DNA of 61,351 nt, the filler included. It is 10 parts of 10 records of this genome, joined end to end, with 100 filler letters (N's around TTAATTAATTAA, not from the genome) between each part and the next. Parts side by side here need not be neighbours in the genome. Positions count along the whole stretch, not along the records: positions 41,564 to 48,154 come from SRR31156797_80497; 9 more parts are not named here. The stretch is one strand, 5' to 3'. The notes beneath the pieces were generated by a model. The model was not told where the DNA came from, searched no databases, and saw only the letters and a list, made by a program, of their open reading frames with translations. The position numbers were made by a program, and so were the translations under genes. Positions 1 to 61,351 of the stretch are shown in pieces; positions within the stretch are counted from its first letter, which is position 1; each line of letters opens with the position of its first letter.

Positions 1-789
1 CTGGATAATGCCATCAAATATACACAGAAAGGAAAAATCCGCGTCAATGTGGATATGGCGGAAGAAAACAATGCTTCGATAAAATTTCGCATTGCGGTCA
101 AAGATACAGGGATAGGAATGCGCAAAGAAATAATCAATCATCTTTTCCTGCCCTTTTCACAGGCAGATGGTTCTTTGAGCCGTAAATTTGAAGGAACCGG
201 CCTTGGGTTGTCAATTACAAAGAGAATGGTGGAGATGATGGGCGGCCGCCTGGAGGTGGAAAGCGTCCCGGGGAAAGGATCACGCTTTGAATTTACCCTT
301 ACCTTATCAAAAGTGGAAAATTACGGCAGGCAAAAAGGAACCGAATCCAAACCATCAGCCGGACCATTGATCAATAAAGAATATGCCAATCGAAAACCAT
401 TAAAAATTCTGCTGGCTGAAGATAATAAGGTCAACCAGTTATTAATAAAAAAGGTATTGGCGAATCTTGGATACCGGATCGATATTGCCCGGAACGGAGT
501 GGAAGCGGTTGAAGCGTGCAAAAATCGCTCCTATGATCTGGTGCTGATGGATATCCAGATGCCTGAATTGGACGGACTTTCCGCCTCAAAAATAATATTG
601 GGGGATGACACCGCAAAATCCCACCCCAATATCATCGCCATGACGGCCAACATTGCGGAAGGGATTCGGGAAACCTGCCTGTCCGCCGGCATGTTTGACT
701 ATATATCCAAGCCCCTTGATATTAACGCATTGGTCGCGCTTCTGGAAAAACTACCGCAAGCCTCCGGAACAGCCCCAACTACGGGCTGA
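1..789 (+). CDS. Hybrid sensor histidine kinase, C-terminal part (HATPase_c + receiver); 5' truncated
   Basis: Open frame from base 1 (LDNAIKYT = N box); DTGIG and GTGLGL G boxes; receiver LLAEDN...LMDIQMP...KP. Confidence 0.92.
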   Translation: MDNAIKYTQKGKIRVNVDMAEENNASIKFRIAVKDTGIGMRKEIINHLFLPFSQADGSLSRKFEGTGLGLSITKRMVEMMGGRLEVESVPGKGSRFEFTLTLSKVENYGRQKGTESKPSAGPLINKEYANRKPLKILLAEDNKVNQLLIKKVLANLGYRIDIARNGVEAVEACKNRSYDLVLMDIQMPELDGLSASKIILGDDTAKSHPNIIAMTANIAEGIRETCLSAGMFDYISKPLDINALVALLEKLPQASGTAPTTG

Positions 790-792
790 GGA

Positions 793-1731
793 TTATCTTA
801 CAAGTGCCGCATTTCGTTTCAGCCTTTGCGGAATTTTTATCCCCTTCTTTCTCGCTGTTTCAGTATTGATATAAAGTCTTGGTGAAGAATCTATTTTTAT
901 CCGAATATCACGAACCGGTCTATTTTTAACCAGAACATCTATAACCGAAGCTGCAAGTATTCCGCCTAATTTTCTGTCATCGGTTGAAAAACCACATACC
1001 CCCCCATCCTTAACAACCTGCATGTTACTTGACAATATCGGGGTTGATTTCGCCGCTTTAACAATCGCCTTGGCGTTATCTGATATCAGTGCCTGATTGC
1101 CCAGATAAATTGCAGAAAATTTATCACTCAATTTTTCAACCTTTTCCAGAATTTCTCTTTGCGATTCACATCTGATATTCCAATAGGCGATATTTAATTT
1201 TCTACAAATTGTTTCTGTATCATCTTCATCTACCTCAGAAGAGGGGTGCCCCTTTTCTGTTATCAAAAGCAGAGACTTAAACACCGGCAGAATCTCACGA
1301 AAAATCATAAATTGGTTATATTTTGGCAAATAATAGGTTACCCCTGTAATGTTGGTATCGGTCCTGCCGGGATGCTTTACCGCACCAAGCAGCACCGGAT
1401 GGCTGCATGCACCGATAAATGCAGGAATAGAGGGGGGATTTTGTCCAAGCCATTTGGCACCATTCGATCGTAAAATAACAATCCCATCCTTATCCGTCTC
1501 CCAGCGGTTTACGATAAGGGAGAGCTCATCCAGAGATTTTAAATTGATCTGTTTTTCGATTCGAATATCGGGGGCCTCCTCTTTGATTATTTCGATAAAA
1601 CCTTCTGCCACCCTCTCAGCCATTCCCGATTCTCCGACCCAGCCAAGTCCGATATCGAAAGAATACGACCCTTGCGGGCTGTGAAAAATAATAAAAAGGA
1701 AAATAACAAAAATTTTAATTATGCGCATCAT
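793..1731 (-). CDS. ABC-type substrate-binding protein (ABC_sub_bind-like), exported
   Basis: N-terminal signal-like segment; HPVLLG...NITGV, G-x-LAA and LYIN...A..GI.IP motifs typical of this family. Confidence 0.75.
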   Translation of the reverse strand: MMRIIKIFVIFLFIIFHSPQGSYSFDIGLGWVGESGMAERVAEGFIEIIKEEAPDIRIEKQINLKSLDELSLIVNRWETDKDGIVILRSNGAKWLGQNPPSIPAFIGACSHPVLLGAVKHPGRTDTNITGVTYYLPKYNQFMIFREILPVFKSLLLITEKGHPSSEVDEDDTETICRKLNIAYWNIRCESQREILEKVEKLSDKFSAIYLGNQALISDNAKAIVKAAKSTPILSSNMQVVKDGGVCGFSTDDRKLGGILAASVIDVLVKNRPVRDIRIKIDSSPRLYINTETARKKGIKIPQRLKRNAALVR

Positions 1732-1923
1732 ATAGGCTTTTACCTTTGATTACAGTCGGATCGTCAGGTTAATGGTCAGATTTATCCGAACCAGGAAATA
1801 AATATATATGTAACTGGCCAACTAAGCAAGTTTACCGCCGGCCGGTTTAAGACCTGGGATGCTATCCCCAAGCCCATAAACCTTGAGTTTAAAGGTGCAC
1901 CTGGCAGGCTTCCAATCTGCGGC

Positions 1924-4900
1924 CTACCGATCAGAAGACCGGCGACTCAACCCGTTAAAATCACCCCACTTTCCACTGAAGGACATTTTGAGTTTTTCCG
2001 CGGCCTCGTACGCCACGGGGATAATCAGGAGCGCGAGAATCGTTGCGCTGGCCATGCCCGTGACAAAGGCCGTGGCCATGGGCGACCATTCCATGGACTT
2101 ATGGGGAATCCCGATGGCCATGGGAAGAAGCCCCAGGATGGTGGTGACGGTGGTGATCAGCACCGGCCGCATCCGGGTGCCGCACGCCTCGATCACCGCG
2201 GCCCTCAGTGGCTGGTCCTTCTTCCGGCACTTGTTCATGAAATCCACGAGGAGAAGGGAATCGTTCACCGCCACCCCTGCGAGGCCCACCACGGCCAGGA
2301 AACTGCCCACCGTGAAGGTGGACCGGGTGACGAACATCCCGAACACCACGCCGATCACCGCAAACGCCACCGCGGAAACCACGATCAGGGGCTGGAGGTA
2401 GTCCCTGGACTGTGCCGAGAGTACCAGGTAGATGCCGAAGACAGCGATAAAAAACGCCACGGTGAGGGACCGGTAGGCCCTGCCGGTGGTCTCGAACTCC
2501 CCCGCAAACGCAAGGGTGACACCGGGGTAGCGGTCCCGGATGGTACCGAAAAAATCCCGGACCAGGAACCGCACCCTGCCGGGGGTGAGATCCGCCCCCG
2601 CCCGGATATTGGAAGAAATGGTCACCGCGGGTTTCCCGTTGTACCGAGAAAGGGAAACCCGCTCATGCCCGTAGGTCATGGCAACCAGATCCCTGAGAAG
2701 CACCGGGGCGGCATCGTGCTCGATCACCGGCACATCAAGAATATCGGCGGGATCATCCAGCCCTGTTCCCGGGGGATTGACGTCGTCGTCCCGCCGGGCA
2801 AGGCGCACCATGAGATCCACCTTTTCGTCCACGGTCTGGAACTCGCCCGCGGGCTGACCGTGTAGGGCGCCGGCCACCAGGGCCGTTACCGCATCCATGG
2901 TGAGGCCGTACTCGAAAACCTTTTCCGGGACGGGCCGGAACCTCACCACGCTCTGCATGGCGGGCCGGTCATCCTCCAACCCCGAAAGGCCGCCGCACTC
3001 GTCGTTGGTTTTCAGGAAATCCATGATCTCGTCGGCCACCCGGATCTCCTCCTCCAGCACCTGCCCGAGAATCCTGATGTTGACGGGCTTTCCCGCAGGG
3101 GGGCCGGTGTTTTCCGGAAAGACCTTGTAAAACGGCCTGGATTCCGGGAACCGGCGGGTAAAATAGCGGTCCAGTTTTTTCCGCACATGATCCAGGTAAC
3201 GCAAGGGGTCGTTATTGTCGTTACCTGGAAACATCCGTTTATCCCTGGACGGAAGCGTCACCACCACCTCGCCGTTGTTGTGGGCCATCTCCACCCTGTA
3301 ATCCTCGTCCTCGTAGGACCCGGCGGTTCCGTAGGCGGACGCCGCCTCCCCCTCCCCCCAGGAGACGATGAACCGGGAGAGATCCCGGACCACGGCGTCG
3401 GTTCGCTCGAGGGAGGCCCCCGGCGGCAGGGAGAGGGCCACGTGATACCGGATATAGCTGCCGGGGAAGAACTGCACCTTGATCAGGGGCACCGCCCCGG
3501 TCACCGACAACCCGAGGATCACAAGGGCGGCGAAGAACAGCAGTATAACAGAGCCCAGGGTAAGGACCTTGTGGTCAAGGAGAAATTCCACGCCCCGCCG
3601 ATAAATTTTCCACAGGGGAGCGAAAATGCCGGTGGCAAGATGCCGAAAGGGATCGTCATCCCCCATGGCGACAGGGACTGTTTTCGATCCCCACTCCAGC
3701 AGGTGGAGGGGAAGAATAAACAGGGCTTCCCCAAGGGAGGCGATAAGCGCAAAGCACACGGTCTTGGGAATCACGGAAAAATAATCGCCGGTGGCGCCGG
3801 TCATGATCAGCATGGGAACAAACGCCAGCACCGTGGTGGCGGCGGTGCAGAGCACCGGCAGCATCACCTCCGACACCCCATCGACAATCGCAGCGTCCAT
3901 GGACTTTCCCATCTGCTGGTGACGGAAGACGTTCTCCATGATGATAACGGCATCGTCCACAATAATGCCGCAGACCAGCACAAAGGAAAAAAGGGCGATG
4001 GTGTTGATGGTGAGGCCCGTGACCTTGATGATGATAAGGGCGCACAGGAAGGAGAAGGGAATTCCCACCGCGGTGATCATGGCGTTCCTGACCCCCAGGG
4101 TACCCCAGAGCACCAGGGTGATGAGAACCATGCCAAGGATCATGTTCTCCCCAAGGGTGGAAATGGCGTCGCTTATCTCCACGGTGGAATCGTGGGTATA
4201 GACGATCCTGATGCCGTCCTTCCCATGGGCCTCGGCAAACCGGTCGGAAATCTCCTTCACCTTCCTTGCGATGGTGACGGAGTTGCCGGTATCCTCCTTG
4301 CGCACAAAGAGCCTCAGCACCTCATCTCCGTTAATGGAATTGATATTCTCCGGGTCCCTGCGGCTGAGCCCGGCATAAACGGCAAGATCCCTCACCCGAA
4401 TGAAGTTTCCGTCACCGTCCCGCCGCACCACCACGTCGAGCACCTGCTCCCTCCTGTGGAACCTGCTCCCGGCATCCAGCATATGGGCCCGGTCCCCCAT
4501 CCTGAACCGGCCGGTGGGCATCCGGGTGTTGGCCGAACGTATGGCTTCCGCCGCCTGGTTAAACGTGATCCCGTACCCCCTGAGCATCCCGGAATCCAGG
4601 GACGCATGGAACTCCTTCTCATCCTCCCCGATGATCTCGACCTCCTTCACACCGTGTATGGCAATGATCTCCGCCTTGAGCTCGTCGGCCAGGAGCTCCT
4701 TGCTGAACCGGGGAATGTCCCCCAGGAGGTTCACACGGATCACAGAAAGCCACCAGTGGGTGTCAATAAAGGAAAAAAGGGGTTCTTCCGCGCCTTCGGG
4801 CAGCTCGTCCCTGATGTTGAGCACCCGGAATCTCAATTCGTCGTAGAGGTCGCGATAGTTGGTGTCGTCCACGAACTTCACCTTGATCACGGCATAGTTC

Positions 4901-5160
4901 CTGTAAGATTCGGAGAGTATATACTCCACGCTCTCCAGCCCGTCCACGGCGTCCTCGATCTTACGGGTCACGAAATTCTCCACATCCTCCGCCGTGGCAC
5001 CGTAGTAAAGGGCAGTGATCAACACCTCTCCCATGTCGGCGGAGGGCATGTTCTCCACCGGCGTGGAAAACAGCGCGAAAAATCCCGTCAGGGTGAGAAA
5101 GACAAACACCACATTGATCAGAACGGCCTGCTTCAGGGAATATCCAATGACCCTTCGCAT
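1924..5160 (-). CDS. RND efflux transporter permease (AcrB/CzcA family)
   Basis: 1078 aa; GIIVDDAVII, R-x-RPVLITT and GLLPMA motifs; two large periplasmic loops. Confidence 0.93.
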   Translation of the reverse strand: MRRVIGYSLKQAVLINVVFVFLTLTGFFALFSTPVENMPSADMGEVLITALYYGATAEDVENFVTRKIEDAVDGLESVEYILSESYRNYAVIKVKFVDDTNYRDLYDELRFRVLNIRDELPEGAEEPLFSFIDTHWWLSVIRVNLLGDIPRFSKELLADELKAEIIAIHGVKEVEIIGEDEKEFHASLDSGMLRGYGITFNQAAEAIRSANTRMPTGRFRMGDRAHMLDAGSRFHRREQVLDVVVRRDGDGNFIRVRDLAVYAGLSRRDPENINSINGDEVLRLFVRKEDTGNSVTIARKVKEISDRFAEAHGKDGIRIVYTHDSTVEISDAISTLGENMILGMVLITLVLWGTLGVRNAMITAVGIPFSFLCALIIIKVTGLTINTIALFSFVLVCGIIVDDAVIIMENVFRHQQMGKSMDAAIVDGVSEVMLPVLCTAATTVLAFVPMLIMTGATGDYFSVIPKTVCFALIASLGEALFILPLHLLEWGSKTVPVAMGDDDPFRHLATGIFAPLWKIYRRGVEFLLDHKVLTLGSVILLFFAALVILGLSVTGAVPLIKVQFFPGSYIRYHVALSLPPGASLERTDAVVRDLSRFIVSWGEGEAASAYGTAGSYEDEDYRVEMAHNNGEVVVTLPSRDKRMFPGNDNNDPLRYLDHVRKKLDRYFTRRFPESRPFYKVFPENTGPPAGKPVNIRILGQVLEEEIRVADEIMDFLKTNDECGGLSGLEDDRPAMQSVVRFRPVPEKVFEYGLTMDAVTALVAGALHGQPAGEFQTVDEKVDLMVRLARRDDDVNPPGTGLDDPADILDVPVIEHDAAPVLLRDLVAMTYGHERVSLSRYNGKPAVTISSNIRAGADLTPGRVRFLVRDFFGTIRDRYPGVTLAFAGEFETTGRAYRSLTVAFFIAVFGIYLVLSAQSRDYLQPLIVVSAVAFAVIGVVFGMFVTRSTFTVGSFLAVVGLAGVAVNDSLLLVDFMNKCRKKDQPLRAAVIEACGTRMRPVLITTVTTILGLLPMAIGIPHKSMEWSPMATAFVTGMASATILALLIIPVAYEAAEKLKMSFSGKWGDFNGLSRRSSDR

Positions 5161-5166
5161 AATAGG

Positions 5167-5835
5167 CTACTCCCCGGTTCCGGTTCCGGGCATGAGTTCG
5201 GTCCCCGGCACCAGCCGTTTGTCATCCATCACAATGAAAACCTCACCCGACTCCTCCAGCACCACCACAGGCACCGCCTCGCCGCTCTCCTTCAGGACCA
5301 CCACGGGATTCTCGTACCTGCGGGCCACCGCCGCCCCGGGCACGGTCACCCCGCCGGTGGCGACCCCCACGGCAAGGATGAACTTCAATCCCCCCCGCCT
5401 CTCCCCGGGGTAATTCTCCATCACCAGCTCCAGGGAGCGCTTCCGGGTCCCCTGGTCGAACCTGGGATTCACCCGCCGGACCGAATAGTCCACCGGCACC
5501 CCCGAAAGCGTCCCCTTCACCCTGCCCGCCATGGCCCTGATCGCTTCCAGCTCTTCGCCTGTGACCGAAAGGGGCACCACAAGCTCCGTATAATCGGAAA
5601 CCCTTGCCAGCGCCATCCCCGGACCGACAATCTCCCCCACCTCCACCGTCCTTCCGGTGACCACAAGCCCCCGGGGCACGGTTATGTTATGACGAAGACG
5701 CTTCTGACGTGTCTCCTCCAGGACGATCTCCAAAACCGCACGATCGGCCGCCAGGCCCTCCAGCTCAAGTTCCGCCTGCTCAAGGTCCTGGGCAGCCCTG
5801 TCCCGGCTCACCTCCGTGGCATGCTCTCCCCTATG
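5167..5835 (-). CDS. RND membrane-fusion (periplasmic adaptor) protein; 5' truncated
   Basis: Coiled coil, then barrel-sandwich VEVGEIVGPG, INP-x-FD-x-x-TR and VP-x-x-AV motifs; directly upstream of the RND permease. Confidence 0.82.
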   Translation of the reverse strand, partial: HRGEHATEVSRDRAAQDLEQAELELEGLAADRAVLEIVLEETRQKRLRHNITVPRGLVVTGRTVEVGEIVGPGMALARVSDYTELVVPLSVTGEELEAIRAMAGRVKGTLSGVPVDYSVRRVNPRFDQGTRKRSLELVMENYPGERRGGLKFILAVGVATGGVTVPGAAVARRYENPVVVLKESGEAVPVVVLEESGEVFIVMDDKRLVPGTELMPGTGTGE

Positions 5836-5935
5836 NNNNNNNNNNNNNNNNNNNNNNNNNNNNNNNNNNNNNNNNNNNNTTAATTAATTAANNNNNNNNN
5901 NNNNNNNNNNNNNNNNNNNNNNNNNNNNNNNNNNN
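5836..5935. other. Artificial contig linker (N-run/TTAATTAATTAA/N-run)
   Basis: 100-bp spacer with stop codons in all frames, repeated nine times in the window. Confidence 0.99.
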
Positions 5936-7657
5936 GAAAAATTTGTAAAAAACATGGTGGCCGGCGCCACGGGGATCGACATTGTCACCATGGTAATCGC
6001 CGCCGACGAGGGAGTGATGCCCCAAACCCGTGAACACATGGAAATCTGCACCCTTTTGGGCATCCGGTACGGGATAGTGGTGCTGACGAAAGTCGATATG
6101 GTGGATGAAGAGTGGCTTGAACTGGTCACGGAAGACATTCAGGAGTTCACCCTCGGCACCTTTTTGGAAGACTCGCCCATTGTTCCGGTCTCTTCTGTGA
6201 CCGGGCAGGGAATCCCCGAGCTTATCGATACGCTGGACAACCAGTGCAAGGAGGTACCGGAACGAGCTTCCACAGGGCTTTTCAGACTGCCGGTAGACCG
6301 GGTCTTTTCCATGAAGGGATTCGGAACGGTCATCACCGGCACCCTGATTTCAGGAAAGGTCGGCGTCGGGGACACCATCATGATCTACCCCGGCAAAACC
6401 ACTTCCAAAGTAAGGGGCATCCAGGTTCACAACCAAAGTCGGGAATCCGCCGAAGCCGGAATGCGCACCGCGATCAATTTTCAAGGCCTGGAGAAGGCCT
6501 CCATCGGCCGCGGCAACATTGTCGCCAAGCCGGACACAATGCTGTCAAGTTACATGGTTGATCTGGAACTGCTATATCTTTCAAGCAATAAAAAACCATT
6601 GAAAAACAGGAGCCAGGTGCGGTTCCACACCGGGACCAGCGAAACCATGGGCAACCTCATCCTTTTGGACAGAGAGGAGATCAACCCCGGTGAGTCCTGT
6701 TCATCACAAATTCGACTCGACGAACCGGTCAGTCTTATCCGGGACGACCGGTTCGTCATTCGCAGCTACTCTCCGGTTCGAACCATCGGTGGAGGGAGGG
6801 TGATCAACCCCATCCCCTCAAAGCACAAACGGTTGCAACCGGACATCATCAAAGGCCTGGATGAATTGGCCAATGCGACGGCGGAAGGGGTTATCGATTT
6901 TCATACGCGCGTTGCCGGGCCGGCAGGCGTCACTTTTGCACAACTGACGCTGATGACCAACCTGCCTTCAAAACCACTGGAGACCGCCATCAGCGCCATG
7001 CTGAACAACCAATCCATTTTGCTGGTGGATAAGGAAAGCAGAGCCTACACCCACCAGAATACGGTCGATGAACTGAAAGCTCTGAGTTGCAGTTTTCTCG
7101 AAAATTACCACCGCGAGAATCCCCTGAAACAAGGGATTTCAAAAGAGGAGTTAAAGTCCAAGTTTCCCCGTACGGCCAGCACAAAGCTTTTTACGCTGGT
7201 ACTCAACCGAATGATCAAAGAAAATGATCTGGCGCTCGAAGACGACATTGTCCGCCTTGCATCCCACGAAGTTTTCCTGCAGGTTGATGAGAAAGTCCTG
7301 AAGAAGGACATTTCCGATATCTATCGGGAAAGTAAGCTGACACCGCCCTACTTCCGCGATATCATAAAAAGGTTGGATGTGGATTCCGCCCCGGCAAAGG
7401 GCGTATTGGAACTGCTGATCGGAGAGAACAAACTGGTCAAAGTAAAAGATGACCTTTATTATGATACAAACGCCGTTGAATCCTTAAAGGCGGAACTGGT
7501 CGGTTATCTAAAGGAAAATGGTGAGATATCAACACCGGCCTTCAAGGATATGACTGGAGCTTCTCGAAAATATGTGATACCTTTAATCGAGTATTTTGAT
7601 ACAATCCACGTCACGATTCGCATCGGGGATATCCGAAAACTTAGAAAGAGCCAGTAA
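5936..7657 (+). CDS. selB: Selenocysteine-specific elongation factor SelB; 5' truncated
   Basis: EKFVKNMVAGATGID...ADEGVMPQTREH; RLPVDRVFSMKGFGTVITGT; C-terminal winged helix with SRKYVIPLIEYFD...R.GD.R. Confidence 0.97.
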   Translation, partial: EKFVKNMVAGATGIDIVTMVIAADEGVMPQTREHMEICTLLGIRYGIVVLTKVDMVDEEWLELVTEDIQEFTLGTFLEDSPIVPVSSVTGQGIPELIDTLDNQCKEVPERASTGLFRLPVDRVFSMKGFGTVITGTLISGKVGVGDTIMIYPGKTTSKVRGIQVHNQSRESAEAGMRTAINFQGLEKASIGRGNIVAKPDTMLSSYMVDLELLYLSSNKKPLKNRSQVRFHTGTSETMGNLILLDREEINPGESCSSQIRLDEPVSLIRDDRFVIRSYSPVRTIGGGRVINPIPSKHKRLQPDIIKGLDELANATAEGVIDFHTRVAGPAGVTFAQLTLMTNLPSKPLETAISAMLNNQSILLVDKESRAYTHQNTVDELKALSCSFLENYHRENPLKQGISKEELKSKFPRTASTKLFTLVLNRMIKENDLALEDDIVRLASHEVFLQVDEKVLKKDISDIYRESKLTPPYFRDIIKRLDVDSAPAKGVLELLIGENKLVKVKDDLYYDTNAVESLKAELVGYLKENGEISTPAFKDMTGASRKYVIPLIEYFDTIHVTIRIGDIRKLRKSQ

Positions 7658-7713
7658 CATCGGCATCGCAATGATCGTATCGGTGGTTCACTACTACTGA
7701 AGATGGAGCAGTC

Positions 7714-9057
7714 ATGGAAAATGAAAACAATACGACAAAAGGTTCCGATTACAAAAAATTTGCGACACCCCGCATTATCGGCGGCATCGCTATAGCTGTA
7801 ATTATCTTGTGGGCACTCTCCATCTTTTTCGGGCCATCGGGTGAACGAATCGCTGAAGAAAATGGTGGGAAGCCCCACGATTCCGAAAAAACGGCAATGG
7901 TTTCCCACAGTGATGACCATGCAGCACCGTCAGCCGATGCGCATACGACAGAGAAGGGCCATGGAGAGGAAGGCCCTGCTGAAACAGCCAGCCATGGTGG
8001 TGACGCAGGGGATGACCATGCCGCAAGCCACGATACCGCTGCGACCCATGCAACCGAAGGTCACAGTACGGTTTCAGCCGAAAAACAGGCCGCGGACAGC
8101 CATCAGGCGGAAACGGAGCAGAGCTCCCACGGATCAAGCAAAACCGCATCCGCCTCAGCATCTCATCAGGAGGACGCCCACGCAGAAAAAGCCGAGAAAG
8201 CAAGTGCCCACAAGGAACCCGAGCACGCCTCGGCGGACACCCACGCAGCGCCAGCGACCGGCCATCCACTGCCTGAATCCGTCCATTCTCCTGCACACAA
8301 ACCGCAACCCAAAGGTGTTGCTTTCGTCGAAGCAGCCATCAAACCGCTGCAATACGAACTGGAAGACCGCTGGTGGGGCTGGCGGGCCAACGACCTGATC
8401 AATGTGACGGATAATGTAGAAAGTATACAGATGGGTGTACTGGAAGTGACCCGGAGGACAACGGTGGCCCTGGCCGAACGTATTTCAAGGACGGGAACCA
8501 CAGATTCTTTCGATGAGAACCTGGAACAAGCCATGAACTGGTTCATGATTAAATCCAGCAGCTACTGGTTTCCGTCGGCAGAATCCAAATACAAAGATGG
8601 ATTGGAAGAGCTTGGAAACTACCTTGAAAAGCTTAAAAAAGGGCGTGCAACATTTTACACCCGAACGGACAACCTGATTCCTTTACTCGCCTCCTTTGAA
8701 GATCTTCTGGGCAGCTGTGATGAAAACCTGGTCAAACATCACAATGAAGACGGCACACCGCTCAGTTCTTTGGTTGTGGACGATTATTTCTACTACACAC
8801 AGGGTGTCGCCAATTCCATGGCTATTATTCTGGAAGCCGTCCACCATGATTTTCTTCTCACCCTGGAATCGCGTCATGGTACGGAACTTTTGCATCATGC
8901 AATCATTTCCTGTCAAAGGGCTTCTAAACTCGATCCATGGATCGTTCTTGACAGCGATTTGAGCAGCATCTTCGCCAACCACAGAGCCAACATGGCGGCT
9001 CCGATCAGCCACGCGCGCTTTTACCTGGGCCAGCTGATAAAAACCTTATCGACATAA
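7714..9057 (+). CDS. DUF2333-like membrane-anchored protein with His/Ala-rich linker
   Basis: N-terminal TM; low-complexity His-rich region; C-terminal WGW..ND, DN...Q.G, WFPSAE..Y, DD.FY..QG and ANHRANMA motifs. Confidence 0.75.
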   Translation: MENENNTTKGSDYKKFATPRIIGGIAIAVIILWALSIFFGPSGERIAEENGGKPHDSEKTAMVSHSDDHAAPSADAHTTEKGHGEEGPAETASHGGDAGDDHAASHDTAATHATEGHSTVSAEKQAADSHQAETEQSSHGSSKTASASASHQEDAHAEKAEKASAHKEPEHASADTHAAPATGHPLPESVHSPAHKPQPKGVAFVEAAIKPLQYELEDRWWGWRANDLINVTDNVESIQMGVLEVTRRTTVALAERISRTGTTDSFDENLEQAMNWFMIKSSSYWFPSAESKYKDGLEELGNYLEKLKKGRATFYTRTDNLIPLLASFEDLLGSCDENLVKHHNEDGTPLSSLVVDDYFYYTQGVANSMAIILEAVHHDFLLTLESRHGTELLHHAIISCQRASKLDPWIVLDSDLSSIFANHRANMAAPISHARFYLGQLIKTLST

Positions 9058-9267
9058 AGGCCCTTTCAACAACCCGAATACGGTAGATGTGAACCCAAGT
9101 GTTGCAACATTGGGATAAAGTGTATTCGTTACGAAATACAATTCTCTACGCACAGGACGCTGGGGTAGAGTACTGCGGATCCTTCTGATCGGCCAGATGC
9201 ATTGCCATGTGAATAGCATGACGAGAATACTATCTTTTCTCTTAACGCTAAAAACGACGGTGCCGCA

Positions 9268-11930
9268 ATGAGACCCTATCTTCTTTTTTTACTATTGATC
9301 AGTGGGACATGCTGGGCAACCGAACCGACCACCAACGATCAAATCGGGCAGGGATTCTCCCACGACCTTCTTTTGGCTCAAGCGAACATTTCCCCAGTCG
9401 CAGGTTTAACGGCAGCATTCGTGACGGATACCACTTATCATGAGACCTGGTATGTTTCGCAAAACGGGGCCGGTAACGGTACTTCCGTTAGCAATCCCAT
9501 GGGTTTGACGGCGCTCAATGCAAAAACAGATTTCGGCACGTCAAATGGGGATGTCGCAATTTTTTTGATCGGCACAATAAACGATACCGTCAAGCTGTCA
9601 AAAAGTGGTCTGGCTACCGGACATCTGATCATTCGAGGCGACTACCCAGGGCAGCCGGCAACCATCCAGGTAAATGGCGGTAGTGGTGAAGAAGCATTCG
9701 ATTTGAGTGGTTTGAGGCACATCGATTTATACAACGCAAATAGCAGGGCAATTATCGATGGGCAGGTCGTTTCCGGAGGTCCGGATGATATCGCCCACGA
9801 AAACGATCAATTGATCAACCTGGCGAACAGTTCTCACATAACGATTGATAATTGGGAAATCAAGCGTGGATGGAATGGCATTAAATCCGACAATGTTAGT
9901 GATTTCAATCTGTTTCGATGCAAAGTAACCTTAAATCGAATAAACGGAGCCTACTTCGGAAGCGGCAGTGAGCAAATACTCATTGGTGGCTCCTCCAGCA
10001 ACGCCAACGACTTTTACCAGAACACGTACAAAACCAGTGAAGAAGACAGCAAAATCGGAGCGGATCTTTTTTTTCATAGTGCTATCGAAATAAAAGTGAC
10101 ACATAATGAAATCCACGCAATAAACAATGACGAACAATCCGGTTGGGGCATGATCGGTGTCGGCTTTTATGGTGTTGACAGAGGTCTGGTTGAGAAAAAC
10201 ACCATTCATGACATGGGTGCCTTTAACTTCACAGCTGGTATCTTTGCCAAAGGCTTAGCTCTGAATCGGAATCTTATCTTTCGATATAACAATCTTTACG
10301 ACCTAACAACGGTTCAGGGTGCCGATGACGGCGGCGGTATTTTTCTTACAGGTGATGCCAATAATATCCGTATTTACGGGAATCGTATTCACAATGCGCA
10401 ATCTGGAATCGGCGTCGATATCAACGGGGATGGTACAACGAACATCGGCAACAATGGGAACCACATAGAGGATGTTTTTATATGGGCTAATTCGATTTCA
10501 AGTGTAAATGCATACGGTATTGCGCTGTTGGACACTCTTTCTGCCAATACCGACGATTATGACGACATCTATATCGTCAACAACAGCATTCACATGACGA
10601 CTGAAGGCTCGTCGGAGCATATGACCTCATTTATCAGCCAATTCAATTACGGATCCGGAGATGACGGCACCGATGATACCGGTGCGAATCCCCACATCAT
10701 TGTAAAAAACAACATTTTCTCGGAGGGTCGTTTCGGTCAAATGCGAAAATTCAATATTGCAGCCAATGAAAATAGCGACGGGAATTGGATGGCTCTGGAC
10801 TACAACATAGGATACGATTCGACAGACGACGGCAACTACACGATCCGTTTCGGACCCTCCTCAGACGGTTCAGACGACTTTAATTACGATTCAGGCTCTC
10901 TGCCCGCTGCCTGGTGTGCAAACGATCCAACACCTGCGAATCCGATGTTCACAGATGAAGCGAATGGCAACCTCGAATTAGGCCCAAGTTCCCCGGCGAT
11001 TTCACAAGCAATTGATATGAGCGGTGTGGACGTCCCGCCGATAACAGTAGATGGAACCGCTTACTCCTTTGACCTGGACGACATCCTATACCAGGCGACA
11101 AATTGGTCAACGATACCGCCTACCATCCATATGGCAGACCATGATGATTACGGCGAGGATAAAACAATTGGTGCTTATATCGGTCTGAAGTATGTAAATA
11201 GCATCTATTATGTTTCCCCCACAGGAGGAACCGGAACGAGAGACGGGAAATCAGTTGAAACGGCATGGTCTGCCGCCGATCTACGGTCGGAAACAACCAA
11301 CTGGTCTTTTATTGAAGACATAGACAAATTAGATCCAGGAGATATCCTTTACCCGAAAGAGAACTGGACCAATAGCGACTATTTAAATGTTCATCAGGGC
11401 ATAACGATCGATTTTTATGAATCAGGCGATTATGATCCAATAACAATGGACCATTCTCTTTCACCCGTTTTTAAATCTCAAATCTACGTTAAATCGAATG
11501 ACGTTAATGTCCAAGATGGGCGGTTCGATTGGTCGGCTCGTGCGATTATTATTAATGAACGTGTAAAAAGGCAACGGATTAAAGTATTACGAAACTATTT
11601 CAACGTATCAAGATACGGCGGTTGGGCTGCCGTTTATTGGGGTTTTGTCTGCGATTCTGAATTTGCCTACAATTACGTTGAAGGAATACCTCAAGACAAC
11701 TGTAGCACCACTACCAACGCGGAAGGTTATGGAGGGCGAGGGTTTGTTTTATGTGCTGGATCAAGAAACAGGATTCACCATAACTACATCGATGGTGGTT
11801 ATACAGCATTCTACTTCCCTGGTTCCAGAACATGGGATGATGATAAATATACTGTGGATTATCCGCCAAGTGGCGTATATACGGCTGATCCTGATGCAAA
11901 CTATGAAAAAAATGAAATCTCGTACAATCA
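9268..11930 (+). CDS. Large secreted right-handed parallel beta-helix protein; 3' truncated
   Basis: Signal peptide; YVS..G.G.G.S...P start motif occurs twice; Asn-ladder repeats (HNEIH, KNTIH, YNNLY, GNRIH, NNSIH, KNNIF); PMF.D...GN..L...SPAI motif. Confidence 0.8.
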
Positions 11931-12030
11931 NNNNNNNNNNNNNNNNNNNNNNNNNNNNNNNNNNNNNNNNNNNNTTAATTAATTAANNNNNNNNNNNNNN
12001 NNNNNNNNNNNNNNNNNNNNNNNNNNNNNN
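11931..12030. other. Artificial contig linker
   Basis: N-run/TTAATTAATTAA/N-run. Confidence 0.99.
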
Positions 12031-12278
12031 CTTGGCCTGGGCAGGGAAAGAGCTTGTTTTATAAATGAAGATAAGCGCGAGGGGTGGAACACCCCCGCAT
12101 TAAAAGTGTTTCTTTACATCACAATAAGGCATGATTGCCTGGGAGCGAGAGTGAGAATGATAACAATCGTTTGTATTCATTCCATCATGTAGAGTAACTA
12201 AAGTGACGGCATGATTGTATAATAGACAAATGTTAATATTAGAATACTTAAAATAACACCGGAGCAAACTGACAAACA

Positions 12279-13055
12279 ATGATCAAAGTGCAGGAAAACG
12301 GACTCACATATTACCGCTTTGAAATACTTGACGACTGCAAGCAGTTGACCCACGGAATTTTTACCAAACACGGCGGAGACAGCCCGCCGCCTCGTCAAGG
12401 TTTGAATATGACCTTTTTCCGGGGCGAACCTGAAGAACCGGTCCAGGCCAATATTAAAATGGCCGCGGATGCCGTGGGTTGCAATAACCTGGCTTATATC
12501 GGCCAGGTTCACAGCGATAAAGCCCTGGTTGTCCGTGCAGAAAATCAATATACGCCCAAGGGGCCGCAAGAAGTCATACAGGGGTACGACGCCATGATAA
12601 CCCCTGACCGCGACATCGGCCTTTTAATCACTCTTGCCGACTGCCAGGGCGTTTTGCTTTTCGATCCTGAAACCGAAGTCCTGGCCCTGATCCATTCGGG
12701 TTGGCGGGGCAGCGTGCAAAATATCATCGGCAAAACCGCAAACCGAATGGTTTCGGAATTCGGAGTCGATCCTTCAAGCATTCTGGCTGGAATCGGTCCC
12801 TCCCTCGGACCTTGCTGCGCTGAATTCAAAAATTACAAAGACGAATTGCCGGAAAGCTTTCTTGATTACAAGCAAGGGTTTAATTTTGATTTTTGGGCCA
12901 TCAGCCGCGATCAATTGACTGAAGCCGGATTGAAGGCCGATAATATTGAAATCAGCCAAATGTGCACCAAGTGCGGCAAGGAAGGCTTTTATTCCTATCG
13001 CGGGGACGGCCTGACCGGCAGGTTCGGTTTTGTAGCCGGATTAGTTGGAGAATAA
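12279..13055 (+). CDS. pgeF: PgeF/YfiH-family purine nucleoside phosphorylase (laccase-like domain)
   Basis: QVHS, ADC, HSGWRG, GPSLGPCC and FYSYR...GR motifs. Confidence 0.93.
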   Translation: MIKVQENGLTYYRFEILDDCKQLTHGIFTKHGGDSPPPRQGLNMTFFRGEPEEPVQANIKMAADAVGCNNLAYIGQVHSDKALVVRAENQYTPKGPQEVIQGYDAMITPDRDIGLLITLADCQGVLLFDPETEVLALIHSGWRGSVQNIIGKTANRMVSEFGVDPSSILAGIGPSLGPCCAEFKNYKDELPESFLDYKQGFNFDFWAISRDQLTEAGLKADNIEISQMCTKCGKEGFYSYRGDGLTGRFGFVAGLVGE

Positions 13056-13056
13056 A

Positions 13057-13851
13057 ATGACGGATACCTTTTTGAACCAATGCATTGTCATCAGCAACAG
13101 TCTGGTCAACACCGGCACGCACCTGCTCAGGCTCCAGGCGCCGGAAATAGCCGCTTCAGCCGTTCCCGGCCAGTTTGTCATGCTCCAGACAGGCATAAGC
13201 CCGGAAAAAGGCGGCGGCCCTCTTTTAAAGCGCCCCTTTTCCATCCACCAAATAGGTCCAGGCGAAGAAATATCCATTATATACAGGGTAGTCGGCGTGG
13301 GAACCAACCTGCTTTCTTACTGCAACCCGGGCGATTCATTAAACATATTGGGGCCGCTCGGGCATGGCTTTTCCTGGGACGAAAACCTGGAAGCAGCATA
13401 CCTTGTGGGCGGAGGAATAGGCGTGGCGCCGCTCCTGTCCCTATCCGAAGCCATGGGAAAAACAGTTGAAAAAATACTTTTTTACGGGGAAAAATCAGCA
13501 GATTTCTGCCTTCCGTACGAACGACTCAAGAAAATATCCTATAGCGTCGAACTGACAACAGAAGACGGCAGCGCCGGCATACAGGGACTGGTGACCGCTC
13601 CCCTGGCCGAACGACTTGAAACCAGGCCAGCGCCGATATTCGCCTGCGGCCCCCGCCCCATGATGGCCGCGGTCGCCCATCTGGCCGCCAGGGCCGGAGT
13701 CGAATGCACTGTTTCCATGGAAGCGCATATGGCTTGCGGCATGGGCGCCTGCCTGGGTTGCGTAACGGAAATAAATTCAAATGAAGTGCCCGCCTATGCC
13801 AGGGTCTGCCTGGAAGGCCCGGTTTTCAAGGCCGAGGATATAAAATGGTAA
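13057..13851 (+). CDS. pyrK: Dihydroorotate dehydrogenase electron transfer subunit
   Basis: PGQFVM, RPFSI, GPLGHGF, GGGIGVAP, CGP, and CGMGACLGC...C 2Fe-2S motif; ATG at 13057 after GGAG. Confidence 0.93.
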   Translation: MTDTFLNQCIVISNSLVNTGTHLLRLQAPEIAASAVPGQFVMLQTGISPEKGGGPLLKRPFSIHQIGPGEEISIIYRVVGVGTNLLSYCNPGDSLNILGPLGHGFSWDENLEAAYLVGGGIGVAPLLSLSEAMGKTVEKILFYGEKSADFCLPYERLKKISYSVELTTEDGSAGIQGLVTAPLAERLETRPAPIFACGPRPMMAAVAHLAARAGVECTVSMEAHMACGMGACLGCVTEINSNEVPAYARVCLEGPVFKAEDIKW

Positions 13852-14777
13852 ACAGCAATAATAGTTCTATTGATATGACCGTCGATCTGGGAGGATTGCG
13901 ACTAAAAAATCCGGTTATGTCCGCCTCCGGCACATTCGGTTACGGGCGTGAATTTTCCGAATTCGTTCCGCCGGAATCCCTGGGCGCGGTTGTCGTCAAG
14001 GGCATATCCCTAAATCCCAGGGCGGGCAATCCTCCGCCCCGCATAGTCGAAACCCCGGCCGGCATGCTTAACGCCATAGGACTAGAAAACGTCGGCCTGG
14101 ATGCCTTTATAAAGGACAAACTGCCCTGGCTCCTTGAACAAAAAGCCGTGGTCGCGGCCAACATACTGGGGGAAACGGTTGAAGAATATGCAGCCCTGGC
14201 CAGGGGCCTCAACCAGGCCGGCGGAGTGTCCCTTATTGAAGTAAATGTCTCCTGCCCCAATGTGGCCGCGGGCGGATTTTCCTTTGGAACAGATCCGGCG
14301 GCCACGGCCGAAGTGACCAGGGCGGTTGTCGAATCAACCGACATCCCGGTCATGGTCAAACTGACGCCAATGGTCACGGATATTACCGCCGTGGCCAAAA
14401 CAGCCGTATCCGCGGGCGCCAGGGCCTTATCCCTGATGAACACCATCCCGGCCATGGCTATTGACCTTGAATCCAGGAAGCCCAGCCTCAAAAACATCAT
14501 CGGCGGCCTTTCCGGCCCGGCCATAAAACCAGTCGCCCTCCGCCTTGTCTGGCAGGCGTCCAGGGCAGTGGATGTTCCCATTGTCGGCGTTGGAGGCATA
14601 ATGACCGCCCGTGATGCATTGGAATTCATGCTGGCCGGGGCTTCCGCCGTTCAAGTCGGCACGGCTAATTTCATAAATCCGCGCGCCGTCCTTGATATTT
14701 TGAACGGAATGGAAGATTATTTAAAGGAACAAGGCTTGGAGGACTTTTCGAGCATAGTGGGCGGCCTGGCTACATAG
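13845..14777 (+). CDS. pyrD: Dihydroorotate dehydrogenase family 1B catalytic subunit
   Basis: NPVMSASGTFGYG, GMLNAIGLEN, NVSCPN, GGLSGPAIKP, AGASAVQVGTA. Confidence 0.96.
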   Translation: MVNSNNSSIDMTVDLGGLRLKNPVMSASGTFGYGREFSEFVPPESLGAVVVKGISLNPRAGNPPPRIVETPAGMLNAIGLENVGLDAFIKDKLPWLLEQKAVVAANILGETVEEYAALARGLNQAGGVSLIEVNVSCPNVAAGGFSFGTDPAATAEVTRAVVESTDIPVMVKLTPMVTDITAVAKTAVSAGARALSLMNTIPAMAIDLESRKPSLKNIIGGLSGPAIKPVALRLVWQASRAVDVPIVGVGGIMTARDALEFMLAGASAVQVGTANFINPRAVLDILNGMEDYLKEQGLEDFSSIVGGLAT

Positions 14778-14909
14778 CCAACCATCAATATACTGATTTC
14801 AATATGTTTTTACTTGACCGATTAGACATCGGGGGCTGTATATAGTATCTTGAATTCAATAATTATTAAGGACTATGGTCCATATTTCAATAATTGAGGG
14901 GAGATAACC

Positions 14910-16637
14910 ATGAAGAAATTGCTTGTTGTTATAGTTGTTCTGGGCCTTTTGGCCGCGGCCGGTGCGGTCGGATTGCACTTTTACGCCCAAATGAAGGCGG
15001 TTGAAGCGGTTGAAGCTTACATAAACGGGATGCCGGACCTGGAAAACGGCTCTCATGGTAAAGTCGCCTATTCTCTGCTCAGTAAAAAACTGACCGTAGA
15101 CGATATGAAGCTGACATTCAAACGCGAAGATATGAAAAACATGGAAATCGGGAATATTGAAATCAGTAAGCCCGATATGGGGACATTTGAAGCCATGATG
15201 AAAGGCGAAGGCCAGGAAGGCGTTCTCAATAAACTGGCCGACACTGTTACAGTTTCCAATATTAAAGCCTATGATAAAAAAGTTTCAATGAGCCTCGGCA
15301 GCTACACGATCACAGGCCCGCAAGTGGGCAAGCTGCCCTTTAAGCCGTCGACTCCGCCGGAAGAGGCCTTTGCCAAGGAAAACATCCCCAAACTGATGAA
15401 AGCCGTGGCCCTGGATAAAGCCGAAATGAACGACCTGGTCGTGAAAGACCTGGCTGAAGGCAAGGAAGTCGTCAAATTAAAGAAAATTTCCGTGGAAAAT
15501 GTACATGGCGGAAAGATCGGCGCCTTTATCATGGAAGGAATGAATATCGACGCTGATGAGGAAGCACAGGTAAAATTCCAATCCATATCAGCCAAGAACC
15601 TCGACTATTCCAATGCCATTGAAATGCTGTCCAAGGATACGCCCCCGGATCCGTTTTCCATGGATCCTCCGGTTACGTATGACGAAATCATGGTCAAGGG
15701 GATCGAAGTTGACGCGCCCAAGGCTCAAAATGTCAAGGTTTCGCAGATTTCACTATCCAATTACAAGAACATGGGCGCAATACCGATTTCCTTCACATTT
15801 GATCTTAAAGGCCTGTCACTTGACGTCCAGAACATTGACGATCCCAAGGCCCAGGCGACCTTTAAACAACTCGGGTACGATAAGCTGAATATGCATATGA
15901 ACCTGGACTATGGCTGGGACGCCGATACAAATGTTCTTAATCTTAAGAACCTTTCCGTGAAAATTGATGAAATGGCCGGCCTGACCGCCAAACTCACCGT
16001 GGAAGGCGTTGACTTGAAAAAAATGAAATCGCCTGCCGACGCAATGATGCTTCTCGGAGGCATGCTTTTCAAGAAAGCCGAAATCAAGTATGTGGATGCC
16101 TCCCTGGCGCCCAAGATGCTTAAATTCGCGGCCGCCGCCCAGGGCATGGACCCGGAACAGTTAAGGGGCATGCTCATCTCCCAGGTTGACTTTATCAAGC
16201 CCATGCTCGGCAATACCGCCAGCGCGGATCAAATAGCCAAAAGCGCGGTCGTCTTTATAAAAGACCCGCGCTCCCTGACCATCGTTGCCGAACCGCAGGC
16301 TCCATTGCCGATCATGGTCCTGGCCAACCAGGCCCAGATGGCCCCGGATAAATTGATCGCTTCCCTTAACCTTTCCATAGCGGTTAATGACGGCGCTCCG
16401 GTGAAGGTGGAACCGGCCGCCATGCCGTCTCAGCCCGGAGCAGCACAGCCCCAGCCGGCGCCTGCACAGCCCGAGCCTTCTCAACCGGCGCCTGCTCAGC
16501 CTCAGCCGTCTCAGCCTGCGCCTGCACCGCAGCCTGCCGCGCCGGAACAGCCCAAAACCATCGGCGACATGTTCAAGAAAATGGATCCGTCCAAAACCGA
16601 TGAAGGCGGCGAATTGAAGGCCCAACCGCTCAACTAA
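14910..16637 (+). CDS. Hypothetical exported/membrane-anchored beta-rich protein with Pro/Gln/Ala-rich tail
   Basis: 575-aa ORF with RBS GAGGGGAG; N-terminal hydrophobic anchor; L..LGY and FI.DP.SLTI...P..P motifs; followed by a terminator. Confidence 0.75.
   Translation: MKKLLVVIVVLGLLAAAGAVGLHFYAQMKAVEAVEAYINGMPDLENGSHGKVAYSLLSKKLTVDDMKLTFKREDMKNMEIGNIEISKPDMGTFEAMMKGEGQEGVLNKLADTVTVSNIKAYDKKVSMSLGSYTITGPQVGKLPFKPSTPPEEAFAKENIPKLMKAVALDKAEMNDLVVKDLAEGKEVVKLKKISVENVHGGKIGAFIMEGMNIDADEEAQVKFQSISAKNLDYSNAIEMLSKDTPPDPFSMDPPVTYDEIMVKGIEVDAPKAQNVKVSQISLSNYKNMGAIPISFTFDLKGLSLDVQNIDDPKAQATFKQLGYDKLNMHMNLDYGWDADTNVLNLKNLSVKIDEMAGLTAKLTVEGVDLKKMKSPADAMMLLGGMLFKKAEIKYVDASLAPKMLKFAAAAQGMDPEQLRGMLISQVDFIKPMLGNTASADQIAKSAVVFIKDPRSLTIVAEPQAPLPIMVLANQAQMAPDKLIASLNLSIAVNDGAPVKVEPAAMPSQPGAAQPQPAPAQPEPSQPAPAQPQPSQPAPAPQPAAPEQPKTIGDMFKKMDPSKTDEGGELKAQPLN
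16424..16551 (+). repeat. Coding tandem repeat, about 30-bp units (QPAPAQPEPS/QPAPAQPQPS)
   Basis: cagccggcgcctgcacagcccgagccttct / caaccggcgcctgctcagcctcagccgtct / cagcctgcgcctgca. Confidence 0.8.
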
Positions 16638-16651
16638 GGCATATCAGAGCC

Positions 16652-16690
16652 AAAAAGGCCGGACTTTTATCCAAAGTCCGGCCTTTTTTT
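16652..16690 (+). terminator. Intrinsic terminator, probably bidirectional
   Basis: aaaaaggccggacttt-tatcc-aaagtccggccttttttt, between convergent genes. Confidence 0.88.
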
Positions 16691-16720
16691 ATAGTGACCG
16701 CACAAATTTTTAGCTGTCCC

Positions 16721-16790
16721 GTAGTTGGTTTAGCGTAGCGTAACCCAACAAAAACAAGGTATTGGGTTACACTACGCTAACCCGACCCAC
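16721..16790. repeat. GTAG-type REP inverted doublet (REPIN-like)
   Basis: gtagttggtttagcgtagcgtaacccaa ... ttgggttacactacgctaacccgacccac: two imperfect palindromes in inverted orientation, the first starting GTAG. Confidence 0.7.
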
Positions 16791-16879
16791 CATAAGATTA
16801 TTATAATTCTTTTATTTAAAAAGTCCGGCACACGACATTAGTCGTTGGATAAAGCCTTTCCCTTATTCCCGCCCATTCA

Positions 16880-17107
16880 TCATTTAAACAAATGACAGGC
16901 CGTAAAATGCGAAGGGGAAATTTCCTGCAACTTCGGCATGGTCTCGCGGCACACGGGCATTGCCTGCGGGCAGCGGGGCGCGAATCGACAACCTGGAGCA
17001 GGATTGATTGCCGTGGCCTGCTCAGCTCCTGATTGCATCAATGGAACGGACTTAAGATCCCCCTTCAGAGACGGCACGGCCTTAAGCAGAGCCTGGGTAT
17101 ATGGATT
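16880..17107 (-). CDS. Oligopeptide/dipeptide ABC ATPase C-terminal domain; 5' truncated
   Basis: NPYTQALLKAVP...PGCRFAPRCP.A...C....P.......H..ACH (oligo_HPY domain). Confidence 0.9.
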   Translation of the reverse strand, partial: NPYTQALLKAVPSLKGDLKSVPLMQSGAEQATAINPAPGCRFAPRCPQAMPVCRETMPKLQEISPSHFTACHLFK

Positions 17108-17109
17108 CA

Positions 17110-17209
17110 NNNNNNNNNNNNNNNNNNNNNNNNNNNNNNNNNNNNNNNNNNNNTTAATTAATTAANNNNNNNNNNNNNNNNNNNNNNNNNNNNNNNNNNN
17201 NNNNNNNNN
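17110..17209. other. Artificial contig linker
   Basis: N-run/TTAATTAATTAA/N-run. Confidence 0.99.
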
Positions 17210-17210
17210 C

Positions 17211-17336
17211 AAACTTGATGAAATGAGTGCTCAGATAGAGGTCTTAGAGAAAGTAAAAGCTCTTGCAGACATGTCTGATCAGGAAGATTTCACCTCATCA
17301 TCACGCAGGAAGGACAGAATATACGCAAATGTTTGA
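17211..17336 (+). CDS. 3' end of an unidentified gene
   Basis: Open frame KLDEMSAQIEVLEKVKALADMSDQEDFTSSSRRKDRIYANV* from the contig edge, followed by a T-rich tract. Confidence 0.5.
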   Translation, partial: KLDEMSAQIEVLEKVKALADMSDQEDFTSSSRRKDRIYANV

Positions 17337-17426
17337 ATATATATCTCCTCCCCCCTTTTACCTTTTTTAATTTCCATTCGAGTTTTATCCAATAATTTTA
17401 AGGCATGAGCCTGCAATGTTCTAGGC

Positions 17427-18215
17427 ATGTCAAAAAAGATACTAGTTACAAATGATGATGGCGTTTACTCCACAGGCATACACGCTGCATACAAAAGTGT
17501 TGCAGACCTTGGAGATGTAACTGTCTCAGCCCCAATGACACAGCAAAGCGGAGTTGGCAGATCAATATCGATTTTTGAGCCACTGAGAATAACCCAAACA
17601 ACTGTTAATGGGATGGAAGTCAATGCAGTAGCAGGCACACCAACTGATTCAGTAGTCCTTGGAATATTCTCTGTACTAAAACAGATGCCTGACCTTATAC
17701 TTTCAGGATTTAATATCGGTGAGAACATTAGCACTGATACGATCACTACTTCAGGAACCATAGGTGCAGCACTGGAAGGTGCAAGCTACGGAATCCCTGC
17801 GATCGCAGCCTCCATACAGGTTATGGAGGAAGGTGACAAGTTTGATGATAACAGGGAATTCAAGCACGACTACGATGTGGCCATAAAAGTTGTCAACAGA
17901 ATAGCAAAGAAAGTGCTTGAACATGGATTACCTGAGAACGTGGACCTTCTAAACGTGAACATCCCGCACCATGTAGAAGATGAGCCAGAGATAGAGATCA
18001 CACGGCTTGCAAGAAAGTTTTTCAAGACCGATGTAGAAGAGAGACACGACCCCAGAGGAAGGCCATATTACTGGATAGCCGGAGACCTTGTGCTTGATGA
18101 AGAAGAAGGTACTGATGTCCATGCAATCATGCACAACGGGAACGTATCCGTAACTCCCATATCCCTTGATGCCACTTCCCCGATCGACTTTTCAGAAATA
18201 GAGCACCTGCTGTAA
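17427..18215 (+). CDS. surE: 5'/3'-nucleotidase SurE
   Basis: ILVTNDDG, QSGVG, GTPTD, SGFNIGEN, SGTIGAA, DPRGRPYYW. Confidence 0.96.
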   Translation: MSKKILVTNDDGVYSTGIHAAYKSVADLGDVTVSAPMTQQSGVGRSISIFEPLRITQTTVNGMEVNAVAGTPTDSVVLGIFSVLKQMPDLILSGFNIGENISTDTITTSGTIGAALEGASYGIPAIAASIQVMEEGDKFDDNREFKHDYDVAIKVVNRIAKKVLEHGLPENVDLLNVNIPHHVEDEPEIEITRLARKFFKTDVEERHDPRGRPYYWIAGDLVLDEEEGTDVHAIMHNGNVSVTPISLDATSPIDFSEIEHLL

Positions 18216-18266
18216 GCAGGTGCCTGAGAATTTAATCTGATAGTTAAAATCAAAAAACAAAAAAAA

Positions 18267-18416
18267 TTATTGTTTTACTTTAATGAGAATCTCTTTGCAG
18301 TCCTGATCCACACCGTGAAGGGTTGTGGCAGCACCAACTACTGTACTTCCAAGTATGGCCTGAACAAAGTGATTTATCTCAATATCCTTTCCATCAACTG
18401 TTAATTCAACTTCCAT
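18267..18416 (-). CDS. Small 49-aa protein resembling the C-terminal module seen on some MobB proteins (below the ORF-track length cut-off)
   Basis: MEVELTVDGKDIEINHFVQAILGSTVVGAATTLHGVDQDCKEILIKVKQ*; directly downstream of moaA with AGGAG upstream and a T-tract after. Confidence 0.65.
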   Translation of the reverse strand: MEVELTVDGKDIEINHFVQAILGSTVVGAATTLHGVDQDCKEILIKVKQ

Positions 18417-18431
18417 TTTTCATATCTCCTG

Positions 18432-19346
18432 TCATGTTCTGCAAAACGGTACACGTTTGCTTACTGCCAGCCTGAAAAGCCGTGGCAGTTCATCCTTACC
18501 TGCATTTGCCACATCTACGTGATTGTCACTTACAAGCAGGCACGGTTTGAGCTGACCGTCTGCAGTAACCCTCAGCCTGTTGCAATTAGCACAGAATTCC
18601 GTGTTATCCACAGGTCTTACAAACTCGACTTCTGCACCATTGATGATATACTTTTTCCTCTTGTGCATTTCACGCACCTTTACATCCGAAGATGCGGAAA
18701 GAAGGGACTTTTCAACTTCCATGGTATTGATTTTGTACTGGGGCAGATCCCTGAAATCCATTAGTTCAATAAGCTGCAGGAGAACATCACCGTTAAACCC
18801 GCGGGTAAATTCAAGCATGTCCTCTATTTCATTATCGTTAAGATCCTTTAAAAGAACCATGTTCAGCTTCACCGGAGTAAGCCCTGCATCCACTGCTGCA
18901 TGAATCCCGTCAAGAACTTTGTTAAAGGTTGCTTTTCCCCCACTTGTTATCTGACGATACTTTTGAGGGTCGAGAGAATCTATACTTATGTTGACCCTGT
19001 CAAGACCTAATTCTTTCAGTGAATATGCCCGGTCTTTCAGTAAAACCGCATTAGTTGTCATGGATATGTCCCTCATTTCAGGCAAACGTACCAGAATATC
19101 CTCAAGGTCCTTCCTGACAAGAGGTTCACCACCTGATATCTTTAATCGGTCGATTCCAAACTGTGAGGCAACATCCACAATATTGACGATGGTATCCACT
19201 GGCATCTCTTTAACGTGACCACTATGCCCTTCATTGTGACAGTAAATGCAATTCAGATTGCAACGATCTGTTACAGACATCCTCAGACTTCTGAGAGTAC
19301 GTCCATAAGAGTCTGTGAGAACTTCAGTGGTTCCTGCAAAAGACAT
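18432..19346 (-). CDS. moaA: GTP 3',8-cyclase MoaA
   Basis: D.YGR....LRMSVTDRCNLNCIYC radical-SAM motif; C-terminal FCANCNRLRVTADGQLKPCL. Confidence 0.96.
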   Translation of the reverse strand: MSFAGTTEVLTDSYGRTLRSLRMSVTDRCNLNCIYCHNEGHSGHVKEMPVDTIVNIVDVASQFGIDRLKISGGEPLVRKDLEDILVRLPEMRDISMTTNAVLLKDRAYSLKELGLDRVNISIDSLDPQKYRQITSGGKATFNKVLDGIHAAVDAGLTPVKLNMVLLKDLNDNEIEDMLEFTRGFNGDVLLQLIELMDFRDLPQYKINTMEVEKSLLSASSDVKVREMHKRKKYIINGAEVEFVRPVDNTEFCANCNRLRVTADGQLKPCLLVSDNHVDVANAGKDELPRLFRLAVSKRVPFCRT

Positions 19347-19435
19347 AGTACCTAGATATACCTTATTTATTTAACTATTTTGAACCATCTCCCCGGAGAA
19401 TAATACATATATACAAACTATGCACAATTAACTCC

Positions 19436-20752
19436 ATGACTAAAGCGGTATTACTTGCAGGTACCAACAGTGGAGTTGGAAAAACAACAGTTTCCATGGG
19501 TATTATGGCAGCCCTGAAGAGAAGAGAATTGGAAGTACAGCCCTTTAAGGTCGGACCTGATTACATCGATCCCACATACCATACCGCAATATGCGAAAAG
19601 GCATCCCGGAATCTTGATACGTTCATGATGCAAGTAGATGGTGTCAGGGAGACGTTTGCCAGACACTCTGACGGTGCAGACATCAATATTGTTGAAGGAG
19701 TAATGGGGCTTTTTGACGGAATGGGAGCAACTGAGATCGCAAGTTCGGCCCATGTTGCAAAATCCCTGGGAATACCTGTCATACTCATTGTCAATGTTCA
19801 TGGCATGTCAAGAAGTGCAGCCGCAATTGTCAAAGGCTTCGCAGAATTTGATAAAGATGTAAAGATAGCAGGAGTTATCCTGAATAAAGTGGGAAGTCCA
19901 AGACATGCGCAGATGATCATCGATTCAATACCCGACATCCCTATTGTAGGAACACTGCCACGGAACAAGGGTGTAACCGTACCTTCACGCCACCTAGGTC
20001 TGTATATGGCAGACGAGCTGGAATTTGATACAGATAGTCTTGCAACATTCATCGAAGAGAACATAGACCTTGATGCCATAGTTTCCCTTGCTGAAAATGC
20101 TACCGATGCTGATGAATACGTGGAAGAGGAAGAAAAGGAAGCAGACGTCAGGATTGGTATTGCCTATGACAGTGCTTTTTGTTTCTATTATCAGGATATG
20201 TTTGAAGCTTTCAAAAATACCGGTGCTGAGCCGGTCTTTTTCAGCCCCCTGAAAGATGAGCTTCCTGAGGTTGACGGACTTTATTTCGGAGGAGGATATC
20301 CTGAGCTTTATATTGAAGAGCTTGAAAAGTCAAAGACCACAAAAGCCCTGAAGGACCTGTCTGCCGAAGGAATGCCCATTTACGGCGAATGTGGTGGACT
20401 GCAGTATCTTTCCACTTCCTACGAGATCGAGGACAGAGTGTACAAAATGGCTGATGTTCTTCCTGCAGAGACAGTTCTGACAAAGAAGCTGCAGGCTCTT
20501 GGATATACCGAAGGAGTGGCAAACGGAGACTTCATCAAGGGAACAATCAGAGGGCATGAATTCCACTATTCTGCCACATACTGCGACAACGATGCAAAAC
20601 TTGCCTATGAGATGAAGAGAGGAAAAGGCATTGTTGACGGAAAGGACGGACTGACGGAACATAATTCCCTTGCAAGTTATACCCATGCACATCCTGCATC
20701 TTTCCCTGTTGCTAGTTTTGTGGAGAAATGCAGGGAATATAAGAGACATTAG
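19436..20752 (+). CDS. cbiA: Cobyrinate a,c-diamide synthase (CbiA/CobB; the CfbB paralog cannot be excluded)
   Basis: SGVGKTT, FKVGPDYIDP, EGVMGLFDG, SRHLGL, GGGYPE, GECGG, GHEFHYS. Confidence 0.85.
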   Translation: MTKAVLLAGTNSGVGKTTVSMGIMAALKRRELEVQPFKVGPDYIDPTYHTAICEKASRNLDTFMMQVDGVRETFARHSDGADINIVEGVMGLFDGMGATEIASSAHVAKSLGIPVILIVNVHGMSRSAAAIVKGFAEFDKDVKIAGVILNKVGSPRHAQMIIDSIPDIPIVGTLPRNKGVTVPSRHLGLYMADELEFDTDSLATFIEENIDLDAIVSLAENATDADEYVEEEEKEADVRIGIAYDSAFCFYYQDMFEAFKNTGAEPVFFSPLKDELPEVDGLYFGGGYPELYIEELEKSKTTKALKDLSAEGMPIYGECGGLQYLSTSYEIEDRVYKMADVLPAETVLTKKLQALGYTEGVANGDFIKGTIRGHEFHYSATYCDNDAKLAYEMKRGKGIVDGKDGLTEHNSLASYTHAHPASFPVASFVEKCREYKRH

Positions 20753-20975
20753 TTCTCTTTTCTTTTTCTATTTTACATTTCAATTTAACTTTATAGCGTT
20801 TTATCGTCAAACTTTTTATTATTTTTAAAAAAACTAATTACCAGAATAAACAGTATAATATATTATATTATTTAGAGTAAATATATATACCAGTAGTGAA
20901 AAAGTGAAACGTCAGGGAACTTGATGAACAAATTCCCATTACAAATCATAATTTTACAAGTACATGGTGGTACAA

Positions 20976-23404
20976 ATGAAGAAAACAAACATAATGATTG
21001 TGCTTATCCTGGCATCTCTGTTAGCAGCTACAGGCGCAAGTGCACAAAGTGATTGCAATCTACAAGGTATATACTGCGGAACGCTGGAAGGAACATATAT
21101 AGCACAAGACTCAGCAGGAAATAAAATAACGGGTCTTGGCTTAACAGCAGACTTCAGAGCAGACTTTGAAAGCGGAAAAATCAGAATAATAAGTGTCGAC
21201 ACCTCAGGAAGTACACCGGCAATTCTTGACGATACCCTGAAGGTCGAAGCAGTACTCAACAAGAATAATAAGATAGTAGTTACTGCAAGTGGAAAATGTG
21301 GAATGGACAACAGATTTAGTGGAGAAATGATAGTTGACCCATGCGATGATTTCAAGGTCATTTCAAATTCAGGAGAGGTGACTGTCAAGCAGTCTAATGG
21401 AGGGAAAACGGACTATAAGCTTATCGGAGTGTTTGAGATAGAAGCAGAAAAATGTTGTGATTTACCAGAGGGAACATACTGCGGAACACTTGAAGGAACG
21501 TATACAGGAACACTGGATAAAACTACTTTTGGACCTTTCAAACTGGTAGCAGAATTCAAGGCAGATTTTGACAATAAAAAAATAAAGATATTGAGTGTCG
21601 ATACCGCCGGAAGTTACCCGGAAATAGATGAAGAAAACCTGAAGGTAAAAGCAACACTGAACAAGGATAAAACAATAACAGTAATTGCAAATGGCTACTG
21701 TATGGATGGAAACAAGTTCCATGGAGAGATGGTAATTGATCCGTGCAACGAATTTGAACTCATATCGAGTACCGGGTGGGTGAAAGTAGTAATAAATGAG
21801 CAGGGACAGCAAACAAAAATAGATATCGAAGGAGATTTTGAGGTCACTGAATTAGAAGAGTGCTGTAAACTGCCAGATGGAATATACTGTGGAACAATTG
21901 AGGGGACATACACAGCAACAGCACCTGATGGAACTACAATACCAGGCCTTGGATTAAAAGCTGACTTTAAGGTAGACTTTGATAGCGGAAAAATTGAGAT
22001 ATTAAGTGTTGAGACCACAGAAGGCTCTATGATTGATGATGACAGCCTGAAGGTCACAGCAACTTTGAATGAAAAGAAAAAAATAATCAGAGTCGTTGCA
22101 AAAGGAAAATGCATGGAGAATAACAAGTTCAAGGGCGTAATGAAAATTGATCCATGCAATGATTTCGAAGTAATATCAAATACAGGATGGGTAATAGTAA
22201 AAAATGCCGATGGAAACAAGATAAAATATACAGTAACCGGAGATTTTGACATCGATATCTGGAACTGTGACCAACCCTGTGAGCTGCCAGAAGGAACATA
22301 CTGTGGTACACTGGAAGGAGCATATATAGCAACAACATCAGCAGGAGAATTGGGACCATTTAAGTTAAAGGCGGATGTTAAAGCGGACTTTGAAAGCGGA
22401 GAAATTGAAATCCTAAATGTGAATACGGAAGGAAGTTATCCGGAAATCACTGAAATTAATGTCGAAGCAACACTGGATAAAGAAACCGGAATCATAACTG
22501 TAACTGCAGACGGAACATGCATGCTCGGCAATGTGTTCCACGGAGAAATGGAAATTGATGCATGTGATGAGTTCAAAATCACAGACAACTCAGGATGGGT
22601 AAAGGTAATATCCCTGGGTGAAATGGAACTGGACCTGACAGGAGATTTCAACCTGTATGTATGGGAATGTTGTGAACTACCTGAGGAGGGAACATACTGC
22701 GGAACAATTGAAGGAACGTATCAATCAGATGAGCCTTCCCTACAGGGAACGTTCGATCTAAAAGCAGACTTTAAAGCAGATTATAATAGTGGAGATATCA
22801 CAATATCAAACATCGATACTACGGGAAGCTTCCCGACAATAGACGACGGAAGCCTGAATGTAGTTGCGTCACTTGACGAAGAAATAGGAGTAATAACGGT
22901 GACTGCAACCGGAACCTGTATGGGTGGCAACGACTTCTACGGGGTAATGAGAATAAAGGCATGTGATCTCACCATAGTAGGAACCCCATCGGGATATGTA
23001 GTACTAGGTGAAACAACATATGATCTGACAGGAACATTCACATTAACAGAGAAAGAATGTACCTGTGAGTTGCCAACAGGTGAATACTGCGGATCAATTG
23101 ATGGAACATACCCAACACCGCTAGGAAATATTGGACTAAATGCAGATATCTATGTAGATTTTGATGATGGAACTGTTGAAGTATCAAATATCAAAACAAC
23201 TGGAAAAGATATGGAAATCATAATAAATGAACCAGTTACTGCACAGTTATCTAAAGACACAGGAATGCTAACAGTGTCTACAACCGGAACTATTGGTTAC
23301 TCTGTGATGAAAGCCCCGTTCTCAACTGAAATGCTCGTTCAGACATGTAGTGAAGAATTCACATTCATGAAGAACACGGCAACTATTAAAACGTTAGCTG
23401 GAGA
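20976..23404 (+). CDS. Secreted archaeal protein with at least six ~130-aa Cys-patterned beta-rich repeats; 3' truncated
   Basis: Signal peptide MKKTNIMIVLILASLLAATGASA; each repeat starts C.LP.G.YCGT.EGTY. Confidence 0.85.
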
Positions 23405-23504
23405 NNNNNNNNNNNNNNNNNNNNNNNNNNNNNNNNNNNNNNNNNNNNTTAATTAATTAANNNNNNNNNNNNNNNNNNNNNNNNNNNNNNNNNNNNNNNN
23501 NNNN
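23405..23504. other. Artificial contig linker
   Basis: N-run/TTAATTAATTAA/N-run. Confidence 0.99.
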
Positions 23505-23552
23505 GGATCGAATTTCGGCGTTTTAGCCAAGATCCCGGTATTGGTGGATTAA
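23505..23552 (+). CDS. 3' end of a possible TadG-like pilus protein
   Basis: GSNFGVLAKIPVLVD*, a G..A..P.LV C-terminus like TadG-family proteins; upstream of cpaE. Confidence 0.45.
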   Translation, partial: GSNFGVLAKIPVLVD

Positions 23553-23657
23553 CAAACAACCATACTCTGAATAAATGCGTCTCGATCGGCAGTAACCCGG
23601 CATGCAAAGCGAGCTATTATTTGAAAAATCGGCAAGTCAAAACAGGGAAGAATTGTT

Positions 23658-24809
23658 ATGGCAAACAGTAAATTCAGAGTCAAGCTGATCATAGAAGACC
23701 GGAGCCTGCAAAGGCATTTGGAAGGCATTGTCAGGTCTGAGAACGGATTCACCATAATCGGTTCAGACGACCCTCTGCGGGCCGACCTTGTATTTTTTGA
23801 ATTGACGAATAAAGACAACAAGCACGTTGAAGAATTTGAGTTCATAAAAAATATCATCAACACCGGAGAAGCCGGCGAAGTCTTCCTGGTCAGTGATGAG
23901 CCGGAATCGGAAATACTACTCAAAGCGATCAAAATAGGGGCCAGGGAATTTTTCTCTCAACCCCTGGAAGACAATGAAATAAAACAGGCCCTGGACAACT
24001 TCAAATCAAGGGCTGAAAAAGTCGAGCAGGAAGACGCGCCCAAGAACAGCAGAATTTTAACTTTCCTGGGCAGCAAGGGAGGATCGGGGACCACGACCCT
24101 GGCCGTGAACCTGGCCGTGAACTTGGCTGAAGACAGCAGGGTGGCCCTTGTTGACATGAACCAGCTTTTTGGAGAAATTCCCCATTTTCTGGATATGCAA
24201 ACCAGTTATTCATGGGGTGAAATAATCAAGAATACCAACCGGCTTGATTCAACATTTTTACTTAACATCCTGTCCCGTCATGCTTCCGGTGTGTACGTGC
24301 TGCCCTCGCCGAGTTATTTAAGCGACGAAAACCTGGCCACTCCCGAAGTTATTGAACGCCTGCTAAGAATAATGAGGCGCATGTTTGATTATATTGTAAT
24401 CGATGCGGGCCAATCCCTGGACAGCGTGGCCTTAAAAATACTGGAAATGTCCGACACGGTTTTCATTATATCCATTTTAAGCGTACCCTGCCTTTCAAAC
24501 ACCAACAAACTATTGCGGTCTTTCCGGGCCTTGGGTTTTCCAAGCCAGGACAGGCTGAAAGTAGTGATAAATCGACATATTAAAAAGTCCAGCATAACTC
24601 TGGAAGATGCCAAGAACGCTATCGAACATGACATTTATTGGAAGGTTCCGAATGACTATTCTTCAACCGTTACAGCTATTAATAGAGGTACTCCGCTTAA
24701 CGCCTTTGCGCCTCGTACTCCGATAGCCGTAAATATTAAGCAGCTCGCAGACGAAATAATGGAAAAAACGGACAAAAAAGGAAAACGCCTATGGAAACTG
24801 TTCAAATAG
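23658..24809 (+). CDS. cpaE: Tad pilus localisation protein CpaE/TadZ (receiver-like + MinD-like ATPase)
   Basis: Atypical receiver, deviant Walker A GSKGGSGTTT, PND...A.N.G.P; upstream of tadA. Confidence 0.88.
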   Translation: MANSKFRVKLIIEDRSLQRHLEGIVRSENGFTIIGSDDPLRADLVFFELTNKDNKHVEEFEFIKNIINTGEAGEVFLVSDEPESEILLKAIKIGAREFFSQPLEDNEIKQALDNFKSRAEKVEQEDAPKNSRILTFLGSKGGSGTTTLAVNLAVNLAEDSRVALVDMNQLFGEIPHFLDMQTSYSWGEIIKNTNRLDSTFLLNILSRHASGVYVLPSPSYLSDENLATPEVIERLLRIMRRMFDYIVIDAGQSLDSVALKILEMSDTVFIISILSVPCLSNTNKLLRSFRALGFPSQDRLKVVINRHIKKSSITLEDAKNAIEHDIYWKVPNDYSSTVTAINRGTPLNAFAPRTPIAVNIKQLADEIMEKTDKKGKRLWKLFK

Positions 24810-24863
24810 GTTGTTGAATCAATTCCGTCCAGGGAAAGGATTAATTGAAAGGGTAAAAAAAGA

Positions 24864-26201
24864 ATGCTGTTTGACAAAGCAAAACGACGTAGCACGCCTG
24901 CCGGTTCCGGCTATGTGTCGGATGAATACCTGGAATTGAAAACCAGGATACACAGCCGTCTTCTGGACATGATCGACCTGACCGTATTGGGCTCCCTGGA
25001 TTCCAAGGTTTTAGGCTCCCAGATCAGAAACCTGGTAGCTAGAATTCTAACCGAGGAAGAATCAAGAACGCCTCTCAACCAAAGCGAGCGAGAACGCCTG
25101 TTTGATGAGATTGAAGATGAAGTTTTGGGACTTGGTCCGTTGGAGCCGTTCCTCATGGACGACTCGGTCTCGGATATCCTGGTCAATACCTATAAGCAGA
25201 TTTACGTGGAACGGTTTGGAAAGCTGGAACTGACCAATTCCAGGTTTAAAGACGACCAGCACCTTATGCGGATAGTCGATAAAATCGTTTCTTCCGTCGG
25301 CCGGCGCATAGATGAATCATCGCCAATGGTCGACGCACGTTTGATCGACGGCTCCCGCGTCAACGTCATTATTCCTCCCCTGGCCATAGACGGCCCCATT
25401 ATGTCCATCCGCCGGTTCGGCGGCGACCCGTTGCAATTGGAAGATCTCATAATGCTTAAATCCCTGACCAAGGAAGTCGGGGAAGTATTAATGGGCATTA
25501 TTCAGGCCAAACTTAATGTGCTGATATCGGGGGGAACAGGCAGCGGCAAGACAACTTTGCTTAATTGCCTCTCCCAGTTCATATCCGAAGAAGAACGAAT
25601 CGTCACCATAGAGGACGCAGCGGAATTGCAGCTTAAACAACGGCACCTGGTCAGGCTTGAAACAAGGCCGCCCAATATTGAAGGCAAAGGTGAAATAACG
25701 GCCAGGGACCTGGTCAGGAACAGCCTGCGCATGCGCCCCGACCGTATAATTGTGGGCGAGGTTAGAAGCCAGGAAGCGTTTGACATGCTCCAGGCCATGA
25801 ACACCGGCCACGACGGCTCCCTGACCACTATTCATGCGAACTCCGCCCGCGACGCCCTGGCCAGGTTGGAAAGTATGATCGCCATGGCCAGGCTGGATAT
25901 TTCCACCGAGTTCATGCGGCGGTACGTATCTTCCGCCATTAATGTGCTCATTCATTCCGCCCGTCTGCAGGACGGCACCAGGAAAGTGATGAGCATTCAG
26001 GAAATAACGGGCATGGAAGGCAATATCATCACCATGCAGGAAATTTTCTCCTTCAGGCAGGTAGGCATTGATAAAGAGGGACGCGTAAAAGGCTATTACC
26101 AGTTTCACGGCGTCCGTCCAAGATTTGTGGATAAGTTTAAAGCAGTAGGCATCCCCATACCCAGGGAGGCCTTTAACCCCGATCTAAGAATAGAAGTATA
26201 A
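24864..26201 (+). CDS. tadA: Tad pilus ATPase TadA/CpaF
   Basis: [47 protein letters not shown]. Confidence 0.96.
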
Positions 26202-26209
26202 ACGATCCC

Positions 26210-27184
26210 ATGATTAGAGATCTGTATTTACCGGCAATTGTTATTTTTTTGGTCACTATCTTCGTGATCGAAATGATCATTTACGCCTGGCGCACTTACA
26301 GAAACCCGGACCGACCGAAAATTAAAAAAAGGCTCAAAGGCATATACGAAGGGGATTGGGGAGACGAACCGCCGGATATTGTAAAGAGGAGAAACCTGAG
26401 CGGGATCCCCGCCCTCAATGCCATACTCCTCAGAGTAACCAGCCTTGAACGGCTGGACATGCTTCTTTACCAGGCCAACACCAATTATCCGCTCGGCTTT
26501 TACGTTCTCCTGTCATTCACCCTTGGCGTATTGGGCTACTTGATCGGGTTGAGATTTTTGCATAACAATGTTTTTGCAATTTTAATAGCAATATGTATGT
26601 TCATACTCCCATTCCTTCAGGTTTATCTGAAAAAAAGAGAAAGAATGAGTAAATTCGAGAGGCAGTTGCCTGAAGGACTGGGACTGATCGGAAGGTCGCT
26701 GAGAGCCGGCCACGCTTTCAGCACCGGCATGAAACTGGCCGCGGATGAATTCGACGACCCTCTCGGGACTGAATTTCATCTATGTATCGAACAGATAAAC
26801 TTCGGGGTCAGCGTCCCCGAAGCCCTGAAAAACCTGGCCGGCCGAGTTGATTGCCCCGATCTGAGATTTTTTGTGATCGCGGTTATCCTGCAGCGTGAAA
26901 CCGGGGGCAACCTGGCCGATATCATCGACAATATCTGCGACATAATTCGGGAGCGCTACAGGCTTAAAGACAAAATCCGGGTTTTGGCCGCGGAAGGTAA
27001 AATCTCCATGTACATCCTCGTGGCCTTGCCTTTTCTATTATTTTTGTATTTCAGCTTTTCCAACCCCCACTATATCGACATGCTGATCGGGGATAGAATC
27101 GGCCAGGTCATGATAGTTACCGCCGCCGTTTTGATGGTAGCAGGCATAATAGTCATGAAGCGAATGATTGATATAAAGGTGTGA
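26210..27184 (+). CDS. tadB: TadB inner-membrane platform protein
   Basis: F..QLPE.L..I.RSLRAGH; QRETGGNLA; AEGK.S. Confidence 0.92.
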   Translation: MIRDLYLPAIVIFLVTIFVIEMIIYAWRTYRNPDRPKIKKRLKGIYEGDWGDEPPDIVKRRNLSGIPALNAILLRVTSLERLDMLLYQANTNYPLGFYVLLSFTLGVLGYLIGLRFLHNNVFAILIAICMFILPFLQVYLKKRERMSKFERQLPEGLGLIGRSLRAGHAFSTGMKLAADEFDDPLGTEFHLCIEQINFGVSVPEALKNLAGRVDCPDLRFFVIAVILQRETGGNLADIIDNICDIIRERYRLKDKIRVLAAEGKISMYILVALPFLLFLYFSFSNPHYIDMLIGDRIGQVMIVTAAVLMVAGIIVMKRMIDIKV

Positions 27185-27188
27185 CGGA

Positions 27189-28169
27189 ATGAAACCGGGT
27201 ATTTTGGCAGGGATCGAACTAATCCCCCTTTTAATTGCCGCGGCAGTATTTATATCCGTCTGCCTGGCGATTGCCGGCGTCTATGCGCTACGCCGCCAGC
27301 GGTCGCAAAAAAAGGAGCTCATAGACACAATAAAACAAAGGGGCTCGCAGGCGGATTACACCTATAGCCTGGTCGATCGCGAGCCTGAAGTTGAAGAAAA
27401 AAACACCGGAATACTGGTCAGGCTGCTGGGCGGGCTCGGCAAAAAAGTCTCCAGGGAAAAGCAGGCCGACTATACTCATTCCAAGCTCACCTTCATGAGG
27501 GCGGGCATATACTCGGATAGAGCGCCGGCCGTTTTCCTGGGCGCCAAGCTTATCGTCGCCTTGATTCTGCCGATTATATTTTTAGCCGGCCGGGCCGCCT
27601 TCATGGCCGACCTTGTAAAGTCATACACATTTTATGCTACCATTTTTTGTGCATTTATGGGCTTTTACATACCGGTTATCTGGCTCAGGCTTGTCACCTC
27701 CATGCGCAAGCAAAAAATAATCGACGCCTTCCCCGACTCCCTTGATCTGCTGGTCGTCTGCCTGGAAGCCGGTATGGGACTGGATTCTTCCATATCCAGG
27801 GTGTCCCAGGAAATGGAGCTTTCAAGCAAAGCCATAAGCCAGGAATTCAAACTTTACAACTATGAATTGATGGCCGGGCAAACCAGGGAAATAGCCCTGA
27901 GAAACCTGTCCAAAAGAATCCATTCCGAAGACGTGGACAATTTAATCACTCTCCTTATACAGGCGGACAGGTTCGGGACCAGCATTACCAAAACCATGAA
28001 AGTGTACTCGGACACTTTTCGACTCAAGCGCGCGACGTTGGCAGAAGAAATGGCCGCCAAACTGCCGGTCAAACTGGTTTTCCCGTTGGTGCTTTTTATA
28101 TTTCCCTCTTTGTTCGTTATTATTATTGGACCGGCGGCAATCAAGATCTACGATGCATTCATAAGGTAG
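27189..28169 (+). CDS. tadC: TadC inner-membrane platform protein
   Basis: FPDSLDLLVVCLEAGMGLD; QADRFGTSI; AEE.AAKLPVKLVFPLVLFIFP. Confidence 0.92.
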   Translation: MKPGILAGIELIPLLIAAAVFISVCLAIAGVYALRRQRSQKKELIDTIKQRGSQADYTYSLVDREPEVEEKNTGILVRLLGGLGKKVSREKQADYTHSKLTFMRAGIYSDRAPAVFLGAKLIVALILPIIFLAGRAAFMADLVKSYTFYATIFCAFMGFYIPVIWLRLVTSMRKQKIIDAFPDSLDLLVVCLEAGMGLDSSISRVSQEMELSSKAISQEFKLYNYELMAGQTREIALRNLSKRIHSEDVDNLITLLIQADRFGTSITKTMKVYSDTFRLKRATLAEEMAAKLPVKLVFPLVLFIFPSLFVIIIGPAAIKIYDAFIR

Positions 28170-28214
28170 TCTGCAGCCGTTTTGTTTAACACATAAAGTT
28201 TTTCAGAGGCTCCT

Positions 28215-29192
28215 ATGCGAAATAAAATTGTAAAAATAGTGCTTAATGTATTTGCCTGCCTGGTCTTTGCCGCCGTCTTTTGGGGTTGCTCGGCGCACGT
28301 CGATGAAATGGAAGAACCCCGGTCCCTCGACTCCATCTACAAGGATGTTTTTTCTCAGCAAAAAAATCAAACCGACAAACCAATCCCCGGGCAGGGCAAT
28401 AAAACCGTCGCCCCCGCCCATGCCGCGCCCGGCAGTTTGAATCATGAAAACAACGGAGACCAGTACTGCGCCCAGGGCCGGCATGAAATGGCCATAGTCG
28501 AATATGACAAAGCCTTGATTGTCGACCCCGACAATAACAACGCCCGTTTCAAAAGAGCCATGCTTTTTAAATCGAGAAACCTGCATGATGACGCCATGAA
28601 AGGGTTCATGGAAATCATCAAGCGCGATAAAACCCATCCCCAGGCCAACCAGGAAGTCGGGAAAATTTATTTTTCCCAAAAAAAATATGACGAAGCCGAG
28701 AAATACCTGAAAGCATCAATCGAAGGAGATGAATTTCTCTGGAAGTCATACAATTTGCTCGGCATCCTTTATACATATAAAGGAGCTTATCAAAAATCCT
28801 CGCAAAACTATCTTAAGGCCCTGACCATTGAAAAACGAAATCCCATGTTGCTCAACAACCTGGGCCTGGCCTACGCCATGGCCGGCGAATATGAAAAAGC
28901 AGCCCGGACTTTCAGGCACGGCCTGGAAAGAGACAGCGAATACTCATCCAGGATCCACAACAACCTGGGAGTGGTCCTGGCCAGAATGGGCAATTACGAT
29001 GAAGCCCTGGAAGAGTTCAGGTTGGGCGGCGAAGAAGCCCAGGCTATTAATAACCTGGGATGCGCCTATATGATGAAGGGAGACATGAAAAAGGCTTCCG
29101 CCTATTTTGAGAAAGCCATTGAAAACAGCCCAAAGTTTTACACAACAGCGGATGAAAACCTGAAAAAAGCGCGGGCCATGAATCCAAATTAA
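28215..29192 (+). CDS. TPR lipoprotein (TadD-like pilotin)
   Basis: Lipobox WGC; multiple TPRs (NNLG..Y); position after tadC. Confidence 0.8.
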   Translation: MRNKIVKIVLNVFACLVFAAVFWGCSAHVDEMEEPRSLDSIYKDVFSQQKNQTDKPIPGQGNKTVAPAHAAPGSLNHENNGDQYCAQGRHEMAIVEYDKALIVDPDNNNARFKRAMLFKSRNLHDDAMKGFMEIIKRDKTHPQANQEVGKIYFSQKKYDEAEKYLKASIEGDEFLWKSYNLLGILYTYKGAYQKSSQNYLKALTIEKRNPMLLNNLGLAYAMAGEYEKAARTFRHGLERDSEYSSRIHNNLGVVLARMGNYDEALEEFRLGGEEAQAINNLGCAYMMKGDMKKASAYFEKAIENSPKFYTTADENLKKARAMNPN

Positions 29193-29264
29193 GAAACGAT
29201 TTTTTTCTGAAAATTAATATTTGTAATCGAATTATTATCCATATTTCGCATTTTGGAGGAAGAT

Positions 29265-30098
29265 ATGAAGGCATTCCGGATACACTGCTTCATTTTGGGT
29301 ATGCTGCTGCTATTAACCGTTTCCTGCGCTTCCGCGCCCCAACAGGTCGAGGAAAAGAAACTGGCAGAGAAGCTTGAGGAGAAAAGCTTTAAAAATTCCA
29401 TCGGCATGGAATTCGTCCTCTTACCCGCCGGCTTGTTTCGCATGGGCAGCCCCGTGGATGAACCGGATTCATATCATGACGAAACCAGGCATATGGTGAC
29501 TATTTCAAAGCCGTATTATATTCAGACCACGGAAGTAACCCAGGGCCAGTGGAAAGCCGTAATGGGAGAAAACCCGTCCTTTCATGTTGAGTGCGGCGAC
29601 AATTGCCCTGTTGAACAGGTGTCGTGGGAAGATGCCCAAGCATTCATAAGTAAACTTAACGAGATGGAAGGCGTTCAGAAATACAGGCTGCCCACCGAGG
29701 CCGAGTGGGAATACGCCTGCCGCGCGGAAAACGAAACCGCTTTTTCCAATGGGGCAATTACAAAAATAAAATGCGAGGTGGATTCAAATCTTGACGCCGT
29801 GGGTTGGTACTGCGCCAACGCGGATGAAAAAACCCATCCGGTCGCGTCCAAGCAGCCCAATGCCTGGGGCATCTATGATATGCACGGCAATGTATGGGAA
29901 TGGTGCCAGGATTATTACACCTACTACCCCACTGTACATGTAAAGGATCCCCGGGGGCCGGACGCCGGCAAGGTCCGCGTGGCGCGCGGCGGAAGCTGGG
30001 TCAGCTTTGCTTCCCTTTGCCGATCCGCCTCCCGCGCCTGGAACGGTCCGCAACGCCGCGTCACCCATCTCGGCTTCCGCGTAGTAAGGGATCAGTAA
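29265..30098 (+). CDS. Formylglycine-generating enzyme (SUMF1/FGE-sulfatase) domain lipoprotein
   Basis: Lipobox VSC; F.MGS, TEVTQ, RLPTEAEWEYACR, PN.WG.YDM.GNVWEW, RGGSW, GFR. Confidence 0.92.
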   Translation: MKAFRIHCFILGMLLLLTVSCASAPQQVEEKKLAEKLEEKSFKNSIGMEFVLLPAGLFRMGSPVDEPDSYHDETRHMVTISKPYYIQTTEVTQGQWKAVMGENPSFHVECGDNCPVEQVSWEDAQAFISKLNEMEGVQKYRLPTEAEWEYACRAENETAFSNGAITKIKCEVDSNLDAVGWYCANADEKTHPVASKQPNAWGIYDMHGNVWEWCQDYYTYYPTVHVKDPRGPDAGKVRVARGGSWVSFASLCRSASRAWNGPQRRVTHLGFRVVRDQ

Positions 30099-30138
30099 CC
30101 GTACTACGGCACAGGCTGAAATAATTATTATACAAATT

Positions 30139-30166
30139 AGGGCGCCCGAAAAAGCGCCCTGTTTTA
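30139..30166 (+). terminator. Intrinsic terminator
   Basis: agggcgc-ccgaaaaa-gcgccct followed by gtttta. Confidence 0.65.
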
Positions 30167-30262
30167 TTATTTATAATGCTTGCCAAAAGTTCGGTCTGAC
30201 CGGTGTGACATTTTGCTTGTGCCATCTTGGTCTGAAAACCAGGAAAAAGCTATTTATATATT

Positions 30263-30283
30263 GTAGGGGCGCCCCCCTGTGGG
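30263..30283 (+). repeat. Start of a GTAG-type REP, cut by the contig end
   Basis: gtaggggcgcccccctgtggg, a typical GTAGGGGC REP start at an assembly break. Confidence 0.5.
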
Positions 30284-30383
30284 NNNNNNNNNNNNNNNNN
30301 NNNNNNNNNNNNNNNNNNNNNNNNNNNTTAATTAATTAANNNNNNNNNNNNNNNNNNNNNNNNNNNNNNNNNNNNNNNNNNNN
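30284..30383. other. Artificial contig linker
   Basis: N-run/TTAATTAATTAA/N-run. Confidence 0.99.
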
Positions 30384-30385
30384 AG

Positions 30386-31204
30386 AATATCGTTTCACAA
30401 CGTGCGGTGCTGGCCAATCCAGCCAAAATGCATCAGGTGGTCATGAATTTGTGTACGAACGCATATCAGGCCATGGACGACCCGGGCGGGGTGATGACGG
30501 TCTCATTGACCGACGCTGACATATCGCGGTCACAGGCGGCTGATCTTCATATCATGGGCGGACGGTATATCAAATTTGAAGTCATGGATACCGGTCACGG
30601 CATGGACCCGGATATATTGAAACGGGCCTTTGATCCCTACTTTACCACAAAGGCGGTCGGTAAAGGGACGGGCATGGGGCTTTCACTGGTATATGCCATC
30701 GTCCGGGAGCATGACGGATACATTCACGCCACCAGTACGCCGGGGAAGGGGGCTGCTTTTACGGTGTATCTGCCTGTCACGGAGAAAGCCCCTGACAGGG
30801 AGGAGAAACGGGATGCCCCCGTGACTTCGGCCGGGGGAAACGAACGAATCATGATCGTTGATGATGAAAAAAGTATTCTTGATTCAACCCGGGAACTGTT
30901 GATCGATTACGGGTACCGGGTGAGTTGCTATACCGACGGCCTTCAGGCCCTGGAGGCGTTTACCGTCGATCCGGACGGGTTTGACCTGTTGTTGACCGAT
31001 ATGACCATGCCGGGAATGACCGGGGAGACACTTGCCAAAAGGGTCCTGGCGCTTCGGCCCGAGCTGCCGGTGATTCTTTGTACCGGATTCAATGAGCAAA
31101 TGTCCGAGGCAAAGGCCCTTGAAATCGGTATCAAGCGATTCATTCAAAAGCCCGTGATCCGTCAGCCCCTGGTGGATATCATCCGTGAGGTGCTGTCGTC
31201 CTGA
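30386..31204 (+). CDS. Hybrid sensor kinase C-terminus (HATPase_c + receiver); 5' truncated
   Basis: QVVMNLCTNA, DTGHGM, FDPYFTTK, GTGMGL; receiver IVDDE...TDMTMP...KP. Confidence 0.92.
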   Translation, partial: NIVSQRAVLANPAKMHQVVMNLCTNAYQAMDDPGGVMTVSLTDADISRSQAADLHIMGGRYIKFEVMDTGHGMDPDILKRAFDPYFTTKAVGKGTGMGLSLVYAIVREHDGYIHATSTPGKGAAFTVYLPVTEKAPDREEKRDAPVTSAGGNERIMIVDDEKSILDSTRELLIDYGYRVSCYTDGLQALEAFTVDPDGFDLLLTDMTMPGMTGETLAKRVLALRPELPVILCTGFNEQMSEAKALEIGIKRFIQKPVIRQPLVDIIREVLSS

Positions 31205-31291
31205 TTCCGGAACCGGTCGACAACGCTCCAATGGTATTTTGAGGCGGCCCGGAGGGGCGAATATACTAGGTGACGATGCTTGATTTCATCA

Positions 31292-32452
31292 TCAAGGTCG
31301 GTCCTGGTCCGGGAGGGATTGATGCCTGCGAAACGCCCCTAAATGTACAGTCAGCAGCACTCCGGCGATGAGAGCGGTGACTGGCGCCACCATCAACAGC
31401 CCGATACTGCCGATCAATATCCTGAAAATTTCCGCGGCCACAAGTTTCATATTCACGATCCGAGTGAAGCTGGTGCCCTGGGACACAAACACCATCAGCA
31501 TGGTCAGATAGCCGCCGGAGTAGGCAAGCAGCAGGGTCGTGGACATGGTGCCGATCACCATCCGTCCCACATTGAATCCGGACTGAATGAGTTCACGCAC
31601 CCCGATATCGGGTCGTTTGGCCTTGATTTCGTTCATGGACACACTGACATCCATGGCAATATCCATGGCGGCCCCGGAGGCCCCCAGCAGCACGGCGGAA
31701 TAGAAAATATGCTGCAGGTTCAGGCTGTAGTGGCCCTGGACCAACAGGGTGGTGGCAAACGGCGCGGTCATGCCGCCCAAGTGCAGCTTATCGCCAAAGA
31801 ACAGGGTCAGGACCAGGGTGACGGCCAGGCCGCTCACGGTACCCAGAAACGCCGCAATGCCCTGGCGGGTGACCCCGGCCACCGTCAGGATGATCACCAT
31901 TGACAGCAGCACCAGCACCGCCAGGCTCAAGGGCAGGGGAGAGGCGCCATTGAGCAGGTTGGGAATATAGAAACACCACAACAACCCCAATGATCCCATG
32001 AAAGAGAGCAGGGCCTTGAGACCGACCAGGCGGGAGTAGGCCACCAGGGCCACGGCAAACACCGCAAACAGGATCAGCTCCCAGTTTTGCCGGTAGCTGT
32101 TGATCGCTTTGGCATCGGTGATCTGCTGGTCCACCACCTGTATGGCGAGCAGGATCTTGTCTCCGGGGACATAGATTTCATCCATGTCCAGCTGCCCGTT
32201 CAAATGATTGACAGCCTCCACCTGCATCCCTTTCCACCCACCGTCACTGATCACCACGGTGGCGGTCTGTACGCCGACAGCCGCAGCCCCGGCCTGGAGG
32301 ATTTCACTGTTGTCAACCGTGATAACCGTCCCGGGCACTTCATGCACATTGCCGGTATCCTCGGCCCCCAGCCAATGCCGTCCCACCAGGAACAGCACGA
32401 CAACGGCGGCCAGGACCAAACCCATTTCCGTGATTGTCTTCAGTTTTGACAT
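31292..32452 (-). CDS. YibE/F family membrane protein
   Basis: Multi-TM; GASGAAMDIAMDV, SG..VGR..IGTM.TTLLLAY.GG and EI.R.L.GSIGL...P.TA motifs. Confidence 0.85.
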   Translation of the reverse strand: MSKLKTITEMGLVLAAVVVLFLVGRHWLGAEDTGNVHEVPGTVITVDNSEILQAGAAAVGVQTATVVISDGGWKGMQVEAVNHLNGQLDMDEIYVPGDKILLAIQVVDQQITDAKAINSYRQNWELILFAVFAVALVAYSRLVGLKALLSFMGSLGLLWCFYIPNLLNGASPLPLSLAVLVLLSMVIILTVAGVTRQGIAAFLGTVSGLAVTLVLTLFFGDKLHLGGMTAPFATTLLVQGHYSLNLQHIFYSAVLLGASGAAMDIAMDVSVSMNEIKAKRPDIGVRELIQSGFNVGRMVIGTMSTTLLLAYSGGYLTMLMVFVSQGTSFTRIVNMKLVAAEIFRILIGSIGLLMVAPVTALIAGVLLTVHLGAFRRHQSLPDQDRP

Positions 32453-32510
32453 GGCGTCTCCAAGCCAGGGAGAGCAGGCGAACCCGCTCCCCCTTTACTA
32501 TCTATGGCAG

Positions 32511-34106
32511 CTAGTTTTTGCCAGCTACGTTCTCGGTGTGACCGTAAGGAACCTTTGAGTATTTCTCATTGGGACCAAAGGTCTTACCCAGCAGTGCCTT
32601 TGAGGGCGCGAGCTCAAAGGAAGAGAGCTTTACCCCCATGGCCTTTGCCATGGTTCTGGGGATGTCGGTGTTGTCCTTGAAACCGCCGAAGGTATCGGCC
32701 TGGGCGCCAATGGCGGACAGGGCGATCACTGAGGAGGTATGGACATAGGAGGTCCAGCTGATACGGGCACGCTCGGATACGAGATGCGCAACCGCGATCA
32801 TGGTCGGGGTGTAGGCATAGCCGTAGGTGGTCTGCTTGGCCGCCTCGAGCTCCTGGTTGCGGTCCTCGATGGCCATGGCGGATTTCAGCTGCTCGAGCTC
32901 CCGGGCATTGAGGTCGGTGAGGCCGAAGTTCTCAGCCACATAGTCAAGGTACGCCTGCTGACGCTTGGCCACATCGGCGTAGTCCTTGATCATTTTGGGA
33001 TATACGTAAGCCAGCACGTCTTCCACAGAAGCCTTCACCTTGAACAGCTCGTTCAGGTTCAGGAAGTAACCCTTGGAGTCAAGGCTGATGCCCATGGCCA
33101 TACCACCGGTCTCGTGGTCGGCGGCAACAACGATCAGGGTCTCTTCAGGGTGCTGCTCGTAGAACTCATAGGCTTCGGCAATGGCGGCATCCAGGGCCAG
33201 GGTATCGTAAATGGTACCGGTGGCGTCGTTGCAGTGGGCGGCATAGTCGATCCGGCCGCCTTCAACCATCATGAAGAAGGGTTTATCCTGGGCTGCCAGC
33301 AGCTCGATGCCCTTGGCGGTCAGCTCGGAAAGGGCCGGCATGGCGTTTTCTTTCTTAGTGCTGTAGCGACGGTCGATCTCCATGCCCAGGGCGCTGTAAC
33401 CGAGGGGCGCCAGAATCTTGTCCCCTTTTTTCGCCTGATATTTACGGAAGTCATCCCGGGCCTTGTCACCGATAAAGGTGGTGTAGCCCTTGGCTTTGAA
33501 TTCAGCAACCAGGTCACGGTCATCCTTACGCTTTGATTTCAGGCCTTCGGCATTGCCCTTTGCCACGAAATGACGGAAACCGCCGCCGGCCAGGTAATCA
33601 AAGCCGGAGTTCAGCTGATCAAGGGCGATGGCGTTTTCATTGCCACGGCTCATGTTATGGGCGGAAAAGGCAGCGGGGGTGGCGTGGGTGATGCGGGTGG
33701 TGGTCGCAAGACCAACGGCATAACCGGCGTCACGGGCCGCTTCAGCAATGGTTTTGATGTTGGTGCCGTCGGGCAGTTTCGCAACCGCGCCATTGGTGGT
33801 TTTGAAACCTGTGGCCAGAGCGGTTCCACCGGCGGCGGAATCGGTAATCATGGTGTTATCGGAGTAGGTCGTGATCAATGCCGAAGTAGGAAAGCTGTTC
33901 ATCAGCAGTTTGGCTTCGGGATTTTTGGTCTCAATCTTGTAGAAATACTGGGCGGACTGGCGCTGGGCCGGGCCCATGCCATCTCCGATAAAGTAGAACA
34001 CGTACTTGGGCGTACCGGCTGCAAAGGCAGCGGAAGCGATCAGCAGCATACTGGCGGACAGCGCCAGTGTGCGTGCCATTTTCTTACCACGTTGACAAAG
34101 AGTCAT
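32511..34106 (-). CDS. Alkaline phosphatase (PhoA family), exported
   Basis: FIGDGMG, active-site TDSAAGGTA, THATPA, EGGRIDYAAH, ADHETGG, HT; start moved to the ATG after GGAG. Confidence 0.93.
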   Translation of the reverse strand: MTLCQRGKKMARTLALSASMLLIASAAFAAGTPKYVFYFIGDGMGPAQRQSAQYFYKIETKNPEAKLLMNSFPTSALITTYSDNTMITDSAAGGTALATGFKTTNGAVAKLPDGTNIKTIAEAARDAGYAVGLATTTRITHATPAAFSAHNMSRGNENAIALDQLNSGFDYLAGGGFRHFVAKGNAEGLKSKRKDDRDLVAEFKAKGYTTFIGDKARDDFRKYQAKKGDKILAPLGYSALGMEIDRRYSTKKENAMPALSELTAKGIELLAAQDKPFFMMVEGGRIDYAAHCNDATGTIYDTLALDAAIAEAYEFYEQHPEETLIVVAADHETGGMAMGISLDSKGYFLNLNELFKVKASVEDVLAYVYPKMIKDYADVAKRQQAYLDYVAENFGLTDLNARELEQLKSAMAIEDRNQELEAAKQTTYGYAYTPTMIAVAHLVSERARISWTSYVHTSSVIALSAIGAQADTFGGFKDNTDIPRTMAKAMGVKLSSFELAPSKALLGKTFGPNEKYSKVPYGHTENVAGKN

Positions 34107-34412
34107 GCTTTTCTCCATTCTTTTGGTATTGCAATTACAGCCGTCGGTTGCCTCACAGCACCACCGACGGCATGGTGAACCATATGTTCGTTTCAGCCCT
34201 GCACCACCAACGGAAACCGACATCGAAACCTACAGTCGTCAGCGTCTCCGCCTGTCATGGAACCGGCGTCAATCGTTATTACTCAACCATGGATTTGATT
34301 CCTCATGATCACGGATTCAAATATCCCGGGAGACTATAACTTTGCCCCTAAGGGGAAGGTCAACACAAATATTGATAAAATAAGAGGGGAAAAGCGTGTG
34401 TGGGGATTGACT

Positions 34413-35300
34413 TCAGGAGGCGGGTCCGGTCCCGCCGGAGCGCTGGGGAGGAACGATCCGGGGACGGAGATTTTTCCAGGCTTCCCCCACGGGGCATACC
34501 CGCATGCATTCGATGCAGTTGTCCACATCCGTAATGGCGGTCTGGCCAAGCTCCACCACCACATCCCGCCGTTTCATGTGGGCAAGCAGCATGCGCAGGT
34601 AACCGGGCCACTGGCCCAGCCGTTTGGGAGGCAGCAGTTTGAACCCATAGGTCCAGTAAGCAAAACAGGGATCCACCGCATACCCGTCATGGGTCAGTGC
34701 CCCGGACGGACACGCCTTGACGCAAAGGTCGCATCCCCTGCACAGGTCCGGCACCTCCCGGAAATCCGGGGTCAACTCCGCCTCCGTTACAATTGCGCAG
34801 AGCCGGTGGTGGGGGCCGAACTCCGGGGTGAGGAGCAGGTTGCTTCGCCCGATCACTCCCATGCCGCAGGTCACGGCCGCATGCTTGAGGGAGAGGAATC
34901 CCACCACCCGGGTCTGGCGGAACCGCTTTCCGGTATCAGGGTCAATCTTGTGGATCTCCACGGGTTTGTCCGATGAGATGGGCAGGGAAACAAAACCTTC
35001 CCGCTCCAGCATGCGCCCCATCTTCTCCGCAGTCTCGTCCAGAATCCGCGAGGTCTGCATTTTGCTCCGGGTCCAGAGCATGATGTCCGGCGCCATGACA
35101 GACCCCAGGGTGTGGGCCACCGCCATGACAATGACGCTCCTGGCCGTGGGCAAAAGCGCCGTGGCGGGCCGGGGCGGATAGGCCAGGATCAGGTCCTCCG
35201 CCCGGGCAATGCCCACCAGATCGATCCCCTGCCCATGCAGCCATTCCTTCACACTATCGGCGCAAAGCCCATCATAAAGATCACTTTCCCATTTCAACAT
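34413..35300 (-). CDS. QueG/reductive-dehalogenase-like cobalamin-binding 2x[4Fe-4S] protein
   Basis: G.DLVGIA, A.SVIV, SLKHAA...GMG.IG..NLL.TPEFGP, CRGCDLCVKACP and CIECMRVCP. Confidence 0.8.
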   Translation of the reverse strand: MLKWESDLYDGLCADSVKEWLHGQGIDLVGIARAEDLILAYPPRPATALLPTARSVIVMAVAHTLGSVMAPDIMLWTRSKMQTSRILDETAEKMGRMLEREGFVSLPISSDKPVEIHKIDPDTGKRFRQTRVVGFLSLKHAAVTCGMGVIGRSNLLLTPEFGPHHRLCAIVTEAELTPDFREVPDLCRGCDLCVKACPSGALTHDGYAVDPCFAYWTYGFKLLPPKRLGQWPGYLRMLLAHMKRRDVVVELGQTAITDVDNCIECMRVCPVGEAWKNLRPRIVPPQRSGGTGPAS

Positions 35301-35329
35301 CTAAATATTTTTCCCTGATTTTGAATTGT

Positions 35330-35392
35330 ACATAACACCGCGGCTCAGCGGAGCACGGCTTTTTTGCATCGGCTGAATTAGTCTTGTTCGGT
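35330..35392 (-). mobile_element. attC-like integron recombination site
   Basis: Minus strand ACCGAAC-aagac-TAATTCAGCcgatgcaaaaaagccgtgctccGCTGAgcc-gcggt-GTTATGT; AAC/GTT boxes with 5-nt spacers; starts 3 nt after the stop of an AT-rich ORF. Confidence 0.6.
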
Positions 35393-35395
35393 GTT

Positions 35396-35710
35396 TTATA
35401 TTTCAAAAGCTATCGGTAAGCCAAATAATGGTTCATCACAGTTATTTTTTACTGTTATTTGGGGTTCATCGTCTCTTCTTGGTGATAACTTCATACCTTT
35501 ATCTGGAAGCTCGCAATACGGGTATTCACTATGATATAGGCTATACATTACTTTAGCTTCTAAGCGCTCTATAATACGTGGCTCAACCCCAATATCTCCA
35601 ATAAATATTCGAAACCCTGCCAATTGCTGATTTACAGCGTCTTGTATTGATGCTTTATTTTCTTCAAACTTCTGTCTCTTTTCCTTCGACCATCCCCAAC
35701 CTTGCCAGAT
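35396..35710 (-). pseudogene. AT-rich cassette-like hypothetical gene, 5' end missing or interrupted
   Basis: Frame IWQGWGWSKEKRQKFEENKASIQDAVNQQLAGFRIF...AFEI* is open to about 35722, where an in-frame TGA occurs; no convincing start or RBS. Confidence 0.45.
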
Positions 35711-35738
35711 AAGGGACGGCGATCAATTAAATTCCACA

Positions 35739-35838
35739 NNNNNNNNNNNNNNNNNNNNNNNNNNNNNNNNNNNNNNNNNNNNTTAATTAATTAANNNNNN
35801 NNNNNNNNNNNNNNNNNNNNNNNNNNNNNNNNNNNNNN
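35739..35838. other. Artificial contig linker
   Basis: N-run/TTAATTAATTAA/N-run. Confidence 0.99.
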
Positions 35839-35860
35839 GATTCGAAGGAGTGTAGGAATT

Positions 35861-37432
35861 ATGTCTGAGGCGTGCGGCAGGTGTGAGAGACAGATCCGCA
35901 GGGAGCTGGAGTTCGTCTCCGGCGTCAGTCAGCTCCTGCTGTCGGGATCGGATATCAATACGATCCTGGGACGGGCGACCCGGCGGCTTTGTGAGCACAA
36001 GGCCTATCAGAGGGGGATGATCGCTCTGTTTAACCGAAGGGCCGGTTCCATTCTGATCAAGGAGGCCTACGGGGTCAGCCGTGAAGAGCAGGCGCGGGGC
36101 ATCTACTATCCCGGAGAGGGGATCATCGGCGAGGTCGTCGAATCGGGCCGCGCCATAATCGTGCCGTGCATCCGGGAGGACTCCCGGTTCCTGAACAGGA
36201 CCGGTATGTCCGAGGGCCTGCTGGACAGCTCCTTTCTCTGCATCCCCATAGGAACGGGCGATCAGATGATAGGAAGCCTGTCGGTCGTCAAGGAGTCTTC
36301 TGGGGCTGATGCGCCGGACCTTGACGGGGATGTCCAGATCCTGAGGATCCTGGCCTCCATGATCGCCCTGGCAGCCCAGCTCTCCCGTTCCCGGGAGGAA
36401 GAGCGGGTGCAGATGGATCGGGAACGGATCCTGGATGCCCGCGGACCTCAGAAGAGGCCTCCCCATATGATAGGGAACGCCAAGAGCCTTCAGCCCGTTT
36501 TTCAGATGATGCGGAAGGTCGCCTCCGCCGGTTCCACCGTTCTCCTTCTGGGAGAGAGCGGGGTGGGAAAGGCGATGGCGGCCGAGGCGCTGCATTATGC
36601 GGGCGACAGGGCCGACAAAGCCTTCGTCAAACTCAACTGCGCCTCTCTGCCCGGGGACCTTATCGAATCCGAACTCTTCGGTCGTGAGACGAAGCCTTCC
36701 TCAGGCGGCCCGGACAGGAGGATGGGACGGCTGGAACAGGCCATGGGAGGCACCCTCTTTCTGGATGAGATCGGTGACATCGGTCCCGGTGTGCAGGCCG
36801 GGCTCCTGCGGGTGCTTCAGGAGCGGGAATTTGAGAGGATCGGCGGATCGGAAACGCTGAAGGCAGATGTCAGGATCATCGCGGCTACCAACAGGAATCT
36901 GGAAGAAAAGGTGAGGGAGGGGGAGTTCCGGGAAGATCTGTACTACCGGCTCAACGTCATCCCCATCACCATACCCCCCCTCCGGAAGAGGAAGACGGAT
37001 ATCCTCCTGTTGAGCGACTTTTTCATCGGGAAGCACAACAGGCGGAACGGAAAGCATGTGAACCGGATCTCCACTCCCGCCATCGACATGCTTATGGCCT
37101 ACCACTGGCCCGGCAATGTGAGGGAACTGGAAAACGCCATAGAGCGGGCGGTCATCCTCAGCGACGACCAGGTCGTCCACGGCTACCATCTCCCCCCCTC
37201 CCTGCAGATGGCCGATTCCCGGCTGGGAGGGGGCGGACGGCATGGCACTCTGCAGCAGAAACTGGACGGCATAGAGTACGAAACGATTGTGGAGGCCTTG
37301 AAATCCACCAGGGGAAATCTCTCCCGGGCGGCGGAACAGCTGGGACTGACCAACAGAATGATGGGGATCCGGGCCAGAAAATACGGCATTGACTTCAAGG
37401 ATTTTCGCCGAGGTTTTTCCCCTGGTCAATAG
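35861..37432 (+). CDS. GAF-AAA+-HTH (NifA-like) transcriptional regulator with no GAFTGA motif
   Basis: GAF (Y.PGEGIIG.V...G, SFLCIPI); GESGVGK; LFLDEIG; FREDLYYRLNV; WPGNVRELEN; Fis-type HTH. Confidence 0.9.
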   Translation: MSEACGRCERQIRRELEFVSGVSQLLLSGSDINTILGRATRRLCEHKAYQRGMIALFNRRAGSILIKEAYGVSREEQARGIYYPGEGIIGEVVESGRAIIVPCIREDSRFLNRTGMSEGLLDSSFLCIPIGTGDQMIGSLSVVKESSGADAPDLDGDVQILRILASMIALAAQLSRSREEERVQMDRERILDARGPQKRPPHMIGNAKSLQPVFQMMRKVASAGSTVLLLGESGVGKAMAAEALHYAGDRADKAFVKLNCASLPGDLIESELFGRETKPSSGGPDRRMGRLEQAMGGTLFLDEIGDIGPGVQAGLLRVLQEREFERIGGSETLKADVRIIAATNRNLEEKVREGEFREDLYYRLNVIPITIPPLRKRKTDILLLSDFFIGKHNRRNGKHVNRISTPAIDMLMAYHWPGNVRELENAIERAVILSDDQVVHGYHLPPSLQMADSRLGGGGRHGTLQQKLDGIEYETIVEALKSTRGNLSRAAEQLGLTNRMMGIRARKYGIDFKDFRRGFSPGQ

Positions 37433-37598
37433 TTTCTGATTCATTTTAAATTTATACTGAGTAATAGATTAACATAGATCGCATATCCGAACTCCTCTTG
37501 TCGCCCCTCTCCTTGCCCCCTCTGCTCCTGAACATCCAAGTGAATTCTGAGAAAAATCACAAAAAAACCTTGACGACTATTCCATCTGATGTAAAAAT

Positions 37599-37644
37599 AA
37601 AATCAGTTTTCATAATGTGAAAAAGTGAAAACGGTTTTTGATTT
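37599..37644. promoter_or_regulatory. Paired inverted operator-like sites upstream of the TRAP operon
   Basis: TGAAAACGGTTTTT (37626-37639) and, on the minus strand, TGAAAACTGATTTT (37599-37612). Confidence 0.45.
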
Positions 37645-37712
37645 ATCATTTTTATACCCGATTTGGCAAAAAACCGGACATGGGGTCCGGAAAAATATAA
37701 GGAGTAGTTCTT

Positions 37713-38729
37713 ATGAAAAAGAGTCTTATTGTTTTGATGATGCTGTTCGTCGCCCTGAGCTTCGGATGGTCCGAGGGTCAGAAGGACGGCGGAGCCGATG
37801 AAAAGCAGGTGTATACCATGAAGTTCGGCCATTCCATGCCCAACGACACCTCCCGCCATCAGTCCCTGCTGAAGTTCAAGGATTATGTCGAGTCCCAGTC
37901 GGGCGGTCAGATCGTCGTGGAAATCTATCCCTCCGGACAGCTGGGCAAGGAAGCCGAGATGCTGGAAGCCCTGAAGCTGGGCAGCCAGGAAGGCTACATC
38001 GGCGGCGTATTCGATTCCATCACCCCCAAGCTTAACCTTTACCTCATGCCCTTCCTGTTCGCTGATCAGGAAGCTCTGATGAGATTCGCCGATTCCGATC
38101 TGGCCGCCAAGATCAACACGGACGCCGAGCAGTACGGAATCAAGCTTCTGGCCAACGGCGACGCCGGTTCCAGAAACGTAACCAACAACATCCGCCCCGT
38201 TCACACACCTGCCGACATGAAGGGACTGAAGATGAGAACTCCCCCCGTGGAAGCCATCATCAAGACCATGGAAGCTCTGGGCGCCAACCCCGTTTCCATC
38301 CCCTACGTAGAGGTATACATGGCCCTCAAGACCGGTGTCGCCGACGGACAGGAAAACCCCTTCATGAACATCGCCACCATGAAGTTCCAGGAAGTTCAGA
38401 AGTACATGACCATCATGCACTACCTGTTCAACCCCGAGCCCTTCTGTGTCGCTCTGGACTGGTACAACTCCCTTCCCTCCGATCTGCAGCAGATCGTCCA
38501 GGAAGGCGCGGACCTGTATACGGCCGAGCAGAACAAGATGCGCGCCGACAGCTCCGATGAGTACCTGCAGATCATCAAGGACGCCGGTGTTGAGGTTTAC
38601 ACCCCCACCGCCGCCGAGAGACAGCAGTTCATCGAAGCCTGTGCTCCCGTTTACGACTACTACATCGGAAAGGGATTCTTCACCCAGTCCGAGCTGGAAG
38701 AGGCTATCGCTATCGCTAACGGAAACTAA
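37713..38729 (+). CDS. dctP: TRAP transporter substrate-binding protein DctP
   Basis: IYPSGQLG.E, DMKGLKMR, LGANP, EVY.AL.TGV.DGQENP. Confidence 0.93.
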   Translation: MKKSLIVLMMLFVALSFGWSEGQKDGGADEKQVYTMKFGHSMPNDTSRHQSLLKFKDYVESQSGGQIVVEIYPSGQLGKEAEMLEALKLGSQEGYIGGVFDSITPKLNLYLMPFLFADQEALMRFADSDLAAKINTDAEQYGIKLLANGDAGSRNVTNNIRPVHTPADMKGLKMRTPPVEAIIKTMEALGANPVSIPYVEVYMALKTGVADGQENPFMNIATMKFQEVQKYMTIMHYLFNPEPFCVALDWYNSLPSDLQQIVQEGADLYTAEQNKMRADSSDEYLQIIKDAGVEVYTPTAAERQQFIEACAPVYDYYIGKGFFTQSELEEAIAIANGN

Positions 38730-38748
38730 TATTTCCCGATAATGGTTC

Positions 38749-38779
38749 AGGAGCAGGCTTCCGTCCGGGGTCTGCTCCT
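38749..38779 (+). terminator. Intergenic stem-loop after dctP (mRNA stabiliser or partial terminator)
   Basis: aggagcaggc...gtctgctcct with no U-tract. Confidence 0.5.
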
Positions 38780-38793
38780 ACTTGAGGTTTAAA

Positions 38794-39354
38794 ATGAATA
38801 AGTTCGTTAAAACATTGGATAAGATCCTGTCGGTGCTCAACTATTCCCTGATGGCCGTACTGACCGTGAGCATCATACTTTCCGTGTTTCTCCGCTATGT
38901 GTTCAACATCACCTTTGTCAAGGCTGAGGAAGCCATCACAATGATGTTTGTGGCCACGACCTTTTACGGCGCCGCCCTGGGCATCCGCGAAAGGGACCAT
39001 ATCAACATCGAATTCTTCTATGAGAAAGCAAGCGACCGCGTTAAAGGTTATATCGATATATTTGTGAACATCGTGATCATCTTCGTCATGATCTATCTGT
39101 TCAAGAACAGTCTGATCTGGATTCAGAAGGTAGGGGATGTGAAGCTGCCCAGCCTGCAGGTCGCCACCAAGTACCTGTATGTGATGGTTCCCGTCTCCAG
39201 CGTCCTGGCCATCTTCTACTGCCTCGTGGGCATCCTGGAGAAGTTCGTCTCCATTGAAAAGCCCGTCTACGGCTACGAACGGGATGAGGTCCATTCCATG
39301 GAGGAGAATACCCCCGAAGAAGAGGAGATCGGTTTCAAGGAGGTCCTGTCGTGA
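38794..39354 (+). CDS. dctQ: TRAP small permease DctQ
   Basis: Four TMs; V..RYVF, EE, GAA....HI motifs. Confidence 0.88.
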   Translation: MNKFVKTLDKILSVLNYSLMAVLTVSIILSVFLRYVFNITFVKAEEAITMMFVATTFYGAALGIRERDHINIEFFYEKASDRVKGYIDIFVNIVIIFVMIYLFKNSLIWIQKVGDVKLPSLQVATKYLYVMVPVSSVLAIFYCLVGILEKFVSIEKPVYGYERDEVHSMEENTPEEEEIGFKEVLS

Positions 39355-40631
39355 GTCTTGCCATTATGATGGTCAGCCTTTTCGCGCTGATCCTGTTAAG
39401 CGTTCCCATCGCCTATTCCCTGGGCGCGTCGGGGATTATCTATCTGCTCATCGAGCAGCCCGCTTTCATCTCGACCCTTCCCCAGAGGATCTGGTCGGGC
39501 ACCAACAGCTTCGTCATCATCGCCATGCCCCTGTTTATCCTGGCCGGAGAGCTGATGAACCGCGGCGGCCTGACCAAGCGTCTGATCAACTTCAGCCTTC
39601 TTACGGTCAAGCCCATACGCGGCGGCTTGGGCGAGGTAAACGTCGTGGCCAGCATGATCTTCGGGGGCATCTCCGGTTCCTCTGTCGCCGATACCTCGGC
39701 CCTGGGCTCGGTTCTGATCCCCAATATGATCAAGAAGGGCTACAGCAAGGGATTCGCCACGGGCATCACCGTCGCCTCTTCCACCATGGGAATGATCATT
39801 CCCCCCTCGGTGCCCATGCTGATGTACGCCATGATCTCGGGAGCCTCCGTGGGAAAGCTCTTTCTGGCCGGCCTCATCCCCGGCGTCCTGATCGGAGCCT
39901 CCCAGCTGATCCTGGTCTATGTCTATTCCGCTAAAAAGGGATACCATCCCCCCCGGCAGAAGATCAGCATGCACGAGATCACGACCACCACCAGAGACGG
40001 TCTTCTGGCCGTTCTGATGCCCCTGGTTATCGTTCTCTCCGTCTCCACGGGCGTGGCCACCGCCAGCGAATCCGCCGGTATCGCCGTGCTCTACTCCATG
40101 GTTCTGGGATTCTTCCTCTACAAGGAGCTTTCTGTAAAGGATCTGCCCGGCATCCTGAAAAAGACGGTTATGATGTCCGCCTCCATTATGATCATCGTGG
40201 GCTTCTCCATGATCTTCACATGGATACTGGCCATCGAGCAGATCCCCGCCATGGTGGCCAATTTCCTGATGAACCTGGAAGTGCACCGCTTCTGGATCCT
40301 GCTCTTCATCGACCTGCTGATCCTCTTTGTGGGAACCTTCGTGGACGTGACGCCCACCCTGCTGCTGCTCTGCCCGATCCTGATCCCCGTCATGCAGTAC
40401 TTCGGCGTCAGCGAGCTGCAGTTCGGCGCCATCATGATCACAGGATGCGCCATCGGCCTGGTCACCCCTCCCATCGGGATGTGTCTGAACGCGGCCACCA
40501 AGATCTGCGGCATGCCCATTACCAAGATATTTGAATCGGCTCTGCCTTTCATCATCTGTAATGTGATCGTTCTGATTCTGGTGACCTTCGTTCCCGAAGT
40601 CAGCACCTGGCTGCCTTCGCTGTTTATGTAA
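39351..40631 (+). CDS. dctM: TRAP large permease DctM
   Basis: A.PLFILAG.LM, GISGSSVAD, IIPPS, LFLAG..PG, TPPIG. Confidence 0.94.
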   Translation: MSLAIMMVSLFALILLSVPIAYSLGASGIIYLLIEQPAFISTLPQRIWSGTNSFVIIAMPLFILAGELMNRGGLTKRLINFSLLTVKPIRGGLGEVNVVASMIFGGISGSSVADTSALGSVLIPNMIKKGYSKGFATGITVASSTMGMIIPPSVPMLMYAMISGASVGKLFLAGLIPGVLIGASQLILVYVYSAKKGYHPPRQKISMHEITTTTRDGLLAVLMPLVIVLSVSTGVATASESAGIAVLYSMVLGFFLYKELSVKDLPGILKKTVMMSASIMIIVGFSMIFTWILAIEQIPAMVANFLMNLEVHRFWILLFIDLLILFVGTFVDVTPTLLLLCPILIPVMQYFGVSELQFGAIMITGCAIGLVTPPIGMCLNAATKICGMPITKIFESALPFIICNVIVLILVTFVPEVSTWLPSLFM

Positions 40632-40664
40632 TTTATTTAATTTAGAGAGATATAGGAGAATACT

Positions 40665-41456
40665 ATGTTTACTGAGAAGAGTTTTGACCTGAGCGGCAAG
40701 ATCGCCTGGGTAACAGGCGGTTCCTATGGTATCGGTTTCGCCATTGCCAAGGGGCTGGCCACATACGGCGCCAGGATCGCCTTCAACGACATCAACCAGG
40801 ATCTGGTGGATCAGGGAATGGCTTCCTACAAGGAGGCCGGTATCGAGGCCGTCGGATATGTCGCCGACGTGACCAGGGAAGATCAGATCGACGATCTGGT
40901 CAAGAAGATCGAAGGCGATATGGGACCCGTGGACATCCTGGTGAACAACGCCGGGATCATCAAGCGCATCCCCATGCACGAGATGAAGGCCGACGAGTTC
41001 CGCCAGGTGATCGATATCGACCTGAACGCCCCCTTTATCTGCGCCAAGGCCGTTCTTCCCTCCATGATGGAGAGAAAGCAGGGAAAGATCATCAATATCT
41101 GTTCCATGATGAGCGAGCTGGGACGGGAGACCGTGTCCGCCTACGCCGCGGCCAAGGGCGGGCTGAAGATGCTGACCCGCAACATCGCCAGCGAGTACGG
41201 CGAGTACAACATCCAGTGCAACGGAATCGGACCCGGATACATTGAGACTCCCCAGACCGCTCCCCTGCGGACGCCCGAGCACCCCTTCAACAAGTTCATC
41301 ATCTCCAAGACCCCCGCCGCCCGCTGGGGGCTGACCGATGACCTTATGGGACCCGCCGTCTTCCTGGCGTCCTCCGCATCCGACTTTATCAACGGTCACG
41401 TCCTCTATGTGGACGGAGGTATCCTCGCCTATATCGGTAAGAATCCGATCGGCTGA
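40665..41456 (+). CDS. Gluconate 5-dehydrogenase / KduD-like SDR
   Basis: TGGSYGIG, NNAGIIKR, INICSMMSELGRETVSAYAAAKGGLKMLT, NGIGPGY. Confidence 0.88.
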   Translation: MFTEKSFDLSGKIAWVTGGSYGIGFAIAKGLATYGARIAFNDINQDLVDQGMASYKEAGIEAVGYVADVTREDQIDDLVKKIEGDMGPVDILVNNAGIIKRIPMHEMKADEFRQVIDIDLNAPFICAKAVLPSMMERKQGKIINICSMMSELGRETVSAYAAAKGGLKMLTRNIASEYGEYNIQCNGIGPGYIETPQTAPLRTPEHPFNKFIISKTPAARWGLTDDLMGPAVFLASSASDFINGHVLYVDGGILAYIGKNPIG

Positions 41457-41463
41457 TACGGGA

Positions 41464-41563
41464 NNNNNNNNNNNNNNNNNNNNNNNNNNNNNNNNNNNNN
41501 NNNNNNNTTAATTAATTAANNNNNNNNNNNNNNNNNNNNNNNNNNNNNNNNNNNNNNNNNNNN
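41464..41563. other. Artificial contig linker
   Basis: N-run/TTAATTAATTAA/N-run. Confidence 0.99.
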
Positions 41564-42907
41564 ACAATTGAAAGTGCTGTATCAACCTATCAGAGGGAGA
41601 ATCAAAATCTAAAATCAAGAATCGGGATTGAATCAGTAAAAGAAAATGGAGAATGGATTTTTACTTCAAGACTCTATGGATATGAATGTGCTGGTACTAA
41701 AAGAAATCCAATCATCAACGTTATTGATTCAGAGGCTAAAGTTATAAAATATATTTATGATGAATACTGTAAAGGTGAATCAACAAATCAAATTGCGATA
41801 AACCTTAATAGACAAGGTCTTCGTACTCGAGATGGTCATAAATGGCTTCCGTCATGTATTCGGCGATATATTCTGAAGCCTATTTATATGGGCTATTATA
41901 AATTGACAGCAGTAGGTGATGGTGATGGTAGAAGGCAGGAAAATGTCACTTTTGAAAAGGAAAAACTTATAAAGAGTAAATACTATCAACCCATTATAGA
42001 TGAACAACAGTGGTGGGATTGTTACAATTCTTATAGAACACTTAAGCGATCCCATCAAAGACAATTCAAATACCGGTATTCACATTATGAATTATCCTCT
42101 GTTATACGATGTGCTCATTGTGGTTCTACTTATATTCATAGTTACTCGAAAGAAACAAGTAAGATTCACAGTTATTATACTGCTAATCATTGTAAAAAAG
42201 GATGTCCACAAAAAAGGAGAGGCTTTGTTGTCGATATTTTTGAACCTCTATTTCAGTATCTATATTGTTTATCATATCTTTGGCAAGAGGATGTTGAAGC
42301 TTATCTCAATAGTATTCAGTACGAGTTTAAAATTGATAATTCAGCCCTTTCAAATGAGGCCGATCGATTGAAATCAATGATCAAAGATGTCTCTGAAAAA
42401 ATTGAAAATCTATATATAGCTGTAGAGAGTGGTTTGAGTATTGAAAAAGTAATTCCTCGTATCCAGAATATGGAGAGAGATAAGGAAACAATGGAAGATA
42501 GACTTAGGGAATTGATGCTCAATCAAATATCACAAGAGGAGGAATTGGCATATATTGTTGAAGATTTTTCTGATGGATCAATAATGAGATTCATAAAAGG
42601 GAATACTGAATACCGACGTAATATGTATTTGCAAACTTTTGATGTCTTTTGTCGAGATGATCAAATTGAATTGGAATACATTACAGGTCTCAAAATTGTT
42701 ATTCCTATCTATAGAAACTCAAGATGGAATATGCAACGAAAATTTGAGTTGCAAATCTCTCGTGGTGATAAGTATTCTACAAATATACTTTATGATACTG
42801 AGAGTGATACATATTCTGTTCAAGAAACGAATATGCTTAAAAGAGAGATTCTCAATGTGCTCTTAAGAAATCTTAGTGAAAAAATTGATTTGGGAAAATC
42901 TGTTTAA
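41564..42907 (+). CDS. Large serine recombinase (integrase); 5' truncated
   Basis: Frame is open from the contig edge, 108 codons before the track ORF: YGY...EAKVIKYIYDEY..G.S..QIA..LN..G..T..G..W....I..ILKPIYMG (recombinase domain); LSSVIRCAHCGS Zn ribbon; coiled coil. Confidence 0.9.
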   Translation, partial: TIESAVSTYQRENQNLKSRIGIESVKENGEWIFTSRLYGYECAGTKRNPIINVIDSEAKVIKYIYDEYCKGESTNQIAINLNRQGLRTRDGHKWLPSCIRRYILKPIYMGYYKLTAVGDGDGRRQENVTFEKEKLIKSKYYQPIIDEQQWWDCYNSYRTLKRSHQRQFKYRYSHYELSSVIRCAHCGSTYIHSYSKETSKIHSYYTANHCKKGCPQKRRGFVVDIFEPLFQYLYCLSYLWQEDVEAYLNSIQYEFKIDNSALSNEADRLKSMIKDVSEKIENLYIAVESGLSIEKVIPRIQNMERDKETMEDRLRELMLNQISQEEELAYIVEDFSDGSIMRFIKGNTEYRRNMYLQTFDVFCRDDQIELEYITGLKIVIPIYRNSRWNMQRKFELQISRGDKYSTNILYDTESDTYSVQETNMLKREILNVLLRNLSEKIDLGKSV

Positions 42908-42976
42908 GAGCTTTGTTTGTGGAAATATTTCTATAATAGAAGTTGTCCTATTGTTAGGACTCCTATAATTCAAACT

Positions 42977-43129
42977 ATGAAAGACAGACCTAAGAGAAGT
43001 GAAATCCTGCATTCCATCAAAGTAGTCCGGCGGTGGAATGCTATGGCAAAATCAAGAATGAAGAAATCTGCAATAGTTGAGACTCAACGGATATTAGACA
43101 TTCTTGAGTATTATGAACAGCATGGATGA
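42977..43129 (+). CDS. Small basic hypothetical protein (50 aa)
   Basis: MKDRPKRSEILHSIKVVRRWNAMAKSRMKKSAIVETQRILDILEYYEQHG; TATAAT lies 7 nt upstream and there is no RBS. Confidence 0.4.
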   Translation: MKDRPKRSEILHSIKVVRRWNAMAKSRMKKSAIVETQRILDILEYYEQHG

Positions 43130-43156
43130 TATCTTGATCCACCCCATTCATCAGAG

Positions 43157-43236
43157 GATCATCCAGAATTCATCCATTGGGAAAAGGAGTAACCATACAT
43201 CCCTTAGCCATATCCGGTGAATTCTGGACAATCTAT
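43157..43236 (-). repeat. 80-bp hairpin repeat, copy 1
   Basis: Plus strand gatcatccagaattcatcc...gaaaaggagta...ccctt...tgaattctggacaatctat; abuts the radC stop codon. Confidence 0.92.
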
Positions 43237-43664
43237 TATCTTAAACAATCCCCATCTTCTTCCTTGAAACTGTAATAACCATTCTTCGAGATGATTACAT
43301 GATCCAAGAGGTTGATACCCATCAAATCACCAGCCTTAGTAATCCGTTTTGTTATATCAATATCTTCACGACTGGGATCAAGATTTCCAGAAGGATGATT
43401 ATGTGCGATGAGAATTGAACATGCATTGTCTTTCAAGGCAGGTCTGAAGATTTCACGGGGATGGATGATTGCACGGTTGAGAATACCGATGGTCACAATA
43501 TGAATCTTGATGACATGGTGAGCACCATCCAATGTTAGAACGAGGAAGTATTCAGTCCTCTTCCTGTCATACCTGAAATTCTTCAAAAGCTCATAAGCAT
43601 CACCTGGCATTTTTATTGAATAATCCTCTTTGCTTGTTCTCTCGCTGATAATGTGGTACTTCAT
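43236..43664 (-). CDS. radC: RadC-like JAB/MPN domain protein (short mobile-element type)
   Basis: E.F.VL.LD, G.LN...HPREIF, AHNHPSG...PS.ED, LLDHVII; RBS AGGAG. Confidence 0.92.
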   Translation of the reverse strand: MKYHIISERTSKEDYSIKMPGDAYELLKNFRYDRKRTEYFLVLTLDGAHHVIKIHIVTIGILNRAIIHPREIFRPALKDNACSILIAHNHPSGNLDPSREDIDITKRITKAGDLMGINLLDHVIISKNGYYSFKEEDGDCLR

Positions 43665-43744
43665 CTCTGCTCCTATCAGATGAAATCCTATCGTGGAAAG
43701 AGGAGAATGAGAGCGGGGATAAAACTCATTTAGGATTGAGCGAT

Positions 43745-43824
43745 GATCATCCAGAATTCATCCGGTGTGAAAAGGAGTATAAGTTTACCCCTTGCATCCA
43801 ACAGATGAATTCTGGACAATCTAT
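43745..43824 (-). repeat. 80-bp hairpin repeat, copy 2
   Basis: Same length as copy 1, ungapped, 61/80 identical by manual count; abuts the stop of 43824-44027. Confidence 0.92.
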
Positions 43825-44027
43825 CAGCGATTGAAGAATTGAGGCACTGCTTTGGTCAAAACCTCAACATCTGCACCTTCCGCCCAATCCAAGAAAATTT
43901 CAGCCATCTGAAGAGTACATACTGTGTAATCCTTAGCTGGTAGATGGCAGAAATCACCATATCCTTTCAAAATATCATTCGCCACCTGTAATGCGATGAT
44001 GCGATCAGAACCGTTACAATCGAACAT
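43824..44027 (-). CDS. Small hypothetical protein (67 aa)
   Basis: ATG after CAGGAGG: MFDCNGSDRIIALQVANDILKGYGDFCHLPAKDYTVCTLQMAEIFLDWAEGADVEVLTKAVPQFFNR. Confidence 0.7.
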   Translation of the reverse strand: MFDCNGSDRIIALQVANDILKGYGDFCHLPAKDYTVCTLQMAEIFLDWAEGADVEVLTKAVPQFFNR

Positions 44028-44139
44028 AAAGTCCTCCTGCATCTTATTACTGGCGGGATTGAGCTGGTGCTTCAATTCTCTGTTCAATTTTTTCTCATAT
44101 GGAATAAGAAGTGATATAAAAAAATATGAGATGTTTTTC

Positions 44140-44730
44140 CTAATCCTTTAAATCTTCTTTATCAACTCCATAAAATCCCTCAGCAATCAAATGGCTACTG
44201 TTATAGCCTTTACTTCGCATAAACCACATAATCAATGAATACAAATCTTCAGATTCTTCAATGGTGAGTTGATCCATAAGGTAGGAGATTTTCTTTCTCG
44301 TATATTTCTGTTTATTGACAATTTTACCACCATGGCTTTCTAACATAATAAAGTTAGGTACTGTTTCATTTAGAAAGTTATTAAGATTAGGATTATCCTT
44401 GAGATCTCCTAAAAGGTATCGAGCATTTTCGTGGTTCAAAACTCTATTTTCTGTATCCTCACAATTCCTATCTAGAATATTATCAAGGTATGCAATTACA
44501 GCTTCTGGATAAGGTTGGTTGTTAAAGAAATAGGATAGATCGACTTTTATCGCATTAGCGATATCTATCAGCTTCTGTACAAACATTTTATGCTTTCCAT
44601 TCTCAAGCTTGGAAACTGAAGACTTGACCATTCCGAAAAGTTGTCCGAATTCTTCTCTATTCATTCCTAGAAACTCACGAGCTTCATTTATCTTACTTAC
44701 AATTTTATCCTCAAAATTTACTTCTTCCAT
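44140..44730 (-). CDS. XRE/Cro-CI family HTH repressor
   Basis: I..AR...GM.REEFG.LFGM.KSSVSKLENG....L..IA.A..V.L.YF; divergent from the rightward operon. Confidence 0.85.
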   Translation of the reverse strand: MEEVNFEDKIVSKINEAREFLGMNREEFGQLFGMVKSSVSKLENGKHKMFVQKLIDIANAIKVDLSYFFNNQPYPEAVIAYLDNILDRNCEDTENRVLNHENARYLLGDLKDNPNLNNFLNETVPNFIMLESHGGKIVNKQKYTRKKISYLMDQLTIEESEDLYSLIMWFMRSKGYNSSHLIAEGFYGVDKEDLKD

Positions 44731-44771
44731 ACCTCTGATTATATACGGTTATCGCGTTTACGTACACTCGA

Positions 44772-44861
44772 AGTTTCAACAAAAGTCAATAAAATCACTT
44801 TTTATACTTGACAGTTTCTACAAAGGTGAATATATTGACTATAGTTTCATGAAAAGTGCCT
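44772..44861. promoter_or_regulatory. Divergent switch region: sigma70 promoter with three operator-like repeats
   Basis: TTGACA (44808)-17 nt-TATATT (44831); AGTTTCnnnAAARGT at 44772, 44813 and 44843. Confidence 0.7.
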
Positions 44862-44902
44862 AAAGAGACTAAATGAGAAACTACCGAGGAGGTAAGCAAA
44901 CT

Positions 44903-45355
44903 ATGTCTAAATTATTTCCGCCGATGGCTTTGAACCTGGATAGGGAGATTAAGCCGGATTGGAACCGTCATCAGGCTATCAAAAACCTGAGAGGATCTTA
45001 TCTTTGTTACAAGACAGTTACTGATGAAATGTATGACGAGTTGTGGGTTGCTAAACAGGCAATCACAAAGCATGGGAAAAGAAAAGCTGGAATGGTCGCA
45101 AACGGTGAACAGTCATGGTCAGCATTTCTGAAGGAATGTTATGGCAACTCTGTCAGTAAGAGAACAATTGATAACTACCTGAAGAGGTATGAAGAGAATG
45201 GTTGTTCGAAGCCCACTGGACCCCTGACTCTTAAAGTCGTTGCAGAAGATCCCAGACTGGAGATTCTTAATGTGAAGGCTGTTGAGAACCATATCAACTT
45301 TGATATCAGTCTGCCTGAGTTTGATAAGACCTATTCACAGAGAATAGTCGCGTAA
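44903..45355 (+). CDS. Hypothetical DUF3102-like protein, paralog A
   Basis: RBS GGAGGT; ELWVAKQ..HG...W..FLKE..G.S.RT...Y motif. Confidence 0.65.
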   Translation: MSKLFPPMALNLDREIKPDWNRHQAIKNLRGSYLCYKTVTDEMYDELWVAKQAITKHGKRKAGMVANGEQSWSAFLKECYGNSVSKRTIDNYLKRYEENGCSKPTGPLTLKVVAEDPRLEILNVKAVENHINFDISLPEFDKTYSQRIVA

Positions 45356-45406
45356 TGATTATTATCCCTCTTCCGTACTGCGGAAGAGGGGGCATAGGAG
45401 GAACAT

Positions 45407-45856
45407 ATGGATGCAATGAAAAAAATGGGTAATCGGAACATCCTGCACTGGGACTGGGATGAAAGTGTAAACAGAATTCGGAATCTCTATGGAAAGTACA
45501 GGAACTCCCCTGAGCTCATGAATGAGCTGTATCAGGCCAAGAACCAGATTTGTAATGGGCCTGGTAATCCCCATGGAAAATTTACTTGGAAAGATTTTGT
45601 GGAACAGACGTTTGGCAAATATCCTACCTTGCGTACTGTTGATACCTGGCTCAGAAAATATGAGATCGGATCTGAGGCTTATGCGGTTGAGCAGAACACG
45701 AAGAAAAACATATCTCTGAATCAGGGACCGCAGCTTGTAGAGGATATGGAGTTGTTCATATCCAAGAGCATGAAGAATAGCGATGGTTCTTATACCGTCC
45801 GCATCGAGGTATCGGAATATCCCGGTACGGTTTTCGAAGAGTCAATATCTGCATAA
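45407..45856 (+). CDS. Hypothetical DUF3102-like protein, paralog B
   Basis: RBS AGGAGG; ELYQAKN..HG..TW..FVE..FG...RT...W; aligns with paralog A. Confidence 0.65.
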   Translation: MDAMKKMGNRNILHWDWDESVNRIRNLYGKYRNSPELMNELYQAKNQICNGPGNPHGKFTWKDFVEQTFGKYPTLRTVDTWLRKYEIGSEAYAVEQNTKKNISLNQGPQLVEDMELFISKSMKNSDGSYTVRIEVSEYPGTVFEESISA

Positions 45857-45867
45857 AGGAGTTTGAG

Positions 45868-47751
45868 ATGACAGAAAGAAACTTTAGTTACGCTACTTTT
45901 TTTAGTGGGCTCGGCGGGAGTGCTTGTGGACTCTCGATGGCTGGGGGGCATGGTCTTATGGCCTTGGACCTTGAAGATAATTCCATTGAACATTTGAAAC
46001 TGAACTTCCCTGAACTGGAGAAGATGGGAGCTATTCTTCAGGAAGACATTCGTAAGGTATCTGCGGAAGAAATGCTCAAGATTATGGGGATCAAACCTGG
46101 TGACCTCTTTCTGTACCAGGCGTCGGCACCCTGTCAGACATTCTCTATGTCCAATACGACAGGTGGAGAGGATGTCGAAAAGGATGAGCTTTTTCTGAAG
46201 TGCATTCAGGATGTCTCTGTAATAAGACCTTCTGTGGTCTGTTTCGAGAACGTGCCAGGCATGATGAAGAAAAAAAGCAAGCGGAAGTACTTGTATACCT
46301 TCATCAATGAGCTGAGAAGAGTGGGGTATAGGACGAACGGTTTTATCCTCAAAGCCTCTGGATATGGGGCTGTTCAAACGAGACCGCGGCTGTGGATCCT
46401 TGGGATCAGGGAGGATCTCGGAGTAGATCCCTCTGTACCGCCTTATATTGATAAGGTCGTTGGACTCAGCGATATTTTTCCCTACCTTAATGGTCATCAG
46501 CTTGATGAGTGGGATCGTGACTTTATTCCTGGAAATGCGCCTTTCTCCACTTTGAAGACGACACCTGGGATGAAAGTCGTAGAATGCGGGATACCACGGC
46601 TTCCCATTATCGAGGAGCTTAGACAGATCTCATCGTTTCCTGCGTCATATCAGTTCACAGGAACCTATAACCAGATTCACGCCAGGCTTGGTAATGCGGT
46701 GTTGCCTTTGCAGATGAAGGTCTTGGCAGAGCACCTCTATGACCAGGTCATGGGCACAGTGTCTCATAAGGACAATGAACCCCTCAGCAATGAAATCTGT
46801 GAGGAGGTCTCAACTGTAGAAGAAGGTGTAGTTGAAGAGGCTCTGAATACGGAGGATCTTCGTCATTCAACGGATGATGATCCCAGTAGGTTCACTCTGA
46901 GCAGTATAGAAGATCTTCTTGCATTGACATCCATGATGGATGAGGAGAAGGAAACATTCCTCAAGACCGGGTATGACTGTATTAACCGGCTGACTAAGGG
47001 TGCTAACGCTCACCAGTCAGGAGGCTGGAGACCTGAGTCTCTTTATACTGTGATGGGACCCAGCGGGTATGGAAAATCCATATTCCTGGCTAATTTCGCA
47101 AGGGACTCCTGGGCTGAGGGGCTGAATGTACTCTACATTTCGACTGAGATGGGCCATGTTCAGACCTATGAGCGGATTCTCAAGTCCTACTTCGAGGTTG
47201 ATTCAACGAAAGATCTTGCTGCTGCCGCTCAGCAGAAAGAGTTGCCTACAGGCAAGATTGAGATCAGGAAGGTTATGCCCAATGCGACATCCTGTACAGA
47301 CATACAGGCCATTATCAACGGTCTTTCTTGGAAACCTGATGTCATGTACATCGACTATGCCGATGAGCTGATTCCTGAGAGCAAGAATAATAGTCTCTAT
47401 GCGGCTCAGGGAGAGGTCTATACGGGTCTGAAGACATTGGCTGAAGAGAACCATCTTCCCGTCATCACAGCAACCCAGACGAACCGTGTGGCCGAGGATT
47501 CCAAGAAAGGTGGAACCAAGAAGTGGGTAGGTATGAGTGCTGTGGCTGACAGTTCTAAAAAAATCCGGCTGGTGGATATGCTTCTTTCCATAACCCAGAG
47601 CGTAGAAGATAAGCAGAATAGCATTCTGAACCTTCAGGTTGTCAAGAACAGGTACGGTGAGAGCAAGGTGACAATCCCCTTCAGGATTGATTACCAGAAG
47701 ATGCTATTGGAAGAGATTCTGGACGAAGAGTCGGCACAGAGTGCCGCTTAA
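45868..47751 (+). CDS. Fusion of a C5-cytosine DNA methyltransferase and an SF4 (DnaB/gp41-like) helicase
   Basis: MTase motifs FSGLGG, APCQ, ENVPG, QTRPR, SFP, GNAV; acidic linker; helicase GPSGYGKS, YISTEM, IDYAD, TATQTNR, KNRYG; one continuous 627-aa frame. Confidence 0.88.
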   Translation: MTERNFSYATFFSGLGGSACGLSMAGGHGLMALDLEDNSIEHLKLNFPELEKMGAILQEDIRKVSAEEMLKIMGIKPGDLFLYQASAPCQTFSMSNTTGGEDVEKDELFLKCIQDVSVIRPSVVCFENVPGMMKKKSKRKYLYTFINELRRVGYRTNGFILKASGYGAVQTRPRLWILGIREDLGVDPSVPPYIDKVVGLSDIFPYLNGHQLDEWDRDFIPGNAPFSTLKTTPGMKVVECGIPRLPIIEELRQISSFPASYQFTGTYNQIHARLGNAVLPLQMKVLAEHLYDQVMGTVSHKDNEPLSNEICEEVSTVEEGVVEEALNTEDLRHSTDDDPSRFTLSSIEDLLALTSMMDEEKETFLKTGYDCINRLTKGANAHQSGGWRPESLYTVMGPSGYGKSIFLANFARDSWAEGLNVLYISTEMGHVQTYERILKSYFEVDSTKDLAAAAQQKELPTGKIEIRKVMPNATSCTDIQAIINGLSWKPDVMYIDYADELIPESKNNSLYAAQGEVYTGLKTLAEENHLPVITATQTNRVAEDSKKGGTKKWVGMSAVADSSKKIRLVDMLLSITQSVEDKQNSILNLQVVKNRYGESKVTIPFRIDYQKMLLEEILDEESAQSAA

Positions 47752-47803
47752 TCGATCTGCTTGTCTGAAACGGTAATCCCCTTCGGGGGGAATGGAGGTA
47801 TTT

Positions 47804-48106
47804 ATGAAGATGTTAACTAAAGCAATTTTGAAAAGTTTTGAGACTACCGGTTCACAAGAGAATGTGATGAATGTTGCTGATTTGAAAGTACATGTGAAGT
47901 ATTTCCATCCTGTACTTGGATGGGAGTGGTATGGAATCAAATATTATCCTGAATATGGTCTGTTTTGGGGTCTTGTAATCGGTATGGAACGTGAATATGG
48001 AGATTTCACTTTAGAGCAGCTGGAACAGTTTTATGTCGCAGGTTTGAAACCTGAAAGAGACATGATGTTCAAGCCATCTACTCTCGGGGAATTGGGATTG
48101 GTGTAA
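47804..48106 (+). CDS. DUF2958 family protein
   Basis: VKYFHP...WEWY......LFWGLV.G.E.EYG.F.L..L......ERD..F.P; RBS GGAGGT. Confidence 0.8.
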   Translation: MKMLTKAILKSFETTGSQENVMNVADLKVHVKYFHPVLGWEWYGIKYYPEYGLFWGLVIGMEREYGDFTLEQLEQFYVAGLKPERDMMFKPSTLGELGLV

Positions 48107-48154
48107 TTTTAGGCCCCTTCGGGGGCATTCAACAAAATGATAAGGAAAAAAATA

Positions 48155-48254
48155 NNNNNNNNNNNNNNNNNNNNNNNNNNNNNNNNNNNNNNNNNNNNTT
48201 AATTAATTAANNNNNNNNNNNNNNNNNNNNNNNNNNNNNNNNNNNNNNNNNNNN
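48155..48254. other. Artificial contig linker
   Basis: N-run/TTAATTAATTAA/N-run. Confidence 0.99.
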
Positions 48255-48335
48255 TATCCCGACAATTGCCATCACGGCAATCAGTTCCGGTAATGAAAAT
48301 CCGGCGGTTTTTAATTTTATTATTACCAAACACAT
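48255..48335 (-). CDS. Minor pilin/pseudopilin N-terminus (FimT-like); 3' truncated, not in the ORF track
   Basis: MCLVIIKLKTAG|FSLPELIAVMAIVGI, a class III signal peptide with E5. Confidence 0.75.
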
Positions 48336-48543
48336 GAACCTGGCACCTTAAACGGTTAAGATGGACATCTAAAGAGCAGGGGACCGTCGAGAATTACGAG
48401 GATGAGACTTGGATCTGGATACCTATATATGTACCATTAATTTGGATTCCTGTCCAAAATAAATTTACCTTAGGGCTTTTAGGCCTGATTAAACAAGTCG
48501 TCTGTACCTCTTAAATCTGTCGCCGGGCAGAATTGTTTTTTGC

Positions 48544-49539
48544 TTATACTTTCAGATCTTTATTAGCTTCCATATCAAACCACATGGCAAACAAAGAAAA
48601 CTGACTTGAACTCATAAATGAAAACATGGCAGCCAGAGCATTTACAGCCGGAATATGGTCGGTCAGATACCAGACTATGAAAACTCTTGAAAACAAAAGG
48701 ATGGTACATATTCCGAACCCGAATCCCAGAAAATAGAAAAAAACAAGGGGGTGAAAATCCCGTATGATATATTTTTCTTTCATCCTCCAGAGGAATAGTT
48801 TTATCAGAAGCCAGCCGATGGTGAAAATCACTTTATGAATTTTGATGCCTGACTTTTCACCAACATTATAAATGGGTTCCACCGGTACATCCGCCACTCT
48901 GAAATTTTCAACATTTAATCTGATGAGCAGGTCATTCGGCTGTCCGTATCGCTTGTACATTTGATCCCAGTTTATTGTGTTTAAGGCTTTTTTATTGATA
49001 ACGGTATATCCTGACTGGGAATCGGCAATATTCCAATATCCCGATGCTATTTTGGTGAAAAGGGATAGAAAACCGTTTCCCAGATACCTGATGGCCGGGA
49101 TTTTTTTATATGCGGCTCCCGTAAACAGGCGGTTGCCTTTTGAATAGTCTGCACGCCCTTCTGCAACCGGATCGAGAAGCGCTGGAAGGTCAAGGGGATC
49201 CATTTGACCATCTCCGTCCATTCTGACTGCTAAATCCAGGTTATTATCTCTTGCCCACTTATATCCGCTGGCAAGCGCCCCTCCGCATCCTTGATTTTTT
49301 CTGTGTTTGATCAGAACAATTTTATCATTGGTCGTCCTAGCCGTTTCTACACGGTGAATGGTGTTGTCACTGCTATTATCGTCAACTATAACTATATTAT
49401 CAACATATTCGGGAACCGATTCAATGACGGCCTTGATCTGATTTTCTTCATTGTAGGCCGGTATCACGATACATATGGATTTGTTTTTATAAATTTTTCC
49501 TGCTCCTTTTGATACTCGGTTAACCGCAATCCCTGTCAC
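48544..49539 (-). CDS. GT2 glycosyltransferase (polyprenol-phosphate glycosyltransferase-like)
   Basis: IPAYNEE, VDD.S.D, N.G.G.A, DGDGQ, D.QSGY; C-terminal TMs. Confidence 0.9.
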   Translation of the reverse strand: MTGIAVNRVSKGAGKIYKNKSICIVIPAYNEENQIKAVIESVPEYVDNIVIVDDNSSDNTIHRVETARTTNDKIVLIKHRKNQGCGGALASGYKWARDNNLDLAVRMDGDGQMDPLDLPALLDPVAEGRADYSKGNRLFTGAAYKKIPAIRYLGNGFLSLFTKIASGYWNIADSQSGYTVINKKALNTINWDQMYKRYGQPNDLLIRLNVENFRVADVPVEPIYNVGEKSGIKIHKVIFTIGWLLIKLFLWRMKEKYIIRDFHPLVFFYFLGFGFGICTILLFSRVFIVWYLTDHIPAVNALAAMFSFMSSSQFSLFAMWFDMEANKDLKV

Positions 49540-49563
49540 GGTTTATCTATGTCCTGTGCTTTT

Positions 49564-49929
49564 TCATGTAAAAACATATTTTTTCTGAATAAAAAATCGT
49601 ATCAGCCCGAAAAACAGGACATTGATACCGATTGCAATCAAGTATTGAATTTCAAATAACGCAACCAGGAAATTATATACGAGATTGTTAAAAACCCAAA
49701 ACAAAATTAAAACAACCAGGAATCTCCATGCAGACCTTTTGTTGTATTTTGCAGAGAATACGAATTTGGAATTTAAAATGTATTGGATCACATATGCTAT
49801 CGAGAGGGTAATCAAATAGGAAAAATTGGGCAGGAGCCCAATGGTATCGGTTAAAAAATAGGTGCCGTAGAAAATTATAAAATAATTAAGCAAAGTCACC
49901 ACACCGTATTTGATAACCTGAATCAGCAT
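49564..49929 (-). CDS. GtrA-like small flippase-associated membrane protein
   Basis: 121 aa, four TMs; Y.LN.KFVF and F...K.YVF motifs. Confidence 0.8.
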   Translation of the reverse strand: MLIQVIKYGVVTLLNYFIIFYGTYFLTDTIGLLPNFSYLITLSIAYVIQYILNSKFVFSAKYNKRSAWRFLVVLILFWVFNNLVYNFLVALFEIQYLIAIGINVLFFGLIRFFIQKKYVFT

Positions 49930-49933
49930 GGGG

Positions 49934-50515
49934 TCATTTTTGGGCCAATAAAATAGTCCATGGCGTCGTTGTTACAACATTGACTATTTTAAAATATTTT
50001 TTCACCAAACGGACAACACCGGCCTTTGACCAATGATTTATATGGCCCGGAGTGTTGCCGAAGTCCTTTAGATACGCCCCTCTTACCATGTTTAGAATCC
50101 GCCATAACGGTTCGTTGGGAACGCTGATCATGCAATATTTTTTCGATACCCTGTGCAATTCTTGCAGCGCCCGGCCGGGATCGGATAAATGCTCTAGTAC
50201 TTCCAGTAAAATAACCAGATCAAAACTTTGGTCCTCCCGGTTCAGATGATAAACGGACTCTATTGTTATTTTAATGTCAGGATTTTTCCCTTTTGCGTCT
50301 TTAACAAGGGGTTCATCAATGTCGGATGCCGCAACCATTGACCGGCCGAAAATTTTGCGAATCTCTTGTGTTGAATATCCATGTCCGCAACCAATTTCCA
50401 ATACGGTATTGATTTCATGCCTTACGGGCCGTGAGATTTCATTGATTTGATTAAAAAAATTTAATAATAATCGGTTGGTTATGATATTTGCATTTGAATA
50501 TTTTGCTTTATACAT
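49934..50515 (-). CDS. Class I SAM-dependent methyltransferase
   Basis: VLEIGCGHG, FDLV..LEVLEHL.DP..AL.E, SVPNEP, GH. Confidence 0.88.
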   Translation of the reverse strand: MYKAKYSNANIITNRLLLNFFNQINEISRPVRHEINTVLEIGCGHGYSTQEIRKIFGRSMVAASDIDEPLVKDAKGKNPDIKITIESVYHLNREDQSFDLVILLEVLEHLSDPGRALQELHRVSKKYCMISVPNEPLWRILNMVRGAYLKDFGNTPGHINHWSKAGVVRLVKKYFKIVNVVTTTPWTILLAQK

Positions 50516-50528
50516 TTTTTGTAAGCCT

Positions 50529-52181
50529 TTATTTAGAAACTTTTATTCCATAAAGACCAAAACCGTCTTTTGCGTAAGTCAGGTTCATTTGGTTAAAGAG
50601 CGCCATGACCAATCGTTTTTCTGTATTGGAAAACTGGGTTTCCGCCCATTGGTTAAACAATCCGTAATTGATGATAAGATCGGTAAATCCTTCTTGAGTC
50701 AACCCATCAATGATATCTTCACTTTTTTTTGAGTTTTGGACGATTTTTTTAAACAGATTTTGATCAAATATCATTTTATGATCTGAATAGTATCTTCGAT
50801 TGCCTAAAAAGAGAGCCAGGATTTGATGGTCCGGGCCAAGGTTTTGGTTGGCATACTCAATTGTGGAGAATTCAGGCCAATATCGTTTTATATAGCCGGT
50901 CCTCGTGATTTTTCCGGATAAATACTCAAGTGGTTTGGTCCGTTCAAACTGGGTTATTATATAATCTATATTAATCGAGGACATTGCCAGAAAAATTATC
51001 CCGGCAATTATTATTCCTCCTTTTTTTTGAGGAACGGCATCGAAGATATTTTTTAACCCTAAAATAGAAAGTATCAAAAGGGGGGGGATTGAGGGGCCGA
51101 TCCATCTTATCCGCATATCCTGCTTTAAAAATACAATTAAAATAAAAAGCAGTGAAAACGAAAAAAAAATGCTGACATCGGAAAATCCGCTTCCATGAGA
51201 TTCTGTTTTCCGGACAAATACAAAAAAGGGAAGAAAAAAAAGAAAAGGATTGAGAACACCATCAAAGTATTGCGGGTTATTATCAGTGCCCTGGAAAAAA
51301 ATCCGACCGGGGATTAAAAGAATCTCCCACCATTTTTCACCATAGATGACCTTTCTGACGGCAAAATGTCCCCAGCCGTCAGAAAAGCTGGTCACACTGA
51401 CGGCAGTGTCGGCCCTAAGCCCCGGTTTGAAATTTAATATTCCGTCAAACAGCGGAAAAATCGGATTTCCCGTCCAGATAAAATTTTTGACCAACCAGGG
51501 AGAAAAAACGACCATCGTAACAGCGATGAAAACGAGGCCGTATTTCAGTGCCTTCATCTGATTCCTAGCATTGCGGGGGGTTGATCTTGAATATACAAAG
51601 ACAATCAGGCCTGATAGTATAAAAAAAGTGATCAGTCCATTGTACTTTGTTCCGAGTGCAAGACCACAAAAAACAGATGCATAAATCAGGTATCTCAGAT
51701 TAAAGTCATTGTCCCGCCACTTCAGAATCTGTAATAGGGAGGCCGTTGAAAAAAAAATTAGCCCTAAATCCACATATACAGTTGTGGATAGCTTAATGAT
51801 GATGGGAATCATTAAAAAACTGACCGCCCCCAACATCCCCCAGTTTTTATTCAGCTTGTTTTCAAGATAGAAGAAAATTAATATTGCGGTCAAGATGCCA
51901 AATGCGCAATGGATATATTTGGGAATGATATCATTACCGAAATACAGGGGGATGGTATATAAAAACTGAAGATTCATGGGATAATATGAAAATTCAATAT
52001 AGGGAATTTCAAATATACCGCCATGAGTTAGATATAATTTGGGGATTGTCAGATGATGGGTTAAAGCATCCCTGCTAACAGGGGGGACACTTGCCAATAA
52101 ACCCAAGCATATCAACAGGACTATCCCCCCTGCCAAAAAAAGCAGAAATAAATATTTTTCGTGAGGTTGTTTTTCCATCAT
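50529..52181 (-). CDS. ArnT/PMT-like GT-C membrane glycosyltransferase
   Basis: Multi-TM; D.L.HHL..PK.Y, YVD, GLALGTKY, PW..KN...TGNP.FP. Confidence 0.75.
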   Translation of the reverse strand: MMEKQPHEKYLFLLFLAGGIVLLICLGLLASVPPVSRDALTHHLTIPKLYLTHGGIFEIPYIEFSYYPMNLQFLYTIPLYFGNDIIPKYIHCAFGILTAILIFFYLENKLNKNWGMLGAVSFLMIPIIIKLSTTVYVDLGLIFFSTASLLQILKWRDNDFNLRYLIYASVFCGLALGTKYNGLITFFILSGLIVFVYSRSTPRNARNQMKALKYGLVFIAVTMVVFSPWLVKNFIWTGNPIFPLFDGILNFKPGLRADTAVSVTSFSDGWGHFAVRKVIYGEKWWEILLIPGRIFFQGTDNNPQYFDGVLNPFLFFLPFFVFVRKTESHGSGFSDVSIFFSFSLLFILIVFLKQDMRIRWIGPSIPPLLILSILGLKNIFDAVPQKKGGIIIAGIIFLAMSSINIDYIITQFERTKPLEYLSGKITRTGYIKRYWPEFSTIEYANQNLGPDHQILALFLGNRRYYSDHKMIFDQNLFKKIVQNSKKSEDIIDGLTQEGFTDLIINYGLFNQWAETQFSNTEKRLVMALFNQMNLTYAKDGFGLYGIKVSK

Positions 52182-52244
52182 AGCCTTAGGCCCTGTGAAT
52201 TGGGGGTGTCATTTTAAGGTTGATACTGAATTCCAGGCAATTTT

Positions 52245-53387
52245 TCATTTTACCTCGGCCAGAATATCCGAAGGGATTGTTCCTAGATACAAATTCCCGT
52301 TGATGATATAGGAGGGCGTCCCGGTAACGCCGGCCTTTGCCCCGAAGGCAATATCTTTTTTTAACATCAGGCGGATTGGTTTTTGATCCAGTGCCCATGC
52401 CAATTCTTCAGGTTTTATTTGGGTTTTTTCAGCAAGCTCAGTTAAATCAATGGACCCTTTTGAATGGTCGATTTGAAACAGATGGTCGTTCATTTCCCAA
52501 AACCGCTTTTTCATTCCGGCGTAAATTGCCAGCATTGCCATTTTACCGGAGCCCGGGTGCAGGTCATCTTCTATGGCAAAATTAAATTCCTTGTCCAGGG
52601 GAAAATGTTTGTGAACCAGCCTGATTTTATAAGGATTTTCAGCAACAATAGATCTTAAATAAAAATGCATTTTTTTGCATTGAAAGCATAGATAATCCGT
52701 ATATTCGATGATGGTCACCTCGGGTTCCTTGGCGCCAATCCAATGGGATCCATCCCGGGTAATGCCGGATTCCGGTTTTAAAAGATCTTTGTTTGTTTCA
52801 AAAATCCAATATTGGGGAAAAACTATCCATATGCCCACAACAAAAACTGAAAATAATATAAGCAAAAGCCTTAATACTGGAGCGTTTAAATATGAAACAT
52901 CTTTGGCCAGTCCTTTCCATATTCCGCCTTTTAATTGTTTTATGCCGATATAGGCGTAAAGGTTAAGGGCAAAATTGATCGCATAAAAAACAAGACACAT
53001 CAAGCAATAACTGTGGATATAAAAACTGGAGATGAGCCCTAGAATCAGGCAATAAGCCGAAAAAAAAGAAACAAGAAGAAAAAACAGGGCCCATAATCTG
53101 TTGCCGGTATTTTTTTTCTGGAATAAAAACGGAAACAAGAAAATTAACAGCGAATATCCTATAACGCCCCAGATGGGAACCGGCAGACCCAATAAGATAG
53201 AGTAACTGCTTTGGGATACGGTATCACAATTTATTGCTTTTGAGATGGCACAGAAGCTGGAATATCCGATGTCGGTATAGACCCTGTAATGGGAGATGGA
53301 AAGGTAAACTGAATTTAAAAATCCTGCAAGAATTAAGATCCCGCCCGGAACAATATTATATAGAGCCCTGTTTTTCATAATCGTCAC
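52245..53387 (-). CDS. VKOR-DsbA/thioredoxin fusion protein
   Basis: VKOR C-x7-C..V..S.YS...G.P and CLMC; DsbA-like EYTDYLCFQC, HFPL, GTP. Confidence 0.9.
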   Translation of the reverse strand: MTIMKNRALYNIVPGGILILAGFLNSVYLSISHYRVYTDIGYSSFCAISKAINCDTVSQSSYSILLGLPVPIWGVIGYSLLIFLFPFLFQKKNTGNRLWALFFLLVSFFSAYCLILGLISSFYIHSYCLMCLVFYAINFALNLYAYIGIKQLKGGIWKGLAKDVSYLNAPVLRLLLILFSVFVVGIWIVFPQYWIFETNKDLLKPESGITRDGSHWIGAKEPEVTIIEYTDYLCFQCKKMHFYLRSIVAENPYKIRLVHKHFPLDKEFNFAIEDDLHPGSGKMAMLAIYAGMKKRFWEMNDHLFQIDHSKGSIDLTELAEKTQIKPEELAWALDQKPIRLMLKKDIAFGAKAGVTGTPSYIINGNLYLGTIPSDILAEVK

Positions 53388-53527
53388 ACATAACCTTAGA
53401 TTTTTTTGAGACAGGTCAATTCATTAACATAAAAATTATTTTGGGTCATTCAATTTTTTCATCTTTGTGCCACCTGCCTTTTGGGGTTCGATTCGTTTTC
53501 TCGATAAGATAACCCATCGCCAGCAGA

Positions 53528-53542
53528 TGACATTATTTGTCA
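53528..53542. promoter_or_regulatory. Palindromic enhancer-like site (candidate PilR-type activator site)
   Basis: TGACA-ttatt-TGTCA about 130 bp upstream of the sigma54 promoter. Confidence 0.5.
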
Positions 53543-53672
53543 CACCAGCGCAAAAGATTGTAATTTCCATACTTGACGATCCCTTTGTTTTGGATTTTAG
53601 ATACGCTACGGGATTCTGTTTTTTTTGAATGATTACAAAGGTGTATAGAATTTATTCGTAAAAATCAAATGA

Positions 53673-53689
53673 TTGGCATTCAATTTGCT
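53673..53689 (+). promoter_or_regulatory. Sigma54 (-24/-12) promoter of pilA
   Basis: TTGGCATTCAATTTGCT, GG-N10-GC. Confidence 0.8.
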
Positions 53690-53744
53690 TTAATCTAATT
53701 CCACGTAAGAAAATTTTATTAACCAATAATTTAAGGAGCTTTAA

Positions 53745-54149
53745 ATGACACTTAACAAATCAAATGAAAAAGGTTTTACCCTGATTGAGTTGATGATCGT
53801 AATCGCGATCATCGGTATCCTGGCCGCCATCGCAATCCCGAATTTTATTTCCTATCGGGATAAGGCCTTTTGCTCTGCTGCAGAGAGCGACGCGCATACC
53901 GTTGCATCAACAATCGCTGATTATTTTGCCATTCCGGCAAACACATCACTTCAGGCAATTAATGCTGCCCAGAATTACACCTTACCTGGGCAGACTCTAA
54001 CTGAGATGAGTGGTGCTAACACAGTTACGGTTACCGTGGCTGGTGGTGTCTATACTATTGCTGTAACGGATGCCAGTGGACGCTGTCCTGCTAATTACCA
54101 AGCTGGCAACCCTGAGTGGGCCGGCAACATTTTTACAAAAACCTTGTAA
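53745..54149 (+). CDS. pilA: Type IVa major pilin
   Basis: [35 protein letters not shown]; own promoter and terminator. Confidence 0.93.
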
Positions 54150-54184
54150 TCAAACAAACAAACATCTAATTCCTTAAGCGCTTA

Positions 54185-54224
54185 GGGGGAAAGAGATCTC
54201 GAAAATCTCTTTCCCCTTTTTTTT
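54185..54224 (+). terminator. Intrinsic terminator after pilA
   Basis: ggggaaagagat-ctcgaaa-atctctttcccc followed by a T-run. Confidence 0.88.
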
Positions 54225-54274
54225 GTTCAAATGCAAACCGCAAAACTTGATCAGCGCTCATGCCATTGGCGCCT

Positions 54275-54374
54275 NNNNNNNNNNNNNNNNNNNNNNNNNN
54301 NNNNNNNNNNNNNNNNNNTTAATTAATTAANNNNNNNNNNNNNNNNNNNNNNNNNNNNNNNNNNNNNNNNNNNN
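54275..54374. other. Artificial contig linker
   Basis: N-run/TTAATTAATTAA/N-run. Confidence 0.99.
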
Positions 54375-54424
54375 GCAATAAGCTAAGCCTGACCCCGGCT
54401 GTCGCTCAGCCGGTATTTCTACGA

Positions 54425-55192
54425 TTAAGCGTGGTCGGCGATGAGGCGAAGGCCTTCAAGGGTCAGGGCGTTGTCCACGGTCTCAATGGTTTCGGACACG
54501 TCCGCGATGAGGCCGGCAAGGCCCCCGGTGGCAATGACCTTGGGGGCGGTCTCCATTTCCTTTGCCATCCTTCTGACCATGCCGTCCACCAGGGCGGCGT
54601 TGCCGAAGATGAGGCCCGACTTGATGCTGTCGATGGTGTTGTCGCCGATCACGGTGGGGGGCGCCTTGAAGATCTCCACCCTTGGCAGCTTGGACGCCCG
54701 CTGGAACAGGGCCTCGGCCGATATCATCACCCCGGGGGTGATGGCGCCGCCCAGGTATTCGCCCTTGTGGGAGATGGCGTCAAAGGTGGTGGCCGTGCCA
54801 AAGTCGATGATGATCATGCTGGTTTGGTACCGGTCATAGGCGGCCACGGCATTGACGATCCGGTCCGCGCCCACCTCGGCCGGATTGCTGTAGAGGATGG
54901 GCATGAGCTTCTTTACCGAATCGGGATTGATCCAGAGGGGCGCCTGGTTCAGGTAGTCCCTGCAAAAGGTGTCCAGGATGCTGTTGGCCGGGGGAACCAC
55001 CGACGAGATGACGGTCCTTTTGATGGTTGACATGTCGAAGTTCTTGTCCGCAAAAAGCGCCTTGGCAAGGATGTTGAACTCGTCGGCGGTGCTTTCCCTT
55101 ATGGTCCTGATCCGCCAGTCCACAATCAGGGTGTCCTTGTCAAATACGCCCAGAACGGTATTGGTGTTTCCCACATCTATTACCAGCAGCAT
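54425..55192 (-). CDS. coaX: Type III pantothenate kinase
   Basis: IDVGNTN, SSVVP, VGADR, IDFGTATT, GGAI.PG, ATGG, LTLEGL. Confidence 0.95.
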   Translation of the reverse strand: MLLVIDVGNTNTVLGVFDKDTLIVDWRIRTIRESTADEFNILAKALFADKNFDMSTIKRTVISSVVPPANSILDTFCRDYLNQAPLWINPDSVKKLMPILYSNPAEVGADRIVNAVAAYDRYQTSMIIIDFGTATTFDAISHKGEYLGGAITPGVMISAEALFQRASKLPRVEIFKAPPTVIGDNTIDSIKSGLIFGNAALVDGMVRRMAKEMETAPKVIATGGLAGLIADVSETIETVDNALTLEGLRLIADHA

Positions 55193-55201
55193 GGCTCTCC
55201 T

Positions 55202-56122
55202 TTATTTAATGGTTACGGTGAACAGTTCGGGTCTGGTGTCGGCAAGTATCAGACCCACGGGAAGCTCGATGACCGCCCGGCGCACGTATACCCCGGGGGC
55301 CAGTCCTTCCAGGTCAATGTATATCCTAAACTGTTCCCTGAAGCCACTTTTTTTCAGGAGGTTCTCGGGGCCTTTCACCTTTATTTCCATGGTGGGCGGC
55401 AGAATGGTGGTTTTCGGGGGACTGTTTTTCCCTGTGATCGTGATATCTTCAAAGTTTTGGGTGACAATGGTTTCCACAATGGGAACCGTGGCCGTCACCA
55501 TGGTTGTGGAGGCCTCCGTCGTTCCTGAAAAATCAAGGTCCAGGGGCAGGTTTTTCTTGAAATTTTCCCTGGCATTGTTGATGTCAATCGGTTTTGTCTT
55601 GATCCAGGCAAGGGAGCCGATGGCGGATTCCGCACCGATTACTTCCACCACCAGGGGATCCGTGGCCGCGTCCAGGGCGGTGTAGCCGGGGGCGGGTTTG
55701 CCGGTGTAGGGAACATGGACCGGCAGGCGCCGGGTCAGTTTCCGTTCCAGCTGCACCGTGATGAACGACGGGGAGATGGCGGTGATGGCAAGCTTCGGGT
55801 GGAGGGGGAGTCTCTCTTCCATCACCGGGATGGAGTAGATGCCGGGGTCGATGGTGCTGGCGGTTCCCGCGGGATCCAGGGCCAGGTCCGTGTACAGGTC
55901 CACAAGATAGGTCAGGTCCTCCTGGCCGGCCCGCTCGACGAGCCGGGACGGTCCCTTGATCCGGATTTCCAGGTTGGTGGCATGGGTCGGGATTTTAACC
56001 AGGTTTGAGGGCGGGGACGAGAATCCCAGGGGAACCAGCAGGTTGGTCTCTTCCGGCTCCTGGGCGCACCCGGTCAACAGGGTGAGGACGGCCAGGGCTG
56101 TGATGACAACAATATGCCTCAT
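55202..56122 (-). CDS. CdaR/YbbR-domain lipoprotein
   Basis: Lipobox LTGC; three YbbR-like repeats (V.GP...., G.PAPGY, DL.GL.PG). Confidence 0.82.
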   Translation of the reverse strand: MRHIVVITALAVLTLLTGCAQEPEETNLLVPLGFSSPPSNLVKIPTHATNLEIRIKGPSRLVERAGQEDLTYLVDLYTDLALDPAGTASTIDPGIYSIPVMEERLPLHPKLAITAISPSFITVQLERKLTRRLPVHVPYTGKPAPGYTALDAATDPLVVEVIGAESAIGSLAWIKTKPIDINNARENFKKNLPLDLDFSGTTEASTTMVTATVPIVETIVTQNFEDITITGKNSPPKTTILPPTMEIKVKGPENLLKKSGFREQFRIYIDLEGLAPGVYVRRAVIELPVGLILADTRPELFTVTIK

Positions 56123-56165
56123 CCGGGATTCCCTTTGTTCATGTTCGGTGTTTTTCCAGCCTGGT

Positions 56166-57028
56166 TCAGGCGTTCATGATGGCTGCGATGATCCGGGCCG
56201 CCGGGGCAAAGGCTGCCACATCATGGACCCTGACGATCTCGGCGCCGTTCAAAAGACAGGCCGCGGCAGCAGCCATGGTGCCCTGTTCCGCCGCAAGGTC
56301 ATCGGCCTTGACGGTCTTGCCCAGGGAGTCGGACAGGATTTTCTGGATGAACGATTTCCGGGACGGCCCCATGAGAAGGGGGAAACCCAGGGCCTTGACC
56401 TGGGCAAGATGCTTGATGAGCATCAGGTTGTGGTCCACCGTTTTGCCGAATCCGATGCCGGGATCGAGGATGATCCTGTCCCGTTGAATGCCGGCGGAAA
56501 GGGCCACTTCGATCCGGTCCGTGAGGTGGTCCGTGATCTCCTTCATAAGGTCGTCGTAGGACGGGTTGAGCTGCATGGTCTCGGGGGTTCCCTTCATGTG
56601 CATGAGGATGATGGGAACCCCCGTCTCCCGTGCCACATCCGCCATGGCCGGATCGGTCTCCATGGCGGATATGTCGTTGATGATGGCGGCGCCGGCCTTG
56701 ATCGCCTCCCGTGCCACCTCGGCCTTGACCGTGTCGATGGAGATGGGAACGTCGATCTGTTTGGACAGCCGCTCAATCACTGGAATGACCCGTTCCATCT
56801 CCTGGTCTGCCGGGACAGGCTCGGCAAACGGCCGGGAGGACTCCCCGCCGATGTCGAGGATCCCGGCGCCTGCCTTGACAAGCTCCAAACCGTGGGCCAC
56901 GGCGTTCTCCAGGCCCAGGTATTTGCCGCCGTCGGAAAACGAGTCCGGGGTGGCGTTGAGGATGCCCATGATGCAGGGCCCCTTGTCAAAATCGAGAGAG
57001 AAACGGTTCCATTCCATTTTGTTTGTCA

Positions 57029-57029
<1 letters not shown>
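56166..57029 (-). CDS. folP: Dihydropteroate synthase
   Basis: MGILNATPDSFSDGG, DIGGESSRP, SIDT, DPGIGFGK, SRKSF, RVHDV. Confidence 0.97.
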
Positions 57030-58999
<1,970 letters not shown>

Positions 59000-59072
59000 G
59001 AGTATTTCCTTTTCTGATAGGTTAAATTTTTTTAAACATCCATACAGGAACCATAATAACCATGTATTGCGA

Positions 59073-60182
59073 TTAGGCAAGAAAAACTTTTTTCTTGTGT
59101 TGCGACCGTTTCTTGCTTTTGATGGCCCGCCCGATCTCCCTCAGGGGCCGGGATTCCTTTTTAAAGCAGAGGGTGTTGGGCAGTTTGACGATCCGGATCC
59201 GGTCGGGAAGGTCCAGGCTCTCTCCCGGGGTGGTGGCGGCGGCAAGTTGGGCAATGGCGTCGATGTGGGTCAGGGTGATTCGTCTCAGGTCGCTCTTGAC
59301 CCGTTCCAGGGCCTTTCGCGCCACCCGCCGTTTCAGGGCCGTGGCCAGGGCGTTGAAGGTTTCAAGGTTAAGCTGGACCTGGGTGTCCGACGCCCCGATA
59401 AGTGCCCGGTCAAAAACAGCCGCGGTCTCGGTTTCCATCCAGGTTTCCTCATCCCTGAGGATGCGGCTCAGCCGGTTCAGGGTCTGGACGATGCCCGGGT
59501 TGTATTCGTCCTCCAGCAGAGGAAGCAGCTGGTGCCGGACCCGGTTTCTCAGGAAGACGGTTTCCAGGTTTGTGGAATCGATCACATAGGCCTGGTTCTC
59601 CGCCCCAAGAAAGTCAAGGATCTCTTTTCTGGACCGCTCCATCAGGGGACGGATGATCCAGTTGTCCCGGGTGCGGGGAATCCCGGAAAGCCCCTTGGGC
59701 CCGCTTCCCCTCAACAGGTTCATGAGAATCAGTTCCGCATTGTCGTTGAGGTTGTGCCCCAGGGCGGTGTGGGTGTAAGCGTTGTCCCGGCAGAGGGATT
59801 CAAAGAAGGCGTAGCGGACATCCCGTGCCGCCTCTTCCAGGGACCGGCGGTTTTTCCGGGCAAGGGCTTTCACGTCTACCCGCTCAAGGTGGAAGGGGAG
59901 ATCGTGGGCTTCCGCAAGGGTGCGGACAAAGGTTTCGTCCCGCAGGGATTCCTCCCCCCGCAGCTGGTGGTTGATGTGGGCGATGCCGATATTCAGGCCG
60001 TACTCGCTTCTGATGGCGAGAAAGGCAAGGACCAGGGCCACGGAATCGGGGCCGCCCGAAACCCCCAGCAGGACGGATTGTCCCGGCAGGAGCATGCGGT
60101 GTTCCTCGATGGTCTGGCAAACCTTGTGAATAAAGGGTGGTTTCGGTCCGGTGGAGCTGTTGGTTCTGTTTTGCTTGGTCAT
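59073..60182 (-). CDS. tilS: tRNA(Ile)-lysidine synthetase
   Basis: SGGPDS, H.NH.LR, EEAAR..RY, H...DNAE, IRPL, RNR.R; upstream of ftsH. Confidence 0.95.
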   Translation of the reverse strand: MTKQNRTNSSTGPKPPFIHKVCQTIEEHRMLLPGQSVLLGVSGGPDSVALVLAFLAIRSEYGLNIGIAHINHQLRGEESLRDETFVRTLAEAHDLPFHLERVDVKALARKNRRSLEEAARDVRYAFFESLCRDNAYTHTALGHNLNDNAELILMNLLRGSGPKGLSGIPRTRDNWIIRPLMERSRKEILDFLGAENQAYVIDSTNLETVFLRNRVRHQLLPLLEDEYNPGIVQTLNRLSRILRDEETWMETETAAVFDRALIGASDTQVQLNLETFNALATALKRRVARKALERVKSDLRRITLTHIDAIAQLAAATTPGESLDLPDRIRIVKLPNTLCFKKESRPLREIGRAIKSKKRSQHKKKVFLA

Positions 60183-60233
60183 TTGCTTTGTATTCTCTGG
60201 GTTACGGTTGTGCCGTTCTTTGTTCCATTCGGG

Positions 60234-60884
60234 TTATCGTTTCTGAACCAGGGTTCGCTGGTGCTGGTTCTGCCATTTTACGGTCGGTTTGATTTTCTTG
60301 ATGTTGTCCAGCCGGTTCTGCTCTTTCAAGCGGTTATAGATCTCCACCCAGGCGCAGGGGATCTTGGGGTGGATCTCGCACATGGTGCCGCTGGTGCCGC
60401 CGCAGGGCCCGTTGAACAGCCCTTTTGCGCACCGGGTCACGGGACAGACCCCGCCGGTGTAGCCCACCACGCACTCTCCGCAGGCCCTGCACCGTTCCTC
60501 GTAGACGCCGATATCACGGTCGATGCCGATGGAAACCGTGTCCACGGCCGGATAGACCGGCACCCCGGGATAGCACTCGGCCATGTACTGGCAGCCCGCA
60601 CCGCAGGCCATGGAGAGGGCGCAGTCATATTGGCTGATGACCGGTGCCAGCTCCTCCAGAAAGAGGGGGGTGCACTGGCGTTCGATGGTGTACCCGGTGG
60701 CGCGGCCCGGAAGCTGTTCCGTCTTGAACACCAGGTTGAGTTCCGCACAGAGCCGGTCCACCTCTTTTTGTCCGCCGCCAAGGCATACCGAGGCACAGCC
60801 GCCGCAGCCCACGATCAGGATCTGGTCATGGTCCCGGATGTCATTGACAATCTCCTTGAGGTCTTTCTGGGTTACCTTGATCAT
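60234..60884 (-). CDS. MetV-like protein (methylene-THF reductase C-terminal domain)
   Basis: GCGGCASVC, RQC, ACG.G, C.ACG.C....GG.CPVTRCAKGL.NGPCGG....CE...CAW. Confidence 0.85.
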   Translation of the reverse strand: MIKVTQKDLKEIVNDIRDHDQILIVGCGGCASVCLGGGQKEVDRLCAELNLVFKTEQLPGRATGYTIERQCTPLFLEELAPVISQYDCALSMACGAGCQYMAECYPGVPVYPAVDTVSIGIDRDIGVYEERCRACGECVVGYTGGVCPVTRCAKGLFNGPCGGTSGTMCEIHPKIPCAWVEIYNRLKEQNRLDNIKKIKPTVKWQNQHQRTLVQKR

Positions 60885-60895
60885 CGTTCTCTTCC

Positions 60896-61300
60896 TTATT
60901 TCCTCAACTTCAGAAGGTTGGGGGATTCAAAGTCGTGAACCACTCCCTGGGATCGGCAGATCCGCCTTGCCAGGGCGATCAGCGAGGGGATATCGATCCC
61001 AAGGGGACAGTAACACCGGGTGCAGAGGACGCACCGTTGCCAGACAATCTCCCTGATTTTTTCCAGTTCGGTCCGGGTCACCTTGCCTTTTTTTTTATAA
61101 ATCGTCCCAATGCTGTTGATCACCTTGTGGGAGGGCATGTACCTGGGATCGGTGTCCCGGCACCGGTACAGGAAGCAGCTGTCCGCGCACAGGGCACAGT
61201 GGGCGCAGGTCTTGAGGGCGGCCGCCACCTCCTTTTTCCGTTCACAAATGATTTCGTGAATTTTTTGGCTGTTTATGCCTGGTGAATGTTGTGTGGTCAT
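60896..61300 (-). CDS. 4Fe-4S dicluster protein (HdrC/DsrK N-terminal-like)
   Basis: CAHCALCADSC and CVLCTRCYCP.GIDI. Confidence 0.85.
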   Translation of the reverse strand: MTTQHSPGINSQKIHEIICERKKEVAAALKTCAHCALCADSCFLYRCRDTDPRYMPSHKVINSIGTIYKKKGKVTRTELEKIREIVWQRCVLCTRCYCPLGIDIPSLIALARRICRSQGVVHDFESPNLLKLRK

Positions 61301-61351
61301 GGCATGGGAGGGCCGGCAGGTTTACCGCCAGACCCTGCTTCCTCCTTTGCC

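Follow-up and report, generated by a model that had tools for sequence, protein, structure and literature searches.

The fusion gene and its sequence support

In the analysed DNA, i.e., the window of 61,351 nucleotides, one real single gene encodes a complete C5 cytosine methyltransferase (MTase) followed by a complete SF4 motor. As the original prediction had stated, the fusion gene is a single open frame of 627 aa. The frame starts with ATG and has no internal stops (Table 1). The sequence AAGGAG at 45856-45861 is located six bases 5' of this start codon and shares bases with the stop codon of the preceding ORF, unkB. The fusion gene is coupled to this upstream gene and has a good ribosome-binding site. 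An internal start for a helicase-only product was searched for by eye, and no Shine-Dalgarno-like sequence was seen before Met295 or Met356/357.

The window is composed of ten unrelated pieces, which are separated by spacers of N44, a 12-base six-frame stop linker, and N44. The true genomic context of the fusion gene is, therefore, 41564-48154 only (6.6 kb). Logan's separate assembly of the run that contains this DNA has a 21,443-base contig that spans all 6,591 bases of this piece with no differences and no gaps at a depth of 60. The contig extends beyond the piece by 653 bases on the left and by about 14.2 kb on the right. Because the fusion DNA was detected in one sequencing run only, probably its source, the Logan assembly check rests on the same reads. 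A second run of the same sample gave no alignment to the stretch, and none of the RNA datasets was listed as containing the fusion gene. GC3 was similar in both halves (0.52 and 0.55) and near that of the operon genes that precede the fusion (0.45 and 0.51), and no composition break was found at the MTase/helicase junction. The piece itself is compositionally mosaic, with GC3 of 0.23-0.30 in the recombinase and repressor genes versus 0.45-0.55 in the operon. This shift is located at the repressor/operon boundary, approximately 1 kb upstream of the fusion gene.

Table 1. Predicted features of the genomic piece that carries the fusion gene (positions in the window)
Feature	Position	Strand	Evidence
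Large serine recombinase (integrase), 5' end open at piece start	41564..42907	+	PHROG 95, E 6.8e-16
RadC-like JAB domain gene	43236..43664	-	Pfam RadC, E 7.8e-43; PHROG 10276
cI-like helix-turn-helix repressor, divergent from the fusion operon	44140..44730	-	Pfam HTH_3, E 7.5e-6; PHROG 4/8, transcriptional repressor/regulator
Promoter-like site ahead of the rightward operon	44808..44836	+	TTGACA-17-TATATT, 11/12 matches, consensus match only
unkA, 160 aa, first gene of the operon	44873..45355	+	Paralogue of unkB; no family match
unkB, 149 aa, unkA paralogue	45407..45856	+	BLASTP of unkA vs unkB, 26% identity over 78 aa, pair E 2e-8
Fusion gene, 627 aa	45868..47751	+	Open frame; Pfam and PHROG matches; Logan contig identical
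Complete C5 cytosine MTase domain (residues 1-297)	45868..46758	+	End-to-end alignment, invariant columns, model
Acidic linker, residues 298-330	46759..46857	+	Homology to neither parent family detectable
SF4 (gp41/DnaB-type) helicase region, helix 347-361 and RecA-like motor, residues 331-627	46858..47748	+	hhalign, invariant columns, fold
GC-rich stem-loop that follows the fusion gene and precedes the next ORF	47778..47798	+	Pattern match only
104-aa ORF, final gene on the piece	47792..48106	+	Pfam DUF2958, E 0.0064, below cut-off; no PHROG, NCBIfam or PADLOC match

Methyltransferase domain

Residues 10-186 matched the Pfam family DNA_methylase (PF00145) with 115 bits (cut-off 22, E 6.3e-33), and PHROG 116, i.e., DNA methyltransferase, spanned residues 4-305. 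The TIGR00675 cut-off of 100.65 bits was only just passed (100.7 bits). The original prediction had described ordered C5-MTase motifs, including a catalytic PC, in the N-terminal part, and the translation contains FFSGLGG, APCQ, FENVPG, QTRPR, and GNAV. The motif residues follow in the order F12, G14, G16, G17; P88, C89; E127, N128, V129; Q170, R172, R174; and G275, N276. These residues correspond to motifs I (FxGxG), IV (PC), VI (ENV), VIII (QxRxR), and X (GN).

Over its whole length, the MTase half could be aligned with 31 stand-alone homologues (290-372 aa), whose invariant columns it kept in 19/19 and near-invariant columns in 14/17 cases. The nearest relative is P0034, a 328-aa protein with 43% identity. 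The model of this half (pLDDT 87.7, pTM 0.85) showed a two-lobed M.HhaI-like fold with a target-recognition region, and Foldseek gave TM values of 0.70-0.73 to M.HhaI, M.HaeIII, and 3g7u. Judged from its sequence, the MTase half is an ordinary C5 cytosine methyltransferase of the SAM-dependent kind; it is complete and shows no decay.

A CmoX identity was also considered, because CmoX (8yf3), a phage enzyme that carboxymethylates DNA cytosine at C5, was the best PDB match in both sequence (E 6.8e-25) and fold. Passages of the CmoX study name the SPPC motif and a carboxyl-binding Arg, at SpCmoX R350, as the criteria for this enzyme (PMC12783734). Motif IV of the fusion is SAPC, not SPPC, and Asn276 of motif X replaces Arg350. 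CmoX-type carboxymethylation was, therefore, rejected.

Helicase domain and linker

In the C-terminal half, residues 384-609 matched Pfam DnaB_C (PF03796) with 55.5 bits (cut-off 27, E 7.3e-15), and PHROG 19, i.e., DnaB-like replicative helicase, spanned residues 320-622. The RecA-fold SF4 domain of the original prediction was recovered with all of its quoted motifs, GPSGYGKS, STEM, IDYAD (as IDYADE), TATQTNR, and KNRYG, which make up the Walker A, Walker B, and H1a-H4 set. The equivalog cut-offs of both canonical DnaB (TIGR00665, 37.1 bits against 385) and phage DnaB (TIGR03600, 35.5 bits against 499) were missed by a wide margin. By Foldseek, the best structural match was T4 gp41 (8gao/8dtp; E 3.6e-18, 311 columns, rmsd 4.3), followed by DnaB entries, with a model that is confident only at residues 341-620.

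The nearest helicases are stand-alone metagenomic proteins of 424-447 aa (P0002-P0011, P0031) with 53-61% identity. In hhalign, the comparison with 23 stand-alone relatives gave a probability of 100 and E 8e-90 over query residues 331-619. The profile of these relatives aligns only from query residue 331, which corresponds to profile column 113. The N-terminal domain of approximately 110 aa in the 23 nearest relatives, part of which aligns with the DnaB N-terminal domain, is absent from the fusion. The alignment indicates that this domain has been lost and that the MTase stands in its place, in agreement with the position originally assigned to it.

The helicase half kept 30/30 invariant and 31/32 near-invariant columns. 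A root-to-tip length of 1.08 makes its branch an ordinary one in a family that ranges from 0.63 to 1.50, and its lineage is 0.6 substitutions per site from the nearest sampled relatives. As with the MTase half, no decay is visible in the sequence. Complex prediction with three copies of residues 331-627 gave a score of 0.01 (mark 0.32), the alignment being unused by the predictor, and this score has no bearing on ring formation. In the full-length AlphaFold model, which was built on a helicase-only alignment, the MTase half was unfolded (pLDDT 25-50), so that the model does not bear on contacts between the domains. In the ESM Atlas, only short DnaB_C clusters were obtained (score 0.75), as a lead.

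The two halves are joined by an acidic linker. An acidic linker of approximately 60 aa had been predicted, and its acidic nature held, i.e., 14 D/E against 2 K/R and a pI of 4.05 in the tract 298-340, but its length did not, because the part without parent homology is only about 33 aa (298-330). The pLDDT is below 50 over residues 304-330, and the linker is probably disordered. When three-frame translations of 46720-46900 were compared with 18 helicase N-domains and 11 MTase C-tails, nothing below E = 1 was found as an origin of the linker. The junction is placed just past the natural MTase end. The predicted helix 347-361, which is conserved among the relatives, is retained before the RecA core.

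Genomic context

The fusion gene appears to belong to a rightward, early operon in an integrative element that resembles temperate phages. The element carries the serine recombinase, the RadC gene, and the cI-like repressor that faces the operon (Table 1). The serine recombinase had additional matches below the cut-offs, i.e., Pfam Zn_ribbon_recom (E 3.6e-4) and NCBIfam XisF (E 1.9e-5, far below). The promoter scan gave 11 sites, of which this promoter-like site scored highest, against a mean of 8.2 sites in shuffled sequences. No matches to unkA were detected in Pfam, PHROG, NCBIfam, and PADLOC. A weak DUF3102 lead for unkA was given by the ESM Atlas (5/30 hits, with the family on 16% of members).

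On the 6.6-kb piece, no primase, polymerase, or loader was recognizable by Pfam, PHROG, and NCBIfam, and no restriction partner was found by Pfam and PADLOC. The original prediction had noted that no restriction nuclease is visible. This holds for the 6.6-kb piece and not for the whole window of ten joined pieces, because only 41564-48154 is real context.

Stand-alone helicases related to the fusion were found among phage-family genes at two loci. In one of them (L085), the genes downstream include one for an O-like initiator of replication and one for another helicase. In the other, a phage contig (L002), DNA methyltransferases of other families are located downstream.

Search for further fused copies

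No second fused copy was found among 1.84 billion protein representatives, a word-indexed set of 5.8 billion, phage and plasmid records, and viral and metagenome contigs. Both domains in one protein were seen in 0/29 matches, PF00145 in 0/43 helicase relatives, and PF03796 in 0/17 long MTase relatives. Among the 150 top-ranked of 16,430 phmmer hits, 16 proteins had at least 500 aa, and none of these carried both domains. Query coverage of at least 80% was reached by none of 2199 phage and 1434 plasmid records. In genome contigs, the single-protein scan gave one distant MTase locus (L001, 24% identity), and the profile scan gave none; the viral-contig profile scan was built on a three-sequence alignment. 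The presumed precursor arrangement was also absent, i.e., a related MTase was found at 0/160 helicase loci and a related helicase at 0/14 MTase loci.

A search of article texts did not find the MTase-SF4 architecture described. The view that no protein of this architecture has been characterized is, thus, upheld, as none was found described or deposited. The independent full-length homologs that the original prediction called for did not appear, and its own contrary case was encountered instead, i.e., every detectable homolog carries one domain only. The fusion is most likely young and lineage-specific, not a family. That these searches gave no second fused copy, and that one run only contains the DNA, count against the leading explanation given below.

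Possible function and origin

On balance, we modestly favor the explanation that the protein is the replication helicase of the element with a tethered self-protecting MTase, which replaced the lost N-domain of about 110 aa. The motor would still form rings and serve in replication of the element, and the MTase domains would therefore be placed on the N-terminal face of the ring. In the DnaB and T7 gp4 structures, this face trails the motor, and in other SF4 enzymes the primase sits there. From this position, the MTases could modify the new duplex DNA of the element and protect it against host restriction. The fusion would secure an early, equimolar, and fork-local supply of the MTase. The DnaB N-domain forms a collar and binds primase, and its loss may cripple the replication function. 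It is also not obvious how the two activities would be coupled directly, since C5-MTases work on duplex DNA and the strand released by an SF4 ring is single. A thioredoxin-tagged, N-terminally truncated orthologue of mycobacteriophage DnaB still unwinds DNA, according to one study (PMC4523182).

A bolder version, which we consider unlikely, is methylation that rides on the replisome. Here a fork helicase would hold six flexibly tethered C5-MTases on its trailing face, and daughter DNA would be methylated as it is made, at an ATP-dependent rate or processivity. The original prediction had proposed that a ring with up to six MTases methylates the element DNA in cis, or that the ATPase drives processive methylation, ideas that are drawn from the architecture. 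If this version were true, it would be a natural replication-coupled maintenance methylation that is built into the helicase itself.

The gene could also be the chance product of a recent deletion that fused, in frame, an MTase gene with the 3' two-thirds of a gene for a helicase, within a prophage-like element that is cryptic or decaying. The MTase would then be a working orphan and the helicase half a passenger without a replication role. This origin is somewhat doubtful. The fusion is a singleton in all collections searched, its linker has no recognizable origin, and the N-domain present in all 23 nearest relatives is missing, and the proximity of MTase and helicase genes in the related phage contig L002 makes a joining deletion plausible. 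However, a passenger fits poorly with a helicase half that has kept all 30 invariant columns despite 0.6 substitutions per site, with a junction just past the natural MTase end that retains helix 347-361, and with the lack of the precursor arrangement at the 160 helicase and 14 MTase loci. It is highly improbable that the gene is an artefact of assembly or sequencing, i.e., a chimeric contig, two genes joined in error, or a stop or frameshift that was overlooked. Although the source is a short metagenome piece with DNA in one run only and a mosaic GC3, the second assembler gave every base of it within the 21.4-kb contig, and the composition shifts upstream of the gene, not at the junction.

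Two other explanations give the MTase or the motor a different task. As an initiator-helicase, the protein would use the MTase as a sequence-specific base-flipping head that recognizes and locally opens the element origin and loads its own ring, and methylation would be secondary. Viral proteins with this logic of an origin-binding domain and a helicase are known, i.e., the SF3 initiator helicases. An enzyme head in place of the N-domain and the lack of a recognizable separate loader or initiator on the piece, where unkA and unkB have no assigned family, are consistent with such a protein, but all catalytic MTase residues, which are needless for pure binding, are kept, and a precedent was not found in the literature; we regard it as quite improbable. 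The protein might, alternatively, be no fork helicase but an anti-restriction translocase like DarB, a motor that travels along the element DNA as it enters and methylates it ahead of attack by host nucleases. Ring helicases of the SF4 type encircle single strands and need loading. An MTase-SF2 dyad with the same rationale is described in parts of PMC5512222, where RadC is also said to be frequent in such conflict proteins, and a RadC gene is present on the same piece. This task is nevertheless very improbable, because the motor is SF4, relatives of it are located beside phage replication-type genes at two loci, and the gene is placed behind a repressor-controlled promoter-like site, so that the protein would be made only after entry.

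Comparison with known systems

SF4 ring helicases with primase heads are known, i.e., T7 gp4, Twinkle, and Prim-Pol fusions. MTase-helicase fusions are known with SF2 motors, i.e., DarB-type dyads and restriction-modification motors. In the DarB-type dyad of phages and conjugative elements, as outlined in sections of Iyer et al. 2017 (PMC5512222), the MTase is followed by a C-terminal SF2 helicase in a large polyvalent protein with LPD36 at the N-terminus. These dyads were proposed there to protect incoming element DNA. The fusion resembles them in its MTase with a C-terminal helicase, its mobile element, and the proposed self-DNA protection, but its motor is of the SF4 ring type, its MTase is a small C5 enzyme, and no SF2 family was among its Pfam matches. 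In the same paper, the term 'SF4' is absent and 'DnaB' is found nowhere but among the references. The idea of a methylase-helicase fusion is, thus, already known, and the SF4 version of the theme is new.

A C5-MTase at the position of the DnaB N-domain unites the theme of SF4 motors with primase heads and that of MTase-helicase fusions, a combination not found described or deposited. If both halves cooperate, the protein would offer a natural and compact system in which DNA modification is linked to movement of the fork, and would be ready-made for asking whether tethering to a translocating ring alters MTase processivity. If, instead, the helicase half does nothing, the protein is only a recent chance fusion between two widespread phage genes, an outcome that a single copy from a single sample leaves plausible.

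The helicase half shares with T4 gp41 and its stand-alone relatives the RecA-type SF4 motor, all family-invariant residues, and a pre-core segment with the predicted helix. These relatives carry the N-domain of about 110 aa, whereas the fusion carries the 297-aa MTase and the linker. The MTase half resembles M.HhaI, M.HaeIII, and phage orphan MTases in its complete motif set, size, and fold (TM about 0.7). It differs from small type II and orphan C5-MTases by the C-terminal SF4 helicase. In its order of enzymatic domain, linker, and SF4 motor, the fusion is similar to T7 gp4/Twinkle and to Prim-Pol-DnaB_C proteins. Its head is an MTase, however, and no Toprim, zinc-ribbon, or AEP domain of the T7 gp4-type primase-helicases was found in Pfam. 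Among the helicase relatives, Prim-Pol with DnaB_C (P0086) and Toprim with DnaB_C (P0201) were both identified.

Fusion gene

The fusion gene was read as one uninterrupted frame of 627 codons, in which Pfam recognized both DNA_methylase and DnaB_C and PHROG assigned both halves. The original prediction of a single-frame methyltransferase and SF4 helicase was thereby confirmed, and all of its quoted motifs were found in the translation. An AAGGAG sequence at 45856-45861 lies ahead of the ATG codon and shares bases with the upstream ORF's stop codon. GC3 was 0.52 in the methyltransferase half, 0.55 in the helicase half, and 0.45 and 0.51 in the two upstream genes; by this comparison, no composition break was found at the junction.

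The window holds nine spacers, each composed of N44, a 12-base six-frame stop word, and N44. Therefore, it consists of ten separate pieces placed end to end, of 5.1-7.0 kb each and with GC of 0.39 to 0.59. Gene neighbourhoods are not readable across the spacers, and the true context of the fusion gene is only the piece at 41564-48154 (6,591 bases). The stretch with the fusion gene was present in one public run (X1, its probable source) and in no other run. In Logan's separate assembly of X1, a 21,443-base contig spans the entire piece at contig positions 654-7244 with 0 other letters, 0 gaps, and a word depth of 60; the same reads underlie both assemblies. Because the Logan contig is identical to the piece, this second assembly of the same reads makes a local mis-join or consensus error at the fusion gene unlikely.

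Genomic context

In its layout, the piece matches what is usual for temperate phages or integrative elements at their immunity and early region, with the fusion gene placed in the early operon. The piece is compositionally mosaic between 41564-44863 and 44864-48013: GC3 was 0.23 in the recombinase gene and 0.30 in the repressor gene, versus 0.45-0.55 in the rightward operon. This switch falls at the repressor/operon boundary, which resembles modular phage genomes.

Features of the window and of the piece carrying the fusion gene
Feature	Position	Strand or direction	Remarks
Window spacers, first five of nine	5836-5935, 11931-12030, 17110-17209, 23405-23504, 30284-30383		
Window spacers, last four of nine	35739-35838, 41464-41563, 48155-48254, 54275-54374		
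Large serine recombinase gene	piece start		truncated there; PHROG match, NCBIfam match below cut-off
RadC-like gene	after recombinase	minus	Pfam
cI-like HTH repressor	after RadC-like gene	minus	Pfam and PHROG
Promoter-like site	44808-44836		11/12 matches, best of scan
unkA, operon gene 1	44873-45355	rightward	paralogue of unkB
unkB, operon gene 2	45407-45856	rightward	paralogue of unkA
Fusion gene	45868-47751	plus	after unkA and unkB in tightly packed rightward operon
GC-rich hairpin	47778-47790		after fusion gene
104-aa ORF	downstream of fusion gene and stem-loop	rightward	in the operon
GC-rich hairpin	48113-48126		after next ORF
Gene cluster on a separate piece	48544-52181	minus	GT2 glycosyltransferase (GtrB-like), GtrA-family membrane protein, class I SAM methyltransferase, PMT-like glycosyltransferase

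The unkA and unkB products share 26% identity over 78 aa (pairwise E 2e-8). No match to them was found in Pfam, PHROG, NCBIfam, or PADLOC, with only a weak DUF3102 lead, and they are candidates for an initiator, loader, or regulators of the element. The two hairpins are near-identical, with the core CCCCTTCGGGG(G), and may represent either terminators or a short repeat.

No recognizable restriction endonuclease, primase, polymerase, or loader was found within the 6.6-kb piece by Pfam, PHROG, NCBIfam, and PADLOC; the earlier remark that no cognate restriction nuclease is visible thus holds within the piece. In the loci of two relatives, the stand-alone helicase was placed amid phage-family genes. 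One of them (L085) showed an O-like replication initiator and another helicase downstream of the stand-alone helicase, and the other (L002) showed methyltransferases of other families 1.3-3 kb downstream.

Methyltransferase half

The C5-methyltransferase domain test was positive, i.e., Pfam DNA_methylase matched residues 10-186 (E 6.3e-33, 115 bits, cut-off 22), and phrog_116, 'DNA methyltransferase', spanned the wider range of residues 4-305. Residues 1-297 match 31 stand-alone C5 methyltransferases (290-372 aa) over their full length, and most of these stop 0-25 residues past the query helix 280-301. The nearest relative, P0034 (328 aa), showed 43% identity over residues 33-295. The half looks intact: the query retains 19/19 of the columns invariant in the 31 homologs and 14/17 of the near-invariant ones, including F12, G14, G16, G17, C89, E127, Q170, R172, R174, G275, V278, and P280.

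An AlphaFold model of residues 1-330, built with the 31-homolog alignment, showed pLDDT 87.7 and pTM 0.85, with residues 304-330 below pLDDT 50. In Foldseek, M.HhaI, M.HaeIII, and the prophage enzyme 3g7u were matched at TM 0.70-0.73. Among PDB entries, 8yf3 ranked first in both sequence and fold; it is CmoX, a phage DNA cytosine C5-carboxymethyltransferase. According to the sections of PMC12783734 on this family, CmoX enzymes have two defining features: an SPPC motif, and Arg350 as the residue binding the Cx-SAM carboxyl group. Since the query has SAPC and aligns Asn276 to Arg350, a CmoX-type activity was rejected, and an ordinary methyl donor is expected from these residues.

Helicase half and junction

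The DnaB_C domain test was also positive (residues 384-609, E 7.3e-15, 55.5 bits, cut-off 27), and phrog_19, 'DnaB-like replicative helicase', spanned the wider range of residues 320-622. The closest helicases in the 5.8-billion set and the 1.84-billion representatives are stand-alone proteins of 424-447 aa, with 53-61% identity over approximately residues 340-616. This half likewise looks intact, as 30/30 columns invariant in 23 relatives and 31/32 near-invariant columns are retained; the single column missed is that of the start methionine. In the motor-region tree, the nine closest relatives form a clade to which the query is the sister lineage; the query has a terminal branch of 0.615 and a root-to-tip distance of 1.08, inside the family range of 0.63-1.50. 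By fold, T4 gp41 came first (8gao, 8dtp; E about 4e-18 over 311 columns at rmsd 4.3) and DnaB entries came next. The protein differs from canonical DnaB in falling far short of the NCBIfam equivalogs (DnaB, 37 vs 385 bits; phage_DnaB, 35.5 vs 499 bits), and the half is an SF4 motor from a phage lineage rather than canonical DnaB.

Between the profile of the 23 helicases and the query, the alignment had probability 100 and E 8e-90 and started only at query residue 331, i.e., profile column 113. The N-terminal region of approximately 110 residues in the relatives has no counterpart in the query; it is partly similar to the DnaB N-terminal domain (profile 64-386 aligned to 96-437 of G. stearothermophilus DnaB, 2r6a). 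The full-length model is confident for residues 341-620 only and places a helix at 347-361 ahead of the RecA core, probably the counterpart of the linker helix, which in DnaB docks against the adjacent subunit. By alignment and model, the fused helicase has lost its N-domain and kept the conserved stretch in which a helix is predicted ahead of the core.

The fusion point lies directly after the complete methyltransferase. Residues 298-330 matched neither family alignment, and the tract 298-340 is acidic (14 D/E, 2 K/R, pI 4.05). When 46720-46900 was compared in three frames with 18 helicase N-domains and 11 methyltransferase C-tails by short words, nothing was found below E = 1.

Search for fused homologs

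No protein with both domains was found among 29 matches of 344-1098 aa (10 helicase-only, 19 methyltransferase-only). A phmmer search of all 1.84 billion representatives, of any length, gave 16,430 matches at E <= 1e-3, led by a 432-aa helicase and a 328-aa methyltransferase. A fused relative would score approximately the sum of both halves, so it would top this ranking. Among the best 150 of the 16,430, sixteen proteins were at least 500 aa, and Pfam detected both domains in none of them; their extra parts were radical SAM, Asn synthase, UDG, Prim-Pol, inteins, and second methyltransferase stretches. With family profiles, PF00145 was found in 0/43 helicase matches (23-helicase profile, lengths 224-870) and PF03796 in 0/17 methyltransferase matches (32-methyltransferase profile, lengths 652-2000).

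At least 80% query coverage was reached by none of 2199 matching phage records and none of 1434 matching plasmid records. Of 160 viral and metagenome loci identified by the helicase half, none had a relative of the methyltransferase half within the fetched flanks (L001, the 161st, came from the methyltransferase); of 14 viral loci identified by the methyltransferase, none had a relative of the helicase half. The independent full-length homologs to which the original prediction had looked for support were thus not found in these proteins, records, and loci, the phmmer part covering the best 150 of 16,430 matches. No description of a C5 methyltransferase-SF4/DnaB fusion was found in the literature, and the claim that no characterized protein has this architecture stands for the literature and collections searched.

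Other partners were seen in relatives of the methyltransferase half, i.e., radical SAM (P0047, 670 aa), an asparagine-synthase-like domain (P0111, 678 aa), and a uracil-DNA-glycosylase-like domain (P0147, 680 aa). Amidating ligases adjoining CmoX are described in part of PMC12783734, and the Asn-synthase partner recalls them.

Proposed function

The fusion protein shares with T7 gp4 the plan of an enzymatic head on a phage SF4 helicase, and with DarB-type dyads of mobile elements the methylase-helicase logic. The primase domains that define the former and the SF2 helicase that defines the latter were absent in Pfam, and the protein belongs to neither type. A DarB-like tracking methylase is quite improbable, and an origin-recognizing initiator-helicase is improbable. 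An artefact, against which the second assembly speaks, is very improbable. The main rival is an accidental in-frame deletion that left the helicase half as a passenger. The gene is, as judged from sequence, real, intact-looking, and a singleton from one sample, and this rival, though unlikely, deserves serious weight.

It is reasonable to lean toward a replication helicase of the element with a tethered, self-protecting methyltransferase. The motor would form a ring and serve in replication of the element. According to PMC4523182, DNA unwinding persists in a thioredoxin-tagged phage DnaB orthologue that lacks its N-terminal sequences. Therefore, an unrelated globular head is compatible with helicase activity. 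Judging from DnaB and T7 gp4 structures, the N-terminal side of an SF4 ring lies behind the motor and is the location of primase. This trailing face would carry six methyltransferases on flexible tethers. Because C5 methyltransferases require duplex DNA, they would act near the fork on newly synthesized duplex, not on the extruded single strand. The benefit would be element DNA shielded from host restriction by an early, equimolar, and fork-local supply; the same protective rationale is proposed, in a portion of PMC5512222, for known MTase-SF2 helicase dyads. The boldest reading, replisome-riding methylation coupled to ATP, is rather unlikely.

Other observations

Intein/Hint domains were found inside the DnaB_C helicase P0117 and inside the C5 methyltransferases P0143 and P0205, all among the relatives. 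The minus-strand cluster on a separate piece of the window looks like a surface-glycan modification set and is not a known neighbour of the fusion gene.
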